This document shows positions 1 through 64,000 of a stretch of DNA of 64,000 bases, one piece after another (positions within the stretch are counted from its first letter, which is position 1; each line of letters starts with the position of its first letter). The notes below the pieces were generated by a model. That model made no database searches and was not told the DNA's origin. It worked only from the letters and a program-made list of their open reading frames with translations. The DNA is from an uncultured Rickettsiales bacterium (GTDB lineage: Bacteria; Pseudomonadota; Alphaproteobacteria; Rickettsiales; SXRF01), in contig CAZNPA010000006.1 in the NCBI GenBank assembly GCA_964575095.1, forward strand, positions 8,361 through 72,360, given 5' to 3'. Made by a program: the position numbers and the translations under genes.

Positions 1-378
1 GAGGCTCGATGCGGGCACTATTTGGAAATCATCGCGCACGAAATTGGATTTGAGTTTCTTGGCGTTGATGTCTTTACGGAGCGCACGCAGCGATTCCGCC
101 TGCGCCTTGCCGCGGCCTTCGGCGATGCTTTCGGCGAAGTTGGCAAAGAGCACCGTGATCCACAGCCAGAGCGAAATCCACAGCGTGAACCACGCCGGTT
201 CGCTGCCCAGCCGCTGGCCGGTTTGCATTTCATACAGGGAGAATGCCGTCGTCAGCAGCGCGCCGACATAGACGACGAACATCACCGGGTTTCGCATCTG
301 GTTTTTCGGGCCGAGCTTGCCGAAAGCGCCGATGATGGCCGTCAGGTATTGGATGGAAGGAGATTGTGCCGGCGACAT
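1..378 (-). CDS. kdpB: K+-transporting P-type ATPase subunit B, N-terminal 126 codons (continues beyond window start)
   Basis: Own minus-strand translation from ATG at 378: MSPAQSPSIQYLTAIIGAFGKLGPKNQMRNPVMFVVYVGALLTT...WITVLFANFAESIAEGRGKAQAESLR, a typical KdpB N-terminus. It starts 1 nt after the kdpA stop. It is missing from the ORF track because it has no stop in the window. Confidence 0.85.
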   Translation of the reverse strand, partial: MSPAQSPSIQYLTAIIGAFGKLGPKNQMRNPVMFVVYVGALLTTAFSLYEMQTGQRLGSEPAWFTLWISLWLWITVLFANFAESIAEGRGKAQAESLRALRKDINAKKLKSNFVRDDFQIVPASSL

Positions 379-379
379 A

Positions 380-2083
380 TTATTTGCCCCCGATATGCAT
401 AAGGTGCATATGCTCGGCGATGGGGCCGAGCGCCAGGGCGGGAATGAATGTCAGCACGCCGACGAGCACGATCACGCCAACGAGCATGGAGGTGAAAAGC
501 GGCGTATAGGTGGGTAATGTGCCCGCCGACATCGGCACCGTTTTTTTGGCTGCCAGCGATCCGGCGATGGCCAGCACGGCGATGATCACGCAAAAACGCC
601 CCATGAACATGGCCAGCCCGAGCGCAAGGTTATAAAATGGCGTGTTGGCGGAAAGCCCGGCAAAAGCGCTGCCGTTATTGTTGGTGGCGGAGGAAAACGC
701 GTAGAGTATTTCGGAAAATCCCTGCGCGCCGTCGTTGAGCAATCCCGCCCTACCGGCAACGGTCGCCACCGCCAGCGCCGCGCCCGCCAGCACCGCAATC
801 GCCGGAACCAGCACCGCTATCGACGCCATCTTGATTTCAAACGCGCCCAGTTTCTTTCCCAGATATTCCGGCGTGCGCCCGACCATGAGGCCGCCGATGA
901 ATACGGTGAACAGCACGAATACCAGCATGCCATACATGCCGCAGCCGACGCCGCCGAACACGATTTCGCCGAACTGCATGAGCAGCATCGGCACGAGCCC
1001 GCCGAGCGGCGTGAACGAATCATGCATGGCGTTGACCGAACCGTTGGAGGTCGCCGTCGTAGACACCGCCCATAGGGCAGAGGCGGCGGCGCCGAAGCGC
1101 ACTTCCTTGCCTTCCATATTTCCCGCCGACTGATCGATGGCGGCGCTGAATTTCGGGTTGGGCGATTGCTCGCTGGCGACGGCCATGGCCAGAAGCGGCA
1201 GGAAAATAATCGCCATCGCCGCCAGCACGCTCCAGCCCTGCCTGCGGTCGCCCACCATTTTACCGAAAGTGTAGGTAAACGCGGCCGGTATCAGCAGGAT
1301 GGCTATGATCTGGAATAGGTTGCTGAGCGGCGTTGAATTCTCGAATGGATGTGCGCCGTTGGTGTTGAAGAATCCGCCGCCGTTGCTGCCCAGCATTTTG
1401 ATCGCGATCTGCGACGCCACCGGACCTTGCGCGATCAGCCCTTCCGCGTTGCCTTCGAGCGGGGTATAGGAAGTGTAGGCGCTGAGATTCTGGATCAGCC
1501 CCTGCGATACCAAAAATAACGCGAATACGAACGACAGCGGCAGCAGGATATACAGCAGGCTGCGCGTCATATCGACCCAGAAATTGCCGATGGTGGCAGA
1601 TTCCTTGCGCGCCAGCGCGCGGAACAGCGCCACCGCTACCGCCATGCCGGTTGCCGCCGACAGGAAATTCTGCACGGCGCAGCCGACGGCTTGCGAGAAA
1701 TAACTCAAAGTGGATTCGCCGCCGTAGCTTTGCCAGTTGGTGTTGGTGACGAAACTGATGGCGGCGTTGAAAGCAAGGTCGGGCGCGAGGCCGGCGAAAG
1801 CCTGCGGGTTCAGCGGCAGGTTGGCCTGAAAACTAAAAATCAAGAACAACAGCGTGAATCCCGCCGCGCTGAAAATGAGAACGGCAGCGACGTAGCCGCG
1901 CCAGCCCATTTCCTGTTTTGGATCGATGCCGCATACGGAATAAATGGATTGCTCCAGCCAGCCGAAAGCGCGGTAAAGGCTGGTCTGGCGGCCGCTATAG
2001 ACCGCCGCCATGTAACTTCCCAGCGGCCTGATGCATGCGCCAACGATCGCCAGACAGACTACGATATAAAGGATGGATATCAT
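380..2083 (-). CDS. kdpA: K+-transporting ATPase subunit A
   Basis: 567-aa polytopic protein with a KdpA-like N-terminus (GSYMAAVYSG..., NTNWQSYGGE, NGGGFFNTN selectivity-filter-like motifs). Flanked by kdpF and kdpB. Confidence 0.95.
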   Translation of the reverse strand: MISILYIVVCLAIVGACIRPLGSYMAAVYSGRQTSLYRAFGWLEQSIYSVCGIDPKQEMGWRGYVAAVLIFSAAGFTLLFLIFSFQANLPLNPQAFAGLAPDLAFNAAISFVTNTNWQSYGGESTLSYFSQAVGCAVQNFLSAATGMAVAVALFRALARKESATIGNFWVDMTRSLLYILLPLSFVFALFLVSQGLIQNLSAYTSYTPLEGNAEGLIAQGPVASQIAIKMLGSNGGGFFNTNGAHPFENSTPLSNLFQIIAILLIPAAFTYTFGKMVGDRRQGWSVLAAMAIIFLPLLAMAVASEQSPNPKFSAAIDQSAGNMEGKEVRFGAAASALWAVSTTATSNGSVNAMHDSFTPLGGLVPMLLMQFGEIVFGGVGCGMYGMLVFVLFTVFIGGLMVGRTPEYLGKKLGAFEIKMASIAVLVPAIAVLAGAALAVATVAGRAGLLNDGAQGFSEILYAFSSATNNNGSAFAGLSANTPFYNLALGLAMFMGRFCVIIAVLAIAGSLAAKKTVPMSAGTLPTYTPLFTSMLVGVIVLVGVLTFIPALALGPIAEHMHLMHIGGK

Positions 2084-2092
2084 GAGTTGGTG

Positions 2093-2179
2093 TTATGGAA
2101 ACAGTTCAGGCTTAAGCAATGCGGCAAGGAGATAGATGAACAGAAAAAGGGCAACGACACCGACAACCGCGTAGAGCAT
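2093..2179 (-). CDS. kdpF: K+-transporting ATPase subunit F (28 aa)
   Basis: Own translation: MLYAVVGVVALFLFIYLLAALLKPELFP. One TM helix with the KdpF-type C-terminal KPExF motif. It ends 9 nt before the kdpA start. Not in the ORF track because it is too short. Confidence 0.7.
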   Translation of the reverse strand: MLYAVVGVVALFLFIYLLAALLKPELFP

Positions 2180-2183
2180 ATTT

Positions 2184-2276
2184 TTATTCTTCTTTCAGGG
2201 AATGGCAGAGCCACAGCATCCCTCCAGCGAGGAGGAACAATGCCCAGCCGATCGCGATGTAAGTGGCCGTAGACAT
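2184..2276 (-). CDS. Possible second 30-aa single-TM micropeptide ahead of kdpF
   Basis: Own translation: MSTATYIAIGWALFLLAGGMLWLCHSLKEE. Its stop lies 4 nt before the kdpF start. No recognised family; coding status unproven. Confidence 0.3.
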   Translation of the reverse strand: MSTATYIAIGWALFLLAGGMLWLCHSLKEE

Positions 2277-2363
2277 AATTTCGCGTGCAATATAAGACGA
2301 TGCGCCGCCAAGTCAATACATACCGGTAAGAGGTTATGCTCCCAAGATAAAGAGGCTGGGAAA

Positions 2364-2439
2364 TGGTGATCCGGGCGGGAATCGAACCCACGACAACCTG
2401 ATTAAAAGTCAGGTGCTCTACCGACTGAGCTACCGGATC
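2364..2439 (-). tRNA. tRNA-Lys (anticodon UUU)
   Basis: Minus strand GATCCGGTAGCTCAGTCGGTAGAGCACCTGACTTTTAATCAGGTTGTCGTGGGTTCGATTCCCGCCCGGATCACCA. It folds as a cloverleaf with a 7-bp acceptor stem, anticodon loop CTTTTAA, a GGTTCGATTCC T-arm and an encoded CCA. Confidence 0.9.
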
Positions 2440-2525
2440 ATAGTGCTTAAGTAAGAACTCTCTTTACAGAAAAGAGATTGGGACAATATGATTTTCGGAG
2501 CTTTTGTCAACCGTTTAGGAAAAAA

Positions 2526-2852
2526 TCAGCGTTTCTTCCAGCTACCGTCATTATCCTGATACATGGCGCCTGAGGGAAGTTTGCCAATAATCTGGGCAGC
2601 AGCCAGTTTGGCCACTATATCGACCGGCTGGCCGTTTTGCTTCGAAATACGGGTGTATTCCGTTTTGCGCTTCGCATTGACATCGGATATGAGATTGCCT
2701 ACTTCCGGCGAATTCTGGATGGCCCCTATATAGCCATCTTGCTTCTCGCCCACCGCCCCGGAGGCGCGGGCCGTATGCAGTTCAAGCGCCATGGCCGGAC
2801 AGGCCGACAATACTATACCCATAGCCAGAAAAGATAGGAACGTCGTTTTCAT
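2526..2852 (-). CDS. ydbL: YdbL-like periplasmic protein (DUF1318 family)
   Basis: 108 aa with a signal peptide. The ELHTARASGAVGEKQDGYIG...NAKRKTEY pattern is typical of YdbL. It is the last gene of a ydbH-ynbE-ydbL arrangement. Confidence 0.8.
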   Translation of the reverse strand: MKTTFLSFLAMGIVLSACPAMALELHTARASGAVGEKQDGYIGAIQNSPEVGNLISDVNAKRKTEYTRISKQNGQPVDIVAKLAAAQIIGKLPSGAMYQDNDGSWKKR

Positions 2853-2864
2853 ATATGCCCCGTG

Positions 2865-3050
2865 TTAGAAAATATCCTTGTTTTTTGCAATCGCCTGCTT
2901 GACGTCTTTCTCGATTTCTATTTTTACATGCTGTTCGATATTGACGTTCAGGTTGATTTCGATGGGCTTGTCGGGCGCCTGCAGCTGCACGGTAGGATTA
3001 CAGGCCATAAGCAAAATTATTGGCGCCGGAACAAAGTTATTTTTTAACAT
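2865..3050 (-). CDS. ynbE: YnbE-family small lipoprotein
   Basis: 61 aa with lipobox LLMAC and the repetitive beta-strand core IEINLNVNIEQHVKIEIEKD typical of YnbE. Located between the ydbH-like and ydbL-like genes. Confidence 0.8.
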   Translation of the reverse strand: MLKNNFVPAPIILLMACNPTVQLQAPDKPIEINLNVNIEQHVKIEIEKDVKQAIAKNKDIF

Positions 3051-4158
3051 TCTTATCCTGCTTCCACAGTTGTTTCTGGTCGATCAGCGGCACGATACCC
3101 TGTTGCAATAGATTTAGCAAATCGCCATTCAGGCGTACGTTCAATTTGACTTCCCGCCCATTATATGCATCGGGATTATTACCTAACAATGACAGCAGGA
3201 TGGATAGTTTTTTATCTTTGCCGCTATCGATCGCCATCGAAAACTGGCGGTAATGAAAATTCTTCAGCACCTCGCGCACCAGCTCAACCTGCGGGTTATC
3301 GCCCGGAATGGCGTCAGCCGCCAGTTTGATTGTCCCTGACTCCTCGGCTTTGAGGCTGCCGGCATCGAACATCACGTTACCATTGGCATCGATAACCACC
3401 GGCACCGTGCCGGAGAGAGCGCCGGTCGCCGTTGCGCGCTTATCGGTCAACAACTGCATCAAGGCATCCAGCGATACATGCTTTACCTCCAGTGTCATGT
3501 GCGAAGCCCGTTTGGCCGCAAGCGAGAAACCGGCATTGCGCGTGGAAAGCATCCCCCCGTTCCACGGCAGGGAGGCAGACTCAATCGTGATCATAGACCG
3601 TACGGAATCATCCAAGAAATAATGGAGGTTGAAAGACGCGTTATGGCTGCTATCGGCGCTTTTGAACCGTCCTTGTGCGGCAACAACATTACCCTTCACT
3701 CCCCAGGTACCGGTTCCCGTCAGCAGCGGGAGCAACAACGGCGTATGTTGAGTTTCCACTTCATCAATATTCCATTCGCCTTGCCATGTGTTTCCCTCGA
3801 CCGCAGGCAGAAAATGTACGCCAATTTTCCGGAGGCGTATTTTTATATCGTGCGTTTCCAGCTTGATCTCACCCACGCGCAGATCCCGCAATTGGCCTTG
3901 CAACAATCCCGACAGAAAATAATCCAGCGTAAGCTCGCTGACCCTAAGCGAAACGTCAGGCCCGAAGGAGATATCCTTGAAAGTGATGCCTTCGAAACCA
4001 AGACTGGATACGGAAAACTGGATATTATCCAGGCCACGCGCCGACAGTTCGGTTTTTATCCTGCTTTCAATCCACTGTTTCCATGGAGCAAGCAGCGCCG
4101 CAACCGCAAGCAGCGCCACTACTGAAAGCAAGATAAATGCGATGTTACGTTTTTTCAT
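3037..4158 (-). CDS. ydbH: YdbH-like (AsmA-like superfamily) protein, short form
   Basis: 373 aa with an N-terminal TM anchor and a beta-rich repetitive body. Its position upstream of ynbE-ydbL matches the E. coli ydbH-ynbE-ydbL operon. Confidence 0.6.
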
Positions 4159-5260
4159 GGCGCCGGTATCTTACCAGGAAACGCTCTAAAAACGCGGTTA
4201 GTTTTCTTTCCATAATCGCCGCGCGTATGTCGGTCATCAGCCGCTGGTAAAACGTGAGGTTATGCCAGGTGAGCAGCATCGGCCCCAGCATTTCGTCGGC
4301 CTTGAATAAATGATGCAGGTAGGCGCGGCTGTAATGTGTACACGTTGGGCACGGGCAGCCTTCTTCCATCGGTTTGGGATCCTCGGCGAATTTGGCGTTC
4401 AGGATATTCTTCTCACCCTCATGCGTGTAGGCGCGCGCATTGCGGCCGGAGCGCGTCGGGATCACGCAATCGAACATATCGACGCCGCGCAGCACCGCGC
4501 CGATGATGTCGTCCGGCTTACCGACGCCCATCAAATATCTCGGCTTATCCTGCGGCAGGTGCGGCATAGTGACGTCCAACGTATCGAACATAATCTGCTG
4601 CCCCTCGCCCACTGCCAGCCCGCCGATCGCGTAACCATCAAATCCAATCTGTTTAAGCGCCTCCGCCGATTCCTCGCGCAATGTGGGATAGACGCCGCCC
4701 TGCACGATGCCGAATACGCTATACCCTTCGCGCGCAACAAACGCTTTCTTGCTTCGCTCCGCCCAGCGCATCGAAAGCCGCATCGACGTGGCCGCTTCTT
4801 CTTCCGTCGCCGGAAAGGGCGTGCACTCATCGAGCACCATCGAGATATCGCTGCCCAGTAGATGTTGTATTTCCATCGCGCGTTCGGGCGTCAGTTCATA
4901 CGTCGTGCCGTCCAGATGCGACTGGAACGTCACCGCTTTTTCGGTAATTTCTCGCAGCTTGGAAAGCGACATCACCTGGAACCCGCCGCTGTCCGTCAGT
5001 ATCGGCCCACTCCAGTTCATAAATTTGTGCAAGCCGCCGAGCTTGGCAATGCGCTCGGCCGAAGGTCTCAGCATCAAATGATAGGTATTTCCCAAAATAA
5101 TATCGGCGCCGGTTTCTTTGACCGCTTCCGGCGTCATGGCTTTCACCGTCGCCGCCGTCCCCACCGGCATGAATGCCGGCGTGCGTATATCGCCATGGGC
5201 GGTGTGTAATATCCCCGCGCGCGCGTTGCCGTCTTTAGCCGAAATATCGAATGTTTTCAT
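4145..5260 (-). CDS. tgt: tRNA-guanine(34) transglycosylase
   Basis: 371 aa with [32 protein letters not shown] and the zinc motif [17 protein letters not shown]. Confidence 0.96.
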
Positions 5261-6273
5261 GATTCGTTCTTATACAATAAACACGCATCGCCATACGAAT
5301 AAAATCGGTATTTTCTGGCGATGGCGTGGGCATAGGCGGCCTTCATCGTGTCGGTTCCGGCGAACGCGCAGACCAGCATGAATAGCGTCGAGCATGGCAG
5401 GTGGAAGTTGGTAAGCAGCATATCGACGGCTTTAAACGTATACCCCGGCGTGATAAAAATATCGGTTTCGCCGGAGAACGGCTGCACAACGCCCTTTTCA
5501 TCCGCCGCTGATTCCAGCGTGCGCAGGCTGGTGGTTCCCACCACAATCACCCGCTTTGCCGCATTGATAACGGCCGCTGCATCCGCCGTAATCTCCGCCC
5601 ATTCGCTGTGCATCACATGGTCTTTGGTATCTTCGACTTTCACCGGCAAAAATGTTCCACCGCCGACATGCAGCGTGACATTCACCCGCTTCACGCCCGC
5701 CGCATCGATGGCTTTCAGCAAACTCTCGGTGAAATGCAACCCCGCCGTCGGCGCTGCCACCGAGCCTTCGTGTTTGGCATAGACGGTTTGGTAATGCGCT
5801 TTATCGCTATCGTCGGCGTGGCGTTTCTTCTCGATATACGGCGGCAGCGGCATGTGGCCGTGACGTTCTAATTCCTTGCGCAAATCCGATGTATAAAACT
5901 CCAGCACCACCTGGCCATCGGAGAATTTATCTTTCACCGTTGCGTAAAAATTCTCGGCGAATTCGATGCGATCGCCGGGTTTCAGTTTCTTCCCCGGCTT
6001 GGCGAAACATTGCCAGCCTTTACTGCCGCACTGCTTATGCAAGAGCACCTCAACGCTGGCGGCGTTTCTGCGGCCATAGAGCCGCGCCGGTATGACGCGC
6101 GTATCATTGAACACCATGACATCGCCTGGCTTAAAAAAAGAAAGCAAATCGTGGATCGATTTATCTTGAAGAGGGTTCCCAATCACCAACATCTTGGCGC
6201 TGTCACGCGGGCTGGCCGGCCTGTCCGCGATTAAGGATTCAGGAAGATCAAAATCAAAAAAACTGGTTTTCAA
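5257..6273 (-). CDS. queA: S-adenosylmethionine:tRNA ribosyltransferase-isomerase
   Basis: 338 aa with [28 protein letters not shown] and [10 protein letters not shown]. Overlaps the tgt start by 4 nt. Confidence 0.96.
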
Positions 6274-6279
6274 TGCCGT

Positions 6280-6810
6280 CTATTTTTTATCCGCATCAGC
6301 GGCAACTTGCATCTTCACAATTTTGTCAGGATTAGAGGGCGGCTCGCCACGTTTAATTTTATCGACGAATTCCATGCCGGAGGTCACCCGGCCCCACACC
6401 GTATATTGGTTATCGAGGAACTTGGAATCCTTGAACACGATGAAGAACTGGCTGTCGGCGGAATCGGGGCTTTGGGCGCGTGCCATCGAGAGAATGCCGC
6501 GCACGTGCGGCTCCTTGCTGAACTCGGCCTTGAGCTTTTGGCCGGAGCCGCTGGTGCCGGTGCCGGTGGGATCGCCCGTCTGCGCCATGAAGCCGTCGAT
6601 GACGCGGTGGAAGACGAGGCCGTCATAGAACCCCTTGCGCACGAGTTCCTTGATGCGGCGGACATGGTTGGGCGCGAGGTCGGGCAGCAGTTCGATGACG
6701 ACGCGGCCGTCCTTTAAATCAAGATACAACGTGTTTTCGGGATCGGCGGCGGCAGCGGCGGACGTGCCAAAAAGAAAAGCAAAAAGGGCGATGAATCTAC
6801 GAAATTTCAT
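6280..6810 (-). CDS. ppiB: Periplasmic cyclophilin-type peptidyl-prolyl isomerase
   Basis: Contains FHRVIDGFMAQTGDPTGTGTSG and SMARAQSPDSADSQFFI. I chose the start at MKFRRFIALFAF because an AGGAG lies upstream; the longer track ORF (to 6855) overlaps bfr. Confidence 0.9.
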   Translation of the reverse strand: MKFRRFIALFAFLFGTSAAAAADPENTLYLDLKDGRVVIELLPDLAPNHVRRIKELVRKGFYDGLVFHRVIDGFMAQTGDPTGTGTSGSGQKLKAEFSKEPHVRGILSMARAQSPDSADSQFFIVFKDSKFLDNQYTVWGRVTSGMEFVDKIKRGEPPSNPDKIVKMQVAADADKK

Positions 6811-6832
6811 AACTACTCCTGATTTAAGCGAT

Positions 6833-7270
6833 TTAAGCTGCGTGAGGCTCGGCATCTATTTTCCGGCGGAGATAAACAATGTGTTCTTCGATATTGGCAA
6901 GAATCCTGCCAAGGAGTTGCGCGCTGGCGCCATCGCTATGCCGCTCGCAGGTCTCGATGGCCGTTTTCAATTGGCGGGCGGTGATTTCCTTGAGCTGCAA
7001 GTCATAGGCGACCATGTTGGGATAGGTATCGCCGACCAGAAGCTGGCCCAGCTCCTGCAAATTGGGCAGGCCGCCGACCGACAAGATATGCTCGACCAGC
7101 ATGTCGGAGTGCTTCATGGCGTCGATCGATTCTTTATACTCGGTATCGGCGGATTGGACGTGCCCCTGGTGTTTCAGCATGCGCGCGTGCAGGAAGCACT
7201 GGTTGATGCAGGTCAACTGGTTCTTGAGCGCATCGTTGAGACAGGACAGGATATCGGGGTCAGCGGCCAT
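6833..7270 (-). CDS. bfr: Bacterioferritin-family subunit, haem ligand kept, ferroxidase ligands degenerate
   Basis: 145 aa that aligns without gaps to E. coli Bfr (INQxFLHARM, ESIDxMKH, GLPNLQ). Met52, His54 and His130 are retained; Glu18, Glu51, Glu94 and Glu127 are replaced by Q, A, K and I. Confidence 0.85.
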   Translation of the reverse strand: MAADPDILSCLNDALKNQLTCINQCFLHARMLKHQGHVQSADTEYKESIDAMKHSDMLVEHILSVGGLPNLQELGQLLVGDTYPNMVAYDLQLKEITARQLKTAIETCERHSDGASAQLLGRILANIEEHIVYLRRKIDAEPHAA

Positions 7271-7320
7271 ACATACAGTCGTTCATGTACCATGGTTATT
7301 GCAGGAGCAGATGATAAAAG

Positions 7321-7755
7321 TCAAGCCGTAGCGAAAATGCGCGTCTCGTCCTGGAACGCCTTGAATTCCAGCGCATTGCCGCTGGGGTCGAGGAAGAACA
7401 TCGTCGCCTGTTCGCCGATGTGGCCGCGAAAGCGCGTATGCGGCTCGATGATGAAGCGGATCTTCTGCTGTTTCAGTTTTTCCGCCAGCGCGTGCCAGGC
7501 GTCCCACGCCAATATGGCGCCGAAATGCCGGACCGGCACGTCCTTGCCGTCGACCGGGTTGCTTTGGGCAAGCGCCGCCTCGCCGGGCGCCAGATGCGCG
7601 GATATCTGGTGGCCGAAGAAATCGAAATCGACCCAGGCGTCGGTGGCGCGGCCTTCGGCGCAGCCCAGCACGCCCGTATAAAAAGCGCGGGTTTCGTCCA
7701 GGTCTTTCACCGGAATGGCGAGATGGAAGCGTGGATACTCTGTTTTTGGTTGCAT
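7321..7755 (-). CDS. VOC (glyoxalase/bleomycin-resistance/dioxygenase) family protein
   Basis: 144 aa with FHLAIPVKDLDETRAFYTGVLGC and an overall VOC-fold pattern. Confidence 0.7.
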   Translation of the reverse strand: MQPKTEYPRFHLAIPVKDLDETRAFYTGVLGCAEGRATDAWVDFDFFGHQISAHLAPGEAALAQSNPVDGKDVPVRHFGAILAWDAWHALAEKLKQQKIRFIIEPHTRFRGHIGEQATMFFLDPSGNALEFKAFQDETRIFATA

Positions 7756-7780
7756 TCGTTTACGAGGCAGCTAGTTTTAA

Positions 7781-8122
<342 letters not shown>

Positions 8123-8124
8123 TA

Positions 8125-8772
8125 ATGAAACCATACACCATCAACATTCCCACTATCAAAGAATTGGTAGCCATTCACGATCAGGAGATGGCAACGCCGG
8201 AAGGCCGCAAACGTCTTAATAAGTCTGACCGATATTCCCAATTAGAATATGCTTTAAACACCGAAGGCGCGCCAGCGGCGGATAAACTCATGAGAAAATG
8301 GGGATGGAACGGCAGCACCTCTCCTTATGGCAAGGAAGACTATTTATTAATCTATGATGCCTGTCATAATAACGGCGAATCCCTGAAATACATCAAATTA
8401 TACGATTATTTGACCGCATACGATCCCGATTGTGTATTTTCTAAATCCAACGGCGGAAACATGCTGCATGCTTGGGCATTTTATGGCCACCATATCTCGG
8501 TTCTTGCGGATTTACTGGAGAGGGGTGTCGATCCACTGGAAAAAAACAGTGCCGGAAAAACACCGTTGGAGGTGTACAGAAGCGCACAGAACAGCCGTTA
8601 TAGCCACCAGTTTCCCAGTCCGACCAGCCATCCGGCATTACGCGATATAGAGGACCAAATCGTCGAAGATTTATTTGAGAAGGCAATCGCTGTAAAACAA
8701 GGAACTCCGGAAACGGGTCCCGGCTCAAAAGCATTGGCGCAATCACGCCATAGAGAAGGCAAAACAATTTAG
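8125..8772 (+). CDS. Ankyrin-repeat-containing protein
   Basis: 215 aa. GGNMLHAWAFYGHHISVLADLLERGVDPLEKNSAGKTPLEVY fits the ANK consensus. The region is visibly AT-richer than its flanks. The ATG lies 2 nt after the glnB stop. Confidence 0.6.
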   Translation: MKPYTINIPTIKELVAIHDQEMATPEGRKRLNKSDRYSQLEYALNTEGAPAADKLMRKWGWNGSTSPYGKEDYLLIYDACHNNGESLKYIKLYDYLTAYDPDCVFSKSNGGNMLHAWAFYGHHISVLADLLERGVDPLEKNSAGKTPLEVYRSAQNSRYSHQFPSPTSHPALRDIEDQIVEDLFEKAIAVKQGTPETGPGSKALAQSRHREGKTI

Positions 8773-8903
8773 CTATTTACATTCCGGTTTTATTTTTCTA
8801 TAACACCCGCGACTTCAAAAAATAAAAAAATTCCTTGCAGAACATTCCTTTCGTGAAACCGTCGGTATAACCGCGGCGCTGTCGCATATTTGAAAGGAAG
8901 CCC

Positions 8904-10307
8904 ATGTCCAACGACGTTTTCAAGATGATCAAAGACAACGACATCCAGTTCGTTGATTTCCGTTTCACCGATCCCAAAGGCAAATGGCAGCACACCTGCT
9001 ATATCTCGAGCCAGGTCAACGAGGGCAGCTTCGAAGACGGCATTATGTTCGACGGTTCGTCGATCTCCGGCTGGAAATCGATCAACGAGTCCGACATGAT
9101 TTTGATGCCCGACGCCAAAACCGCATTCGTCGATCCGTTCGCCGCCGCACCGACGTTGGTGCTATTCTGCGACGTCATCGAGCCGTCGACCGGCCAGGCC
9201 TATGGCCGCGATCCGCGCTCCTGCGCCAAGCGCGCCGAGGCGTATCTGCAATATACCGGTCTGGGCGACACCGCTTATTTCGGTCCGGAGCTCGAATTCT
9301 TCGTATTCGACGACGTGCGTTATAAATCTGCCGGTAATTATAGTTTTCACCGCTTAGACAGCGAAGAACTGCCGGTCAACTCCGATAAGGAGTTCCCGGC
9401 CGGCAACATGGGCCACCGTCCCGGCGTCAAAGGCGGCTATTTCCCCGTGCAGCCGATCGATTCCTTGGCCGATCTGCGCTCGGAAATGCTGACGACGCTA
9501 AAAACCGTCGGCGTCGAGCCGGTGCTGCATCACCACGAAGTCGCGCCCGCGCAATGCGAGCTGGGCACGATGTTCTCCACCTTAACCGCCACCGCCGATA
9601 ACGTGCAGAAATACAAATATGTCGTGCACAACGTCGCGCATTCCTACGGCAAGTCGGTAACGTTCATGCCGAAGCCCATTTCCGGCGACAACGGCAGCGG
9701 TATGCACACGCACCAGTCGTTATGGAAAGGCGGCAAGCCGCTTTTCGCCGGCAATGGCTATGCTGACCTCTCCGAAATGTGCCTCTACTACATCGGCGGC
9801 ATCATCAAACACGCGAAATCCATCAACGCCTTCACCAACGCCTCGACCAACAGCTACAAGCGCCTGATCCCCGGTTTCGAAGCGCCGGTGCTGCTCGCTT
9901 ACTCGGCGCGCAACCGTTCGGCGTCGATCCGCATCCCGTATGTCGCCAGCCCCAAAGGCAAGCGCATCGAAGTGCGTTTCCCCGACCCGACCGCGAATCC
10001 GTATCTGGCGTTCGTCGCCATGCTGATGGCGGGTTTGGATGGCATCGAGAACAAAATCCATCCCGGCGACGCGATGGACAAAAACCTCTACGACCTGCCG
10101 CCGGAGGAATTGAAAAACGTTCCGACCGTCTGCGGTTCCTTGCGCGAGGCGCTGGGTGCGCTCGATAAAGACCGCGCCTTCCTCAAGAAAGGCGATGTGA
10201 TGACCGATGACATGATCGACTCCTACATCGACCTCAAAATGCAGGACGTTTATAAGTGGGAGCACACCCCCTGCCCGATCGAATTCGATATGTATTATTC
10301 GGTTTAA
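8904..10307 (+). CDS. glnA: Glutamine synthetase type I
   Basis: 467 aa with [23 protein letters not shown] and the adenylylation-loop-like region [10 protein letters not shown]. Confidence 0.97.
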
Positions 10308-10312
10308 TTTTT

Positions 10313-10458
10313 AGCTCCCCCTTGAGGGGGGAGCGGGCGAGGCGTTAGCCGAGCCGTGGGGGTGAAGGTTTGCAAACAACTTTGTTGTTTGCAATACCCC
10401 TCACGCTTCGAGCAGCGCCTACGGCTTGCTCTCAGCCGCTCTCCCCCAAGGGGAGAGC
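10313..10458. repeat. Nested-palindrome element, copy 1 (intergenic, after glnA)
   Basis: Terminal hairpins GCTCCCCCTTGAGGGGGGAGC and CTCTCCCCCAAGGGGAGAG flank an inner stem GCCGTGGGGGTGA...CCCCTCACGC. Same architecture as the copies at 16045, 44223, 45574, 56813 and 57987. Confidence 0.85.
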
Positions 10459-10465
10459 AATAAAT

Positions 10466-10496
10466 AAAAAAGGGAGCCACCCGGCTCCCTTTTTTG
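10466..10496. terminator. Bidirectional intrinsic terminator (glnA and convergent orphan operon)
   Basis: AAAAAA-GGGAGCC-ACCC-GGCTCCC-TTTTTT: a 7-bp GC stem flanked by an A-run and a T-run. Confidence 0.75.
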
Positions 10497-10510
10497 TTTA
10501 CGCTTATATC

Positions 10511-10903
10511 TCAGCCCAGAATGCGCGGAACTTTCCGGCTGGCTCTCTCTATCTGTTCCTGTTGCATCACCGCCAATTCAGCGCCGACCAACCCGGCGAG
10601 TGCGCCGTCCTGTTCCCCTGCCAAATTGGGATATCTATGTGACGCACGCGCGATGGCGATGGCGATAATCTGTTCTGCCGCGCGCGTAGAATCGATAAGG
10701 TTTGCCAATCCCTCCAGCGCCGGATAATTATGCGTATCGCGCTGCAAGCGCGCTAAAATTGGATCGGAACCCTCCGAGCCATCGAGGTCGATTTCTCCCT
10801 CCGAACCAAGCCATTCGTCCAGCGAACTGGGAACTGGATTCCTTGCCGCATGACGCGCCGAATGCGGCCCGACGATTGGTTTTTCATTGTCGCCTTTTGC
10901 CAT
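10511..10903 (-). CDS. Hypothetical protein (orphan operon, gene 4)
   Basis: 130-aa ORF with AAGGAG 6 nt upstream of the ATG. I recognise no family. Confidence 0.55.
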   Translation of the reverse strand: MAKGDNEKPIVGPHSARHAARNPVPSSLDEWLGSEGEIDLDGSEGSDPILARLQRDTHNYPALEGLANLIDSTRAAEQIIAIAIARASHRYPNLAGEQDGALAGLVGAELAVMQQEQIERASRKVPRILG

Positions 10904-10912
10904 TTTTTCTCC

Positions 10913-11125
10913 TTAACCTCGGCCAGCGCCAGTGGAAGGAGGCGTGCCGCGTTTGGCGTTGTTCGCTTTGGTTCCCATCAGGCTTGGAAGATCGGCGCCC
11001 TTTGTTCCGAGATCATCCGGGATGTGCGTTTCCTTGGGCATATATTGCTCCTGTATATTTCTGATAACTCCACCGCCATTGACATTTTGCGGCCGGTTTA
11101 AATCATGCGGATTATCACTTCCCAT
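10913..11125 (-). CDS. Hypothetical low-complexity protein (orphan operon, gene 3)
   Basis: 70 aa, Gly/Pro/Asn-rich, with AAGGGAG upstream of the ATG. Confidence 0.45.
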   Translation of the reverse strand: MGSDNPHDLNRPQNVNGGGVIRNIQEQYMPKETHIPDDLGTKGADLPSLMGTKANNAKRGTPPSTGAGRG

Positions 11126-11159
11126 ACTGCACTCCCTTTATCTACCGTTTTTCAACAAC

Positions 11160-11537
11160 TCAACAGCCGATGCCGCCGGGGCCGGTTGGGCGCCATACTT
11201 CTGGCGTTCTCTTGTCATTTATTTTTCTGGTCTCTTCGCCTACGACCGGTTTTGTTGCGCCACCATCAGCGCGCCCACCCATCGGCATGTCGAGAAGGCG
11301 CCAATCGGTGTGACGCTCCAACAGATCATCGGCGGCGGCTTGAGGGTTGTCTCGCGACGGCGGGGTACCATGAGGCGGCATATCCGCGGGAAGATCGACC
11401 GTATAGCCTTTTCCCTCGGCCTGCAGCTTCGACATTTCCCCCTGCGCCAGTCTTGCAAGCTCAAGTTGGGTTCGCCTTAGATTGGTGTTATTATCCTCAT
11501 CACCCGGATCATTGTCTTGAATGATGTCTTTGGGCAT
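11160..11537 (-). CDS. Hypothetical acidic, probably disordered protein (orphan operon, gene 2)
   Basis: 125 aa with AAGGGAGGAA upstream of the ATG. No recognised domain. Confidence 0.5.
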   Translation of the reverse strand: MPKDIIQDNDPGDEDNNTNLRRTQLELARLAQGEMSKLQAEGKGYTVDLPADMPPHGTPPSRDNPQAAADDLLERHTDWRLLDMPMGGRADGGATKPVVGEETRKINDKRTPEVWRPTGPGGIGC

Positions 11538-11562
11538 GGAATTCCTCCCTTATGGGTAAGTA

Positions 11563-12084
11563 CTACTGCTGCTGCATCGCGGCGTGGTGCATCATCAGCG
11601 CGATGCGCGCGTCGCGGACTTTGAGGGCTTCAAGCTCGGCCTTGCCCATCAAATTCGCCAGCGAGATTTGTACGAAGTCGAGGAAGATGACCATCACGCG
11701 TTCAATCTGACGCTGGATTTTGGTGACGATGGCGTCGGCGATATTGGCGGCGTTCTTGCCGGCGGCGCGCACCTGTGTACGATATTCATGAATGGCGGTA
11801 TAAATGCGGCGCAGCGCCGCCTCGATGTGCGATTTGCTGGCGCGGTTTTTCGCTTTCGGTTTAGTGCTTTCGGCAATCAATATAAATTCTTCGGTCAGCA
11901 CGTCGGTCGCTTCGCCGATCTCATGGATCAGCGGCTCGACCAATTGCAATTGCAGATCAGGATCGGCGGTCAGCTTGCTTTCCGCAGTGTCAACCAGCTC
12001 GCCGGCAAGATCGTATAGCGCTGCGATCTCGTTGTAGCGCTGCTCCAGTTCTTCGGTGCTGGAATGTTTTTTCTCTACCGTCAT
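11563..12084 (-). CDS. Hypothetical helical protein (orphan operon, gene 1)
   Basis: 173 aa, predicted all-helical with heptad-like E/L/A-rich segments. GAGGGA lies upstream. Confidence 0.55.
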   Translation of the reverse strand: MTVEKKHSSTEELEQRYNEIAALYDLAGELVDTAESKLTADPDLQLQLVEPLIHEIGEATDVLTEEFILIAESTKPKAKNRASKSHIEAALRRIYTAIHEYRTQVRAAGKNAANIADAIVTKIQRQIERVMVIFLDFVQISLANLMGKAELEALKVRDARIALMMHHAAMQQQ

Positions 12085-12620
12085 AATCTTTTTATATCCC
12101 TCGAAATTATTACCGCCGCATGCGGCGTGTTACTATGTTGTTAATTATTGTAACCCAAAGTAATAATTTTTGTATGACAGTTTTATGACATTTGTATGCG
12201 GCATGAATACCGCATTTTCAATGGATTAGCTGACACGTCGCCGCAAAAACAGTCAGAACAGGACTTTCTCCGGCGATTTTCCTTAAGAATGCGGATTAAG
12301 AATGCGGGTGCTGGTGCGATTCCGAATAATCCATCCAGATCACTTTGATGACTTCGAGCAGACTGAACATATGTGAAACTCCTCCATTGTCAGCATTAGC
12401 AGGTAAATATTAAGGGGTGATTAACGCGCAACGCAGCGCGCCAGATACCCCCGATTTGGGCAAAAAATGTGTCATTTTTGCCCACATTTAACCTCGCTTT
12501 TTTGGCATTTAACCCCAGTTTTGCGTCGTTTTGCCACGCCCACTCCGCGCCCCGCCCCGCCTCTATAGAGCGCCGCATTTTTTATTTTACTACAGGGAGA
12601 AATGCCCCGGAAGGGGGAAA

Positions 12621-15168
<2,548 letters not shown>

Positions 15169-15197
15169 TGTCTTAATTATAGCCTTGCGCCGCACCT

Positions 15198-16334
15198 ATG
15201 GCAAAGAACAAAAAACACTACGCTTTCCACCAGCGGCTTGCCCGCTGGTATGAAGCGAACGGCCGCAAGACATTGCCGTGGCGCACGACGCGCGACCCTT
15301 ACGCCATCTATGTCAGCGAAATCATGCTGCAGCAGACGCAGGTCAAGACCGTGCAGGAGCGCTATTATTTCCAATTCCTGAAGCGTTTCCCGACGTTAGA
15401 AGCTCTGGCGGCGGCAAAACGTCAGGATGTGCTCAAAGCCTGGCAGGGGCTGGGGTATTATAACCGCGCCGTGAATTTGCATGAAGCGGCGAAGCAGATA
15501 ACCGGGATTCGGGATTGGGGATTAGGGATTGGGGAAAGGCAGAAGAGGAATATTCTTCAAACCCGAAGCCCGAACCCCGAATCCTTAATCCCGACTTTAA
15601 TGTCCCTGCCCGGTATCGGCCGCAATACCGCCCATGCCGTGGCCGCGTTTGCCTACCACACGCCGGTGGCGGTGATGGAAGCCAACGTCAAGCGCGTGCT
15701 GTCGCGGATATTTGCGCTAGAAAACCCAACCGCGGATGCATTGTGGGAACATGCGACGGCGCTGCTCGATACCAAGAACCCGTTCGATTACAATCAGGCG
15801 ATGATGGATATCGGCGCGATGGTTTGCACCAAGCGCGCGCCAAGATGCAAAGAGTGCCCGGCGAATGCAATCTGTGCGGGCACGGCATCGCCTGAATCTT
15901 ATCCGGCGGCCAAGATCAAAAAAGCAACGCCGGTGCGAAAGAAGTATATTTTCCTGCTGCGCAATAACGCGGGAGAATATTTCGCCGAGCCGCGGAAGGG
16001 GAAATTCTTGAACGGCATGTATGGCTTTGTTGAAAAAAATATCTGCTCCCCCCTTGAGGGGGAGCGGGCGAGGACAAGCGATAGCGATGTTCGAGCCGTG
16101 GGGGGTAAGGTTTGCGCTTCGCGCAACACCCCTCTCCCTAACCATCTCCCTCAAGGGGAGAGGGAATATTTAGGCGCCATCCGTCAGCAATATTCGCATT
16201 TTACGCTGGAGGCGGAGGTGTATCTTCAAAAAGCGCAAGGCAGCGGCAAGGATTGGCACTCCTTTTCAAAGCTAAAAAAGTTTCCATTCTCTATGGCAGA
16301 ATTAAAAATCTTGAAGTTACTGGAAGCGGCATGA
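15198..16334 (+). CDS. mutY: A/G-specific adenine DNA glycosylase carrying two in-frame palindromic insertions
   Basis: Contains LPWRTTRDPYAIYVSEIMLQQTQV, the HhH motif LPGIGRNTAHAV, the FeS cluster motif CTKRAPRCKECPANAIC and a C-terminal NUDIX-like domain. Confidence 0.9.
   Translation: MAKNKKHYAFHQRLARWYEANGRKTLPWRTTRDPYAIYVSEIMLQQTQVKTVQERYYFQFLKRFPTLEALAAAKRQDVLKAWQGLGYYNRAVNLHEAAKQITGIRDWGLGIGERQKRNILQTRSPNPESLIPTLMSLPGIGRNTAHAVAAFAYHTPVAVMEANVKRVLSRIFALENPTADALWEHATALLDTKNPFDYNQAMMDIGAMVCTKRAPRCKECPANAICAGTASPESYPAAKIKKATPVRKKYIFLLRNNAGEYFAEPRKGKFLNGMYGFVEKNICSPLEGERARTSDSDVRAVGGKVCASRNTPLPNHLPQGEREYLGAIRQQYSHFTLEAEVYLQKAQGSGKDWHSFSKLKKFPFSMAELKILKLLEAA
15502..15594. repeat. Imperfect palindrome with GGGATTN heptad periodicity, inside mutY
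   Basis: CCGGGATTCGGGATTGGGGATTAGGGATTGGGG ... CCCGAAGCCCGAACCCCGAATCCTTAATCCCGA. Translated in-frame it gives GIRDWGLGIGERQKRNILQTRSPNPESL. Confidence 0.75.
16045..16163. repeat. Nested-palindrome element, copy 2 (in-frame inside mutY)
   Basis: GCTCCCCCCTTGAGGGGGAGCGGGCGAG ... GAGCCGTGGGGGGTAAGG ... CTCCCTCAAGGGGAGAG. Read in-frame it gives SPLEGERARTSDSDVRAVGGKVCASRNTPLPNHLPQGER. Confidence 0.85.
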
Positions 16335-17392
16335 ACCAAACCGATGTCCTCATCGCTGGCGGTGGATTCGCAGGGCTTATGTGCGCGAAAGCCCTGGCCG
16401 AGCGCGGCGTTTCCGTCATCGTGCTGGAACGCAAGGCGGCGGCAGGCGTCGGGATGCACACCACCGGCATCATCGTCAAGGAATGTGCCGATGAATTCGC
16501 CCTGCCCGACCATTTGGTGCGCAAAGTCACCGACGTGCGACTGTATGCGCCGTCGCTCAAGCATGTGGATTTGAAATCACCGGATTATTTCTTCCTGACC
16601 ACCGATACACCGGCCTTGATGAAGCATCTCTCGGCGCAGGCGGAAGCCGCCGGCGCGAAAATCGTCTATGACACGCCCTATGAATCGGGTGAGCCGATGG
16701 GCGAAGGCTACATTATCAACGGGCTTTACGGCTGCCAGTTTCTAATCGGCGCCGACGGCCCGCGCTCGAAAGTGGCCGACGATTTCAATTTAGGCCAAAA
16801 TAAGGAATTCCTGCTGGGCGCCGAAGCCGAATATGTCAATCTGCCTTTGGATAATAATAATGCGTTTTATTGTTTCCTCGACCAGACCATCGCGCATGGT
16901 TATCTCGGCTGGGTCATCCCCGGCGTCGGCGTGGCGCAGGTGGGGCTGGCGACGCGGATGCCCAAAAAACCGGATATCGACGTTTTTGTGAACCGCATGC
17001 AGGATATTTTCGATTTTTCACACGCCTCGGTTGCGGCGCGGCGCGGCGGGCTGATTCCCTGCGGCGGACTGGTCGAGCCGTTTGCAAAAGATAACGTGAT
17101 TTTGCTGGGCGACGCGGCTGGCATCGTATCGCCGCTCACCGCCGGCGGCATCCACACCGCGCTCCACTACGGAAAAATTCTGGGCGAAACGCTGGCCGCC
17201 CATATAAAAGAAGGCGGCGGGCATCCGGCGGCGGCCATGGCGCGCATCTACCCGCGCTTTCCGTTCAAGCAGATGCTGCGCAAGGCCTATGAACGCACGC
17301 CCAACTGGGCGATTGATGTTGGTCTCACCAACCCTCTTTTTAAAGCGTTTGCCGGCGGCGTATTCTTCATGAAAAAGCGTCTGCCGGAGTAA
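16331..17392 (+). CDS. FAD-dependent oxidoreductase, geranylgeranyl-reductase family
   Basis: Contains DVLIAGGGFAGLMCAKALAERG, GADGPRS and LLGDAAGIVSPLTAGGI. Its ATG overlaps the mutY stop (ATGA). Confidence 0.75.
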   Translation: MNQTDVLIAGGGFAGLMCAKALAERGVSVIVLERKAAAGVGMHTTGIIVKECADEFALPDHLVRKVTDVRLYAPSLKHVDLKSPDYFFLTTDTPALMKHLSAQAEAAGAKIVYDTPYESGEPMGEGYIINGLYGCQFLIGADGPRSKVADDFNLGQNKEFLLGAEAEYVNLPLDNNNAFYCFLDQTIAHGYLGWVIPGVGVAQVGLATRMPKKPDIDVFVNRMQDIFDFSHASVAARRGGLIPCGGLVEPFAKDNVILLGDAAGIVSPLTAGGIHTALHYGKILGETLAAHIKEGGGHPAAAMARIYPRFPFKQMLRKAYERTPNWAIDVGLTNPLFKAFAGGVFFMKKRLPE

Positions 17393-17524
17393 GTTAAAAA
17401 ATCATGAAGATTTTTGTGGCGTAACGAAAATAAATCCGATAGGGTTAGCCCGTATATTGAGTAAACGCCGCTAGGGCGGCGACTCATGGTGTAAAAGATT
17501 CACATCTCTTGAAGGAGAGTTTTT

Positions 17525-18202
17525 ATGTTCCGTCGCAAGGAAGAAGACAACCTGTTCAGCAACAGCGCCGATCCGCATCAGGCCCCGTCCGATGCCGTAG
17601 AACCGGCCGCTGCTCCCGCCCACGCCGCTAACAGCGGCTATGGCAGCAACACTCCCGCCCCGTCGGCCAACGTCTCGACGCGTTTCTCTCCCGAACCGCG
17701 CCCGAGCTCGTTCCGCAACACAGCCGCCCCGCTTCCTTCCGATTTAAGCCGCAGCCGCCTGCCGGATTCCAAGCCGGGCAGCGCCTCCGCTTCCGGCCTC
17801 GCTGAAAAAGGCAGCAAATCACGCCGCGTGCTGACCGTCGGCAACGACATCCTCTTGAAAGGCGAAATCGCCACCTGCGACCGCCTGGTCATCGAAGGCA
17901 AGGTCGACGCCACGCTTAACGACGTGCACACGGTCGAAATCGCTGAAACCGGCTCGTTCAAAGGCTCGGCGCAGATCGAAGATGCCGAGATCAGCGGCCT
18001 GTTCGAAGGTGACCTCGTTGTTCGCGGCCGTTTGGTGATTTACGGCACCGGCAGAGTCCGCGGCAAAATCAGCTACGGCGAAGTCGAGATCGAACGCGGC
18101 GGAGAGCTCTCCGGCGAAATCAAGTGCGGCAACAATGCCCAGAGCGCCAGCGCTCCCCGCGCCGGCCAGCGTCAACCGGCTAAGGATGCCGTCGCCGCTT
18201 AA
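17525..18202 (+). CDS. Bactofilin-family cytoskeletal protein
   Basis: Pro/Ser-rich N-terminus followed by a beta-helix core: LLKGEIATCDRLVIEGKVDATL...GSAQIEDAEISGLFEGDLVVRGRLVIYGTGRVRGKISYGEVEIERGGELSGEI. Confidence 0.85.
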   Translation: MFRRKEEDNLFSNSADPHQAPSDAVEPAAAPAHAANSGYGSNTPAPSANVSTRFSPEPRPSSFRNTAAPLPSDLSRSRLPDSKPGSASASGLAEKGSKSRRVLTVGNDILLKGEIATCDRLVIEGKVDATLNDVHTVEIAETGSFKGSAQIEDAEISGLFEGDLVVRGRLVIYGTGRVRGKISYGEVEIERGGELSGEIKCGNNAQSASAPRAGQRQPAKDAVAA

Positions 18203-18221
18203 TTGTACTTCATACAAAAAG

Positions 18222-18250
18222 AAAAAGCCCGCTTCTAGCGGGCTTTTTTT
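18222..18250. terminator. Bidirectional intrinsic terminator (bactofilin gene / rnhA)
   Basis: AAAAA-GCCCGC-TTCTA-GCGGGC-TTTTTTT. The rnhA stop codon lies in the loop. Confidence 0.75.
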
Positions 18251-18672
18251 ATGGCGTCCGTCGCCAGTATGTCGGCGCGTTCGTTTTCGGGATGGCCATC
18301 ATGTCCGCGCACCCAGTGCCATTTCACCTCATGCTTATCAGCGGCTTCTTCCAAGCGTTGCCATAAATCAGAATTTTTCACTGGTTTTTTATCGGCGGTT
18401 TTCCAGCCGCGCTTTTTCCAGTCCTTGAGCCACTCGGTCATGCCTTGCTTGACGTACTTGCTGTCGGTGGTGAGGTCAACGCGGCAATGTTCCTTCAAGG
18501 ATTCGAGCGCGCGGATAGCCGCCATCATCTCCATGCGGTTGTTGGTGGTGTCGGCTTCGTGCCCCGACAGCTCCTTTTCGGTTTTGCCGTAGACCAATAT
18601 CGCGCCCCAGCCGCCCGGCCCGGGATTTCCCGAACAGGCGCCGTCGGTATAGATGCGGACATGTTTTTTCAT
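18235..18672 (-). CDS. rnhA: Ribonuclease HI
   Basis: 145 aa with [30 protein letters not shown] and [15 protein letters not shown]. Confidence 0.96.
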
Positions 18673-19649
18673 ATGCCGTACCCATGATAGTCTTCCACCT
18701 CGCGGTGAAAACGCAGTTTGGCGATATATTCCTTGGGATCCTTGGGCGTAACCATCGCCGCGGAATCGCGGTGGAGCCAGTCGTGGCTGCGCGTCATGAT
18801 GATGCGCAATGCCGCCGCGCGCGCCAAAACCGGCATGGCGTCGCGCTCGGCATCGGTCAGCGGGCGGCGGCGCTCATAGGCGGCGAAAAACGCCTGCGCA
18901 CGCTCCGGGATAAACATTGCGTCGGCATCGAAGCACCAGGCGTTGACGCAGATCATCAGGTCATAAAGCCAGAAATCGTTGGCGGCGAAATAAAAATCGA
19001 TGACGCCGGAAAGGCGCGGATGCCCCCAAATATCCTCGATGAAAAATACATTGTCGGGAAAAAGGTCGGTATGGACGATACCGCGCGGCAGGCCGGTAGG
19101 CCAGTGCGTGTTCAGGAAATCCAGCTCTTTGGTGAGCTCAGCCTCGCAACCGGGTGTGATTTCGTCGGCGCGGTGGCGAAAGCGGATGAACAGCTGCTGC
19201 CAGCCATCGATGGATAGCGCGTTGCGGCGCGTTTCCAGAAATCCCTCCGCCGCCAGATGCATACGCGCCGCCAGATCGCCGAGCACGGTGAGATGCGCCG
19301 GCGTGATGCGCGGATTGTTCTTTCCTTCGACAAAACTGACAATCGCCGCCGGTTTATTTTTCAACGTATAAAGCACGCCGCCGTCTTTGCCTTTAACCGG
19401 CTTCGGGCACGGAATGCCGCGCTCCGCAAGCCACTCGGTCAGGTGCATGAAAAACGGCAGGTCGCGCCCTTCCGTGCGCCGCTCGAAGACGGTGAGAATG
19501 TATTTTCTCTGCTCCATACCGACGGTAAGCAGGTAATTGCTGTTCTCAACACCCTCGGCGATGCCTTCAGCGGAAACAAGTTTTCCCAGCGGATACTGGG
19601 ACAGGAAGTTTTCGATGTCCTGACGGGAAAGCTGGGTGTAAACGGCCAT
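18669..19649 (-). CDS. thrB: Homoserine kinase (APH-fold ThrB type)
   Basis: 326 aa beginning [19 protein letters not shown], with [10 protein letters not shown] and [13 protein letters not shown]. Confidence 0.88.
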
Positions 19650-19653
19650 AGGT

Positions 19654-20463
19654 TTAGACGGCGCGTTTCACCATCAGCTTCTTGATTTCGGCGATGGCTT
19701 TGCCGGGGTTGAGGCCCTTGGGGCAGGTTTTGGCGCAGTTCATGATGGTGTGGCAGCGGTAGAGCTTGAACGGATCCTCAAGATCGTCCAGACGCTCGCC
19801 GGTCGCCTCGTCGCGGCTGTCGATGATCCAGCGGTAGGCGGCGAGCAGCACGGCGGGGCCGAGATAGCGGTCGGGATTCCACCAATAGCTGGGGCAGCTT
19901 GTGGAGCAGCAGGCGCAGAGGATGCATTCGTAAAGCCCGTCGAGCTTGGCGCGGTCTTCGGGCGATTGCAGACGCTCACGGCCGGCGGGCGGCGCGCTGG
20001 TCGCCTGCAGCCACGGCTTGATCGATTCGTACTGCGCGTAAAAATGCGTCATATCCGGCACTAAATCTTTCACCACCTTCATGTGCGGCAGCGGATAAAT
20101 GTTCACCTCACCATTCACATCCTCGATCGGCTTGGTGCAGGCCAGCGTGTTGGTGCCGTCGATGTTCATGGCGCAGGAGCCGCAGATGCCCTCGCGGCAC
20201 GAGCGGCGAAAGGTGAGCGTCGAATCGGTCTCGTCTTTGATTTTTATCAGCGCATCGAGCACCATCGGCGCGCAGGAATCCATGTCGACTTCGTATTTAT
20301 CGAGGCGCGGGTTTTTCGGGTTGCCCTTATCATCTTGATCTTCCGGGTCGAAGCGGTAGATGTTAAAAATTTTCTTGCGCTTGCTGCCTTCGGGCGCCGC
20401 GTGCGTCTTTCCCTTGCCGACTTTGGAATTGGGGGGAAGCCTGAGTTCTGCCATAGCGTTCAA
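19654..20463 (-). CDS. sdhB: Succinate dehydrogenase iron-sulfur subunit
   Basis: Contains [28 protein letters not shown] and [15 protein letters not shown]. Confidence 0.97.
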
Positions 20464-20483
20464 CCTTATCTGGAATTGGTTAC

Positions 20484-21302
20484 CTATTGCTTAAAATCGG
20501 GTATCAGCGGCACGCGATGTTTGCGTTTGTAATCGATTTCATAAATCGTTTTTTGCAGCGCCACGACGCGCTCGGGATTGGATGGATGCGTAATGCCGCC
20601 GTTCTCGCCGTCAGGTATCGATACCGACATGCGCCGCCAGAAATCGGTGGCGCGGTGGACGTTGTAACCGGCGCGCGCGGTAATATAGGCTCCGACGTAA
20701 TCCGCCTCGCGTTCAAAATCCGATGAATAGCCGAGTACCGCCATATTGGCACCGCTTCTGGCGAAATCGCCGTTGGTATTGCCGCCCCTGCCCGCCGCCA
20801 TGCCATCTATCATCGCACCGGCCAAGGCCCCCATAAGGGCATTATTGGTTTGCGCCTGCGGATGCCGCATCAGATTGTGCGCCAGCTCGTGGCCGACCAC
20901 CGCCGCCAGCTCGTCATCGTTCTGCACAAAATGCATCATGCCGGCATTGACGACCACGTTCCTGCCGTCGGCATGGGCGTTGATGTCGCGCCCGGTGGAC
21001 AGAGCGAAATAAAAGTAACAGGTCTGGCCTTTTTGCGGCAGCCCCATCTCGCGGCAGACATCGGCGCCGGCTTTCTCAAGGCGCTCGGCGACACGCTCGA
21101 ATTGCTTGACCGAGCCCTGCTTGCGTTTCCAGTTGAACGGCACGCCGCCGTTGGCTTTTGTCTGTGCGATCATCCGATCCTGAAGCGCTCGTTCCTCTGC
21201 CAATTCGTTACCGTTCACCTGCGGCGTAAACGTCGTCGGTTGCTGGCAGGCGGAAAGAGTGATGAGCGATGATAAGATGAAAGATGAGAAGATAAGACGC
21301 AT
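20484..21302 (-). CDS. M48-family zinc metallopeptidase lipoprotein
   Basis: Lipobox LITLSAC, the HELAHNL zinc motif and a distal E in FEREADYVG. An alternative start at 21344 adds an AT-rich Lys/Asp extension. Confidence 0.8.
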
Positions 21303-21345
21303 CTTACTTTTCGTTTCATCCTTCATCGTATTATCTTTCATCATA

Positions 21346-23127
21346 CTAATATACGCGCGCCTTGGGCGGAATCGGCTGCACTTCGTTGGAGAGCGTATTC
21401 AGATGCACCGGCCGGTAATCGATTTTCACTTTGCCTTTATCGTCGAGCCAGGCCAGCGTGTGCTTCATCCAGTTTTTGTCATCGCGGTTGGGATAATCTT
21501 CGCGCGCCTGCGCGCCGCGGCTTTCCTTGCGATTCAGCGCGCCGGCGATGGTGATAAGCGCCTGGCTGCGCAGATTATCGAGTTCCAGCGCTTCCACTAA
21601 ATCGCTGTTCCAGACCAACGTGCGGTCGGCGATTTTTAAGCCGTCGAAACTTTTCCAGATATCGGTCATCATTTTGGTGCCGTCGGTCAGCACTTTTTCC
21701 TCGCGGAACACCGCCGCGTGATTTTGCATGCAACGCTGCATGGCTTTCCGGATTTCGGCGGTCGGCGCGGCGCCATTGGCGTTGCGGATGGCATCGAAGC
21801 GCGCCAGCGCTTGATCGGCAGAGACTGGCGGCTTATGCGGCATTCCCGGCTTGATGATTTCAGCGGCGCGGTGCGCCGCGGCGCGGCCAAACACGACTAA
21901 ATCTAAAAGTGAATTGGAGCCCAAACGGTTGGCGCCGTGCACCGATACGCACGCCGCCTCGCCGATCGCCATCAGCCCCGGCACGACGGTGTCGGGATTG
22001 CCGTTCTTGAGCGTCACCACTTCGCCGTGATAGTTGGTGGGGATGCCGCCCATGTTGTAATGCACGGTCGGCAGAATCGGGATGGGCTGACGCGTGACGT
22101 CGACGCCGGCGAAAATCTTGGCGGTCTCCGAAATGCCAGGCAAGCGCTCGTGCAGCACCGCCGGATCGAGATGATCGAGATGCAGATAAATATGGTCCTT
22201 CTCCGGACCGACGCCCCGGCCCTCGCGGATTTCCATGGTGATGGCGCGCGACACGACGTCGCGCGACGCTAAATCCTTGGCGCTCGGCGCATAACGCTCC
22301 ATGAAGCGCTCACCCTCGGAGTTGACGAGGTAGCCGCCTTCGCCGCGCGCGCCTTCGGTAATCAAACAACCGGCGCCGTAAATGCCGGTCGGGTGGAATT
22401 GCACGAACTCCATGTCCTGCAGCGGCACGCCGGCGCGAACGGCCATGCCGCCGCCGTCGCCCGTGCAAGTGTGCGCCGAGGTGCATGAGAAATAGGCGCG
22501 GCCGTAGCCGCCGGTCGCCAGCACCACCATGTGCGCGTTGAAGCGGTGCAATGTGCCGTCGTCCAGATTCCAGGCGACGACGCCGCGGCAGTTGCCGTTA
22601 TCGTCCATCAATAAATCGACGGCGAAATATTCGACGAAGAACTGCGCGTTATGGCGCAGCGCCTGCGTATATAAGGTGTGGAGGATCGCATGCCCCGTGC
22701 GGTCGGCGGCGGCGCAGGTGCGCTGCGCCGTGCCTTTGCCGAAATGCGTCGTCATGCCGCCGAACGGGCGCTGGTAAATTTTTCCATCCGGCGTGCGTGA
22801 GAACGGAACGCCGTAATGTTCGAGTTCAATGATCGCGTCAGCGGCGTTCTTGCACATATATTCGATGGCGTCCTGGTCGCCCAGCCAGTCGGAGCCTTTG
22901 ATGGTGTCGTAAAAATGCCAGCGCCAGTCGTCCTCGCCCATATTGCCGAGCGCTGCCGAAATGCCGCCTTGTGCTGCTACCGTGTGCGAACGCGTCGGAA
23001 ATACTTTGGTGACGCAGGCGGTGGAAAGACCGGCCTGTGCCATGCCGAAGGTAGCGCGAAGACCCGCGCCGCCCGCTCCGACAACGACGACATCATGATA
23101 GTGGTCTATTATTTTGTACGCCGTCAT
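21346..23127 (-). CDS. sdhA: Succinate dehydrogenase flavoprotein subunit
   Basis: 593 aa with [24 protein letters not shown] (FAD-linked His) and [13 protein letters not shown]. Confidence 0.97.
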
Positions 23128-23128
23128 G

Positions 23129-23548
23129 TCACATGCTCGCCGCGGTTAAATCAAGGAAATGCAGCTTAAGCACGGCGATGATGCCGGCGGCGGGGAAGGT
23201 AAAACACACCAGCGTCAAGATCAGCAGCAGCGAATATTTCATGAACGGCGCGTGGATGTAATCCTCGATGACGACCTGAACGCCGAGCTTGGCGTGGGCG
23301 AACGTCGCCACCAGCAGCAGCACGATCATCAGCACGTTGACCGGCGACGACAGCCATTCGGCGATCCTGGTCACTTCCGGCGACAGCATGGCGGTAAGCA
23401 ACGAATAGAGAAACCACACCGTAAGCGGCACCAGCGCCACAGCGGTCAGGCGCTGCCACCACCAATGGCTGACGCCGTGATGCGCCGCACCCAGGCCCTT
23501 GGCCTTGGCGAGTTTGCTGCGGAGATCGGAACCCGTGGGAGCGGACAT
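23129..23548 (-). CDS. sdhD: Succinate dehydrogenase membrane anchor subunit
   Basis: 139 aa with [18 protein letters not shown] and three TM helices. Located between sdhC and sdhA. Confidence 0.85.
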
Positions 23549-23549
23549 A

Positions 23550-23957
23550 TTATCCTACCACCGGCGGCAGCGATTGCACGGACTGGACAAAACCCCAGGT
23601 GACGGCGGTCATGATAAGGGAGAATAAAATCACCAGCCAGCCGGAGCGGTTGACTTGCGCGATGGAAAATCCCATGCCGATGTCCCAGAACAAATGGCGG
23701 ATGCCGTTGGCCAGATGATAATAAAAAGAAAACATCCAGCTTAAGAGAAAAAGCTGGCCGAGCCACGAGGTCATGCAGGCATAAAGCCCGGTATACGACG
23801 CCGGCGCATAGGCGACAATGCACAGCCACGCCACGAGCAACAACGCACCGAAAAAGAGCCAGATACCGGTGGCGCGGTGCGTAATGGAGAGCACCGAGGT
23901 GATCTGCGGGCGGTAGATGGTTAAGTGCGGGGAGAGCGGGCGAGAATCGGAAGTCAT
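23550..23957 (-). CDS. sdhC: Succinate dehydrogenase cytochrome b556 subunit
   Basis: Start chosen at MTSDSRPLSPHLTIYRPQITSVLSITHRATG, the canonical SdhC N-terminus. The track ORF (to 24179) carries an implausible 74-codon extension. Confidence 0.88.
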   Translation of the reverse strand: MTSDSRPLSPHLTIYRPQITSVLSITHRATGIWLFFGALLLVAWLCIVAYAPASYTGLYACMTSWLGQLFLLSWMFSFYYHLANGIRHLFWDIGMGFSIAQVNRSGWLVILFSLIMTAVTWGFVQSVQSLPPVVG

Positions 23958-24080
23958 GGAGTTATCCTTATGAGCACCGAAATTCTTTATAACGCTATCC
24001 CCCAAATAATCCACAAGAATTTGTATGTCGGCCATTAAACAAGTATTAAGGGAGACGGGATAATCTCTAAACATAGTCTT

Positions 24081-25139
24081 ATGACAACCCATATCCTCTC
24101 CAGCGACCTGCTCATTGCCGACGTGATTACGCCGCTTGCCGGCAATGCGGCGCTGGAAACACTGGTCGCGCGTTATCAATTGAAACCGGGCGGCAAGCAG
24201 GCATTGGCACGCGCCGAGTTCGACGAATTCTCGGCGGCGATAGAAGGCCGTCCCATCACCATCGTGCCCGGCGGATCGTCGGCCAATATGCTGACGACGC
24301 TTTCCAAACTGTTAGGCGAAAAAGTGGCGGTGACTTTTTTGGGCATCGTCGGCAAGAGCATGTATAGCAGCATGATCCGGCAATCGCTGGCGGAGGCGCA
24401 CATCGCCCTGCTGCCGGAGATGCCCGCTGGGACGTCGTCGGAGGCGGCGGTGTCGTATATTATTTTGCTGCCCGGTGGCCAACGCACCTCGGCCACCTAT
24501 CCCGGCAATGCGCGGGATATGCTGAAGCCGGAGCTGGTTTCCGACGCGCTGGTAAAAGAGAGCGACGTGCTCTTGGTGCAAGGATCGCTGTGGCGAAAAA
24601 TGGTATGGGAGTTCGCCGACCGGCTGATCGCACTCAGAGAAAAACACGATAAGGAATTGTGGCTGACGCTACCGACGCACACCAAATTCAGCGACGGAAA
24701 ACCCGGCCTGTTCCCGCAATTGATTCCCCTCGCCAATTTGGTGCTCGGCAACGAAGAGGAGTTGCTGCGCATCTATAATACCGGCATCGAGCAGGCATTG
24801 CGGGAATTACAAAAGGAGTTCCGCAAAGACGCGCTCAAAGGAAAGCGCCAGCGCCGCGAGCAGGCGGCATTCATCACGCGCGAGGACAAAGGCGCGGCGG
24901 TTGTAACCAAGGATGACATACGCTACATCGAGGCGCTGCCGCCGCCCACCATCGCCAATACGCTGGGCGCGGGAGATACGGCATTCGCCGGTTTCGCCGC
25001 CGGGCACCTTGCAGGATTGACTCTTGAGGACTCCGCCAACATCGCCATGGCGCTGGCCTGCGAGAAACTCAAATTCAACAGCGCCCGCCTGCATGATCCC
25101 AAGGGTGCGATACCGCAATTCATGCCAGTGCTTAAATAA
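24081..25139 (+). CDS. PfkB-family sugar/nucleoside kinase (adenosine-kinase-like)
   Basis: 352 aa with the GGSSAN motif and a C-terminal NTLGAGDTAFAGF signature. Confidence 0.75.
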   Translation: MTTHILSSDLLIADVITPLAGNAALETLVARYQLKPGGKQALARAEFDEFSAAIEGRPITIVPGGSSANMLTTLSKLLGEKVAVTFLGIVGKSMYSSMIRQSLAEAHIALLPEMPAGTSSEAAVSYIILLPGGQRTSATYPGNARDMLKPELVSDALVKESDVLLVQGSLWRKMVWEFADRLIALREKHDKELWLTLPTHTKFSDGKPGLFPQLIPLANLVLGNEEELLRIYNTGIEQALRELQKEFRKDALKGKRQRREQAAFITREDKGAAVVTKDDIRYIEALPPPTIANTLGAGDTAFAGFAAGHLAGLTLEDSANIAMALACEKLKFNSARLHDPKGAIPQFMPVLK

Positions 25140-25782
25140 GCTTGCCTTCATTGAGGCGCAGCACCGGGTAATCGAAGAGCGAAATCAGATGCTCGTCGTG
25201 CGTGGCGATGACGACGGTGGTGCCGGTTTGATTCAGCGCCTCGAAGAGATACATGAATTTGAGCGAGAGGTCGGCATCCAGATTGCCGGTCGGCTCGTCG
25301 GCCAGCAGCAAATCCGGCTTGGTGACGACGGCACGGGCGATGGCGGCGCGCTGCTGCTGGCCGCCGGAGAGCATATAGGGACGCGTGTCGCGCCATTCGG
25401 TAAGGCCGATCCACTCCAGCAACTCCTCGACCTTATTATCGATTTCCCGCTGCGGCTCACCCGCCACTTTCAGCGGCAGCGCGATATTCTCCTCGACCGT
25501 CAGGTGGTTGAGCAGCCGATAATCCTGCAGCACGATGCCGATGCGGCGGCGAAACTGCGGCAGGCTCTCTCGCGCCATATAGGTCATGTTTTCGCCGAAC
25601 ATATGGACGTTGCCGCGGCTGGCGCGCCGCTGCAGCCACAAAAGCGATAACAACGAGCTTTTTCCGGCACCGCTTGGCCCGGCCAGAAAATGGAACGAGC
25701 CCGGGTGCAGCTGCATCGAGACGTCGTGCAAAATGCCCCGCCCCGGCAGGTATTCCATCGCCACATGTTCAAGTACGATCAT
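25132..25782 (-). CDS. ftsE: Cell-division ABC ATPase FtsE-like
   Basis: Contains [34 protein letters not shown] and [12 protein letters not shown]. The adjacent divergent zinc-ribbon gene is a usual alphaproteobacterial neighbour. No ftsX lies downstream. Confidence 0.7.
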
Positions 25783-25828
25783 ATTTCTCCAAGATGACAA
25801 CGCCTATCTAATATGCTAAATCGCTATC

Positions 25829-26488
25829 ATGCAAATACAATGTACAAAGTGCGAAGCGCGGTACATGGTGCCCGAGCAGTCGATCGGCGCCGCCGGCCGC
25901 ACCGTGCGCTGCGCCAAATGTCAGAACCAGTGGTTCGTGGCGCCTGTGGCCGGACTGGAAAAGCCGCTGGCGGGCCTCGAATCCATCATGGCGCAGGCGG
26001 CAGCGACGAAACCTATTCCACCCGGCTCCAACCTGCCGGTCATCAAATATCCCAGTGCGCCGCCGGGCGTGATGGCCTCGGTTTTCGGCCTGCTGGCTGT
26101 GGCGGTGGCAGTTTTCCTGCTGGCAATGTGGCCGGCGCTTTATGGGTTCCCGCCCAGCAAAGGTCTGGCGCTGGCCGAGGTCAACATGCTGACGCGCTTT
26201 GACGACAAGCACCCGGAAATCAAGCGCCCTATTTATGAAATCAGCGGCAAGATCATCAACAAGACCGATAAAACGCTCGACGTGCCGATCCTGCGCATCA
26301 CGTTGCAGGATAAGGAAGGCCAGCCGCTGCAATATTGGGATTTCAGCGAAAAAGGCCGCACGCTCGACGCCGGAAAGAACATTCCCTTCACCACCGGCCA
26401 GCTCGACATCAAATTCAAGCAGCCGTCGCGCTTCATTGTCGAGTTGGGTAACACGATGGAGCTGGCGCTGCGGAGCAAACCGGAATGA
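25829..26488 (+). CDS. MJ0042-type zinc-ribbon / DUF3426-like membrane protein
   Basis: MQIQCTKCEARYMVPEQSIGAAGRTVRCAKCQNQW (two CxxC pairs), then a TM helix and a beta-rich C-terminal domain. Confidence 0.75.
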   Translation: MQIQCTKCEARYMVPEQSIGAAGRTVRCAKCQNQWFVAPVAGLEKPLAGLESIMAQAAATKPIPPGSNLPVIKYPSAPPGVMASVFGLLAVAVAVFLLAMWPALYGFPPSKGLALAEVNMLTRFDDKHPEIKRPIYEISGKIINKTDKTLDVPILRITLQDKEGQPLQYWDFSEKGRTLDAGKNIPFTTGQLDIKFKQPSRFIVELGNTMELALRSKPE

Positions 26489-27021
26489 CACCGCCCAAAC
26501 ATAAGGTGAGCCCCCTTATCTCCACCGACCAGGTCGCCGTCCGCGTGCTTGAGATGGCCAACGCCATCGCGCGGGTGCTTCCTTCCGACCCTACCGTCGT
26601 GTCGCTCCTGCGCGGCAGCTTCGTGTTCACGTCCGATCTAATCCGCGCGCTGCATGCGGTGGGCGTGCATCCGCAGGTCGATTTCATGACGCTGGCCAGT
26701 TACGGCCGCGGCACGACATCCAGCGGCGAGATCGAGCTGGTGCGCGACCTGACGCAGCCGATAGAAGGCCGCGACGTACTGATCGTCGATGATATTTTGG
26801 AATCCGGCCGCACACTCGATTTTGCGTACCGGCTCATCCGCGAGCGCGGCGCCAAATCGGTCAAAATCGCGGTGCTCTTGGAAAAACCCGGCAAGCGCAA
26901 GGTGGATATCAAGGCTGATTTCGTCGGCTTCACCGTCGAAGATAAATTCGTGGTTGGGTATGGGCTGGATTACGCCAATTATTATCGGGAATTGCCGTAT
27001 ATCGGGGTGATTCAGCTATAA
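26485..27021 (+). CDS. hpt: Hypoxanthine phosphoribosyltransferase
   Basis: 178 aa with the PRPP motif VLIVDDILESGRTL and YGLDYANYYRELPYIG. Confidence 0.92.
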   Translation: MTPPKHKVSPLISTDQVAVRVLEMANAIARVLPSDPTVVSLLRGSFVFTSDLIRALHAVGVHPQVDFMTLASYGRGTTSSGEIELVRDLTQPIEGRDVLIVDDILESGRTLDFAYRLIRERGAKSVKIAVLLEKPGKRKVDIKADFVGFTVEDKFVVGYGLDYANYYRELPYIGVIQL

Positions 27022-28263
27022 CCACTTCGGCAAGCGGTTGACGCCGAGCATTTCCTCGTAGCTTTGGCGCGTGCGGACGACGGCGAATTCTTTGCCATTC
27101 ACCATCACTTCGGCAATCAGCGGGCGCGCATTATACGTCGAGGCCATCGACGCGCCGTACGCGCCCGCCGAGCGAATCGCCAGCAAATCACCGACATTGG
27201 GCAGCGCCATATTTCTCTGCGCGGTGAAAATATCGCTGGTTTCGCACACGGGGCCAACGACATCGACCGGCACGTGCGCGCCTTTGTTTTCCTTGACGGG
27301 AACAATCTCATGATACGCCTCATACAGCGCCGGACGGATCAGGTCGTTCATGCCGGCATCGACGACGACGAAAATGCGCCCTTCGCTTTTTTTGATATAC
27401 AAAACGCGTGTGACTAATATTCCGGCGTTGCCGGCCAGCATGCGCCCCGGTTCAAAAATCAGTTTCGCGCCCATCCCGTGAATCTCGCGCTCGACGATAT
27501 CGGCATAGGCGCGCGGCAGCGGCGGCTGGTTCTGACCGTACGGAATACCAAGCCCACCGCCGAGGTCGATAGTTTGAATCGCGATACCCTGCCCTTTCAG
27601 CTCGCGTACGAATAGCGCGACGTGCGCAAAGGCAGCAGCGAACGGGTCAAGGCTGGTCAGCTGCGAACCGATATGCACCGACACGCCCTGAATCTCGATG
27701 TTGGAAAGTGTTGCTGCTTTCTTATAGAGCGGCAAGGCGTCGGCCATGCTGACGCCGAATTTGGTTTCGCCGCGGCCGGTGGAAATCTTGGCGTGCGTGC
27801 CGGGATCGATGTCGGGATTGATGCGCACGGCAATGAACGCTTTTTTATTTTTCGTCTTGGCAACGTCGTTTAATAATAAAAGTTCCGGCTCGGACTCGAC
27901 GTTGAATTGGAAAATATCCTTGTCGAGTGCGAACGCCATTTCATCGCGCGTTTTGCCGACGCCGGAAAACACGATATCGGCCGGTTTGATACCGGCTGCT
28001 AAGGCTAATCGTATCTCGCCTTCGGAGACGACGTCGGCGCCGCAGCCGAGCTTTGCCAGTGTTTTCAAGACCGCAACGTTGCCATTGGCTTTCACCGCAT
28101 AGCAAATCTTCGCGCCGGGGAAATGCTCGGCGAAGATGTTGTAATGCCGGACTAAGGTCGCCGTCGAATAGCAATAAAACGGCGTCCCGACTTCGCGCGC
28201 CATGGCGTCAATCGAAACGTCTTCGGCATGATAGGCGCCGTTTGTGTAGTGAAAATAATCCAT
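27016..28263 (-). CDS. lysA: Diaminopimelate decarboxylase
   Basis: 415 aa with YAVKANGN (PLP Lys), GGGLGIPY, EPGR and the CETSD motif. Confidence 0.95.
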   Translation of the reverse strand: MDYFHYTNGAYHAEDVSIDAMAREVGTPFYCYSTATLVRHYNIFAEHFPGAKICYAVKANGNVAVLKTLAKLGCGADVVSEGEIRLALAAGIKPADIVFSGVGKTRDEMAFALDKDIFQFNVESEPELLLLNDVAKTKNKKAFIAVRINPDIDPGTHAKISTGRGETKFGVSMADALPLYKKAATLSNIEIQGVSVHIGSQLTSLDPFAAAFAHVALFVRELKGQGIAIQTIDLGGGLGIPYGQNQPPLPRAYADIVEREIHGMGAKLIFEPGRMLAGNAGILVTRVLYIKKSEGRIFVVVDAGMNDLIRPALYEAYHEIVPVKENKGAHVPVDVVGPVCETSDIFTAQRNMALPNVGDLLAIRSAGAYGASMASTYNARPLIAEVMVNGKEFAVVRTRQSYEEMLGVNRLPKWL

Positions 28264-28461
28264 TTATTGCCCTTGCGCGGGTGCGGCCACCGGCGCGGCA
28301 GGATCTTTTTTCTTCTGCTCTTTCTCTTCTTTTTCCTGCTTGTGCGCTTTTTTCTCCGCCTGCGACTTCATCTGCGCCGGGGATTTAAGGTTGCCTTTAT
28401 AACCGCAGGCCGTGACGTTGAAAGCAAATGCGATTAAAATCAGCAGCGATACAATTCTCAT
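28264..28461 (-). CDS. Small lipoprotein (LptM/YifL-like)
   Basis: 65 aa with lipobox [13 protein letters not shown] and a Lys/Glu-rich tail. It sits in the conserved position between argH and lysA. Confidence 0.65.
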
Positions 28462-29876
28462 AACCCAAACCTTTTTTTAGCTTCCGCGATGGATTTCTTA
28501 ACATTGGCCGGCGCCGTGCCGCCATGGCTCGTGCGGCTTTTTACCGAATCGGCCACCGTAAGCACCGAAAGCGCGCCTTGATTGATTTTTGGCTCAACCG
28601 ATTGCAGCTCTTTCAAAGATAAATTTTTGAGCGGTTTCTTTTTCGATTCGGCCAGCGCCACGATTTTCGCCGTGATGTGATGCGCATCGCGGAAGGGCAT
28701 GTTAAGCTCGCGCGCCAGCCAGTCGGCCAGGTCGGTGGCGGTGGAATATGCGGCACCGGCGGCGGCTTCCATGCGTTTTTCGTCGGCGGTGAAATCCCGC
28801 ACCATGCCAGTCATGGCGGAAAGGCAAATCGCCAGGCTATCCGCCGTATCGAAAATCGGCTCCTTATCTTCCTGCATGTCTTTATTATAAGCCAGCGGCA
28901 GCGCCTTCATCACCGTCATCAGCGTAATTAAATTACCAAACATGCGGCCGGATTTGGCGCGCACCAGCTCGGCGGCGTCGGGATTTTTCTTCTGCGGCAT
29001 GATCGAGCTTCCCGTCGACCACGCGTCGGAAAAATGAATGAAGCCAAATTGAGCGCTCGACCACAAAACCATTTCCTCCGCCAAGCGCGAAAGATGCACG
29101 GCAGCGATTGAAGCGACCGAGAGAAACTCAAGCGCGAAATCGCGCGCGCTTACGGCATCGAGCGAGTTGGCCATGGGGCGATCGAAACCCAGCTCCTCGG
29201 CGGTAAAATGCCGGTCGATGGGAAACGACGTTCCGGCAAGCGCTGCCGCACCCAGCGGCGATTCGTTGAGGCGTTTTCTGGCGTCAGCAATGCGCGAGCG
29301 GTCGCGGCCGAACATTTCGACATACGCCATCAGGTGATGCCCCAACGTCACCGGCTGCGCGGTTTGCAGATGCGTGAATCCCGGCATTATGGTGTCGGCG
29401 TGTTCGCCAGCGCGTTTTAGGAGCGCCTGCTGCAGGTCTTTCGTTAATTCGCCCAATACATCGAGCGCATCGCGCACATAAAGCCGAACGTCGGTAGCGA
29501 CTTGATCGTTACGCGAGCGCGCGGTGTGAAGCCTTCCCGCCGCCGCGCCGATTTTATCTTTCAAGGCCGATTCGATATTCATGTGAATATCTTCAAGATT
29601 CGCTTTGAATTGGAACTTGCCGGTTTCGATTTCTTTTAAAATCGCCTGCAGGCCGGAGATGATGGCTTTGGCATCGCTATCCGAAATGATTTTCTGCTTG
29701 GCGAGCATTTTCGCATGCGCGATGGAGCCGCGGATATCCTGCCGGTAAAGCCGCTTGTCAAACGCGATGGATGCGTTAATCTCGGCCAGCGCTTTTGACG
29801 GCGCGCCGCTAAACGCTCCACCCCACATCGGGTTGGCGTTCTTATCGGGATGTTTGGAGCTAGCCATATGAGGCAT
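28458..29876 (-). CDS. argH: Argininosuccinate lyase
   Basis: Contains [27 protein letters not shown] and [12 protein letters not shown]. The exact start is uncertain (29876 or 29867). Confidence 0.95.
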
Positions 29877-30341
29877 ATAAATACATGGATTTGCTGCCTT
29901 TTGGCAAGCACGATGCTGCTGGCGGCACCCGCTGGCGCGCAGGAAAGCGTAAAAATTAAGACGGTCGCCGCCGTCGCCATGCTAAAGACCGCCGGCCATA
30001 AGCTCACCATCCTGCATTTGTGGGCCACCTGGTGCGTGCCGTGCGTCGCCGAACTGCCTGATCTGGATGAATTTGCTAAGGCACATCCCGACCTTGGTTT
30101 CATAGCGCTTTCGGAAGATATGAACTTGGAGAAGGTCAAGGATTTCTTTACCGCGCATAAAATCACCGCTTTAACACCGGCGCTCGACGAGAAGATGACC
30201 ATGTTCCAGAAAGCCAAAGTCGTCGGATTGCCCACCACCCTCTTCATCGATGCCAATGGCCGGATGTTCGCCCGCGCCGACGGCCCGCTCGACTGGAAGA
30301 GTAAAGACGTCGCCGATTTTATTGAGCAGCACCTCAAATGA
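29868..30341 (+). CDS. TlpA-like periplasmic thiol:disulfide oxidoreductase
   Basis: Signal peptide, then WATWCVPC (CxxC) in a thioredoxin fold. Start chosen at MRHINTW. Confidence 0.8.
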
Positions 30342-30994
30342 GCGTGCTCGAAGATATCGAAGTCTGGCCGGCGTCGCAGCGCATCGAAGCGGCGGGCGAC
30401 CCGATGATCGGCCTCACGCGATTCGCTGATGCCGAGTCGTATCAGGCCACGCTGCGTGACACGATTCTGAGATTGGAGCGCAGCTCTTCGTATAAAGAAC
30501 AACTGGCGCGCGGCAGCTGCGGCACCAAGGTGCATCATATCGACACCTGGAAATGCCCGGCGGCGCAGCTCTTAAACCAACGCGCCGTAGCGCTGTTCAA
30601 ACACATGCTCAGAACCGAAAATGCGTTCGTCGATGCCAGCTGGGGCAATATTTACAGGAGCGGCGATTACTGCGTGCCACACAGCCACATCCGAGCACAA
30701 GCCGGCGTTGTTTATTTACTCGATGCCGGCGACGTTGACGAAAAAGATATCTTGGGCGCCAAATTTTATATCGCCGATCCGCGCGTCGCGTATTGCTGCC
30801 AGCACCATCCCGGCCACATGACGCGCCTGCTCATCCCCGATATGAAACCCGGCACGATGATTATTTTTCCGGGACAAGTCATGCACGGCGTCAATCCCTA
30901 TGTCGGCGCAAGGCCGCGTCTCACGCTATCGTGGAATATCGGCAGCGAGGCTATATCTGGCGATCCCCGCGCGACGTTCGACGGGAAGAAATGA
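30338..30994 (+). CDS. Putative 2OG-Fe(II) oxygenase-like protein (TIGR02466-like)
   Basis: 218 aa with PHSH...AGVVYL and FPGQVMHGVNP resembling that family. ATGA overlap with the tlpA-like gene. Confidence 0.5.
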   Translation: MSVLEDIEVWPASQRIEAAGDPMIGLTRFADAESYQATLRDTILRLERSSSYKEQLARGSCGTKVHHIDTWKCPAAQLLNQRAVALFKHMLRTENAFVDASWGNIYRSGDYCVPHSHIRAQAGVVYLLDAGDVDEKDILGAKFYIADPRVAYCCQHHPGHMTRLLIPDMKPGTMIIFPGQVMHGVNPYVGARPRLTLSWNIGSEAISGDPRATFDGKK

Positions 30995-31825
30995 TTACCA
31001 GGCCAGCGCCGGCATCACGTATTTCGGCATGGCGTTTAGTTCTTTGCATAACACCTCGACGGCTGCCGGCGATTCTTTCTTGATGATGCCGCCGGTGACC
31101 AGCACCGCATCCAGCCCAAAACCCACCGCACCGGCAATATCGGTGGCGATGCCGTCGCCGATGGCCAGTACGCGATTTTTTGCTATGGGCTTCAGCGACT
31201 GCAGGCAATATTTATAGGTATCGGCAAACGGCTTGCCGAAATATTTGACCTCGCCGCCCAGGCGCTCGTAATCGGCGGCAATGACGCCGGCGCAGGCAAA
31301 CCGCTCGCCGGAGATTTTTACCACCTCGAAATCGGGATTGAGGCAGAGCATGGGAATCGTTTGCGCTTTCGCCGCGCGCAAGACCGGCTGCCAGTCATCG
31401 GCGGAATCCTGCTCGCTGCCGAAGCCGACATTGAGCAGAAAATCGCATTGCTTGATGTCATCGGTACGTTTGTAATCGAGGCCGTTTAAAATATCGGCGT
31501 CCTTGGAAGGGCCGATGTAAAAATAGCGTTTTCCCCACGGCGCTTTGCCGCTTTCCAGCCACTGATATCCCAACTCGCCGGAGGTCAGCACCTGCTCATA
31601 GAGCGCCGGTTCGATGCCGAGTTGCGTCAGCACTTTGGCCGCTTTCATCGCACGGCGCGGCGCATTGGAGAGCATGATGATTTTCTTTTTCGCCTTCTTT
31701 ACATGCTCCAGCGTTTCACGCACGCCAGGATAAAGTTGCGAGCCGTCATGCACCACGCCCCAGAGATCGAGCAGCAGCGCGTCGTAGTTGGAAATAATGG
31801 TGGAGAGACGAGTGATGGATTTCAT
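30995..31825 (-). CDS. HAD-superfamily hydrolase, subfamily IIA
   Basis: Contains LLLDLWGVVHDG (DxxG nucleophile motif), SNAPR and AIGDGIATDI. Start chosen at MKSITRL because the longer ORF reads into a repeat element. Confidence 0.8.
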   Translation of the reverse strand: MKSITRLSTIISNYDALLLDLWGVVHDGSQLYPGVRETLEHVKKAKKKIIMLSNAPRRAMKAAKVLTQLGIEPALYEQVLTSGELGYQWLESGKAPWGKRYFYIGPSKDADILNGLDYKRTDDIKQCDFLLNVGFGSEQDSADDWQPVLRAAKAQTIPMLCLNPDFEVVKISGERFACAGVIAADYERLGGEVKYFGKPFADTYKYCLQSLKPIAKNRVLAIGDGIATDIAGAVGFGLDAVLVTGGIIKKESPAAVEVLCKELNAMPKYVMPALAW

Positions 31826-31830
31826 GCACA

Positions 31831-31935
31831 TATCATCCTGAGCGGAATAAGCGGCATAGCCGCGAATGAAGTCGAAGGATCTTTTTCGGGGCAATAGCAA
31901 AGATCCTTCGACTCGCTGCGCTCGCTCAGGATAAC
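31831..31935. repeat. Palindromic intergenic element (ATCCTGAGCG...GAAGGATC type)
   Basis: ATCCTGAGCGGAATAAGCGGC...GTCGAAGGATCTTTTTCGGGGCAATAGCAAAGATCCTTCGAC...CGCTCAGGAT. Long imperfect inverted repeat between the HAD-hydrolase gene and the lysK stop. Confidence 0.7.
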
Positions 31936-31940
31936 AGTGC

Positions 31941-33533
31941 TCACGCCGCCAAATTCTCCTTAGCCAATACTCGCCTAATCAGCTTCGCCGTTTCCGCTTT
32001 GCCGTAAAGCGCGACAAACGAGCCCATGCGCGGGCCTTGCGGTTGCCCCAGCAGCGTTTCGTACATTGTCGAAAACCAGCCTTTGAGCTCTTTGAACGGA
32101 TGACGTTTGCCGATTTCGTAGATTTCGGTTTGCAGCGTTTCGGCGGTGACATCGGCCGGCGCTTTTTCGAGATACTCGGCGAGCTCGGCGAGCGCCTTGG
32201 TTTCCATCTCGTCCGGGAAGCGGAATTTTTTGGTCGGCTTCACGAAGTCGATATAATAATTCACTGCGCCGTTCACCAGCTCATCGAGGAACGGGTGCGT
32301 GGCCGGTGAAAACTGCGGTTGGTAGCTGGTGATAAATCCCCACAGCACTTTCGGATCTTCGGTGTTGGCGACACCGGCCAGATTGAGCAGCAGATTGAAT
32401 GACGGAATCCCTTCCGGCTTGGGCGGCTTGCTAGAATGGACATGCCACACGGGATTATTCAGCCGCGCCGCCGCATCTTCCTTCTCGAATTTTTCGAGGA
32501 AGGTTTGGTAATCGTCCGTCGCGCGCGGGATGACGTCGAAATAAAGCCGCTTGGCCGTGCGCGGCTTGTTGTACATGTAATAGGCGAGGCTTTCCTTGGG
32601 CGCATAACGCAGCCACTGCTCGATCGAAATACCGTTGCCTTTCGACTTGGAAATTTTCTTGCCCTCTTCGTCCAAAAACATTTCATAGACGAAACCTTCC
32701 GGCGGCTTGCCACCCAACACTTCGCAAATGCCGTTATAAAGCGGCGCCGAGGGCTGGTGGTCCTTGCCGAACATCTCGTAATCGACGTCGAGCGCCGCCC
32801 AGCGCATGCCGAAATCCGGCTTCCACTGCAGTTTGCAATGACCGCCGGTGACCGGCACGGTGGTTTCCGTTCCGTCTTCGTCTTTAAAAGTAATCGTTCC
32901 CGCTTTGAGATCGCGCGCGGTGACCGGCACCTGCAACACTTTCCCCGTCTTGGGCGAAATCGGAAGGAACGGGCTATAGGTGCTGGCGCGTTCGTCGCCG
33001 AGCGTAGGAATCATCAGCGCCATGATGTCGTCGTATTTTTCAAGACACTTGAGCAGCGTTTTGTCGTAGACGCCTTTTTTATAGTTCTCGGTCGAGCTAT
33101 GGAATTCGTACTCAAAACCATAATGGTCGAGAAAGCCGCAGAGCCGCGCGTTCATGTGCGCGCCGTAGCTTTCGTGCGTGCCGAACGGGTCGGGAATGGC
33201 GGTTAAGGGCTTATCCATGTGCGAGGCCACCATTTCTTTATTCGGAACATTGTCCGGCACTTTGCGCAGGCCGTCCATGTCGTCGGAGATGCAAAACATT
33301 TTGGTGGGAATGTCGGAGAGCGTTTCAAACGCGTGGCGCACCAATGTCGTCCGGAATACTTCCATGAACGTGCCGATGTGCGGCAGGCCCGATGGGCCGT
33401 AGCCGGTCTCGAACAGCGCGTAGCCTTTTTTCGGCGCGCCGCTTTTGAAGCGCTCGACGAGCTTCCGCGCTTCCTCAAACGGCCAGGCGTTGCTTTTTGT
33501 AGCCAATTCTTTGATAGTTTCCATAGGGGCCAT
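31941..33533 (-). CDS. lysK: Lysine--tRNA ligase, class I
   Basis: 530 aa with GYGPSGLPHIGTFMEV (HIGH-like), KISKSKGNG (KMSKS) and the N-terminal WPFEEARKL typical of class I LysRS. Confidence 0.93.
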   Translation of the reverse strand: MAPMETIKELATKSNAWPFEEARKLVERFKSGAPKKGYALFETGYGPSGLPHIGTFMEVFRTTLVRHAFETLSDIPTKMFCISDDMDGLRKVPDNVPNKEMVASHMDKPLTAIPDPFGTHESYGAHMNARLCGFLDHYGFEYEFHSSTENYKKGVYDKTLLKCLEKYDDIMALMIPTLGDERASTYSPFLPISPKTGKVLQVPVTARDLKAGTITFKDEDGTETTVPVTGGHCKLQWKPDFGMRWAALDVDYEMFGKDHQPSAPLYNGICEVLGGKPPEGFVYEMFLDEEGKKISKSKGNGISIEQWLRYAPKESLAYYMYNKPRTAKRLYFDVIPRATDDYQTFLEKFEKEDAAARLNNPVWHVHSSKPPKPEGIPSFNLLLNLAGVANTEDPKVLWGFITSYQPQFSPATHPFLDELVNGAVNYYIDFVKPTKKFRFPDEMETKALAELAEYLEKAPADVTAETLQTEIYEIGKRHPFKELKGWFSTMYETLLGQPQGPRMGSFVALYGKAETAKLIRRVLAKENLAA

Positions 33534-33554
33534 TGGTTACCACGCAGACAACGG

Positions 33555-35732
33555 TTAATCAACCCGCACATGGCGTTTGCGCCATTGTTTGTAGAAGTCG
33601 CGGCTTAGGGTTAAATCGGGGTATTGACGCAGGGTTGGCGTGAAATGATAGGGGTCGGGCTTGCCGTTTTCGGCCAATGTGTGCTGGCGGAAGGCCTCGT
33701 CTTCGGCGCTGTGCAGAAAACAGACCAGTACATAACGCTCGCCTTTGGCGACGGGCAGCGCCTCGTGCAGCGTCGCGCCGGAAAAAGCGATGGCGCCGCC
33801 GGCGGGCGGGCGGTAGATGTCGCGGCCGTATTCGGGGAAGACCAGTCCGCCGCCTTCATAATCATCGTTCAAGTGCACGGTAGCGGCGACGCGGCGGTAA
33901 CCGAGGTTGCTCTCGAAATTATCGCGGTGCTGCCTGAAGAACCCGCCCTTCTCGCCCGAATACATGCCGATTTTATAGGTCTCGCGGTGCGTGACTTCGA
34001 AGCCGAATATTTTCTGCACCTCAGGAAAAAAGCTGCGCGAGAGCTTATCGTCAAGCTCAGCCAATAACTCGCCGCCGACGATATGGTCGGTGCGCACTTT
34101 GTTCTGCGGCTGGTAGGCGATGCCGGAACCAACGCTGCCTTCGAACGTATAACCACCTTTGAATGTTTCGATGCATTTTCTACATTGCTCCGGCGTCAGC
34201 ACGTTGGGAACCATCAGCGCCGGCGCCGTAGAGGTAATGATTTTCGGCCGGGCATGTTCGCGTTGATATTCCACGACAATCACTCGCGTTTCCTCGGCGA
34301 TGTCGCGCGCCAGCTGGATGGCGCCGGGACCGGTGTGACGCCGCACGATGCGAAGATCGGGATCGAGCAGGTAACCCGCCGCCATGCCGGGCATAAGGCC
34401 GAAGGCGCGCGCGATGCGGCGCTCCGGATCCGCCGACAGCAGATGCGGGATGGCATGGATTTTTTTCAGCGCCAATAATTGCTCCATCGTGGCATCGAGA
34501 ATAAATAATTGCCGCGCATCGGTGGGGTGCTGTTGCATCTCGCGGAAAAACGCCAGCAAGAATTCGATATTATAGGCGGGCAGAAAAAACAGCAGAGAGT
34601 GCCGCCCGCCATTAAGCTCGATGCTCTGGCGTTTGCCTTCGGTGTTTTCGGCAATGAAGAGCGGCACGAAATCCCCGGCTTCGAGCATGGCCGGTACGGG
34701 TACGGCCGGCGGCTGGCTATTTAGTTCCGGCGGCTGGATGGGCGTACTGCGGTATTTTTTTAAATCCTTGATGAACCAGCCGCGCAATGCTTTTTCCGAC
34801 GCAATCTTGCGCGTAAAATCGATGCCGCAATACTCTTCGTATTGTTGGAGCGTGCGCGCGATCCCCAACCCGTAGGTTTTCAGTTCGCTGGTGACGGCAA
34901 GATCATCCGACGCACGGTAGCCGGAAAGATGATTGAAGCGCCTAAGGCCGCGGTCGCGCAGGAAATCCACCTTTCGCCGGTCATTCTGGCGCAGGTCCTG
35001 CCAGTGCAGCGGACGGGCGCTTTGTTCGCCGGTATTGTAATAATGATAGAGGAATTGCGTGCGGCTGCTGAAAATATCCCAGCCGTGCGTATAAAGTCGC
35101 ATGGCGTAGCAGATCTCTTCCTGGTCGAAATAAAGATAGGGATCGTACGGCACCTCTTCGATGATGTTCGAGCGCGCGAACACAAATCCACCGGCGATGA
35201 AAGCGCCGTTCAGCGGCTGTTCCGGAATGCGCTCCAGCGCCTCGCCCTGCCCGCGGATGTTGCCGTCGGGCGTGAAGGGCTTGACGCGACGCACGGTCGG
35301 CCACACGGGTTGCTGCAAATTATTAGGCGGCGTGTAGGAGGCAGGGCTGCACGACAAAACCGATTTTTCGGCATCGCATGCCGCAAGCTCGTTGATCATC
35401 TGTGCATCCCAGCCGGGCACGAAGCGCATGTGCGAATCGATCTGCAGTGCATATTCCTCGCCGTCCCAAAGCAACTGAGATTGGCGGCGCGCCCAGCACA
35501 CGCCCTCAGACTCGCGCCAGTCGACGGGAAAGATGCGCACCTGATCCGGCCGGGTCACGATTTCAAAACAGTGCTTATCCAGCTCGTGGTCGAACTGCCA
35601 GCAGATGCCGACCGTGACGAGTTCCGGATGCAGGGCGCGGTCGAATAAATCTTTGACCGTCCACTGGCATTCCGGATCGCGGTAGCTGGCAATGTTGACG
35701 AATATGCGCGGCGCGGCGGCGCTCATATACAT
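33555..35732 (-). CDS. Tri-modular protein: GT60/Gnt1-like GlcNAc-transferase + redoxin-like module + prolyl-4-hydroxylase-type 2OG-Fe(II) oxygenase
   Basis: N-terminus: IFVNIASYRDPECQWT, QIDSHMRFVPGWD, GAFIAGGFVFAR. Middle: GDFVPLF...HSLLFFLPAYN. C-terminus: FFRQHRDN (HxD), ATLHEALPV (distal His), KGERYVLVCFL. Confidence 0.7.
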   Translation of the reverse strand: MYMSAAAPRIFVNIASYRDPECQWTVKDLFDRALHPELVTVGICWQFDHELDKHCFEIVTRPDQVRIFPVDWRESEGVCWARRQSQLLWDGEEYALQIDSHMRFVPGWDAQMINELAACDAEKSVLSCSPASYTPPNNLQQPVWPTVRRVKPFTPDGNIRGQGEALERIPEQPLNGAFIAGGFVFARSNIIEEVPYDPYLYFDQEEICYAMRLYTHGWDIFSSRTQFLYHYYNTGEQSARPLHWQDLRQNDRRKVDFLRDRGLRRFNHLSGYRASDDLAVTSELKTYGLGIARTLQQYEEYCGIDFTRKIASEKALRGWFIKDLKKYRSTPIQPPELNSQPPAVPVPAMLEAGDFVPLFIAENTEGKRQSIELNGGRHSLLFFLPAYNIEFLLAFFREMQQHPTDARQLFILDATMEQLLALKKIHAIPHLLSADPERRIARAFGLMPGMAAGYLLDPDLRIVRRHTGPGAIQLARDIAEETRVIVVEYQREHARPKIITSTAPALMVPNVLTPEQCRKCIETFKGGYTFEGSVGSGIAYQPQNKVRTDHIVGGELLAELDDKLSRSFFPEVQKIFGFEVTHRETYKIGMYSGEKGGFFRQHRDNFESNLGYRRVAATVHLNDDYEGGGLVFPEYGRDIYRPPAGGAIAFSGATLHEALPVAKGERYVLVCFLHSAEDEAFRQHTLAENGKPDPYHFTPTLRQYPDLTLSRDFYKQWRKRHVRVD

Positions 35733-35790
35733 GCATCCTCAGGGTGAAGAGGCAGGTATACACCCGCAAAACGCTGGTAGGAAGGCGTTT

Positions 35791-36660
35791 TTACAGCCCG
35801 GCGACGCTGCGGCTCAGGTATTTATGCGGGTCGATGGCGTCTTTGCCCTCGCGCACGGAGAAGTGCAGCTGCGGCTCCTTGACGTTGCCGGTCGATCCGA
35901 CATAGCCGATGATGTCGCCCTGCTTCACGCGCTCATATTTATCGACGGTGGCGCGTGAGAGGTGCGCGTACGACGTGCTCTTGTCACCGGCGTGTTTTAC
36001 CAGCACCATGTTGCCGTAGCCCTGCAGGTCGTTGCCGGAATAGACGACTTCACCGTCGGCCGCCGCCCATACCGGTTCGCCTTCACCGGCGGCGATGTTG
36101 ATGCCGTCATTGGCCTTGCCGCCGCCCTTGGGCCCGAAACCTGAAATCACTTTGCTGTTGCTGACCGGCCAGATGAAATTATCCGATGGCGCCTGCTGGT
36201 CGCTGGAAAGTTTCACCGGCTTGGTGACGATCTTGGTCGCGCCGTCGTCGCTGACGAATTCCTGACGCGGCCTACCCGTCCACGGGTTGATTTTTTGAAT
36301 ATTGGAAGAGGCCTGCTGGTCTTTTATGCTACCGGCGCTGGGCGATAACGTGCCGGGATTACTATTTACATTGGAAGCTACCACCTGCGGTTTTTGCGCC
36401 TGCGGTTGCGGCGGCGTGTTTAAATCATTGATCGCGATCGGCGCGACGCTGGCATATTCATCGGTCGAAAGTTTCACCGGCTCGGACGGTTGCGCCGTGT
36501 ATTGGAACTGGTTGCTGCTGCCGGAGAAAAACGCGACCTGCGTGGAAGCGCGGCCGTACACATTCTGGCCTTTCATGTCGACATGGGCCGCCGGTTGCGT
36601 GCAGGCGGCGGTCAAAAACAGGGAGACGGTGGCGGTAGCGCGAACGATGGAACGCGGCAT
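35791..36660 (-). CDS. M23 (LytM-domain) peptidase lipoprotein, NlpD-like
   Basis: Lipobox LTAAC, a low-complexity linker, and a C-terminal LytM core with HAGDKSTSYAHLS, GYVGSTGNVKEPQLHFSVREG. Confidence 0.85.
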   Translation of the reverse strand: MPRSIVRATATVSLFLTAACTQPAAHVDMKGQNVYGRASTQVAFFSGSSNQFQYTAQPSEPVKLSTDEYASVAPIAINDLNTPPQPQAQKPQVVASNVNSNPGTLSPSAGSIKDQQASSNIQKINPWTGRPRQEFVSDDGATKIVTKPVKLSSDQQAPSDNFIWPVSNSKVISGFGPKGGGKANDGINIAAGEGEPVWAAADGEVVYSGNDLQGYGNMVLVKHAGDKSTSYAHLSRATVDKYERVKQGDIIGYVGSTGNVKEPQLHFSVREGKDAIDPHKYLSRSVAGL

Positions 36661-36788
36661 AAGAATATCCTCTTGCTCGGGTTATACCCTCTAGGGGTAT
36701 ATCGGGAACGTTAAAAAAACGTAAACGAAACGGCTTAAAATGAGGGTTATGGGCGGTTTGTCCGCAAACGTGGCCGGAAACGCACAGC

Positions 36789-37567
<779 letters not shown>

Positions 37568-37571
<4 letters not shown>

Positions 37572-38209
37572 GGCGTTTTCCGCTCCGGTGCGGGCGCGGG
37601 TGCCGGCGTTTTATTTTCCGGCTCTTTCTTTTTATCGGGAATGAACAGCGCGCGCACGCGTTGCCTACTCTTGTCGCCGGGCTCGGCGGACGGCGCATTG
37701 TCGCTGGTGACCACCGTTTTTCCGGTGGCCATGTTATACGTCAGGTGATCGCCTTTCAGCGTATTCTTTTCCTTAGTCAGCACGACGTTGGTATTGAGCA
37801 CGATCTCGTGGTGCTCGACGTCATAGACGCCGCTCATGCCGCTGGCGGTTTCGGTCGGCGTGGCCAGCAGCACGTTCTGCTCGACCTCGATGCGACGGAT
37901 GGCGCCCTGCGTCATGTCGTCCTCGGTCTTATCTTTTTTATCCCTGGGCTTTTTAGTGACGCCCCCTTCTTCCTGCTTGGTGTAGAACACCATCATCTTA
38001 TCCGCCGTCAGGCGCGTTTCGCCCTGAATGGCGACAACATGGCCGGTGAATACGGCGCGGTTCTCTTCCTGAAACACTTCGAGCTTGTCGGCGGTGATAT
38101 CGATCGGCGCGTTGCTGCGCTGGACGTTGAGCGGCGGTGTGGCGGCGTGCACCGGCGCGGCGAGAAACGCGGCACCGGCGATAACAAATATAAAATTCCT
38201 ATTTCCCAT
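37568..38209 (-). CDS. lptA: LPS transport periplasmic protein LptA (OstA-like)
   Basis: Signal peptide, OstA-fold repeats (IDITADKLEV...AVFTGHVVA...GDHLTYNMATGK) and a Pro/Lys-rich tail. Confidence 0.85.
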
Positions 38210-38816
38210 GGTACAATCTCATTTTTACCGAACCGTCGAAGCGTATGGTACGCCCGTTCTCGGCGACATGGAAACTATCGGCTTCCAACGTGCCGGCCGG
38301 CCCCTGCCCTTCGACATGCGCATCACCGTACGCAGCCCCTGCCGGAATGTCAACATGGGCATGGTCGGTGCGCATTTCATAACCGCCTTCGTAAAATAAA
38401 TCGACGCCGCCGGTCAGGTCCAGTTGTTTCGTCTGCGTATTGAGCACGCCGGCCTTGGCGTTGAGCGCCACCCATTTGCCGTTTTGCTGTGTCATGTCGG
38501 CACGGATATTATCCATCGAAATCGTGTCAGCGTCCACCTGCGTTGCCCGGTCGGCGATCACGGTGTAGGGCTGGTTGTGTGCGTCGAGCCCCTGGTAATG
38601 CGGTTTCAGCATCACGTTCTGCGTGCCGGTGATGGCCTGCTGCGGCAGGTTGGTGAAGACGATGCGCTTGCTGTCGCCGCCGGTATTATCCGCCGCGATC
38701 CAGACGACGATGGCGACAATCGCCGCGATCAACACCCACAAAAAATGTTTGCCGAAAATCACGAACCGCGTGTAGCGGACGACGGGCGTCATTACGCGAT
38801 GCCCGCTCTTAAGCAA
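38199..38816 (-). CDS. lptC: LPS export system protein LptC
   Basis: N-terminal TM anchor plus a beta-jellyroll. Located between kdsD and lptA. Confidence 0.8.
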   Translation of the reverse strand: MLKSGHRVMTPVVRYTRFVIFGKHFLWVLIAAIVAIVVWIAADNTGGDSKRIVFTNLPQQAITGTQNVMLKPHYQGLDAHNQPYTVIADRATQVDADTISMDNIRADMTQQNGKWVALNAKAGVLNTQTKQLDLTGGVDLFYEGGYEMRTDHAHVDIPAGAAYGDAHVEGQGPAGTLEADSFHVAENGRTIRFDGSVKMRLYHGK

Positions 38817-39769
38817 TCATGGATATGTAAAATACCCACCGGCTTTCCGCTCTCTACCGCAAACAGGCTGGTGATCGAATGCTCGTTCATGGTCGCCAGC
38901 GCCTCGACCGCTAGCTGGCGCGCGCGGATGGTCAGCGGTTTCTTGGTCATCACCTGCGACGCTTTTTTCTCCAGCAGCTTGGGATGCATGTGGCGGCGCA
39001 GATCGCCGTCGGTGATGATGCCCAGTAATTTTCCCTTGCCGTCGACGACGCCGGCGCAACCGAAGCGCTTGGCGGTGATGACGAGCAGCACGTCACGCAT
39101 GGCGGCGTTTTCCTTGACCAGCGGCAGCTCTTTGCCGACATGCATCAAATCTTCGACGCGCAGGAACGCCTTGCCCAGCTTGCCGCCGGGATGGAAGACG
39201 GAAAAATCGTCACGCGTGAACCCGCGCCGCTCAACCAGCGCGATGGCAATCGCATCGCCCAAGCCCATCATCATTGTCGTCGAGGTGGTGGGCGCGTCGG
39301 TGGGCGGCGCTTCGGGAATGGCAGGCAGCACCAGTGCGATGTCGGCATCCTTCACCAGCATCGAACCGGCGCGGCGCACGACACCGATCAGCGGGATCGA
39401 AAAGCGTTTGCAGTAGGCGATGATGTCGGAAAGCTCCGCTGTTTCGCCGGAGTTGGAAAGCGCCAGCACTGCATCGTCTTTGGCGATCATGCCAAGGTCG
39501 CCGTGGCTGGCTTCGCCGGGATGCACGAAATGCGACGCTGTGCCGGTTGAGGCAAACGTCGCCGCGATTTTTCGCGCAATATGCCCGGATTTTCCCATGC
39601 CGGTGACGATGACGCGGCCTTTGATATCGGCGATGCACGACACCGCCCGCGCGAAATCCTCGCCCAGCGATTCGGAAAGCGCCTTCAAACCTTTGATTTC
39701 CTGCTCCAGCACCGCCTTACCGCGCGCGATGTCATTGGCAACAGTATTTTGTTTTAGTTTTAATTTCAT
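38792..39769 (-). CDS. kdsD: Arabinose-5-phosphate isomerase (KpsF/GutQ/KdsD family)
   Basis: SIS domain (VTGMGKSGHIARKIAATFASTG, SNSGET) plus tandem CBS domains. Confidence 0.93.
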   Translation of the reverse strand: MKLKLKQNTVANDIARGKAVLEQEIKGLKALSESLGEDFARAVSCIADIKGRVIVTGMGKSGHIARKIAATFASTGTASHFVHPGEASHGDLGMIAKDDAVLALSNSGETAELSDIIAYCKRFSIPLIGVVRRAGSMLVKDADIALVLPAIPEAPPTDAPTTSTTMMMGLGDAIAIALVERRGFTRDDFSVFHPGGKLGKAFLRVEDLMHVGKELPLVKENAAMRDVLLVITAKRFGCAGVVDGKGKLLGIITDGDLRRHMHPKLLEKKASQVMTKKPLTIRARQLAVEALATMNEHSITSLFAVESGKPVGILHIHDCLRAGIA

Positions 39770-39780
39770 AATATTTTTTT

Positions 39781-39827
39781 GTCATCCCTGCGCAAGCGAG
39801 AGTCCAGACCCCGCAACAAGTGCGGGG
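39781..39827. repeat. GTCATCCCTGCG-type repeat fused to a CCCCGC...GCGGGG hairpin
   Basis: GTCATCCCTGCGCAAGCGAG...CCCCGCAACAAGTGCGGGG. The first half belongs to the 24-nt hairpin family. The second hairpin resembles the one at 55357-55375 after lpdA. Confidence 0.65.
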
Positions 39828-39829
39828 AG

Positions 39830-40495
39830 TTAAGTGTGGGCAAAAATATCCTGATCCGCCCAGCCTGCTAAATCTAACTCTGCACGGTAGGGTAAAAATC
39901 CGCAGCAGGCGGCGAGCAATTCTTCGCGGCCTTCGCGGGCGATCATGGTGTCAAGTTTCGCTTTGAGCTTGTGCAGGTGCAGCACGTCGGCAGCGGCGTA
40001 ATCGATCTGGTCCTGCGACAGCGATTGAGCGCCCCAGTCCGAGGTTTGCTGCTGTTTGGAGATATCGACGCCCAGAAGTTCCTTGCAGATTTCCTTGTAG
40101 CCGTGCTTGTCGGTGTAAGTGCGGCAGAGACGCGATGCCGTGCGGGTGCAATAGACAGGCGCGACGCGGATGCCGAGATATTCGCGGATGATGGCAAGAT
40201 CGAAGCGCGCGAAATGGAAAATTTTAGTGCGCTTGGCGTCGGTGAGCAACTTTACCAGATTGGGCGCTTTATATACGCCCTTCTCGAACTGCACCAGATG
40301 CGCGTCGCCGTTGCCGTCGGACAATTGGACGAGGCATAGCCGGTCGCGCTTGTTGTTAAGCCCCATCGCTTCGGTATCGACGGCGATGTCGCCTTTCAGG
40401 ATCACGCTCGCGGGCAAATCGCCTTTATGCAGATGATTGGTGATGGTACTTCTCCTTTGATAAAAAAAACAAATGATGGAACGTTTGTAACTCAT
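39830..40495 (-). CDS. rnd: 3'-5' exonuclease, small RNase D-like (DEDD family)
   Basis: Contains IAVDTEAMGL (exo I), HFARFDL (exo II) and YAAADVLHL (exo III). The start is uncertain: ATG at 40495, or ATC at 40444 preceded by AAGGAG. Confidence 0.8.
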   Translation of the reverse strand: MSYKRSIICFFYQRRSTITNHLHKGDLPASVILKGDIAVDTEAMGLNNKRDRLCLVQLSDGNGDAHLVQFEKGVYKAPNLVKLLTDAKRTKIFHFARFDLAIIREYLGIRVAPVYCTRTASRLCRTYTDKHGYKEICKELLGVDISKQQQTSDWGAQSLSQDQIDYAAADVLHLHKLKAKLDTMIAREGREELLAACCGFLPYRAELDLAGWADQDIFAHT

Positions 40496-40713
40496 TAAGA
40501 AGGCACGGCAAGTCAAATTCTATATGTTACAATTATGCCGCAAAAAGGCTGATTCGTGGCCGTTTTTAATGGTTTATTAAGGCCGGATATGCTAACCTGC
40601 TGTTTATAAAATATTATATAAACTTTACCGATGCAACGGCTGATTTTAATCCTAACAAAAATTTAAGAGTATTTTCTTAGACTTAGTAACGTAAAATCAC
40701 TCTGTATCGGCGC

Positions 40714-42336
40714 ATGACGGCAATGGTTTTCTGGCAACGCAATGTTTTTCGCATCACGGCTTTGGCGCTTACGCTAAGCGCGCTGACGCCTTTCGCGCGC
40801 GCGGCCATGCTGCCCGATCTTTCCGACCCGCTGAATACCGAGAAAGATATCGCACCTTATATCGGAAAAGGAAAACTTACTCCTATCACCTGCCCCAGCG
40901 TGCCGGATAATACGCAGCGCAAATTCAGCATGGGCGAAGTGGTAGCGCTGTCGCTGTGCAACAACCCCGATACGCGCTCGGCTTATCTCTCGCTGGTATC
41001 GTCGGCCGCCAGTTACGGCACCAGCTTCGCCGGTTATTTTCCTACCATCGATGCTTCCGCTGGTTTTAGTCACACGCGGATGATCTCGCCCAACAGCAAA
41101 AGCATATCGCGCTCCTCCGGCATTTCCGCGGCGTGGACGTTGTTCGATTTCGGACAGCGCGAGCTCGGCGTCGAAATCGCCGATCTGGCGTTGGCCTCTG
41201 CCGGGCATTCGTACGATTCAACGCTGCAAGGCTCCATCGCCGCCGCGCTCAACGGCTATTACAAACTGCTGACCTCGCAGAACAACCTGACGGTCACCAA
41301 GGAATCGGAAAAATTCGCCGAAGCCAGCTTTGAGGCCGCCAAGCTGAAGCATGAAATCGGCCAGGTGGCGCTGGCGGACGAACTGCAGGCCAAAAGCGCT
41401 TATTCGCAAGCACTGCTGGCGACGCAATCGGCCACGAACCAACTTTCCATCAATAAAGCGTCGCTGGCGCGGCTGATGGGGCTTGCACCCGACGAGGCCC
41501 TGGAAGTCGAAGAACTTGACGACCATTCGCTGACGCTGGAGCCGTTCGGCGGCCATCTGCCGGAACTGCTGGAAAAAGCCAAAGCCGAACGCCTCGATCT
41601 CAGAAACAAACGCATAGCGCTGGAAAGCGCCAAAACGTCGTTGCGCAAAACTGAACGCAGCAATCTGGCAACCGTCACCGCCAGCGTCAATGCCGGCGTC
41701 GACGAAGCCGGCATCCTGCGCGGCGGCAATTCGCGCTCGCAGGGCATCGGTGTCAATGTCAGCATTCCGATTTTTTCCGGCTTCTCACATACCTATAACG
41801 AACGAAAAGACCAGCTGTCGGTGGAATCGGCCAAGGAAAGCCTGACCGCTACCGAACTGAATGTGACGCAGGACGTATGGAATTCCTGGCACAATTACCA
41901 GACATCAAAGCAATCCTGGGATACCAGCCTCGACCAGCTTGACAGCGCCACCCAACTTAAAGACGTGGCGCTCGGCCGCTACAAGGAAGGCATCGGCACC
42001 ATTCTCGATGTCTTGAGCGCGCAATCAGCCTACCGCACCGCACTGCAAAGCCAGCTCACCGCGCGCTATAACCTGCTGACCACGCGCATCGACCTCGTTC
42101 GCGCCGTCGGCGTGCTCGACCTTAACACCATGCGCCCGGAAGCGACGGTGCCACTGCCGGCGGCGACCGCGCCGGAAACGGTTCCGGAAACGACGCCCGC
42201 CCCGCCCCCTGCCGCCGATGCCTTACCCGTCGGTGTGCCGCTGCCGGCCTTGCTTGCCTTGCCTTCGCACAACGGGCCGATGCTCGATGACGTTCCCGTG
42301 GTTGACAACGCCCCCGTATCACCTGTTACACCGTAA
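40714..42336 (+). CDS. tolC: TolC-family outer-membrane efflux protein with Pro-rich C-terminal tail
   Basis: Signal peptide and two OEP repeats. First gene of a tolC-macA-macB arrangement. Confidence 0.88.
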   Translation: MTAMVFWQRNVFRITALALTLSALTPFARAAMLPDLSDPLNTEKDIAPYIGKGKLTPITCPSVPDNTQRKFSMGEVVALSLCNNPDTRSAYLSLVSSAASYGTSFAGYFPTIDASAGFSHTRMISPNSKSISRSSGISAAWTLFDFGQRELGVEIADLALASAGHSYDSTLQGSIAAALNGYYKLLTSQNNLTVTKESEKFAEASFEAAKLKHEIGQVALADELQAKSAYSQALLATQSATNQLSINKASLARLMGLAPDEALEVEELDDHSLTLEPFGGHLPELLEKAKAERLDLRNKRIALESAKTSLRKTERSNLATVTASVNAGVDEAGILRGGNSRSQGIGVNVSIPIFSGFSHTYNERKDQLSVESAKESLTATELNVTQDVWNSWHNYQTSKQSWDTSLDQLDSATQLKDVALGRYKEGIGTILDVLSAQSAYRTALQSQLTARYNLLTTRIDLVRAVGVLDLNTMRPEATVPLPAATAPETVPETTPAPPPAADALPVGVPLPALLALPSHNGPMLDDVPVVDNAPVSPVTP

Positions 42337-42341
42337 GCATC

Positions 42342-43517
42342 ATGAAAAAAATCCTGAAACGTCTGTTCGCGCTGCTGGTAGTGTTCGCCGTCGTCGTCAT
42401 CGGCTGGAGCTCGCTGGAGAATAGCATCGAAGCAATCAAGTATCGCACCGCCACCGTTTCTTTAGGCAGTATCACCGAAGTCGTCACCGCCGACGGCACG
42501 CTGAACCCGATACAGCTCGTCAATGTCGGCACGCAGACGTCGGGACAGATCAGCAAAATTTATGTGCAGGTCAACGATCAGGTGACGCAGGGGCAATTGC
42601 TGGCGGAGATCGACCCGGCGCTGCTCGAGGCTGCGCTCAGACAAAGCAAATCGAGTATGGACAGCGCCCGCGTCGCCTACGAGCAGGCCGAGCGCGATCT
42701 GAACCGCACGCGCCAGTTGGTGGAAAAAGATTATCTGCCGAAAGTCGATCTGGAAAAAGCGCAACAGGCGGAGCTCTCAGCCAAGAATAGTTACGATTCC
42801 GCTAAGTCGCAGGTCGAGCGCGCGCAGATCGATCTTAACTACGCCAAAATTTTCTCGCCCATCGACGGCGTGGTGATTTCGCAGGACGTGACGCTGGGGC
42901 AGACCGTCGCCGCCCAATACCAGACGCCCAACATGTTCAAGATCGCCGGCGACCTGACGCAGATGAAGATCGACGTCAACTTCTCCGAAGCCGATATCAG
43001 CAAGATCAAAGCCGGCATGCCGGTGACGTTTACCGTCGACGCCTTCCCCGATCGCGTGTTCGCGGGCACGGTGCAGATGGTCAATTTCAATCCCACCAAC
43101 ACGTCAGGCGTGGTGACCTACAGCGCCACCGTCACCGTCAAGAACGAGGACAAGGCGCTGCTGCCGGGCATGACCGCCTATGTCAAAGTCACGCTCTCGG
43201 AAGTGAAAGACGTGCTGCGCGTGCCACTATCTGCGCTGCGCTTCACGCCGCCGCCGCAGGAAGTCAGCGGCCTGCAGCGCCTGTTCCAACCGTCGCTGCG
43301 CGGATCGCGCGGCGGCATGCGTATGCCCCCCATGTTCACCGTTGGCACCACCGGCAACGACAATAAAGGTACGATCTACCTGCTGAAGAATGACCAACTG
43401 ACATCGGTGGACGTCACCATCGGCAAATCGGACGACACCAACGTCGCCGTATCCGGCGAAGGCCTGGCCGACGGCGATACGGTGGTGACCGGACTGATGC
43501 CGCAAAGCAAACGGTAG
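42342..43517 (+). CDS. macA: Efflux periplasmic adaptor (MacA/HlyD family)
   Basis: N-terminal TM anchor, a lipoyl/coiled-coil hairpin (LLAEIDP...AQIDLNYAKIFSPIDGVV) and a beta-barrel domain. Confidence 0.9.
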   Translation: MKKILKRLFALLVVFAVVVIGWSSLENSIEAIKYRTATVSLGSITEVVTADGTLNPIQLVNVGTQTSGQISKIYVQVNDQVTQGQLLAEIDPALLEAALRQSKSSMDSARVAYEQAERDLNRTRQLVEKDYLPKVDLEKAQQAELSAKNSYDSAKSQVERAQIDLNYAKIFSPIDGVVISQDVTLGQTVAAQYQTPNMFKIAGDLTQMKIDVNFSEADISKIKAGMPVTFTVDAFPDRVFAGTVQMVNFNPTNTSGVVTYSATVTVKNEDKALLPGMTAYVKVTLSEVKDVLRVPLSALRFTPPPQEVSGLQRLFQPSLRGSRGGMRMPPMFTVGTTGNDNKGTIYLLKNDQLTSVDVTIGKSDDTNVAVSGEGLADGDTVVTGLMPQSKR

Positions 43518-43525
43518 GCCTCGCC

Positions 43526-44218
43526 ATGGTGTACCATGTCATCGCGATGGACAACATAGCGAAGCATTACGAGCCCAGCCCGGGCATCGTAACGCCGGTG
43601 CTGAAATCCATTGACCTCACCATCGAGCCCGGCGAATTCGTGGCGATCATGGGGCCAAGCGGCTCCGGCAAAAGCACGCTGATGAACCTGCTCGGCACGC
43701 TCGACCGGCCGACACACGGTGTATATTTCTTAGACGGCGAGGACACAAAAAATCTTGATGACGAAGCGCTGGCTAAAATCCGCAACCGCGCCATCGGTTT
43801 CATTTTTCAGGGATTCAACCTGCTGCCGCGACGCACGGTGGTCGACAACATCGCCCTGCCCCTCTTTTACGGCGGCGAGAGCAAGGAAGAACGCATCCGC
43901 CGCGCCGAGCATTATCTCAACGTCGTCGGCCTCAGCTCGCACCGCGATTATTACCCGACGCAGCTTTCCGGCGGCCAGCAGCAGCGCATCGCCATCGCGC
44001 GCGCGCTGTGCGGCGAACCGAAACTGCTGCTCGCCGACGAACCGACCGGTAATCTGGACAGCGTCACCGGCAAGGAGATCATGGAACTTTTCGTCGCGCT
44101 GAATAAAGAAGGCATTACCATCGTGCTGGTCACGCATGACATGGACATCGCGAAATACGCAAAGCGGCTGGTGCAACTCAAGGACGGCGAGATTATTTAT
44201 GACGGACCGACCTACTGA
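43526..44218 (+). CDS. macB: MacB/LolD-type ABC ATP-binding protein
   Basis: Contains [38 protein letters not shown] and [12 protein letters not shown]. Confidence 0.92.
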
Positions 44219-44222
44219 TTAT

Positions 44223-44330
44223 AGCTCCCCCTTGAGGGGGGAGCAGCTGAGCGCAAGCGTTAGCGCCGCGCGAAGCGTGGGGGTGTTACCCCTCACGGCT
44301 CGCTCTCGCCCGCTCTCCCCCAAGGGGAGA
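44223..44330. repeat. Nested-palindrome element, copy 3 (between macB ATPase and permease ORFs)
   Basis: AGCTCCCCCTTGAGGGGGGAGC ... GCGTGGGGGTGTTACCCCTCACGGC ... CTCTCCCCCAAGGGGAGA. Confidence 0.85.
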
Positions 44331-44338
44331 ACCAAATT

Positions 44339-45568
44339 ATGATTATTGGATTGCTCCGCGAAGCCTGGCTCTCGATCGGCGCGCACCCGCTGCGCACGTT
44401 TCTGGCCATGCTCGGCATCGTCATCGGTGTGGCGTCGGTGGTGCTGATGCTGGCGATCGGCGCCGGATCACAGCGCGCGGTCGAGGAATCGATCGAAAAG
44501 CTGGGCACCAACCTCCTCATCGTCACCCCGGGCAACTTCAGCAACAAGGGCGTGGTGACCATCAATGCCAACAGCCTGACGCCGCAATACGTCGATGCCA
44601 TCGCGCAGCTGCCGTCGGTCGTCGCCGCCGCCGCGACCACGTCGGGCAGCAGCCTGCAGATCACGACCGGCAAGACCAACTGGAATACGCGCGTCACCGG
44701 CACCAACCCTTCTTATTTTTCTATCCGCAATTGGGATTTCGCCGAGGGCGAGAGCTTCACCGCCGACGACGTTGCCGGCAGCCGCCGCGTGGCGGTGATT
44801 GGCTCAACGGTGGCCGATAAGCTGTTTCCGGAAGGCGATGCTTTCGGCCAGACCGTGCGCCTGAACAACACCTCGTTTCTGATCGTCGGCATACTGGCGC
44901 CCAAAGGCCAGGATTTCTCCGGCCGCGACCAGGACGACAGCGTGTTCGTCCCCTTCACCACCGCCGAGAAAAAATTATTCGGGAAAGACAACGTTATCGG
45001 CTCGATGGTGCAGTCCATCTATGTGCAGGCGGCGTCGAAGGAAGACATCGAGCCGGCGACGGAGGAGATCACCGACTATATCCGCCAGCGCCATCGCCTG
45101 CGCGAAACGGACGAGAACGATTTCACCGTCCGCAACATGGCGTCGATCACGCAGGTGGCCAGCGACACGTCGCAGGCGCTGTCGATGCTCCTGGGCGCCA
45201 TCGCCTCGATCTCGCTCATCGTCGGCGGCATCGGCATCATGAACATCATGCTGGTCAACGTCACCGAGCGCACGCGCGAAATCGGCATCCGTAAAGCCAT
45301 CGGCGCCAGCCAGCGGCAGATATTGCTGCAGTTCCTGTTCGAGTCGATGCTGATCGCCGCCGGCGGCAGCCTGTTCGGGTTGCTGGCCGGCATCGGCGGC
45401 GGCATGGGCGTTAAGCACTGGCTGGCTATCCCGGTCGAAAGCACGTTGTGGCCGGTGCTGCTTTCGATGGCGGTCGCCATCGTCGTCGGCGTGGCCAGCG
45501 GCATCTACCCCGCGCACAAAGCCGCCAATCTCGAGCCCATTGAGGCGCTGCGCGCCGTGGGCGGATAA
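44339..45568 (+). CDS. macB: MacB-type ABC permease (MacB periplasmic core + FtsX domains)
   Basis: 409 aa with LREAWLSIGAHPLRTFLAMLGIVIGVASVV, TERTREIGIRKAIGA and four TM helices. Confidence 0.9.
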   Translation: MIIGLLREAWLSIGAHPLRTFLAMLGIVIGVASVVLMLAIGAGSQRAVEESIEKLGTNLLIVTPGNFSNKGVVTINANSLTPQYVDAIAQLPSVVAAAATTSGSSLQITTGKTNWNTRVTGTNPSYFSIRNWDFAEGESFTADDVAGSRRVAVIGSTVADKLFPEGDAFGQTVRLNNTSFLIVGILAPKGQDFSGRDQDDSVFVPFTTAEKKLFGKDNVIGSMVQSIYVQAASKEDIEPATEEITDYIRQRHRLRETDENDFTVRNMASITQVASDTSQALSMLLGAIASISLIVGGIGIMNIMLVNVTERTREIGIRKAIGASQRQILLQFLFESMLIAAGGSLFGLLAGIGGGMGVKHWLAIPVESTLWPVLLSMAVAIVVGVASGIYPAHKAANLEPIEALRAVGG

Positions 45569-45573
45569 AATTG

Positions 45574-45732
45574 GCTCCCCCTTGAGGGGGGAGCGGGCGA
45601 AAGCAAGCATTGGCGAAGCTTGAGCCGTGGGGGTGTCTCATCGCATAAATAGCCGGGATTTATCACCCCCACCGGATCGTCCGCCTTCGTATAACTCAGG
45701 CATACTCTCCGACTCCCCCCTCAAGGGGGAGT
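45574..45732. repeat. Nested-palindrome element, copy 4 (after permease gene)
   Basis: GCTCCCCCTTGAGGGGGGAGCGGGCGA ... GAGCCGTGGGGGTG ... CACCCCCACCGG ... GACTCCCCCCTCAAGGGGGAGT. Confidence 0.8.
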
Positions 45733-46022
45733 TAAAGCAAATCGTCACAATCAATTCATAAACCTGTCATCAAACTGTCATATTGCCTTGCTATAGTGGG
45801 AATCAGATAGGCGGGCATGGGAAAAATTACCACGTCACACCTCAGGAAGAAAGTGGCTGAAAGATGGCCTGCCATCCGAAGCCTCTTGCGAAGGATGGTT
45901 AAAATTGTCACAAATGATTCACACAATTTTAACTAATAATTAACTAAAATACTGTTAAAATTGAATCAGGTTAGAGATTACTAGTTGATATAAAACGATT
46001 TTTTAAACAAAAGGAGAAAGTT

Positions 46023-46298
46023 ATGAAAACTAATACATTAAAGAAAACCACCCTCCTCGCCGCCGTAGCGGTGATGGGTATGGCAGCGATGCCGGTGGCG
46101 GATGCAAGTGCTGCAATCCAAGCCATCGCAAGTACTAATATCAAGCAGTTCTGTAAGAATCTTGGTGACGGAATTGCAGGTGATTTTGGCGCGGCAGGAA
46201 CCAATCATAGTGGTGGCGGCGGCGGCACTATCACCTTAGTAAACGGTGTCTGGACCTTTACTCCGACTCCCGGACCGCATCCTTGCCCGTTCAAATAA
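46023..46298 (+). CDS. Small secreted protein (about 60-aa mature part, 2 Cys, Gly5 tract)
   Basis: AAGGAGAAAG SD and a Sec signal MKTNTLKKTTLLAAVAVMGMAAMPVADASA. AT-rich context. No recognised family. Confidence 0.6.
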   Translation: MKTNTLKKTTLLAAVAVMGMAAMPVADASAAIQAIASTNIKQFCKNLGDGIAGDFGAAGTNHSGGGGGTITLVNGVWTFTPTPGPHPCPFK

Positions 46299-46329
46299 AG
46301 AAATTGAAAAACTTGGAAAGGTATTTTTT

Positions 46330-46593
46330 ATGAATAAAATTGGAAAACATAGTGTAGGTCGCTATAAAAGAGCTTTTTTGGCTGCTGTTGCTGTCATGGG
46401 AATGTCTCTTATACCTTTAACTGATGGGCATGCAGCGAGAATCTATGTATCAAATCCAAATTTCTTGGATTTTTGTCGCGTCGGTTATAATGCGATTGTG
46501 GAGTGCGCAACCCATATAAACCCCGCGGCGGGAGGCACATGTTCTTGGGGGTGGAATGAGAAAGAGGGTTATTGGATAATGCTGTGCTATTAA
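46330..46593 (+). CDS. Small secreted protein (about 52-aa mature part, 4 Cys, Trp-rich)
   Basis: Its signal peptide shares LAAVAVMGM with the previous ORF. Start chosen at MNKIGKH. Followed by an intrinsic terminator. Confidence 0.55.
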   Translation: MNKIGKHSVGRYKRAFLAAVAVMGMSLIPLTDGHAARIYVSNPNFLDFCRVGYNAIVECATHINPAAGGTCSWGWNEKEGYWIMLCY

Positions 46594-46615
46594 GTTTTAT
46601 TAAATAAACCTCCAA

Positions 46616-46641
46616 CCCCCGCCTATTAGCGGGGGTTTTTT
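46616..46641 (+). terminator. Intrinsic terminator after the small-peptide genes
   Basis: CCCCCGC-CTATTA-GCGGGGG-TTTTTT. Confidence 0.8.
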
Positions 46642-46653
46642 AACCAATCGCTA

Positions 46654-47721
46654 TCAGGGAAATGAAGAAAATCTTTCTTCCGAACGAGTGATTTTCTGTA
46701 CTGATCCAAGCCTACGAAAATAAACACGTACCTTCTTTACTGGAATTTCCACCAGAAATACGATGGGGGTCGCTACCACTAATGTAAAAGCAAGAGCCGC
46801 AAAAAATAATTCGTGTCCCTGTTTTTGTTCTATCTGCAAAATATATTTTGCCAATGCCCCTACGGGCCAATGAATTAAAAACATTGGGTAGGCAATATCG
46901 GCACAGAATTGCTCGATCTTCGACATCGCCTTAGCTTTATTACACTCGTAAATGCGCATCACCGTCAAGGCAAAGAACACTACCGAAAAATGCACGATGG
47001 GTGCTTGCCATTCAGGGTGCCGCCTAACAGTGTCAAGCATATTGGGCACATACACAACAACATTAGCCAAACACAATAAAAATAATGTACCGAAAGGAAA
47101 ATAATTTTTCCATGTATGACGATAATGATAAGCGACGCTGCCAAGAAAAAAAGCAGGCGCGGTACCATAAATAGTGTAATAAAACTTATAAAATGTAGCT
47201 CCCTGCAAATAAAGTATTGCTGTCATGATTATTGAAATGACAAGACCAGCTAAACTTAACCGCCGACTGTAGCCTGTCAATAATCCAATGGTGAGGTAAT
47301 AAACGATTTCTGTGCTTAAGCTCCATGCTGTCGGAAGCAAAGCGAGTTTTGGCACTTTTGATGCAAATGAACTTAAGCCGAGAATGGTAAACTGTGGCAA
47401 CCATATTTGCCAAGTAGATGGCATAACCATTGATGGCCAAAGTTGTTTTGTTGTTTCAGGAATCCATTCAATAATCAGAACGCAAATGAGCAAGCACACC
47501 CAATAGGTTGGATATACGCGTACAAAACGATTGATAAGAAAATACGCTTTTCCACGGGCACTATTCTCGTACACTTCGCACATCATACGAGTGATCAAAA
47601 AACCGGAAAGCGTAAATAAACCAATAACCGCTGTATAATGCTGCCAGAAACTTCTGATCCCCGTGAAATGGCCTTGTATTACCGCCACGACGAGAAAAAA
47701 ACGTAAATAACCGAGTCCCAT
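46654..47721 (-). CDS. Acyltransferase family 3 (OafA/YrhL-like) membrane protein
   Basis: 355 aa, about 10 TM helices, with an N-terminal LRFFLVVAVIQGHF segment typical of acyltransferase_3. AT-rich. Confidence 0.65.
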   Translation of the reverse strand: MGLGYLRFFLVVAVIQGHFTGIRSFWQHYTAVIGLFTLSGFLITRMMCEVYENSARGKAYFLINRFVRVYPTYWVCLLICVLIIEWIPETTKQLWPSMVMPSTWQIWLPQFTILGLSSFASKVPKLALLPTAWSLSTEIVYYLTIGLLTGYSRRLSLAGLVISIIMTAILYLQGATFYKFYYTIYGTAPAFFLGSVAYHYRHTWKNYFPFGTLFLLCLANVVVYVPNMLDTVRRHPEWQAPIVHFSVVFFALTVMRIYECNKAKAMSKIEQFCADIAYPMFLIHWPVGALAKYILQIEQKQGHELFFAALAFTLVVATPIVFLVEIPVKKVRVYFRRLGSVQKITRSEERFSSFP

Positions 47722-47752
47722 TTTCTAAACATGCGAGAAACGGATAGCGCTG

Positions 47753-49183
47753 TCAAGCTCGGGGCTTGCCGCTCCGGAAATGCGATACCCGCCGCATCGC
47801 ATCCTCCAGCAGCATGGCAAAGAAGATAAGGTAAAAAGGTTCGGTGCCCCAGCGCATTCTTTCCTGTTCGCCTTTATTGAAAGCGCAAGAGGCAACAAAC
47901 ATCGCCGCAGCAACAAACACGGTTATCATAATGAACGGCCGGCGTTCCCTCGCATACCCGCGCGGCAACCATGCCAGCAAAAACACCAGCAACGGGATCG
48001 CCGCATATAACATGATGCTCCCCCTGCCCATCCAGATTTTCACCGTGCGCGGCAAGTCCCGGTATTCGGTGTCAAAAGCGCGCAACTTGCGCAGCGAGAA
48101 CCGGCAACACACATGCGCGATGGAAGGATACGCCGCCTTATCCATCATTTTACCGAATATTTTCTGTGCGTATGACCACGGATAATGACGCATCACGGTG
48201 AGTGAATCCGCCATATCCTGTTTGCCGCTTTCGATCAGCGCCTGGTAATTAAAATTGTTGCGCCCGTCCGGCTTGAAGCGCCCAAGCGACGGGTGGCCGT
48301 AATCCGGGCTTTGTTTCCCGACCTGCGTCCACTCTTCGCGCACGCGCATGGCTTTATCAAAATTAAAAATAACAGGAAAATAGGCCGATACTTCGCCTTG
48401 TGCCTGTAATATTTTGATGTCTGAAGGCGGCGCTGCCGCCACCGCTACCCCGGCAAGATTGGCGCCCATCCACGATGTCGCACCCAGAAAACCGTAAAGC
48501 GCCAAGTTTTTAAGGTAGATTATCGCTATGGGAGACAGTGCAGCCACCATGGCGGTGGTATGCCTTATGTTCCATGAGCGCCGATAAAACATCCATAACA
48601 CGCCTCCCATTCCCATAAAAAGTGTCAGATGCCAATGCGGACGCAGAAGCCCAAGCAGGCAGCAGGAAATAAATATTCCCACCAAGGTGCCTGACGTGAT
48701 GCGCGAATCCCGCTGCAGTCTGGCCAGATAGTACGCCATCATGCAGCATAGTGAGAATTCAAGATGAGTCGTATAGGCCCAGTTCATGTAAAGATTGAAT
48801 GTGGGAAACAAGCATAGCCATACACAAACGAATAGGCGTAAACCCAACCGCACCCCGATCAGGCGCAAGGCCGCATTCAAACTGACGACCGCCGCCAGGC
48901 CGACCCCGAAATATATCCACTCCAATATCAAACGATAATTTTCCGGCGACGCTTTAAAGACGACGCCTATCAGCAGATTCATCAGCGGCGGCTGGGAATG
49001 CTGATAAAAAAGAGAGGAGAACAGATCGGTCGTCAGCCATTGCGGGCTCAAATATTGCCAGAAAGTGAACACCGGCATGGCGGTAAACCGGGAATCTATC
49101 CCATATTTATACGCAAGCTGTGAACAAAGGTAGAGCGCCACCAACCATATATTTTCGCTATGCCGTCTGTACCACGCCTGCAT
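47753..49183 (-). CDS. Large polytopic membrane protein, possible GT-C-fold glycosyltransferase (ArnT/PMT-like)
   Basis: 476 aa with many N-terminal TM helices, a roughly 130-aa soluble loop, then two or three C-terminal TM helices. The family call rests on topology only. Confidence 0.35.
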   Translation of the reverse strand: MQAWYRRHSENIWLVALYLCSQLAYKYGIDSRFTAMPVFTFWQYLSPQWLTTDLFSSLFYQHSQPPLMNLLIGVVFKASPENYRLILEWIYFGVGLAAVVSLNAALRLIGVRLGLRLFVCVWLCLFPTFNLYMNWAYTTHLEFSLCCMMAYYLARLQRDSRITSGTLVGIFISCCLLGLLRPHWHLTLFMGMGGVLWMFYRRSWNIRHTTAMVAALSPIAIIYLKNLALYGFLGATSWMGANLAGVAVAAAPPSDIKILQAQGEVSAYFPVIFNFDKAMRVREEWTQVGKQSPDYGHPSLGRFKPDGRNNFNYQALIESGKQDMADSLTVMRHYPWSYAQKIFGKMMDKAAYPSIAHVCCRFSLRKLRAFDTEYRDLPRTVKIWMGRGSIMLYAAIPLLVFLLAWLPRGYARERRPFIMITVFVAAAMFVASCAFNKGEQERMRWGTEPFYLIFFAMLLEDAMRRVSHFRSGKPRA

Positions 49184-49267
49184 TATAACATCTCATTCTT
49201 GATGTCCCGGAGAATACCCCGGATTGACAAGCCGGGCAAACCGTTTATAACGCTGATTCTCCTGAAA

Positions 49268-49352
49268 GCCCAGGTGGCGGAATTGGTAGACGCACTAGCT
49301 TCAGGTGCTAGCGCCGCGAGGTGTAAGAGTTCGAGTCTCTTCCTGGGCACCA
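49268..49352 (+). tRNA. tRNA-Leu (anticodon CAG)
   Basis: GCCCAGGTGGCGGAATTGGTAGACGCACTAGCTTCAGGTGCTAGCGCCGCGAGGTGTAAGAGTTCGAGTCTCTTCCTGGGCACCA. It has a long variable arm and an encoded CCA. Confidence 0.9.
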
Positions 49353-49397
49353 TTAAACTAGCTTGAGTTTTTACCGCTTTAGGTCTTAACTCACGGC

Positions 49398-50336
49398 ATG
49401 GATGCAAAAATCATCACCATTATCGGCGGCACCGGGTTTTTGGGACGTTATGTCGTCCGCAGGCTGGCCAGGGCCGGGTATGTGCTGCGCGTGATCGCGC
49501 GGCGGCCGGACGCGGCGCTCTACCTTAAAACCGCGGGCGACGTCGGCCAGGTCGTGCTCACCTACGGCGACCTGACCGCGCCGGAGACGCTTTCGGGCAA
49601 GCTCGACAACTCCTACGCCGTCATCAACCTCGCCGGCATCATGTTCGAATCCGGGCGGCAGAAATTCACCGCCGTGCACAACGAAGGCATCGACAAGCTG
49701 GCACAGATGGCCAAGGCGGCGCGCGTGCCGCGCTTCATCCACCTCTCGGCGCTGGGCATCGACAAAACGATGGGCTCGCGTTACGCCCGCTCGAAGGTGC
49801 TGGGCGAGAACGCCGTGCTGGGAACGCTGCCCGATGCCACCATCCTGCGCCCCAGCGTCATGTTCGGGCCTGAGGACAATTTCTTCAACCAGTTCGCGCG
49901 CCTGGCGGCGCTCTCCCCCGCCCTGCCCTTAATCGGCGGCGGCCACACGCGCTTCCAGCCGGTCTATGTCGACGATGTCGCCAAGGCGGTCGAGGTCGCT
50001 TTACAGCGCGCCGACAGCAAAGGCCACATCTACGAGCTGGGCGGCCCGCGCACCTATAGCTTCAAGCAGTTGCTGGAATATATCCTGCGCATCACCGGTG
50101 CGCATTGCCGCCTGATGAGCCTGCCGTTCGGCATGGCGTCATTCATCGGCGCGCTTGGTGAATTCCTGCCGCGCCCGCCGCTCACGCGCGACCAGGTGAT
50201 TTTGCTCAGGCACGATAACGTCGTCACCCCCAACGCGCGCACGTTCGCCAATCTCGGCATCCAGCCGCTGCCGCTCGAAGACATCGTGCCGCAGTATCTT
50301 TCACGCTTTTATAAAGACATTCCGCTGGCGGCGTGA
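49398..50336 (+). CDS. NAD(P)-binding SDR, complex I NDUFA9-like
   Basis: 312 aa with IIGGTGFLGRYVVRRL and the pattern typical of alphaproteobacterial NDUFA9 homologues. Confidence 0.8.
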   Translation: MDAKIITIIGGTGFLGRYVVRRLARAGYVLRVIARRPDAALYLKTAGDVGQVVLTYGDLTAPETLSGKLDNSYAVINLAGIMFESGRQKFTAVHNEGIDKLAQMAKAARVPRFIHLSALGIDKTMGSRYARSKVLGENAVLGTLPDATILRPSVMFGPEDNFFNQFARLAALSPALPLIGGGHTRFQPVYVDDVAKAVEVALQRADSKGHIYELGGPRTYSFKQLLEYILRITGAHCRLMSLPFGMASFIGALGEFLPRPPLTRDQVILLRHDNVVTPNARTFANLGIQPLPLEDIVPQYLSRFYKDIPLAA

Positions 50337-50364
50337 CGCGCGGCGGGGCGCTGAAGACAACCGC

Positions 50365-51090
50365 TTATATTCCGCGATCGGCGTCCCGTCCGGTCCTGTT
50401 GATACGGTCTGCGGGATTTGTGCGTCTGGATTCGCGAGACAGATTGATCAAGTGATCCGAGATCCGGGTCAGGATATCATCGCCGGCGGCAGTATCTATT
50501 TCAAAAGCGTATCTCTCGCTTTTTACTCCAGATTTTGAGATATGTTGCAGGGCGCTTCTTTTATTGCTGATATCAAGCTCGTCCCTTAATCGATGACCGA
50601 ACAGGCTGTACGCGGTGCTTAGCGCCTCGATAGGGAACGATACTCTGAATACATTGCCGCCGCTTTCGCTGAAGCGTATCTCCGGCGTTGCCTTCAAAGG
50701 CGCCATGAATGCCTGCGCATAATCACAGAAGCCGCCGATGTCGCACTGCCTTGAGGCGTCATGAATGGGGCCGTTCATGACATTCTTCCATCGCGCAAGC
50801 ATGTTCTCGAATTCCGCTGATTTCATGCCTTCCACGGAAATATAACTCTGTTCGTTCGCATGTTTGGCGTCCGAACTATCAGACAATCCCAATCGCTTCG
50901 GATCGATACCTTGCAACAACAACGCGGCTCTGGCGTGACGGGCGTTCTTTAGATTCTCATCGTCAATCTTTTTTCTTTCTTCCTCGGGTTTGCCTGCATA
51001 TTGATCGTCTCTGTCTTTATTAAACGAGATCCTCACGCCGAATTTGGTTTCTTCGATTGTATAATCTTTGCCGGTCATTATATTCCCCAC
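50365..51090 (-). CDS. Hypothetical protein
   Basis: 241-aa ORF with no signal peptide and no motif I recognise. Followed upstream by an AT-rich spacer. Confidence 0.45.
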   Translation of the reverse strand: MGNIMTGKDYTIEETKFGVRISFNKDRDDQYAGKPEEERKKIDDENLKNARHARAALLLQGIDPKRLGLSDSSDAKHANEQSYISVEGMKSAEFENMLARWKNVMNGPIHDASRQCDIGGFCDYAQAFMAPLKATPEIRFSESGGNVFRVSFPIEALSTAYSLFGHRLRDELDISNKRSALQHISKSGVKSERYAFEIDTAAGDDILTRISDHLINLSRESRRTNPADRINRTGRDADRGI

Positions 51091-51214
51091 TGAGAAATTA
51101 TCTCATCCCGATTATAGCTGGCACAAGTTCAGCGTGTGTGAAATATTTGTTAAGGTTATATTAACAAATATATAGTACTGATATTCCATTATTATTAGCG
51201 TTCCAATCAAAATT

Positions 51215-51883
51215 ATGCGCAAGTTATACCATACCCCGCTGTCTCCGTTCTGCCGTAAAATACGGATGAGCCTCAAGGAAAAAGGCCTCGATTTTGAGCT
51301 GGTGCAGGAGAACCCGTGGGACAGCAAACTCGACGTGTTCGCGCTCAATCCTGCCGGCGAGATTCCGGTTTTGATCGAGCCGCATGGCTTTTCCGTCTCC
51401 GGCGCCTACGCCATCGACGAATACCTCGAAGAGGCTTATCCGCAATTAAGCCTGATCGGGAAATCGCCCGGCGAGCGCGCCGAGGTGAGGCGTCTGGCCG
51501 GCTGGTTCGACCACAAATTCGATTACGAAGTGACGCAAAATATTTTGTTCGAAAAAGTGTTCAAGCATTACCTGCACGGCGGCGAACCCAACTCGGCGGC
51601 CATCCGCTACGGCAAGCAGCTGATGCTCTATCACCTCGATTACATCGGCCACCTGTCCAGCGAGCGTTATTTTCTGGCCGGTGACACGATTACGCTGGCT
51701 GACATCGCGGCGGCGGCGCATCTTTCGGCGCTCGACTGTCTGGGCGACGTGCCGTGGGAATATAATAAAGCGGCACGCAACTGGTACGCGCTGATGAAAT
51801 CGCGCCCGTCGATGCGCTGCATCCTCGGCGAGCGCGTCCGCGGCGTCAAGCCGCCGGTCTACTACGCCAACCCGGATTTCTAA
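51215..51883 (+). CDS. Glutathione S-transferase
   Basis: 222 aa. N-terminal thioredoxin-like domain (LYHTPLSPFCRKIRM, EIPVL) plus a helical C-terminal domain. Confidence 0.85.
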   Translation: MRKLYHTPLSPFCRKIRMSLKEKGLDFELVQENPWDSKLDVFALNPAGEIPVLIEPHGFSVSGAYAIDEYLEEAYPQLSLIGKSPGERAEVRRLAGWFDHKFDYEVTQNILFEKVFKHYLHGGEPNSAAIRYGKQLMLYHLDYIGHLSSERYFLAGDTITLADIAAAAHLSALDCLGDVPWEYNKAARNWYALMKSRPSMRCILGERVRGVKPPVYYANPDF

Positions 51884-52917
51884 TGAACGCCCAATCGCGA
51901 ATAACCGCCAAAGCCAAAGCCATAGGCTTTGATGCGGTAGGTTTCACTGCGCCGGAAATTTCCGCCGATGCGCAAGCGGGTTTGCAGGAATTCCTCATCA
52001 ACGACCATCACGGCGATATGGCGTGGATGATGGAGAAGGCCGACCGCCGCGGCGATCCGAAGGCGCTGTGGCCGGAGACGAAATCGGTCATCGTCGTCGG
52101 CCATAATTACGGGCCGGATTTCGATCCGATGGAAAAACTGGCAGCGCGGAGTACGGGGAACATTTCCTGCTACGCGCTGAACGAAGATTATCACGACGTC
52201 ATCAAGAAAAAACTGAAAGAGCTGGCGCGCTGGGTGGCAGAAGAATTTGCCTGCGAGGTGAAAGTGTTTGTGGATACAGCGCCGGTAATGGAAAAGACGC
52301 TCGCGGCGGAGGCTGGCCTTGGTTGGCAGGGAAAACACACCTGTTTGGTTTCGAAAGAATTCGGCAGCTGGCTTTTTCTAGGCAGTATATTCACAACCCT
52401 GCCGCTGACTGCTGCCGCACCGGAAACGGATCACTGCGGCACCTGCCGGAAATGCCTCGACATCTGCCCGACCAACGCCTTTACCGCTGAAAGAAAGCTC
52501 GATGCGCGCAAATGCATTTCCTATCTCACCATCGAGCACAAGGGACAAATTCCGCTCGAATTCAGGAAGGCCATCGGCAACCGCATCTATGGCTGCGACG
52601 ATTGTCTGGCCGTGTGCCCGTGGAATAAATTTGCGCAAATTTCTGGCGAGATTTCTTACCATTCGCGTCGGGAATTGCAAAGCCCGCTGCTGCAAGAATT
52701 AGCGCAACTCGACGACACCGCTTTCCGCGCCTTGTTCAGGAAATCGCCGGTCAAGCGCATCGGCCGTGATCGCTTCGTACGCAACGTGCTCATCGCCATC
52801 GGCAACAGCGGTAACGCCTCTTTGCAAGAAACCATTGCACCGCTTGTACGCGATGCTTCGCCGCTGGTGGCCGAGATGGCGACATGGGCGCTGGAGGAGT
52901 TAGTGGCGAGTGGTTAG
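51883..52917 (+). CDS. queG: Epoxyqueuosine reductase
   Basis: Contains CGTCRKCLDICPTNA and GCDDCLAVCPWNKF ferredoxin motifs plus C-terminal HEAT-like repeats. The last 6 codons and the stop lie inside a palindrome. Confidence 0.92.
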   Translation: MNAQSRITAKAKAIGFDAVGFTAPEISADAQAGLQEFLINDHHGDMAWMMEKADRRGDPKALWPETKSVIVVGHNYGPDFDPMEKLAARSTGNISCYALNEDYHDVIKKKLKELARWVAEEFACEVKVFVDTAPVMEKTLAAEAGLGWQGKHTCLVSKEFGSWLFLGSIFTTLPLTAAAPETDHCGTCRKCLDICPTNAFTAERKLDARKCISYLTIEHKGQIPLEFRKAIGNRIYGCDDCLAVCPWNKFAQISGEISYHSRRELQSPLLQELAQLDDTAFRALFRKSPVKRIGRDRFVRNVLIAIGNSGNASLQETIAPLVRDASPLVAEMATWALEELVASG

Positions 52918-52983
52918 TGGTGAGTGACGAGGAAGTATGCTATCTTTCTGACTCATCACTAACCACTCGCCACTATCCACTAA
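52899..52983. repeat. Palindrome with GTGGNGA periodicity bridging queG and grxC
   Basis: GTTAGTGGCGAGTGGTTAGTGGTGAGTGACG ... CTGACTCATCACTAACCACTCGCCACTATCCACTAA. It ends 1 nt before the grxC ATG. Confidence 0.75.
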
Positions 52984-53241
52984 ATGCCCAACATCATCAT
53001 CTACACCAAAGACTACTGCCCCTACTGCGTGAAGGCGAAAAAGCTGCTGGAAAAAAAGCGCGTCGCGTTCACTGAAATCGACATCACGCGCGACGAGCAT
53101 CTGCAAAAAGAGATGGTCGAGAAATCCGGCGGCAGGCGCAGCGTTCCGCAGATTATTATCGGCGGAAAACCCGTCGGCGGCGCCGACGATTTATACGCGC
53201 TGGATGCGGCAGGAAAATTGGATGCGCTGCTGATACAATAA
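52984..53241 (+). CDS. grxC: Glutaredoxin 3
   Basis: 85 aa with YTKDYCPYCVKAK (CPYC), SVPQIIIGG and GGADDL. Confidence 0.95.
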   Translation: MPNIIIYTKDYCPYCVKAKKLLEKKRVAFTEIDITRDEHLQKEMVEKSGGRRSVPQIIIGGKPVGGADDLYALDAAGKLDALLIQ

Positions 53242-53407
53242 TTTCAGAAATTCGATCTTTGATTTTCCCTGTTTGTTGCTTTCATGCAACAACGCTAGAT
53301 TTTATGTTATCCACAGATGTAGATACTACATATAGTTAGTGCGCTAATCATAAACAATGTGTAAACAATATATAAAATTTTAGACAAATTTTATTGGATA
53401 CTCCTAA

Positions 53408-53830
53408 GTGCTGTATTGGCAAATTTGGTCATCGTTTTGGAAAAGCTGGGCGGACGCCATGGGCGAGGATAACGATACGAAAAAAGATGCCGGTTACGGC
53501 CGCCGCCAGAGCGATGCACTGAAAGATTTTCTGCACAATACCCATGGCGAACCCTGCCCCAAGCAGGAATTTCTGGCCACCATCAATCACGATCTGCGCA
53601 CACCGCTCAATGCCGTCATCGGCTTCGCGCAGGTGATTGAAAATCAGCTTCACGGCGAGTTGCAACAGCAATACGTCGAATACGCCAAGCACATTCAGGA
53701 AAGCGGCTACGATTTGCTGTCCAAGATCGAAAGCCTGCTCGATGCGCCGGCGCCGGAAGGCCCGCGTCGCGCAATAGCCGGCGCGCCTGTCCGCAAAACC
53801 AAAGCGAAAAAGCTGGCCGAAGTAGACTAG
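53408..53830 (+). CDS. Stand-alone HisKA (DHp) domain protein lacking an ATPase domain
   Basis: H-box FLATINHDLRTPLNAVIGFAQVI. The ORF ends about 70 aa later with no N/G1/F/G2 boxes. An alternative start lies at 53459. Confidence 0.6.
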   Translation: MLYWQIWSSFWKSWADAMGEDNDTKKDAGYGRRQSDALKDFLHNTHGEPCPKQEFLATINHDLRTPLNAVIGFAQVIENQLHGELQQQYVEYAKHIQESGYDLLSKIESLLDAPAPEGPRRAIAGAPVRKTKAKKLAEVD

Positions 53831-53858
53831 ACGCCCTTGGCGTCCTATAATTCCCGTC

Positions 53859-54449
53859 ATGAACAAGCAACACGCTGCCGCCGAGATCATCGCGCATGCC
53901 TTACCCATCGCACCGTTCGAGGGGTGGACTGTTTCCGCTTTGCAGCAGGCGGCGGAAAACGCCGGCTATAAAAAAACCGATGTCATCCGCGTATTTCCCG
54001 GCGGCGCCATCGAAGCGGCGGATATGTTTTCGCATTTAGGCGATGAAAAAATGCTGGAGGCATTGCAGAATTATTCCCTAGACGCCATGAAAATCCGCGA
54101 TCGTATCGCCACCGCCGTACGTGTGCGTCTAAGCGCGCATGAAACGCATCGCGAAGCGCTGCGTAAAATCGCGGCGCTGCACGCCATGCCTTTTTACGCC
54201 GGGCACGGGCTGCGTTGCCTATACGATACGGTCGACGCCATCTGGCGGGCGGCGGGCGACACTTCCACCGACTTTAATTTCTACACCAAACGTCTGCTCC
54301 TGGCCGGCGTCTATAGCTCCACGTTGCTTTATTGGCTCAATGATAAAAGCGCCGGACATGCGGCCAGCTGGGCGTTTTTAGGCCGCCGCATTGAGAACGT
54401 GATGCAGATTCAGAAGATAAAAGGGAAACTATTCAATCGCCGAGCGTAG
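53859..54449 (+). CDS. COQ9-family protein (rpsU-divergently-transcribed protein family)
   Basis: 196 aa. TetR-like N-terminus plus a lipid-binding helical domain, with the pattern IRDRIATAVRVRL...TDFNFYTKRLLLAGVYSSTLLYWL. Confidence 0.75.
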   Translation: MNKQHAAAEIIAHALPIAPFEGWTVSALQQAAENAGYKKTDVIRVFPGGAIEAADMFSHLGDEKMLEALQNYSLDAMKIRDRIATAVRVRLSAHETHREALRKIAALHAMPFYAGHGLRCLYDTVDAIWRAAGDTSTDFNFYTKRLLLAGVYSSTLLYWLNDKSAGHAASWAFLGRRIENVMQIQKIKGKLFNRRA

Positions 54450-55364
54450 GGTGGCGCGCGTGGCGTAAACCACCACGTCGTCGAAATTATTGGTTGCGTT
54501 GCTGGTATCTATGATCGGCGATCCCTGATAGAAAATATTATCGAAGCTGGTATCATCACCATCGGTATCGCAGTGGCAGTTTTTAAGTTCAAAAACGTTC
54601 GTTGAGGTAACGGCGATACGGTCCTGCGATAATCTGCCATAGGCGCCATGCCCGTTAGGGCCGAAACTGACCAACACGTATGCCGTCAGCGAGCTGACGG
54701 CTGCATGGTTACCCAAGGTATCCAGCGGCCTGCGTATAGTGATTCTCGTCGGAGCATTGGTCACATCATAGGTGATGCTGGAGGTGGTAGTGCCGGTCGT
54801 GAACGCATCGACGATGGTGAACTGACCATCCAGCGCGTAGAAAATGCGGCGCCCCCAGCCGTCGAACGCATAATCGTCAGGCAGCCTGAGCGTCTTGGTT
54901 GGCACCATGCCGCCGTAAATGCAGTGATCGTCGGCAGTGAAGCAATCGGTGCCGCTGATTTCGTAATAATAGTTTGCCGCCGGCGTCCCCCCCAGGCAGG
55001 TGGCGGTGACGGTGTTATCCGCTCCGGCAATAGCTGCGATACCGAAATACTGGCTGGAAGTGCTGTAGGCGCTGATATTGGCCGGACATGGCAGACGGCC
55101 AAAGGCACGGCGGTAATCAAGAAGCGCCACCTGAATCGCTGCCAGTCTCATCTTGGTGGTTTCCGCCTGCTGCTTCTGTAACGATGAAGAAAGTAGCAAT
55201 GCACCGCCTGCCAGAACGATGGAAATAATCACCAGCACGACGCTCATTTCGAGCAAGGTGAAGGCTTTTACCCCGCACTGGGTACGCGAGGGTCTGATAG
55301 CTTTACAAGTGATTTGTGCATTATGCATTATGTGCATTATACCACCAAGAACCGAACCCCGCAA
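54429..55364 (-). CDS. Prepilin-type N-terminal methylation-domain protein (pilin/pseudopilin-like)
   Basis: AFTLLEMSVVLVIISIVLAGG class III signal core. The start is uncertain. The body is large (about 270 aa) and Thr/Gly-rich. Confidence 0.65.
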   Translation of the reverse strand: MRGSVLGGIMHIMHNAQITCKAIRPSRTQCGVKAFTLLEMSVVLVIISIVLAGGALLLSSSLQKQQAETTKMRLAAIQVALLDYRRAFGRLPCPANISAYSTSSQYFGIAAIAGADNTVTATCLGGTPAANYYYEISGTDCFTADDHCIYGGMVPTKTLRLPDDYAFDGWGRRIFYALDGQFTIVDAFTTGTTTSSITYDVTNAPTRITIRRPLDTLGNHAAVSSLTAYVLVSFGPNGHGAYGRLSQDRIAVTSTNVFELKNCHCDTDGDDTSFDNIFYQGSPIIDTSNATNNFDDVVVYATRATLRSAIE

Positions 55365-55377
55365 TAAATGCGGGGTT

Positions 55378-56793
55378 TTACATATGTATCACGCGGCCGT
55401 AGGCGTCTAACACCGATTCATGCATCATTTCCGATAGAGTCGGGTGCGGGAAGACGGTGTGCATCAGTTCGCCTTCGGTCAGCTCGCCGGTTTTAGCGAT
55501 GGCGTAGCCCTGGATCATTTCGGTGACTTCGGCGCCGATCATATGCGCGCCCAAAAGCTCGCCGGTCTTGGCGTCGAAGATGGTTTTCACCAAGCCTTCC
55601 GGTTCGCCGAGCGCGATGGCCTTGCCGTTGCCGATGAAGGAGAAGCGGCCGACCTTGACGTTGAGTCCCTTCTCTTTCGCCGCTTTTTCGGTAAGGCCGA
55701 CGCTGGCGATCTGCGGCCAGCAATAGGTGCAGCCGGGGATGTTGGTCGTTTTGATGGGATGCACGCCCTTGACGCCGGCAATTTTCTCGACGCAGACGAC
55801 GCCCTCGTGGGAGGCCTTGTGCGCAAGCCATGGTGCGCCGGTCAAATCGCCGATGGCATAAACGCCCGGTTCGGCGGTGGCGCCATAGCCGTCGGTGACG
55901 ACGTGCGTCTTCTCGACTTTGACCTTGGTGCCTTCCAGCCCCAGATTCTCGACATTGCCGACGATGCCGATCGCGAGAATCACTCTATCGACCGTAACAT
56001 CGCTCGACTTGCCGCCCGCTTCCAGCGTTACCGTTACATTATCTTTGCCGCGCTTGAGCGCTTTTACTGTTGTACCGACATGAATCTTCATGCCCTGCTT
56101 CTCGAAGGCCTTATGCGCGAATTTGGAAATCTCCTCGTCCTCGACGGGCAGGATGCGATCCATGACTTCGACCACCGTCACTTCAGCGCCCAGCGTGCGG
56201 TAGAAGCTGGCGAACTCGATGCCGATGGCGCCTGAGCCTACGACCAATAAGGATTTCGGCATGACGTCGGGCACCATCGCCTCGCGGTAGGTCCACACCA
56301 GCTTGTTCATCACCAGCGGGCCGTCGGGCTCCAGCCCCGGCAGCGTACGCGCCCGCGCGCCGGTCGCCAGAATAATATGCTTGGCCGTCAGCTCGGAGAT
56401 TTTCTTGCCGTCTTTCTCGACGCTGACTTTTCCCTTGCCCGCCAGCTTGCCGTGGCCGTCGATGACGGTGATTTTGTTCTTCTTCATGAGGCCGGAAACG
56501 CCTTTGGACAATTGCCCCGCTACCGTGCGTGAGCGCTGCACGATTTTTGACAAATCGAATTTTATATCTTTTGCGCTCAAGCCAAATTTATCGGCGTTCT
56601 GCATCAGGTGATAAATCTCGGAGGTGCGCAGCAGCGCCTTGGTCGGGATGCAGCCCCAGTTCAAGCAAATGCCGCCCATGTGCGCACCCTCGACGACGGC
56701 CGTTTTCATGCCCAGCTGCGCGGCGCGTATCGCCGCCACATAGCCGCCCGGCCCGCCGCCGATGATAACGATGTCAAAGTTCTGGTCAGTCAT
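55378..56793 (-). CDS. lpdA: Dihydrolipoyl dehydrogenase (E3)
   Basis: 471 aa with IIGGGPGGYVAAIRAAQLG, the redox centre GGICLNWGCIPTK and the HPTLSE motif. Confidence 0.96.
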   Translation of the reverse strand: MTDQNFDIVIIGGGPGGYVAAIRAAQLGMKTAVVEGAHMGGICLNWGCIPTKALLRTSEIYHLMQNADKFGLSAKDIKFDLSKIVQRSRTVAGQLSKGVSGLMKKNKITVIDGHGKLAGKGKVSVEKDGKKISELTAKHIILATGARARTLPGLEPDGPLVMNKLVWTYREAMVPDVMPKSLLVVGSGAIGIEFASFYRTLGAEVTVVEVMDRILPVEDEEISKFAHKAFEKQGMKIHVGTTVKALKRGKDNVTVTLEAGGKSSDVTVDRVILAIGIVGNVENLGLEGTKVKVEKTHVVTDGYGATAEPGVYAIGDLTGAPWLAHKASHEGVVCVEKIAGVKGVHPIKTTNIPGCTYCWPQIASVGLTEKAAKEKGLNVKVGRFSFIGNGKAIALGEPEGLVKTIFDAKTGELLGAHMIGAEVTEMIQGYAIAKTGELTEGELMHTVFPHPTLSEMMHESVLDAYGRVIHM

Positions 56794-56812
56794 TAGTAAT
56801 ATTTCTCCTTTT

Positions 56813-56963
56813 AATTCCCCTCTCCCTTTGAAGGGAGAGGGCAGCGAGACTTGGACAATCGAAGATTGTCCTTAGTCGAGCAGGGTGAGGGTTGCACTCT
56901 CTCATTGGCGATGAAGCACAACCCTCTCCCCTGCCCCTCTCCCTTCAAAGGGAGAGGGGAATT
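56813..56963. repeat. Nested-palindrome element, copy 5 (variant, upstream of lpdA)
   Basis: AATTCCCCTCTCCCTTTGAAGGGAGAGGG ... CAGGGTGAGGGTTGC ... CCCTCTCCCTTCAAAGGGAGAGGGGAATT. Confidence 0.8.
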
Positions 56964-57008
56964 TTAAGAACAGCCGATGATGACGATATCGAAATTAGTG
57001 TCGGTCAT
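56964..57008 (-). pseudogene. Orphaned duplicate of the lpdA 5' end (14 codons + stop)
   Basis: Minus strand AAGGAAAGAAAA-ATGACCGACACTAATTTCGATATCGTCATCATCGGCTGTTCTTAA encodes MTDTNFDIVIIGCS*. The real start is ATGACTGACCAGAACTTTGACATCGTTATCATCGGCGGC, encoding MTDQNFDIVIIGG. Confidence 0.7.
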
Positions 57009-57023
57009 TTTTCTTTCCTTTTT

Positions 57024-57047
57024 GTCATCCCGGCGAAGGCCGGGATC
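57024..57047. repeat. 24-nt hairpin repeat (GTCATCCC-GGC-GAAG-GCC-GGGATC)
   Basis: GTCATCCCGGCGAAGGCCGGGATC. Same family as the copies at 59410-59467, 59784-59807 and 60483-60506. Confidence 0.75.
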
Positions 57048-57104
57048 CATGTCTTTCCTATTTCTTATATGGCCTGGCCTGGATACCGGCCTACGCCGGT
57101 ATGA

Positions 57105-58406
57105 CTAAATCAACAACAAACTCGGATTCTCGACGTAATGCTTGAAGGCCGCGAGGAACTCCGCGCCGACGGCGCCGTCCACCACGCGGTGGTCGACGGA
57201 GAGCGTCACTTCCATGATATTGCGGATTTCCATTTTGCCGTGGCGCACCACTACTCTCTCACCGCCAGCGCCTACCGCCAAGATGCAGCCCTGCGGCGGG
57301 TTGACGATGGCGCCGAAATGCTTGATGCCGTACATGCCGAGATTCGAGATCGAGAACGTGCCGCCCTGGAATTCTTCCGGCATGAGTTTGTTGGCGCGGG
57401 CGCGCGCCGCCAGGTCTTTCATTTCGTTCGATACCTGTATCACCGTTTTCTGGTCGGCGTTCTTGACGATGGGCGTGATGAGGCCGCCGTCGATGGCAAC
57501 CGCCACCGAAATATCGACGTTGTTATATTGCAAAATCGCTTCGTCGCTCCACGACGCGTTGGCGGCGGGGATTTTCTTCAAAGCCAGCGCCGATGCTTTA
57601 ATAATAAAATCATTCACTGAAAGTTTATAGGCCGGTTTTTTGTCTTTCCCGGCACGCGCTTCGGCGTCGAAATTGATTTCCTTCCTGACGTCGAGCAGCC
57701 TATCCAATTCGCATTCAATGGTCAGGTAAAAATGCGGCACCTGCTGCTTCGATTCGGTCAAGCGCTTGGCGACGATTTTCCTTATATTGCTATTGGGAAT
57801 TTTGGTGAACTCGGTGGGATTCCTGCTCACCTGCCCGCGCCCTGTGCCGCCGGATGCCAGCGCCTTCAGCACGTCGTCTTTCACGATGCGCCCGTGCGGG
57901 CCGCTGCCCTGCACCATGCCAAGCTGCACGCCTTCGCTGGCGGCAACGCGCTTGGCGAGAGGGCTCGCGAAGATGCGCGAACTTACGCTCCCCCCTTGGG
58001 GGGGAGCAGCTGAGAGCAAGTGCTCTTGCGCGCCGCTCGAAGCGTGGGGGGTAGGCTTTGCAACTTTACCCCCCACGGCTTGACCTTCGCTTACGCTTGG
58101 TCTCGCCTGCTCCCCCCCAAGGGGGGAGCGGGGTTTATAACTCGCCAGCGCGCCCTTATCCTCACCCTCTTCGAGAAGCAGCGCGATGACCTCGTTGACC
58201 TTGACGTTCTGTGTTCCCGCCGGGACCATGATCTTGCCGATGGTGCCTTCATCGACCGCTTCGACTTCCATCGTCGCCTTGTCGGTCTCTATTTCGGCGA
58301 TGACCTTGCCGGACTTGATCTGGTCGCCCTCTTTGACATGCCACTTGGCAAGGTTGCCCTCGGTCATGGTCGGTGACAGCGCAGGCATCAGGATTTCAAT
58401 CGGCAT
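57105..58406 (-). CDS. pdhC: Pyruvate dehydrogenase E2 dihydrolipoamide acetyltransferase with an in-frame palindromic insertion in the linker
   Basis: Lipoyl domain (AEIETDKATMEVEA), PSBD (ASPLAKRVAASEGVQLGMVQGSGPHGRIVK) and catalytic domain (DHRVVDGA). Confidence 0.95.
   Translation of the reverse strand: MPIEILMPALSPTMTEGNLAKWHVKEGDQIKSGKVIAEIETDKATMEVEAVDEGTIGKIMVPAGTQNVKVNEVIALLLEEGEDKGALASYKPRSPLGGEQARPSVSEGQAVGGKVAKPTPHASSGAQEHLLSAAPPQGGSVSSRIFASPLAKRVAASEGVQLGMVQGSGPHGRIVKDDVLKALASGGTGRGQVSRNPTEFTKIPNSNIRKIVAKRLTESKQQVPHFYLTIECELDRLLDVRKEINFDAEARAGKDKKPAYKLSVNDFIIKASALALKKIPAANASWSDEAILQYNNVDISVAVAIDGGLITPIVKNADQKTVIQVSNEMKDLAARARANKLMPEEFQGGTFSISNLGMYGIKHFGAIVNPPQGCILAVGAGGERVVVRHGKMEIRNIMEVTLSVDHRVVDGAVGAEFLAAFKHYVENPSLLLI
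57987..58130. repeat. Nested-palindrome element, copy 6 (in-frame inside pdhC)
   Basis: GCTCCCCCCTTGGGGGGGAGC ... GCGTGGGGGGTAGGC ... CCCCCCACGGC ... GCTCCCCCCCAAGGGGGGAGC. On the coding strand it reads SPLGGEQARPSVSEGQAVGGKVAKPTPHASSGAQEHLLSAAPPQGGS. Confidence 0.85.
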
Positions 58407-58418
58407 CTATTCAGGCTC

Positions 58419-59396
58419 CTATTTGTAACAAACGCTTTTGACCGCATCGATGATGTGGCTTGCCTGCGGCAGCGCCAGCTTCTCGAGGTTAGCGGCGTAG
58501 GGCAGCGGCACGTCGAGCCCCGCCACGCGTGCGACCGGCGCGTCGAGGTAATCGAAGGCGTGCTCCATAATCTGCGAAGAAATTTCCGCGCCGATGCCCA
58601 TGGGCGCCCAGCCCTCTTCCACCGACACGCAGCGGTTGGTTTTCTTGACCGACTCGACGATGGTTTCAGTATCGAGCGGGCGCAGCGTGCGCAGGTTTAT
58701 CACTTCGGCGCTAATCCCTTCTTGCGCTAACTGTTCCGCTGCTTGCAACGCTTTACCGACCATGATCGAAAAGGCGACAATGGTGACGTCGGTGCCCTCG
58801 CGTTCGATATGCGCCTTGCCGATGGGCAAAATGAAATCGCTGTCGTCCGGCACGTCAAAACTTGTTCCGTACATGAGTTCGTTTTCGAGGAATACAATCG
58901 GATTCGGGTCGCGGATGGCGGCTTTCAATAATCCTTTTGCGTCCGCCGACGAATAGGGCGCGACGACTTTGAGGCCCGGCACGTGCGCATACCAGCTGCC
59001 GTAGCACTGCGAGTGCTGCGCCGCGACGCGCGACGCCGCGCCGTTGGGGCCGCGAAATACAATCGGGCAGCCGATCTGACCGCCGGACATGTAGCGCTGT
59101 TTGGCGCTGGTCACGATATGGTCGAGCGCCTGCATGGCGAAGTTCCAGGTCATGAATTCGACGATGGGCTTCAAGCCCATCATCGACGCGCCTACCCCTA
59201 AGCCGCAGAAACCATATTCCGTGATCGGCGTATCGACAACGCGCTTGGGCCCGAACTCCTGCAACAGCCCTTGCGTCACCTTGTACGCGCCCTGGTATTC
59301 GGCGACTTCCTCGCCCATGACGAAGACCTCGCCGTCGCGGCGCATCTCCTCGGCCATGGCGTCTCTTAGGGCGTCTCTTACGGTTAGTGTAGCCAC
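58419..59396 (-). CDS. pdhB: Pyruvate dehydrogenase E1 beta subunit
   Basis: 325 aa with [24 protein letters not shown] and PVVFLENE-like [11 protein letters not shown]. Confidence 0.95.
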
Positions 59397-59409
59397 AAAC
59401 TATCCTTTT

Positions 59410-59467
59410 CTTGTCACCCCTGCGAAAGCAGGGGTCTTAAGATTCCTGCTTACGCAGGAATGACAAG
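59410..59467. repeat. Composite two-hairpin cruciform of the 24-nt repeat family
   Basis: CTTGTCA-CCCCTGC-GAAA-GCAGGGG-TCTTAAGA-TTCCTGC-TTAC-GCAGGAA-TGACAAG, with perfect two-fold symmetry. Confidence 0.85.
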
Positions 59468-59472
59468 TAAAA

Positions 59473-59775
59473 TTACATCCAGTTATGTATATCTTCATAT
59501 AAATCTTTCCATTCCGGGTTCACTTTCTCGATCAATTCAATTTTCCAATCCCGTTTCCAACGCTTCAGGCATTTTTCTCTGTGGATGGCTTGGTCAATGT
59601 AATCAAATGCTTCTACATAAACCAACCGTTTAACGTGATATGTCTTACTGAATCCCTCTATCAATCCTTCTTTATGTTCTACGGCTCTTCTCGGTAAATC
59701 GTTAGTCACTCCAATATAAAGCACCCCGTATTTTTTACTTGCGATAATATAAACATAATATCTGTGTTTTCTCAT
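59473..59775 (-). CDS. GIY-YIG nuclease family protein (small URI-domain type)
   Basis: 100 aa with YYVYIIASKKYGVLYIGVTNDLPRRAVEH and REKCLKRWKR. AT-rich. Flanked by hairpin repeats on both sides. Confidence 0.85.
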   Translation of the reverse strand: MRKHRYYVYIIASKKYGVLYIGVTNDLPRRAVEHKEGLIEGFSKTYHVKRLVYVEAFDYIDQAIHREKCLKRWKRDWKIELIEKVNPEWKDLYEDIHNWM

Positions 59776-59783
59776 GGTTTTTT

Positions 59784-59807
59784 GTCATTCCTGCGAAAGC
59801 AGGAATC
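59784..59807. repeat. 24-nt hairpin repeat
   Basis: GTCATTCCTGCGAAAGCAGGAATC. Confidence 0.8.
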
Positions 59808-59822
59808 TAGTTTCTATCATAC

Positions 59823-60104
59823 TTATGGTAAGCACCTAATTACCCATGTATGTACCTGCCGGTAGGAACTATCGGGAAGCAAGGTGGTATGCTCAGATAT
59901 TTTCTTGAATCCATTATGACACCGTTCTAAAGCATCAGTACTCATCGCATTAAGCGCTATGTTTGGGTTATTATTTACCGTATTATCCGTAGCACTGATG
60001 GTGTAAGTATTATTGCTGGTCTTTTCACCAGTAACGATAGGGTCACACCCAGTGACAATGCCAGCCAATATCATTAGCAATGAGATTTTAGTAAAAATTT
60101 TCAT
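59823..60104 (-). CDS. Small lipoprotein, unknown function
   Basis: 93 aa with lipobox AGIVTGC and an Asn/Thr-rich mature part containing 2 Cys. AT-rich. Confidence 0.55.
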   Translation of the reverse strand: MKIFTKISLLMILAGIVTGCDPIVTGEKTSNNTYTISATDNTVNNNPNIALNAMSTDALERCHNGFKKISEHTTLLPDSSYRQVHTWVIRCLP

Positions 60105-60125
60105 GATGTTTCCGTTGTACTCGAT

Positions 60126-60455
60126 TTAGATGTTTAGCTCTAATGTTACTCTCGGATGTTCTCTATCTTTCGGTGCCCAATAATTTTTAACTTTGGCATC
60201 AATTTTTTCGCCAGCATCTAAACGCTTTGACAGGTTTTTAGCGGTACTGGCCTTAATAAAACCTATTTGTTTTCTGCCTATTCCAAGCAATCCAAAAAAT
60301 ACGGGAATGGCAAGATAAACCTCGATGGCATTCTCATCAAATTTATTATTCGGATTACGCTCAAGAAATACAGTCATTCCTTCACGGCAGTATCGCTTGA
60401 TAATTTCTGCCCGGTGCTCAAATCCAGTACCTGCAACAATAGCGCTTCGTGACAT
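60126..60455 (-). CDS. Stand-alone HIRAN-domain protein
   Basis: 109 aa. IVAGTGFEHRAEIIKRYCREGMTVFLERNPNNKFDENAIEVY...IGFIKASTAKNLSKRLDAG fits the HIRAN pattern (G..y......l..G..v.L.RePdN.yD.nAi.V....g..iGyi). Confidence 0.7.
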   Translation of the reverse strand: MSRSAIVAGTGFEHRAEIIKRYCREGMTVFLERNPNNKFDENAIEVYLAIPVFFGLLGIGRKQIGFIKASTAKNLSKRLDAGEKIDAKVKNYWAPKDREHPRVTLELNI

Positions 60456-60482
60456 TAAAAAATCTTTCTTTCTCTAAGTCTA

Positions 60483-60506
60483 GATCCCTGCTTTCGCAGG
60501 GATGAC
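60483..60506. repeat. 24-nt hairpin repeat, inverted orientation
   Basis: GATCCCTGCTTTCGCAGGGATGAC, the reverse complement of the GTCATCCCTGCGAAAGCAGGGATC consensus. It lies 4 nt from the pdhA stop. Confidence 0.8.
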
Positions 60507-60510
60507 AAAT

Positions 60511-61515
60511 TTAAATAGTCACATCCGTCCACAGCTCGGACTCCGGCGGTTCGGGAGATTGTTGCGCAAACTCCGCCGAGTCGTTGACGATGGTTTTGGT
60601 TTCCTTGTCGATGGCCTTGAAATCTTCCTCGCTGACCATGCCGTCTTTGATCAATTTATTTTTCAGGCTGTCGATGGGGTCGTGCTGGTCCTTGTATTTG
60701 TCGACCTCCTCCTTGCTGCGGTACTTCGCCGGGTCGGACATCGAGTGGCCGCGGTAGCGGTAGGTTTTCATCTCAAGCAGGATCGGGCCGTGACCGGCGC
60801 GGACATAGGCTACCGCTTCCTCGGCCGCCTGATGCACCGTCAACACGTCCATGCCGTCGACCTGCCTGCCGGGAATGCCGAAGCCTTCGCCGCGGCGGTA
60901 AAGCTCCGTCGTCGCCGAGCCGCGCTTGATCGAGGTACCCATGGCATATTCGTTGTTCTCGATGACGTAGATGATGGGGAGCTTCCATAGCGACGCCATG
61001 TTGAATGCTTCGTACACCTGTCCCTGGTTGGCGGCACCGTCGCCGAAATAGCAGACGCACAGGCGGCCGTTGCCGCGGTATTTGTGGGCGAAGGCGATGC
61101 CGGTGCCGAGCGGCACCTGCGCGCCGACGATACCGTGGCCGCCGTAGAAATGTTTTTCGCGCGAGAACATGTGCATCGAGCCGCTCTTGCCCTTAGCGAT
61201 GCCGCCGACGCGCCCCGTCAGCTCGGCCATAATTTCGTTGGGCGTCATGCCGCAGGCCAGCATGTGGCCGTGGTCGCGGTAGCCGCTGATGACGGCGTCG
61301 TCGGGCGTGAGGCAATCCTGGATGCCGACCACCACCGCTTCCTGCCCGATATAAAGATGGCAGAAGCCGCCGATCAGCCCCATGCCGTAAAGCTGCCCGG
61401 CCTTCTCCTCGAAGCGGCGGATCAGCAGCATGTCGCGGTAGAACTGCAGCAGTTTTTCTTTGGGCAGCGGCGCAGGGGTTGCGGCGGCAAGTTTTGGATT
61501 GAGGGTTTTAGACAT
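60511..61515 (-). CDS. pdhA: Pyruvate dehydrogenase E1 alpha subunit
   Basis: 334 aa with the TPP motif YFGDGAANQGQVYEAFNMA, plus YRYRGHSMSDP. Confidence 0.95.
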   Translation of the reverse strand: MSKTLNPKLAAATPAPLPKEKLLQFYRDMLLIRRFEEKAGQLYGMGLIGGFCHLYIGQEAVVVGIQDCLTPDDAVISGYRDHGHMLACGMTPNEIMAELTGRVGGIAKGKSGSMHMFSREKHFYGGHGIVGAQVPLGTGIAFAHKYRGNGRLCVCYFGDGAANQGQVYEAFNMASLWKLPIIYVIENNEYAMGTSIKRGSATTELYRRGEGFGIPGRQVDGMDVLTVHQAAEEAVAYVRAGHGPILLEMKTYRYRGHSMSDPAKYRSKEEVDKYKDQHDPIDSLKNKLIKDGMVSEEDFKAIDKETKTIVNDSAEFAQQSPEPPESELWTDVTI

Positions 61516-61589
61516 AGACCGGAAATATCACCAGAATATGCGACTTATGCAAGCGTTTAGTGGCAAAGATTTTGTGCAACGCACCAATG

Positions 61590-61928
61590 TTATGAATGCG
61601 GCGAGGTAAATACTACAACTTCGTTCTTACCGGCCAACCCCAGCACGCGCCGCGCCTGTTCGTCCAGAAGGTCAAGATCGAGCGAATTGCTGCTCAATCT
61701 CCTGACTTTTTTATCCAGCGTTTCGCGCGCGGCCCTCACTTGCACCAGTTCTAGTTTGATCTGTTCGAGCTTGCGCGTTTCCTTGAACATGGCGACGACG
61801 CCGCGCTCGCCGGAGACCGCATGAAAGGCGAGATAAAACAGCACCAGCACGCATGCCAGCGGACCAGCGGCGCGCTTGGAAAACGGCAGGCGGATCAGGG
61901 TGAATAATTGTTTTTTACGCATGGCCAA
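61590..61928 (-). CDS. ftsB: Septum formation initiator (FtsB/DivIC family)
   Basis: 112 aa with a TM helix and a coiled coil (KLEQIKLELVQVRAARETLDKKVRRL). It sits in the conserved slot between eno and pdhA. Confidence 0.85.
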   Translation of the reverse strand: MAMRKKQLFTLIRLPFSKRAAGPLACVLVLFYLAFHAVSGERGVVAMFKETRKLEQIKLELVQVRAARETLDKKVRRLSSNSLDLDLLDEQARRVLGLAGKNEVVVFTSPHS

Positions 61929-61959
61929 AGATTATAGCGCAGGAAACCTTAAAATATCG

Positions 61960-63562
<1,603 letters not shown>

Positions 63563-63613
63563 GCTGGCAACTGGATGCATCCTACGCTATAATGACTCTC
63601 AAAGGATCGCGAT

Positions 63614-64000
63614 ATGACCACTTCTGTTGGCACGAAAGCGCGAAAAAAGCAACCGCCTTTATCATCCTCGCAGGCGGCGGATAGCTCTCCATTGTTCGAA
63701 CAAGCATTATTAACGCTGGAAAGCGTGTCGATGCGCATTCTGGAAAGCCGCTTTGCCGGCGCGCGCGACGACGTGGATATGCTCTACTGGCAGCAGCGCT
63801 TCAAGAATATTGCCACACCCGTGTCACTGGCGCTGCGCGAATGCCGCGGCCCACGCCGTTTCCACAATCACTACCGCCACCGCGCCGACGATGATTCGGT
63901 GCTGCATCCGGTACTCGAGGACCCGCTCGACCGGCTGGCGCAGGTTTCTGAAAGGGCGCTTGCCGCCTGCCAGAACGAACTGGTCGGCATCTATGACGGT
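63614..64000 (+). CDS. Hypothetical protein, N-terminal 129 codons (runs off window end)
   Basis: Own translation: MTTSVGTKARKKQPPLSSSQAADSSPLFEQALLTLESVSMRILESRF... It stays open to the window edge. No family recognised. Confidence 0.4.
   Translation, partial: MTTSVGTKARKKQPPLSSSQAADSSPLFEQALLTLESVSMRILESRFAGARDDVDMLYWQQRFKNIATPVSLALRECRGPRRFHNHYRHRADDDSVLHPVLEDPLDRLAQVSERALAACQNELVGIYDG

Follow-up and report, generated by a model that had tools for sequence, protein, structure and literature searches.

The AT-rich insert that separates pdhA from pdhB in the window (the whole 64-kb stretch of DNA analysed, 64,000 nt) is most probably made up of two modules that both belong to the Ssn/SRM system, rather than being a three-gene operon. 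The first module would consist of ssn, the gene of a GIY-YIG nuclease, together with its cognate hairpins; ssn itself appears to have been at the pdhA|pdhB junction for a long time, kept there by selection, in a small lineage of alphaproteobacteria. The second would be a separate hairpin-bounded passenger cassette, [SRM> HIRAN + small lipoprotein <SRM], which replaces the bare SRM doublet of relatives and has probably been put at at least two unrelated conserved junctions.

The three-gene insert between pdhA and pdhB

The insert is flanked upstream by pdhA (pyruvate dehydrogenase E1 alpha; 61515..60511, minus strand; TIGR03182, 520 bits) and downstream by pdhB (E1 beta, a short form without the lipoyl domain; 59396..58419, minus strand; NF008854, 640 bits, profile positions 139-464), leaving a gap of exactly 59397-60510, 1,114 nt. 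The GC content of the insert is 0.35-0.41 (~38%), compared to ~0.58-0.66 in the flanks (~60% for pdhA and pdhB). The three closely spaced genes of the insert, which code for a HIRAN-domain protein, a lipoprotein and a GIY-YIG protein, all lie on the minus strand, as pdhA and pdhB do, and are set apart by a hairpin repeat that is present four times. The initial annotation had described an AT-rich three-gene insert with repeats, and this description was confirmed in the sequence, coordinates included. The gene strand of the insert shows no terminator-like site, and a strong promoter is absent from the insert, in line with read-through from the operon; the hairpins are not intrinsic terminators because the gene strand lacks a T-run. 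No further copy of the HIRAN, lipoprotein or ssn gene is present elsewhere in the window, and a non-exhaustive look at the window revealed no Nf-type phage or Piv-like recombinase. The host is a ~60% GC alphaproteobacterial MAG that is poor in SRMs.

The GIY-YIG gene, ssn (59775..59473, minus strand), encodes a single-domain nuclease of 100 aa, in which PF01541 (54.7 bits against a cut-off of 22.6) covers residues 6-79 and no second domain was detected. It shares 52% identity over 89 aa with the SsnA homolog of N. gonorrhoeae (E = 5e-32, pairwise blastp; tblastn E = 1e-21 in a 7.3-Gb database), both E-values lying below the 1e-10 that defines SsnA homology in the Ssn paper (Chenal et al. 2025, Nat Commun, PMC11893778); the gonococcal homolog has 94 aa, the length given there for Nm SsnA. 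In the alignment, the catalytic Y6, Y17 and E64 of Nm SsnA have their counterparts in Y9, Y20 and E67, which, together with G22, R30, H34 and N86, are invariant among 33 homologs. The nearest solved structures are the UPF0213 proteins 1zg2 and 1ywl and the N-terminal domain of UvrC. Judged by its sequence, the protein is thus no unknown but a member of the published Ssn family, to whose cognate NTS/SRM hairpin (dRS3) the repeat of the insert corresponds.

The endonucleases of the Ssn family cleave ssDNA site-specifically, next to NTS/SRM hairpins (the dRS3 of Neisseria). The characterised homologs bind the hairpin in single-stranded DNA only, nick the hairpin strand 3 nt upstream of the 28-nt motif and do not act on dsDNA; the homologs of Nm, N. 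elongata, N. wadsworthii and Wolbachia have been found to cleave ssDNA only and in a strand-specific manner, and SsnA does not bind RNA (PMC11893778). The same paper already reported the association of ssn with SRMs and drew the analogy to RAYTs, put forward NTS-ssnA-NTS as a present or past mobile element as a hypothesis only, and gave the role of Ssn outside Neisseria as unknown. We found 2,805 ssn homologs, which are still 65-78% identical between phyla, a level of conservation that fits horizontal spread. No homolog was present at E <= 1e-10 in a phage collection of 50,697 records, and the plasmid matches are mostly to megaplasmids, chromids or mislabelled chromosomes, with no hint of a plasmid vector.

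The stand-alone HIRAN-domain protein (60455..60126, minus strand; 109 aa) matches PF08797 with 37.3 bits against a cut-off of 24.7. Its AlphaFold model (pLDDT 89.6) agrees with this assignment, so that both domain calls of the initial annotation hold. Structural similarity search using Foldseek gave lp_0118 (PDB 3k2y) and the HLTF HIRAN-DNA complexes (4s0n) as top matches, with a probability of 1.0 and TM scores of 0.62-0.68. The protein resembles lp_0118 and HLTF HIRAN in fold, in the conserved N-x-x-D-x-N-A motif and in size (~109 aa), and is predicted from the model to share their 3'-end ssDNA-binding fold. However, it lacks a fused helicase, ligase or nuclease domain and is paired with an orphan lipoprotein between SRM hairpins. 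The predicted lipoprotein (60104..59823, minus strand; 93 aa) carries a lipobox-like ...GIVTGC and has no match in Pfam, NCBIfam or PADLOC; the model of its structure is too poor (pLDDT 68), and none of its Foldseek matches is significant. The HIRAN and GIY-YIG proteins are likewise without a match in NCBIfam.

SRM/NTS-like hairpins in the window and around ssn

The four repeat copies of the insert share the consensus TTGTCAYYCCTGCG-NAA-GCAGGRRTCT, and all have a perfect 8-bp stem and a 4-nt loop. The hairpin at 60480..60509 (stem-loop 60484-60505; forward on the minus strand) follows the pdhA stop codon by 1 nt and forms the left end of the HIRAN-lipoprotein cassette; it folds as ssDNA with -9.3 kcal/mol (z = -4.8). 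The right end of the cassette is the hairpin at 59781..59810 (stem-loop 59785-59806; forward on the plus strand), which stands 5 nt upstream of the ssn start codon and makes up, with the former, an inverted repeat (I1) of 93% complementarity. The ssn-pdhB gap contains a back-to-back doublet (59406..59471) of the hairpins 59442-59463 (forward on the minus strand) and 59414-59435 (forward on the plus strand), with an ssDNA fold of -22.1 kcal/mol (z = -8.4), which begins 1 nt downstream of the ssn stop codon. This doublet had been described as a perfect cruciform; each of the two component hairpins is indeed perfect, but the larger 33+33-nt palindrome that they make is only 82% complementary.

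The repeat extends beyond the insert. A GC-rich doublet downstream of pdhC (57023..57106; z = -7.3) comprises the hairpins 57023-57050 (plus strand, repeat at 57025) and 57079-57106 (minus strand, repeat at 57083), the latter overlapping the pdhC stop codon, and the rest of the window, ~60 kb, yielded just one more copy, a degenerate one at 39780..39803 (plus strand). A degenerate repeat pattern matches 10 times in the window compared to 0.83 expected, a number reached in 0 of 100 shuffles. Apart from the copy at the pdhC stop codon, the six copies in the insert and downstream of pdhC lie entirely in intergenic DNA, and all six display the features of an oriented hairpin, namely GTC 5' of the palindrome, C 3' of it and a stable ssDNA stem-loop. 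As ssDNA, the single hairpins of the insert fold with -7.8 to -9.3 kcal/mol (z ~ -5), and the z-scores of the window hairpins range from -4.8 to -8.4. The stems of the four insert copies differ from each other by compensated changes only, and many of the loops resemble GNRA (GAAA, GTAA).

Compared to the NTS 28-mer CGTCATTCCCGCGMAVGCGGGAATCYRG, the six copies have 3, 5, 6, 6, 6 and 9 mismatches (3 for 59781..59810 and 5 for 60480..60509), so that none matches within the single mismatch permitted in PMC11893778. The stem differences from NTS are mostly compensated pairs, in addition to C1>T, and both flanks, GTCA and TC, are retained. Given these mismatch numbers and the mostly compensated stems, the repeats are by sequence NTS-like and not canonical Neisseria NTS. 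The published degenerate SRM pattern, HGTCWYN(0-2)YYVSBRHN(0-5)WNVSBRGN(0-2)RNCYNB, matches the two copies downstream of pdhC and none of the four in the insert, which escape it because of one T:A stem pair. A search of Rfam gave sub-threshold matches only, to FtrB (22-25 bits against a cut-off of 66), and no RNA family. The FtrB consensus in Rfam happens to include an NTS-like hairpin.

The pairing of ssn with hairpins recurs in other genomes. Hairpins flank ssn in L003, L004, L006, L008 and L009 as they do in the window, the gene being located at pyrB|pyrC in L006 and L008. Among 80 ssn loci of reference genomes from many phyla, a strict hairpin was found within 150 nt of ssn at 46 and on both sides at 29, and the density of strict hairpins near ssn is 3.85 per kb compared to 0.097 per kb elsewhere (~40-fold). 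With a structure-based definition, hairpins accompany 71/80 ssn loci and 2/80 controls, whereas the published SRM pattern captures only 34/80. It overlooks the common T:A-stem variants, which matters for repeat counts and for the mining of Ssn/hairpin pairs as ssDNA tools. Moreover, the GC content of ssn is below that of its flanks in all 80 loci. Because ssn is AT-richer than its surroundings everywhere, its low GC is a general trait of the gene and no sign of recent arrival.

The junction in relatives and the second copy of the cassette

The pdhA|pdhB junction is also occupied by ssn in three relatives (L003, L004 and L009), all of which lack the HIRAN and lipoprotein genes at this site, and is empty in all 69 other relatives in which it could be measured. 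These 69 junctions bear out the assumption that pdhA and pdhB are normally adjacent and supply the empty sites that a junction comparison had been proposed to find; the comparison also uncovered the ssn-only state. The window ssn shares 77% identity with that of L003, 74% with that of L004 and ~77% with that of L009, close to the values for pdhA (L003 78%, L004 73%) and enolase (L003 80%, L004 75%); its synonymous sites are saturated, and pN is 0.12-0.15. As ssn has diverged like the neighbouring housekeeping genes and to synonymous saturation, it has probably resided at the junction for long. Occupancy is patchy with respect to PdhB identity, since L009 (73.5%) is occupied and L097 (80%) is empty, a distribution that vertical descent with losses and repeated acquisition at the same site would fit alike. 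It seems that ssn can persist long inside the junction of an essential operon, AT-rich and under purifying selection.

The HIRAN and lipoprotein genes have a different distribution. In L089, they are located between ftsK and lolA, in the order ftsK-[SRM>]-HIRAN-lipoprotein-[<SRM]-lolA, with amino acid identities of 86% and 78% to the window proteins, and no ssn adjoins them; this is the sole other known copy of the lipoprotein. The cassette DNA of the two loci is ~86% identical from the first base of the left SRM to the last base of the right SRM, with compensated differences in the stems, and the sequences outside the two SRMs are unrelated. At the spot equivalent to the cassette, L003 and L009 possess a bare [SRM>][<SRM] doublet. 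The dN/dS between the window and L089 is 0.15 for HIRAN and for the lipoprotein alike, indicating that both are real, constrained genes. With a dS of 0.5-0.8 for the cassette, its putative relocation was not recent. Other HIRAN homologs are accompanied by neither hairpins nor ssn.

The initial annotation proposed a mobile cassette with hairpin ends, and the recurrence of HIRAN and the lipoprotein at ftsK|lolA, with homology breaking at the hairpins, agrees with this for these two genes, ssn not being part of the unit. An inverted-SRM-bounded coding cassette at two unrelated junctions provides comparative evidence, new here, which hints that SRM pairs delimit relocatable gene cassettes. Since the passenger cassette is represented in the databases by two copies only, its putative mobility rests on one comparison. 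Moreover, Ssn, a nuclease that is not known to transfer strands, is at most a putative mover. Two further points count against our reading: inverted SRMs give only one cleavable site per strand, unlike the ends of IS200/IS605, and the genome is not rich in SRMs, with a single degenerate copy in ~60 kb outside the pdh operon.

We propose that the hairpins could extrude wherever the DNA becomes single-stranded, at replication forks, in transcription bubbles and on incoming transforming strands, and that Ssn would bind and nick them strand-specifically, as shown for both steps elsewhere. Inverted SRM pairs might serve as portable boundaries and short homology arms, and the DNA between two SRMs could be swapped into any resident SRM doublet. 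Such doublets may favour short intergenic gaps of conserved operons, and passengers would therefore be transcribed by operon read-through. More tentatively, and with considerable doubt on our side, SRM pairs might bound the members of a general class of relocatable cassettes that has so far gone unrecognised; these would be moved by Ssn in trans or by short-homology recombination at SRMs, with resident doublets as targets and a preference for gaps of essential operons in which read-through is assured. If so, HIRAN and the lipoprotein would be the first documented protein-coding SRM passenger outside Neisseria, and they might act on 3' ssDNA ends made by Ssn.

Alternative explanations and known systems

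The three genes had been interpreted as one DNA-targeting defence or addiction module, in which, for example, HIRAN binds the 3' ends made by the nuclease. They are indeed tightly packed on one strand, HIRAN has a predicted 3'-end ssDNA-binding fold and GIY-YIG nucleases leave 3'-OH ends; in addition, in an integrase island with a KAP NTPase, the gene immediately after that of a VRR_NUC nuclease encodes a distant HIRAN homolog. Nevertheless, we consider a joint module most improbable. The genes occur apart from each other, ssn without HIRAN or lipoprotein at the same junction in L003, L004 and L009, and HIRAN with lipoprotein away from ssn in L089. The screen for HIRAN covered eight other ssn loci, which were inspected individually, and not the further 79 in the reference scan; none of the eight contains a HIRAN homolog. 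Moreover, a hairpin stands between ssn and the other two genes, and the family sizes are unequal, ssn being very numerous and the HIRAN subfamily having 7 known members. A search using PADLOC returned partial matches only (13.6-19.5 bits; PDC-M03B, UzuA) and no partner genes; the highest score, 19.5 bits to the candidate PDC-M03B, could be counted in favour of the module, but scores for this candidate reflect only the shared HIRAN domain. A defence role for the insert is not supported.

It is also very unlikely that the GIY-YIG protein is a free-standing homing endonuclease which cuts the dsDNA of an empty pdhA|pdhB or pyrB|pyrC junction and copies itself, with the hairpins as its target or incidental. 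Such an enzyme would account for the intergenic position of ssn in these conserved operons, its patchy occupancy among relatives, its high identity across phyla as a suggestion of horizontal spread, and its AT-richness relative to every host examined. However, Ssn has no DNA-binding domain outside its 100-aa catalytic core, the characterised members are inactive on dsDNA (PMC11893778), and the long residence suggested by the divergence of ssn differs from recent homing. Assignment to the class of free-standing GIY-YIG homing endonucleases was rejected, as the extra domain is absent and the phage collection lacks a homolog at E <= 1e-10. Similarly improbable in our view is an ancient, fixed arrangement of three genes in which nothing is mobile and the hairpins are REP-like elements that stabilize or punctuate the mRNA. 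The parallel divergence of ssn, pdhA and enolase, the GNRA-like loops and the placement of hairpins between the genes of a single operon, the site after pdhC among them, would suit this explanation. By contrast, HIRAN and the lipoprotein are missing at the junction of L003, L004 and L009 yet present with hairpin-exact ends in L089, and the hairpin accompanies ssn across phyla. The hairpins are found in both orientations to transcription, so that only half of them would show a given RNA loop, and SsnA lacks RNA binding (PMC11893778).

The composite of two Ssn/SRM modules, which we favour, most closely resembles the Ssn/NTS system of N. meningitidis SsnA and its homologs. They share a single-domain GIY-YIG protein of ~94-100 aa, oriented flanking hairpins of the GTCA-ATTCC.GCG....CGC.GGAAT-C architecture, and intergenic hairpins that bracket other genes too ('NTS-Gene-NTS'). 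There are differences in the number of SRMs, few in the window host compared to hundreds in Neisseria, in the T:A stem pair barred by the published pattern and in the embedding of ssn in an essential operon junction. In addition, an SRM-bounded passenger occurs here at two loci, whereas mobility is a hypothesis only in PMC11893778, and nuclease activity is here predicted from homology.

Comparison with RAYT/REP-REPIN systems (parent family IS200/IS605) revealed a similar architecture, a small single-copy nuclease gene between inverted hairpin repeats that occur elsewhere as inverted doublets, as well as long vertical persistence and an enzyme that recognises hairpins in ssDNA. However, Ssn is a GIY-YIG nuclease with no known strand-transfer chemistry and not an HUH/Y1 transposase, its identity across phyla suggests horizontal spread whereas RAYTs are mostly vertical, and doublets of the window type can carry protein-coding cargo. 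Membership in RAYT/REPIN was thus rejected, since no HUH/Y1 (IS200-like) transposase lies between the repeats and the architecture is analogous only; a literature search for GIY-YIG with REP, RAYT, REPIN or YhbQ found nothing relevant. Integron cassettes likewise consist of short AT-rich genes that share a strand and frequently lack a known function, and which are parted by imperfect palindromes folding in ssDNA and need an external promoter. The insert differs from them in lacking a tyrosine-recombinase integrase and an attI site, in its position inside a housekeeping operon and in its hairpins of 22-30 nt, which form inverted pairs around each unit, compared to attC sites of roughly 60-140 nt.

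Finally, the dRS3/NIME arrays or 'minimal mobile elements' of Neisseria share with the window the palindromic core ATTCC(C/T)-N8-(G/A)GGAAT and the bracketing of variable genes by repeats between conserved flanking genes; these repeats have been proposed as sites of recombination, integration or deletion (PMC3898611). They number ~700 copies in large arrays, compared to a handful here, and their cargo is mostly surface-protein genes, compared to HIRAN and a lipoprotein. In N. gonorrhoeae, the single ssn homolog lies inside a NIME array, with 16 dRS3 copies in ~900 nt.

Genes and hairpins of the pdhA-pdhB insert

The AT-rich HIRAN/lipoprotein/GIY-YIG insert that the initial annotation placed at the pdhA-pdhB junction is present, and its genes, Pfam domains and GC drop were confirmed. 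The GC content falls from ~0.6 to 0.35-0.41 over exactly the 1,114 nt separating pdhA (61515..60511, minus strand; NCBIfam TIGR03182, 520 bits) from pdhB (59396..58419, minus; NCBIfam NF008854, 640 bits), which is followed by pdhC (58406..57105, minus). On the same strand, the insert encodes a 109-aa HIRAN protein (60455..60126; Pfam HIRAN, 37.3 bits against a cut-off of 24.7), a 93-aa predicted lipoprotein (60104..59823) with a lipobox-like ...GIVTGC and no Pfam family match, and a 100-aa GIY-YIG protein (59775..59473; Pfam GIY-YIG, 54.7 bits against a cut-off of 22.6), termed ssn hereafter. A scan of the insert revealed neither a terminator on the gene strand nor a strong internal promoter.

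Four copies of the hairpin repeat TTGTCAYYCCTGCG-NAA-GCAGGRRTCT, at 59414 (+), 59442 (-), 59785 (+) and 60484 (-), lie in the insert, each with a perfect 8-bp stem and a 4-nt loop. Downstream of pdhC there is a GC-rich doublet, an inverted pair of such hairpins (SRM in the published nomenclature), at 57023-57106, with copies at 57025 (+) and 57083 (-). In gene orientation, with R> and <R denoting the direction of the repeat, the layout reads pdhA [R>] HIRAN lipo [<R] GIY-YIG [R>][<R] pdhB pdhC [R>]..[<R]. A degenerate pattern matches the window 10 times, where 0.83 matches are expected, and none of 100 shuffles yielded as many as 10; the ssDNA folding z-scores are about -5 for single hairpins and about -7 to -8 for doublets. 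As the remaining ~60 kb of the window holds just one other, degenerate copy (TGTCATCCCTGCGCAAGCGAGAGT, 39780-39803), the genome appears to be SRM-poor. This copy is followed by a separate GC hairpin, ccccgcaacaagtgcgggg. The GC-rich copy at 57079-57106 (-) overlaps the pdhC stop codon.

Correspondence with the Ssn/SRM system

SsnA (cd10448) is a site-specific ssDNA endonuclease of 94 aa, which binds a 28-nt hairpin termed NTS (CGTCATTCCCGCGMAVGCGGGAATCYRG) and cuts 3 nt upstream of it, with an activity restricted to ssDNA and the forward strand (Chenal et al., Nat Commun 2025, PMC11893778). Hairpins of the NTS type flank ssnA homologs across bacteria and were generalised as SRM; in N. meningitidis, SsnA reduces transformation by NTS-bearing DNA, and NTS-ssnA-NTS has been likened to an IS, with an analogy to RAYT/REP offered as a hypothesis (PMC11893778). 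The window ssn protein matches the N. gonorrhoeae homolog with a blastp E value of 5e-32, which counts as homology by the definition of that paper, and in the alignment the catalytic residues Y6, Y17 and E64 of SsnA correspond to its Y9, Y20 and E67. The window hairpins differ from NTS at 3-9 positions, the stem differences being mostly compensated pairs, and their core agrees with the Neisseria dRS3 pattern ATTCCC(N8)GGGAAT (PMC3898611). The literal SRM pattern matches both copies downstream of pdhC and none of the four insert copies, which fail because of one T:A stem pair. In each of two N. gonorrhoeae chromosomes, the single homolog of window ssn (52% identity) is located inside a NIME array with 16 dRS3 copies within ~900 nt, and a hairpin begins 4 nt past its stop codon. 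Judged by sequence, the window GIY-YIG gene and its hairpins are thus a new instance of the published Ssn/SRM pairing, the core system being already known. The two chromosomes (NZ_CP119140.1 and NZ_CP119142.1, 2.17 Mb each; PLSDB, locus L095) are filed as plasmids.

A search at E <= 1e-5 yields 2,805 homologs of the window protein, with identities still at 65-78% in Omnitrophota, Patescibacteria, Kiritimatiellia, Ignavibacteria and Proteobacteria; Y9, Y20, G22, R30, H34, E67 and N86 are invariant in an alignment of 33 homologs. In the nearest relatives, a hairpin of the same type directly adjoins ssn, as [R>] gene [<R] in loci L004 and L006, [R>][<R] gene [<R] in L008 and pdhA [R>][<R] gene [<R in L003. 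Among 80 ssn loci from reference genomes (L009-L088), a strict hairpin lies within 150 nt of ssn in 46, on both sides in 29, at a density of 3.85 per kb near ssn versus 0.097 per kb in the rest of the same loci. Most loci without a strict hairpin carry variants that keep the TGTC.../...CCAG flanks and have different stems and loops. Defined by structure, as GTC followed by a perfect stem of at least 7 bp, a hairpin is found at 71/80 ssn loci versus 2/80 control pieces; the published degenerate SRM pattern, which T:A-stem and long-loop (cttga) variants escape, finds adjoining hairpins in only 34/80. Hence ssn and the hairpin form a pair in many phyla.

The consensus of Rfam RF02748 (FtrB, Francisella sRNA B), compared with window 59395-59481 and 60450-60522, includes an NTS/SRM-like hairpin, GuCauuCcCGCGuAGGCGgGaauCU, which raises the possibility that FtrB is an SRM element that is transcribed. 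In one Francisella genome (L065), hairpins of a variant type accompany an ssn homolog. In L006 and L008, ssn occupies the pyrB|pyrC junction, preceded by 89-aa ORFs (3665-3934 and 3609-3878, respectively) of mutually unrelated sequence; this may be a further variable passenger slot beside ssn.

Residence of ssn at the pdhA-pdhB junction

Relative to L003 and L004, respectively, the window shares 77% and 74% identity in ssn, 78% and 73% in pdhA, and 80% and 75% in enolase. Since the synonymous sites of ssn are saturated and pN is just 0.12-0.15, ssn is indicated to be a long-resident gene under purifying selection. It is AT-richer than its flanks in 80/80 loci, by 10 points on average, and therefore its low GC content here is a trait of the family.

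We surveyed 80 further pdhB relatives (71-80% identity), and all 69 measurable junctions proved empty of ssn and HIRAN. An extra ~400-470 nt is usual at these junctions and was attributed to the PdhB lipoyl domain, visible in L105; two loci with a short PdhB have pdhA-pdhB gaps of 26-36 nt. In L105, the ssn-free pdhA|pdhB junction contains a bare doublet of SRM hairpins at 2900-2985, GTCATCCCGGCGGAAGCCGGGATC with its partner in inverted orientation. SRM hairpins have landed repeatedly at this junction. Seen against PdhB identity, the occupancy by ssn is patchy; the gene may therefore have been lost or acquired again.

The window PdhB (58419-59396) is a short form of 325 aa without the N-terminal lipoyl domain, its profile match starting at position 139 of 464. 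The short form also occurs in L004, L108 and L114; in most relatives the gene is longer by ~400-470 nt at its 5' end. Within the 5' end of the window pdhB, 12 nt are duplicated in tandem (GGCGTCTCTTAG / GGCGTCTCTTAC, 59358-59381), which yields RDALRDA in the PdhB N-terminus. L004 (GCA_964645205.1) has a 54-aa lipoprotein-like ORF (MRALALVLLLSGC..., 3787-3951) between pdhA and ssn, and three ORFs without family (136, 150 and 137 aa, 5348-6636) between pdhB and pdhC; therefore, small genes gather repeatedly at pdh operon junctions in this lineage.

A HIRAN-lipoprotein cassette with hairpin ends

The initial annotation suggested that the three genes could form one defence or addiction module, which is not supported. 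At pdhA|pdhB in L003, L004 and L009, ssn occurs without HIRAN and lipoprotein, and locus L089 carries the latter two (86% and 78% aa identity) without ssn, between ftsK (FtsK_gamma, 91 bits) and lolA (LolA, 90 bits), leaving two separate units. Its other proposal, that the hairpins are the ends of a mobile cassette, gains support for the HIRAN-lipoprotein unit and agrees with what has been hypothesised for ssn (PMC11893778). The DNA alignment of the window and L089 (~86% identity) spans the whole unit, both hairpins included, and goes no base further: the flanks are unrelated, and stem differences between the copies are compensated. At the equivalent position between pdhA and ssn, L003 and L009 have an empty [R>][<R] doublet. 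HIRAN and lipoprotein form a separate cassette bounded by hairpins. Because dN/dS between the window and L089 copies is 0.15 for each gene and dS is 0.5-0.8, both genes are functional, and neither placement is recent. The relocation of a cassette with hairpin-exact ends is the one new lead here.

We propose that Ssn would bind the extruded hairpin in ssDNA and nick the forward strand 3 nt upstream, as shown elsewhere. For an inverted pair [R> ... <R], the geometry predicts two nicks just outside the unit, one per strand, at most 3 nt from the observed homology boundaries. SRM pairs might serve as boundaries or short homology arms, by which the intervening DNA is swapped into resident doublets; these doublets would occupy short gaps within conserved operons, at which passengers could be transcribed by read-through.

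The HIRAN subfamily has only six other members. For the lipoprotein, a search of 1.8 billion representatives gave one other member and two relatives at 33% identity. The HIRAN model (pLDDT 89.6), which best matches lp_0118 and HLTF HIRAN-DNA complexes, confirmed the HIRAN fold; the lipoprotein model is weak and gave no significant structural match. At the inspected loci of more distant HIRAN homologs, hairpins and ssn are absent and the neighbours are unrelated. In L094 (2853-4330), a stand-alone HIRAN gene (50% identical) directly follows a 381-aa VRR_NUC protein, pairing a nuclease with HIRAN, within an island without SRM hairpins that contains an integrase, AlpA and a KAP NTPase and is mobile or defence-like.
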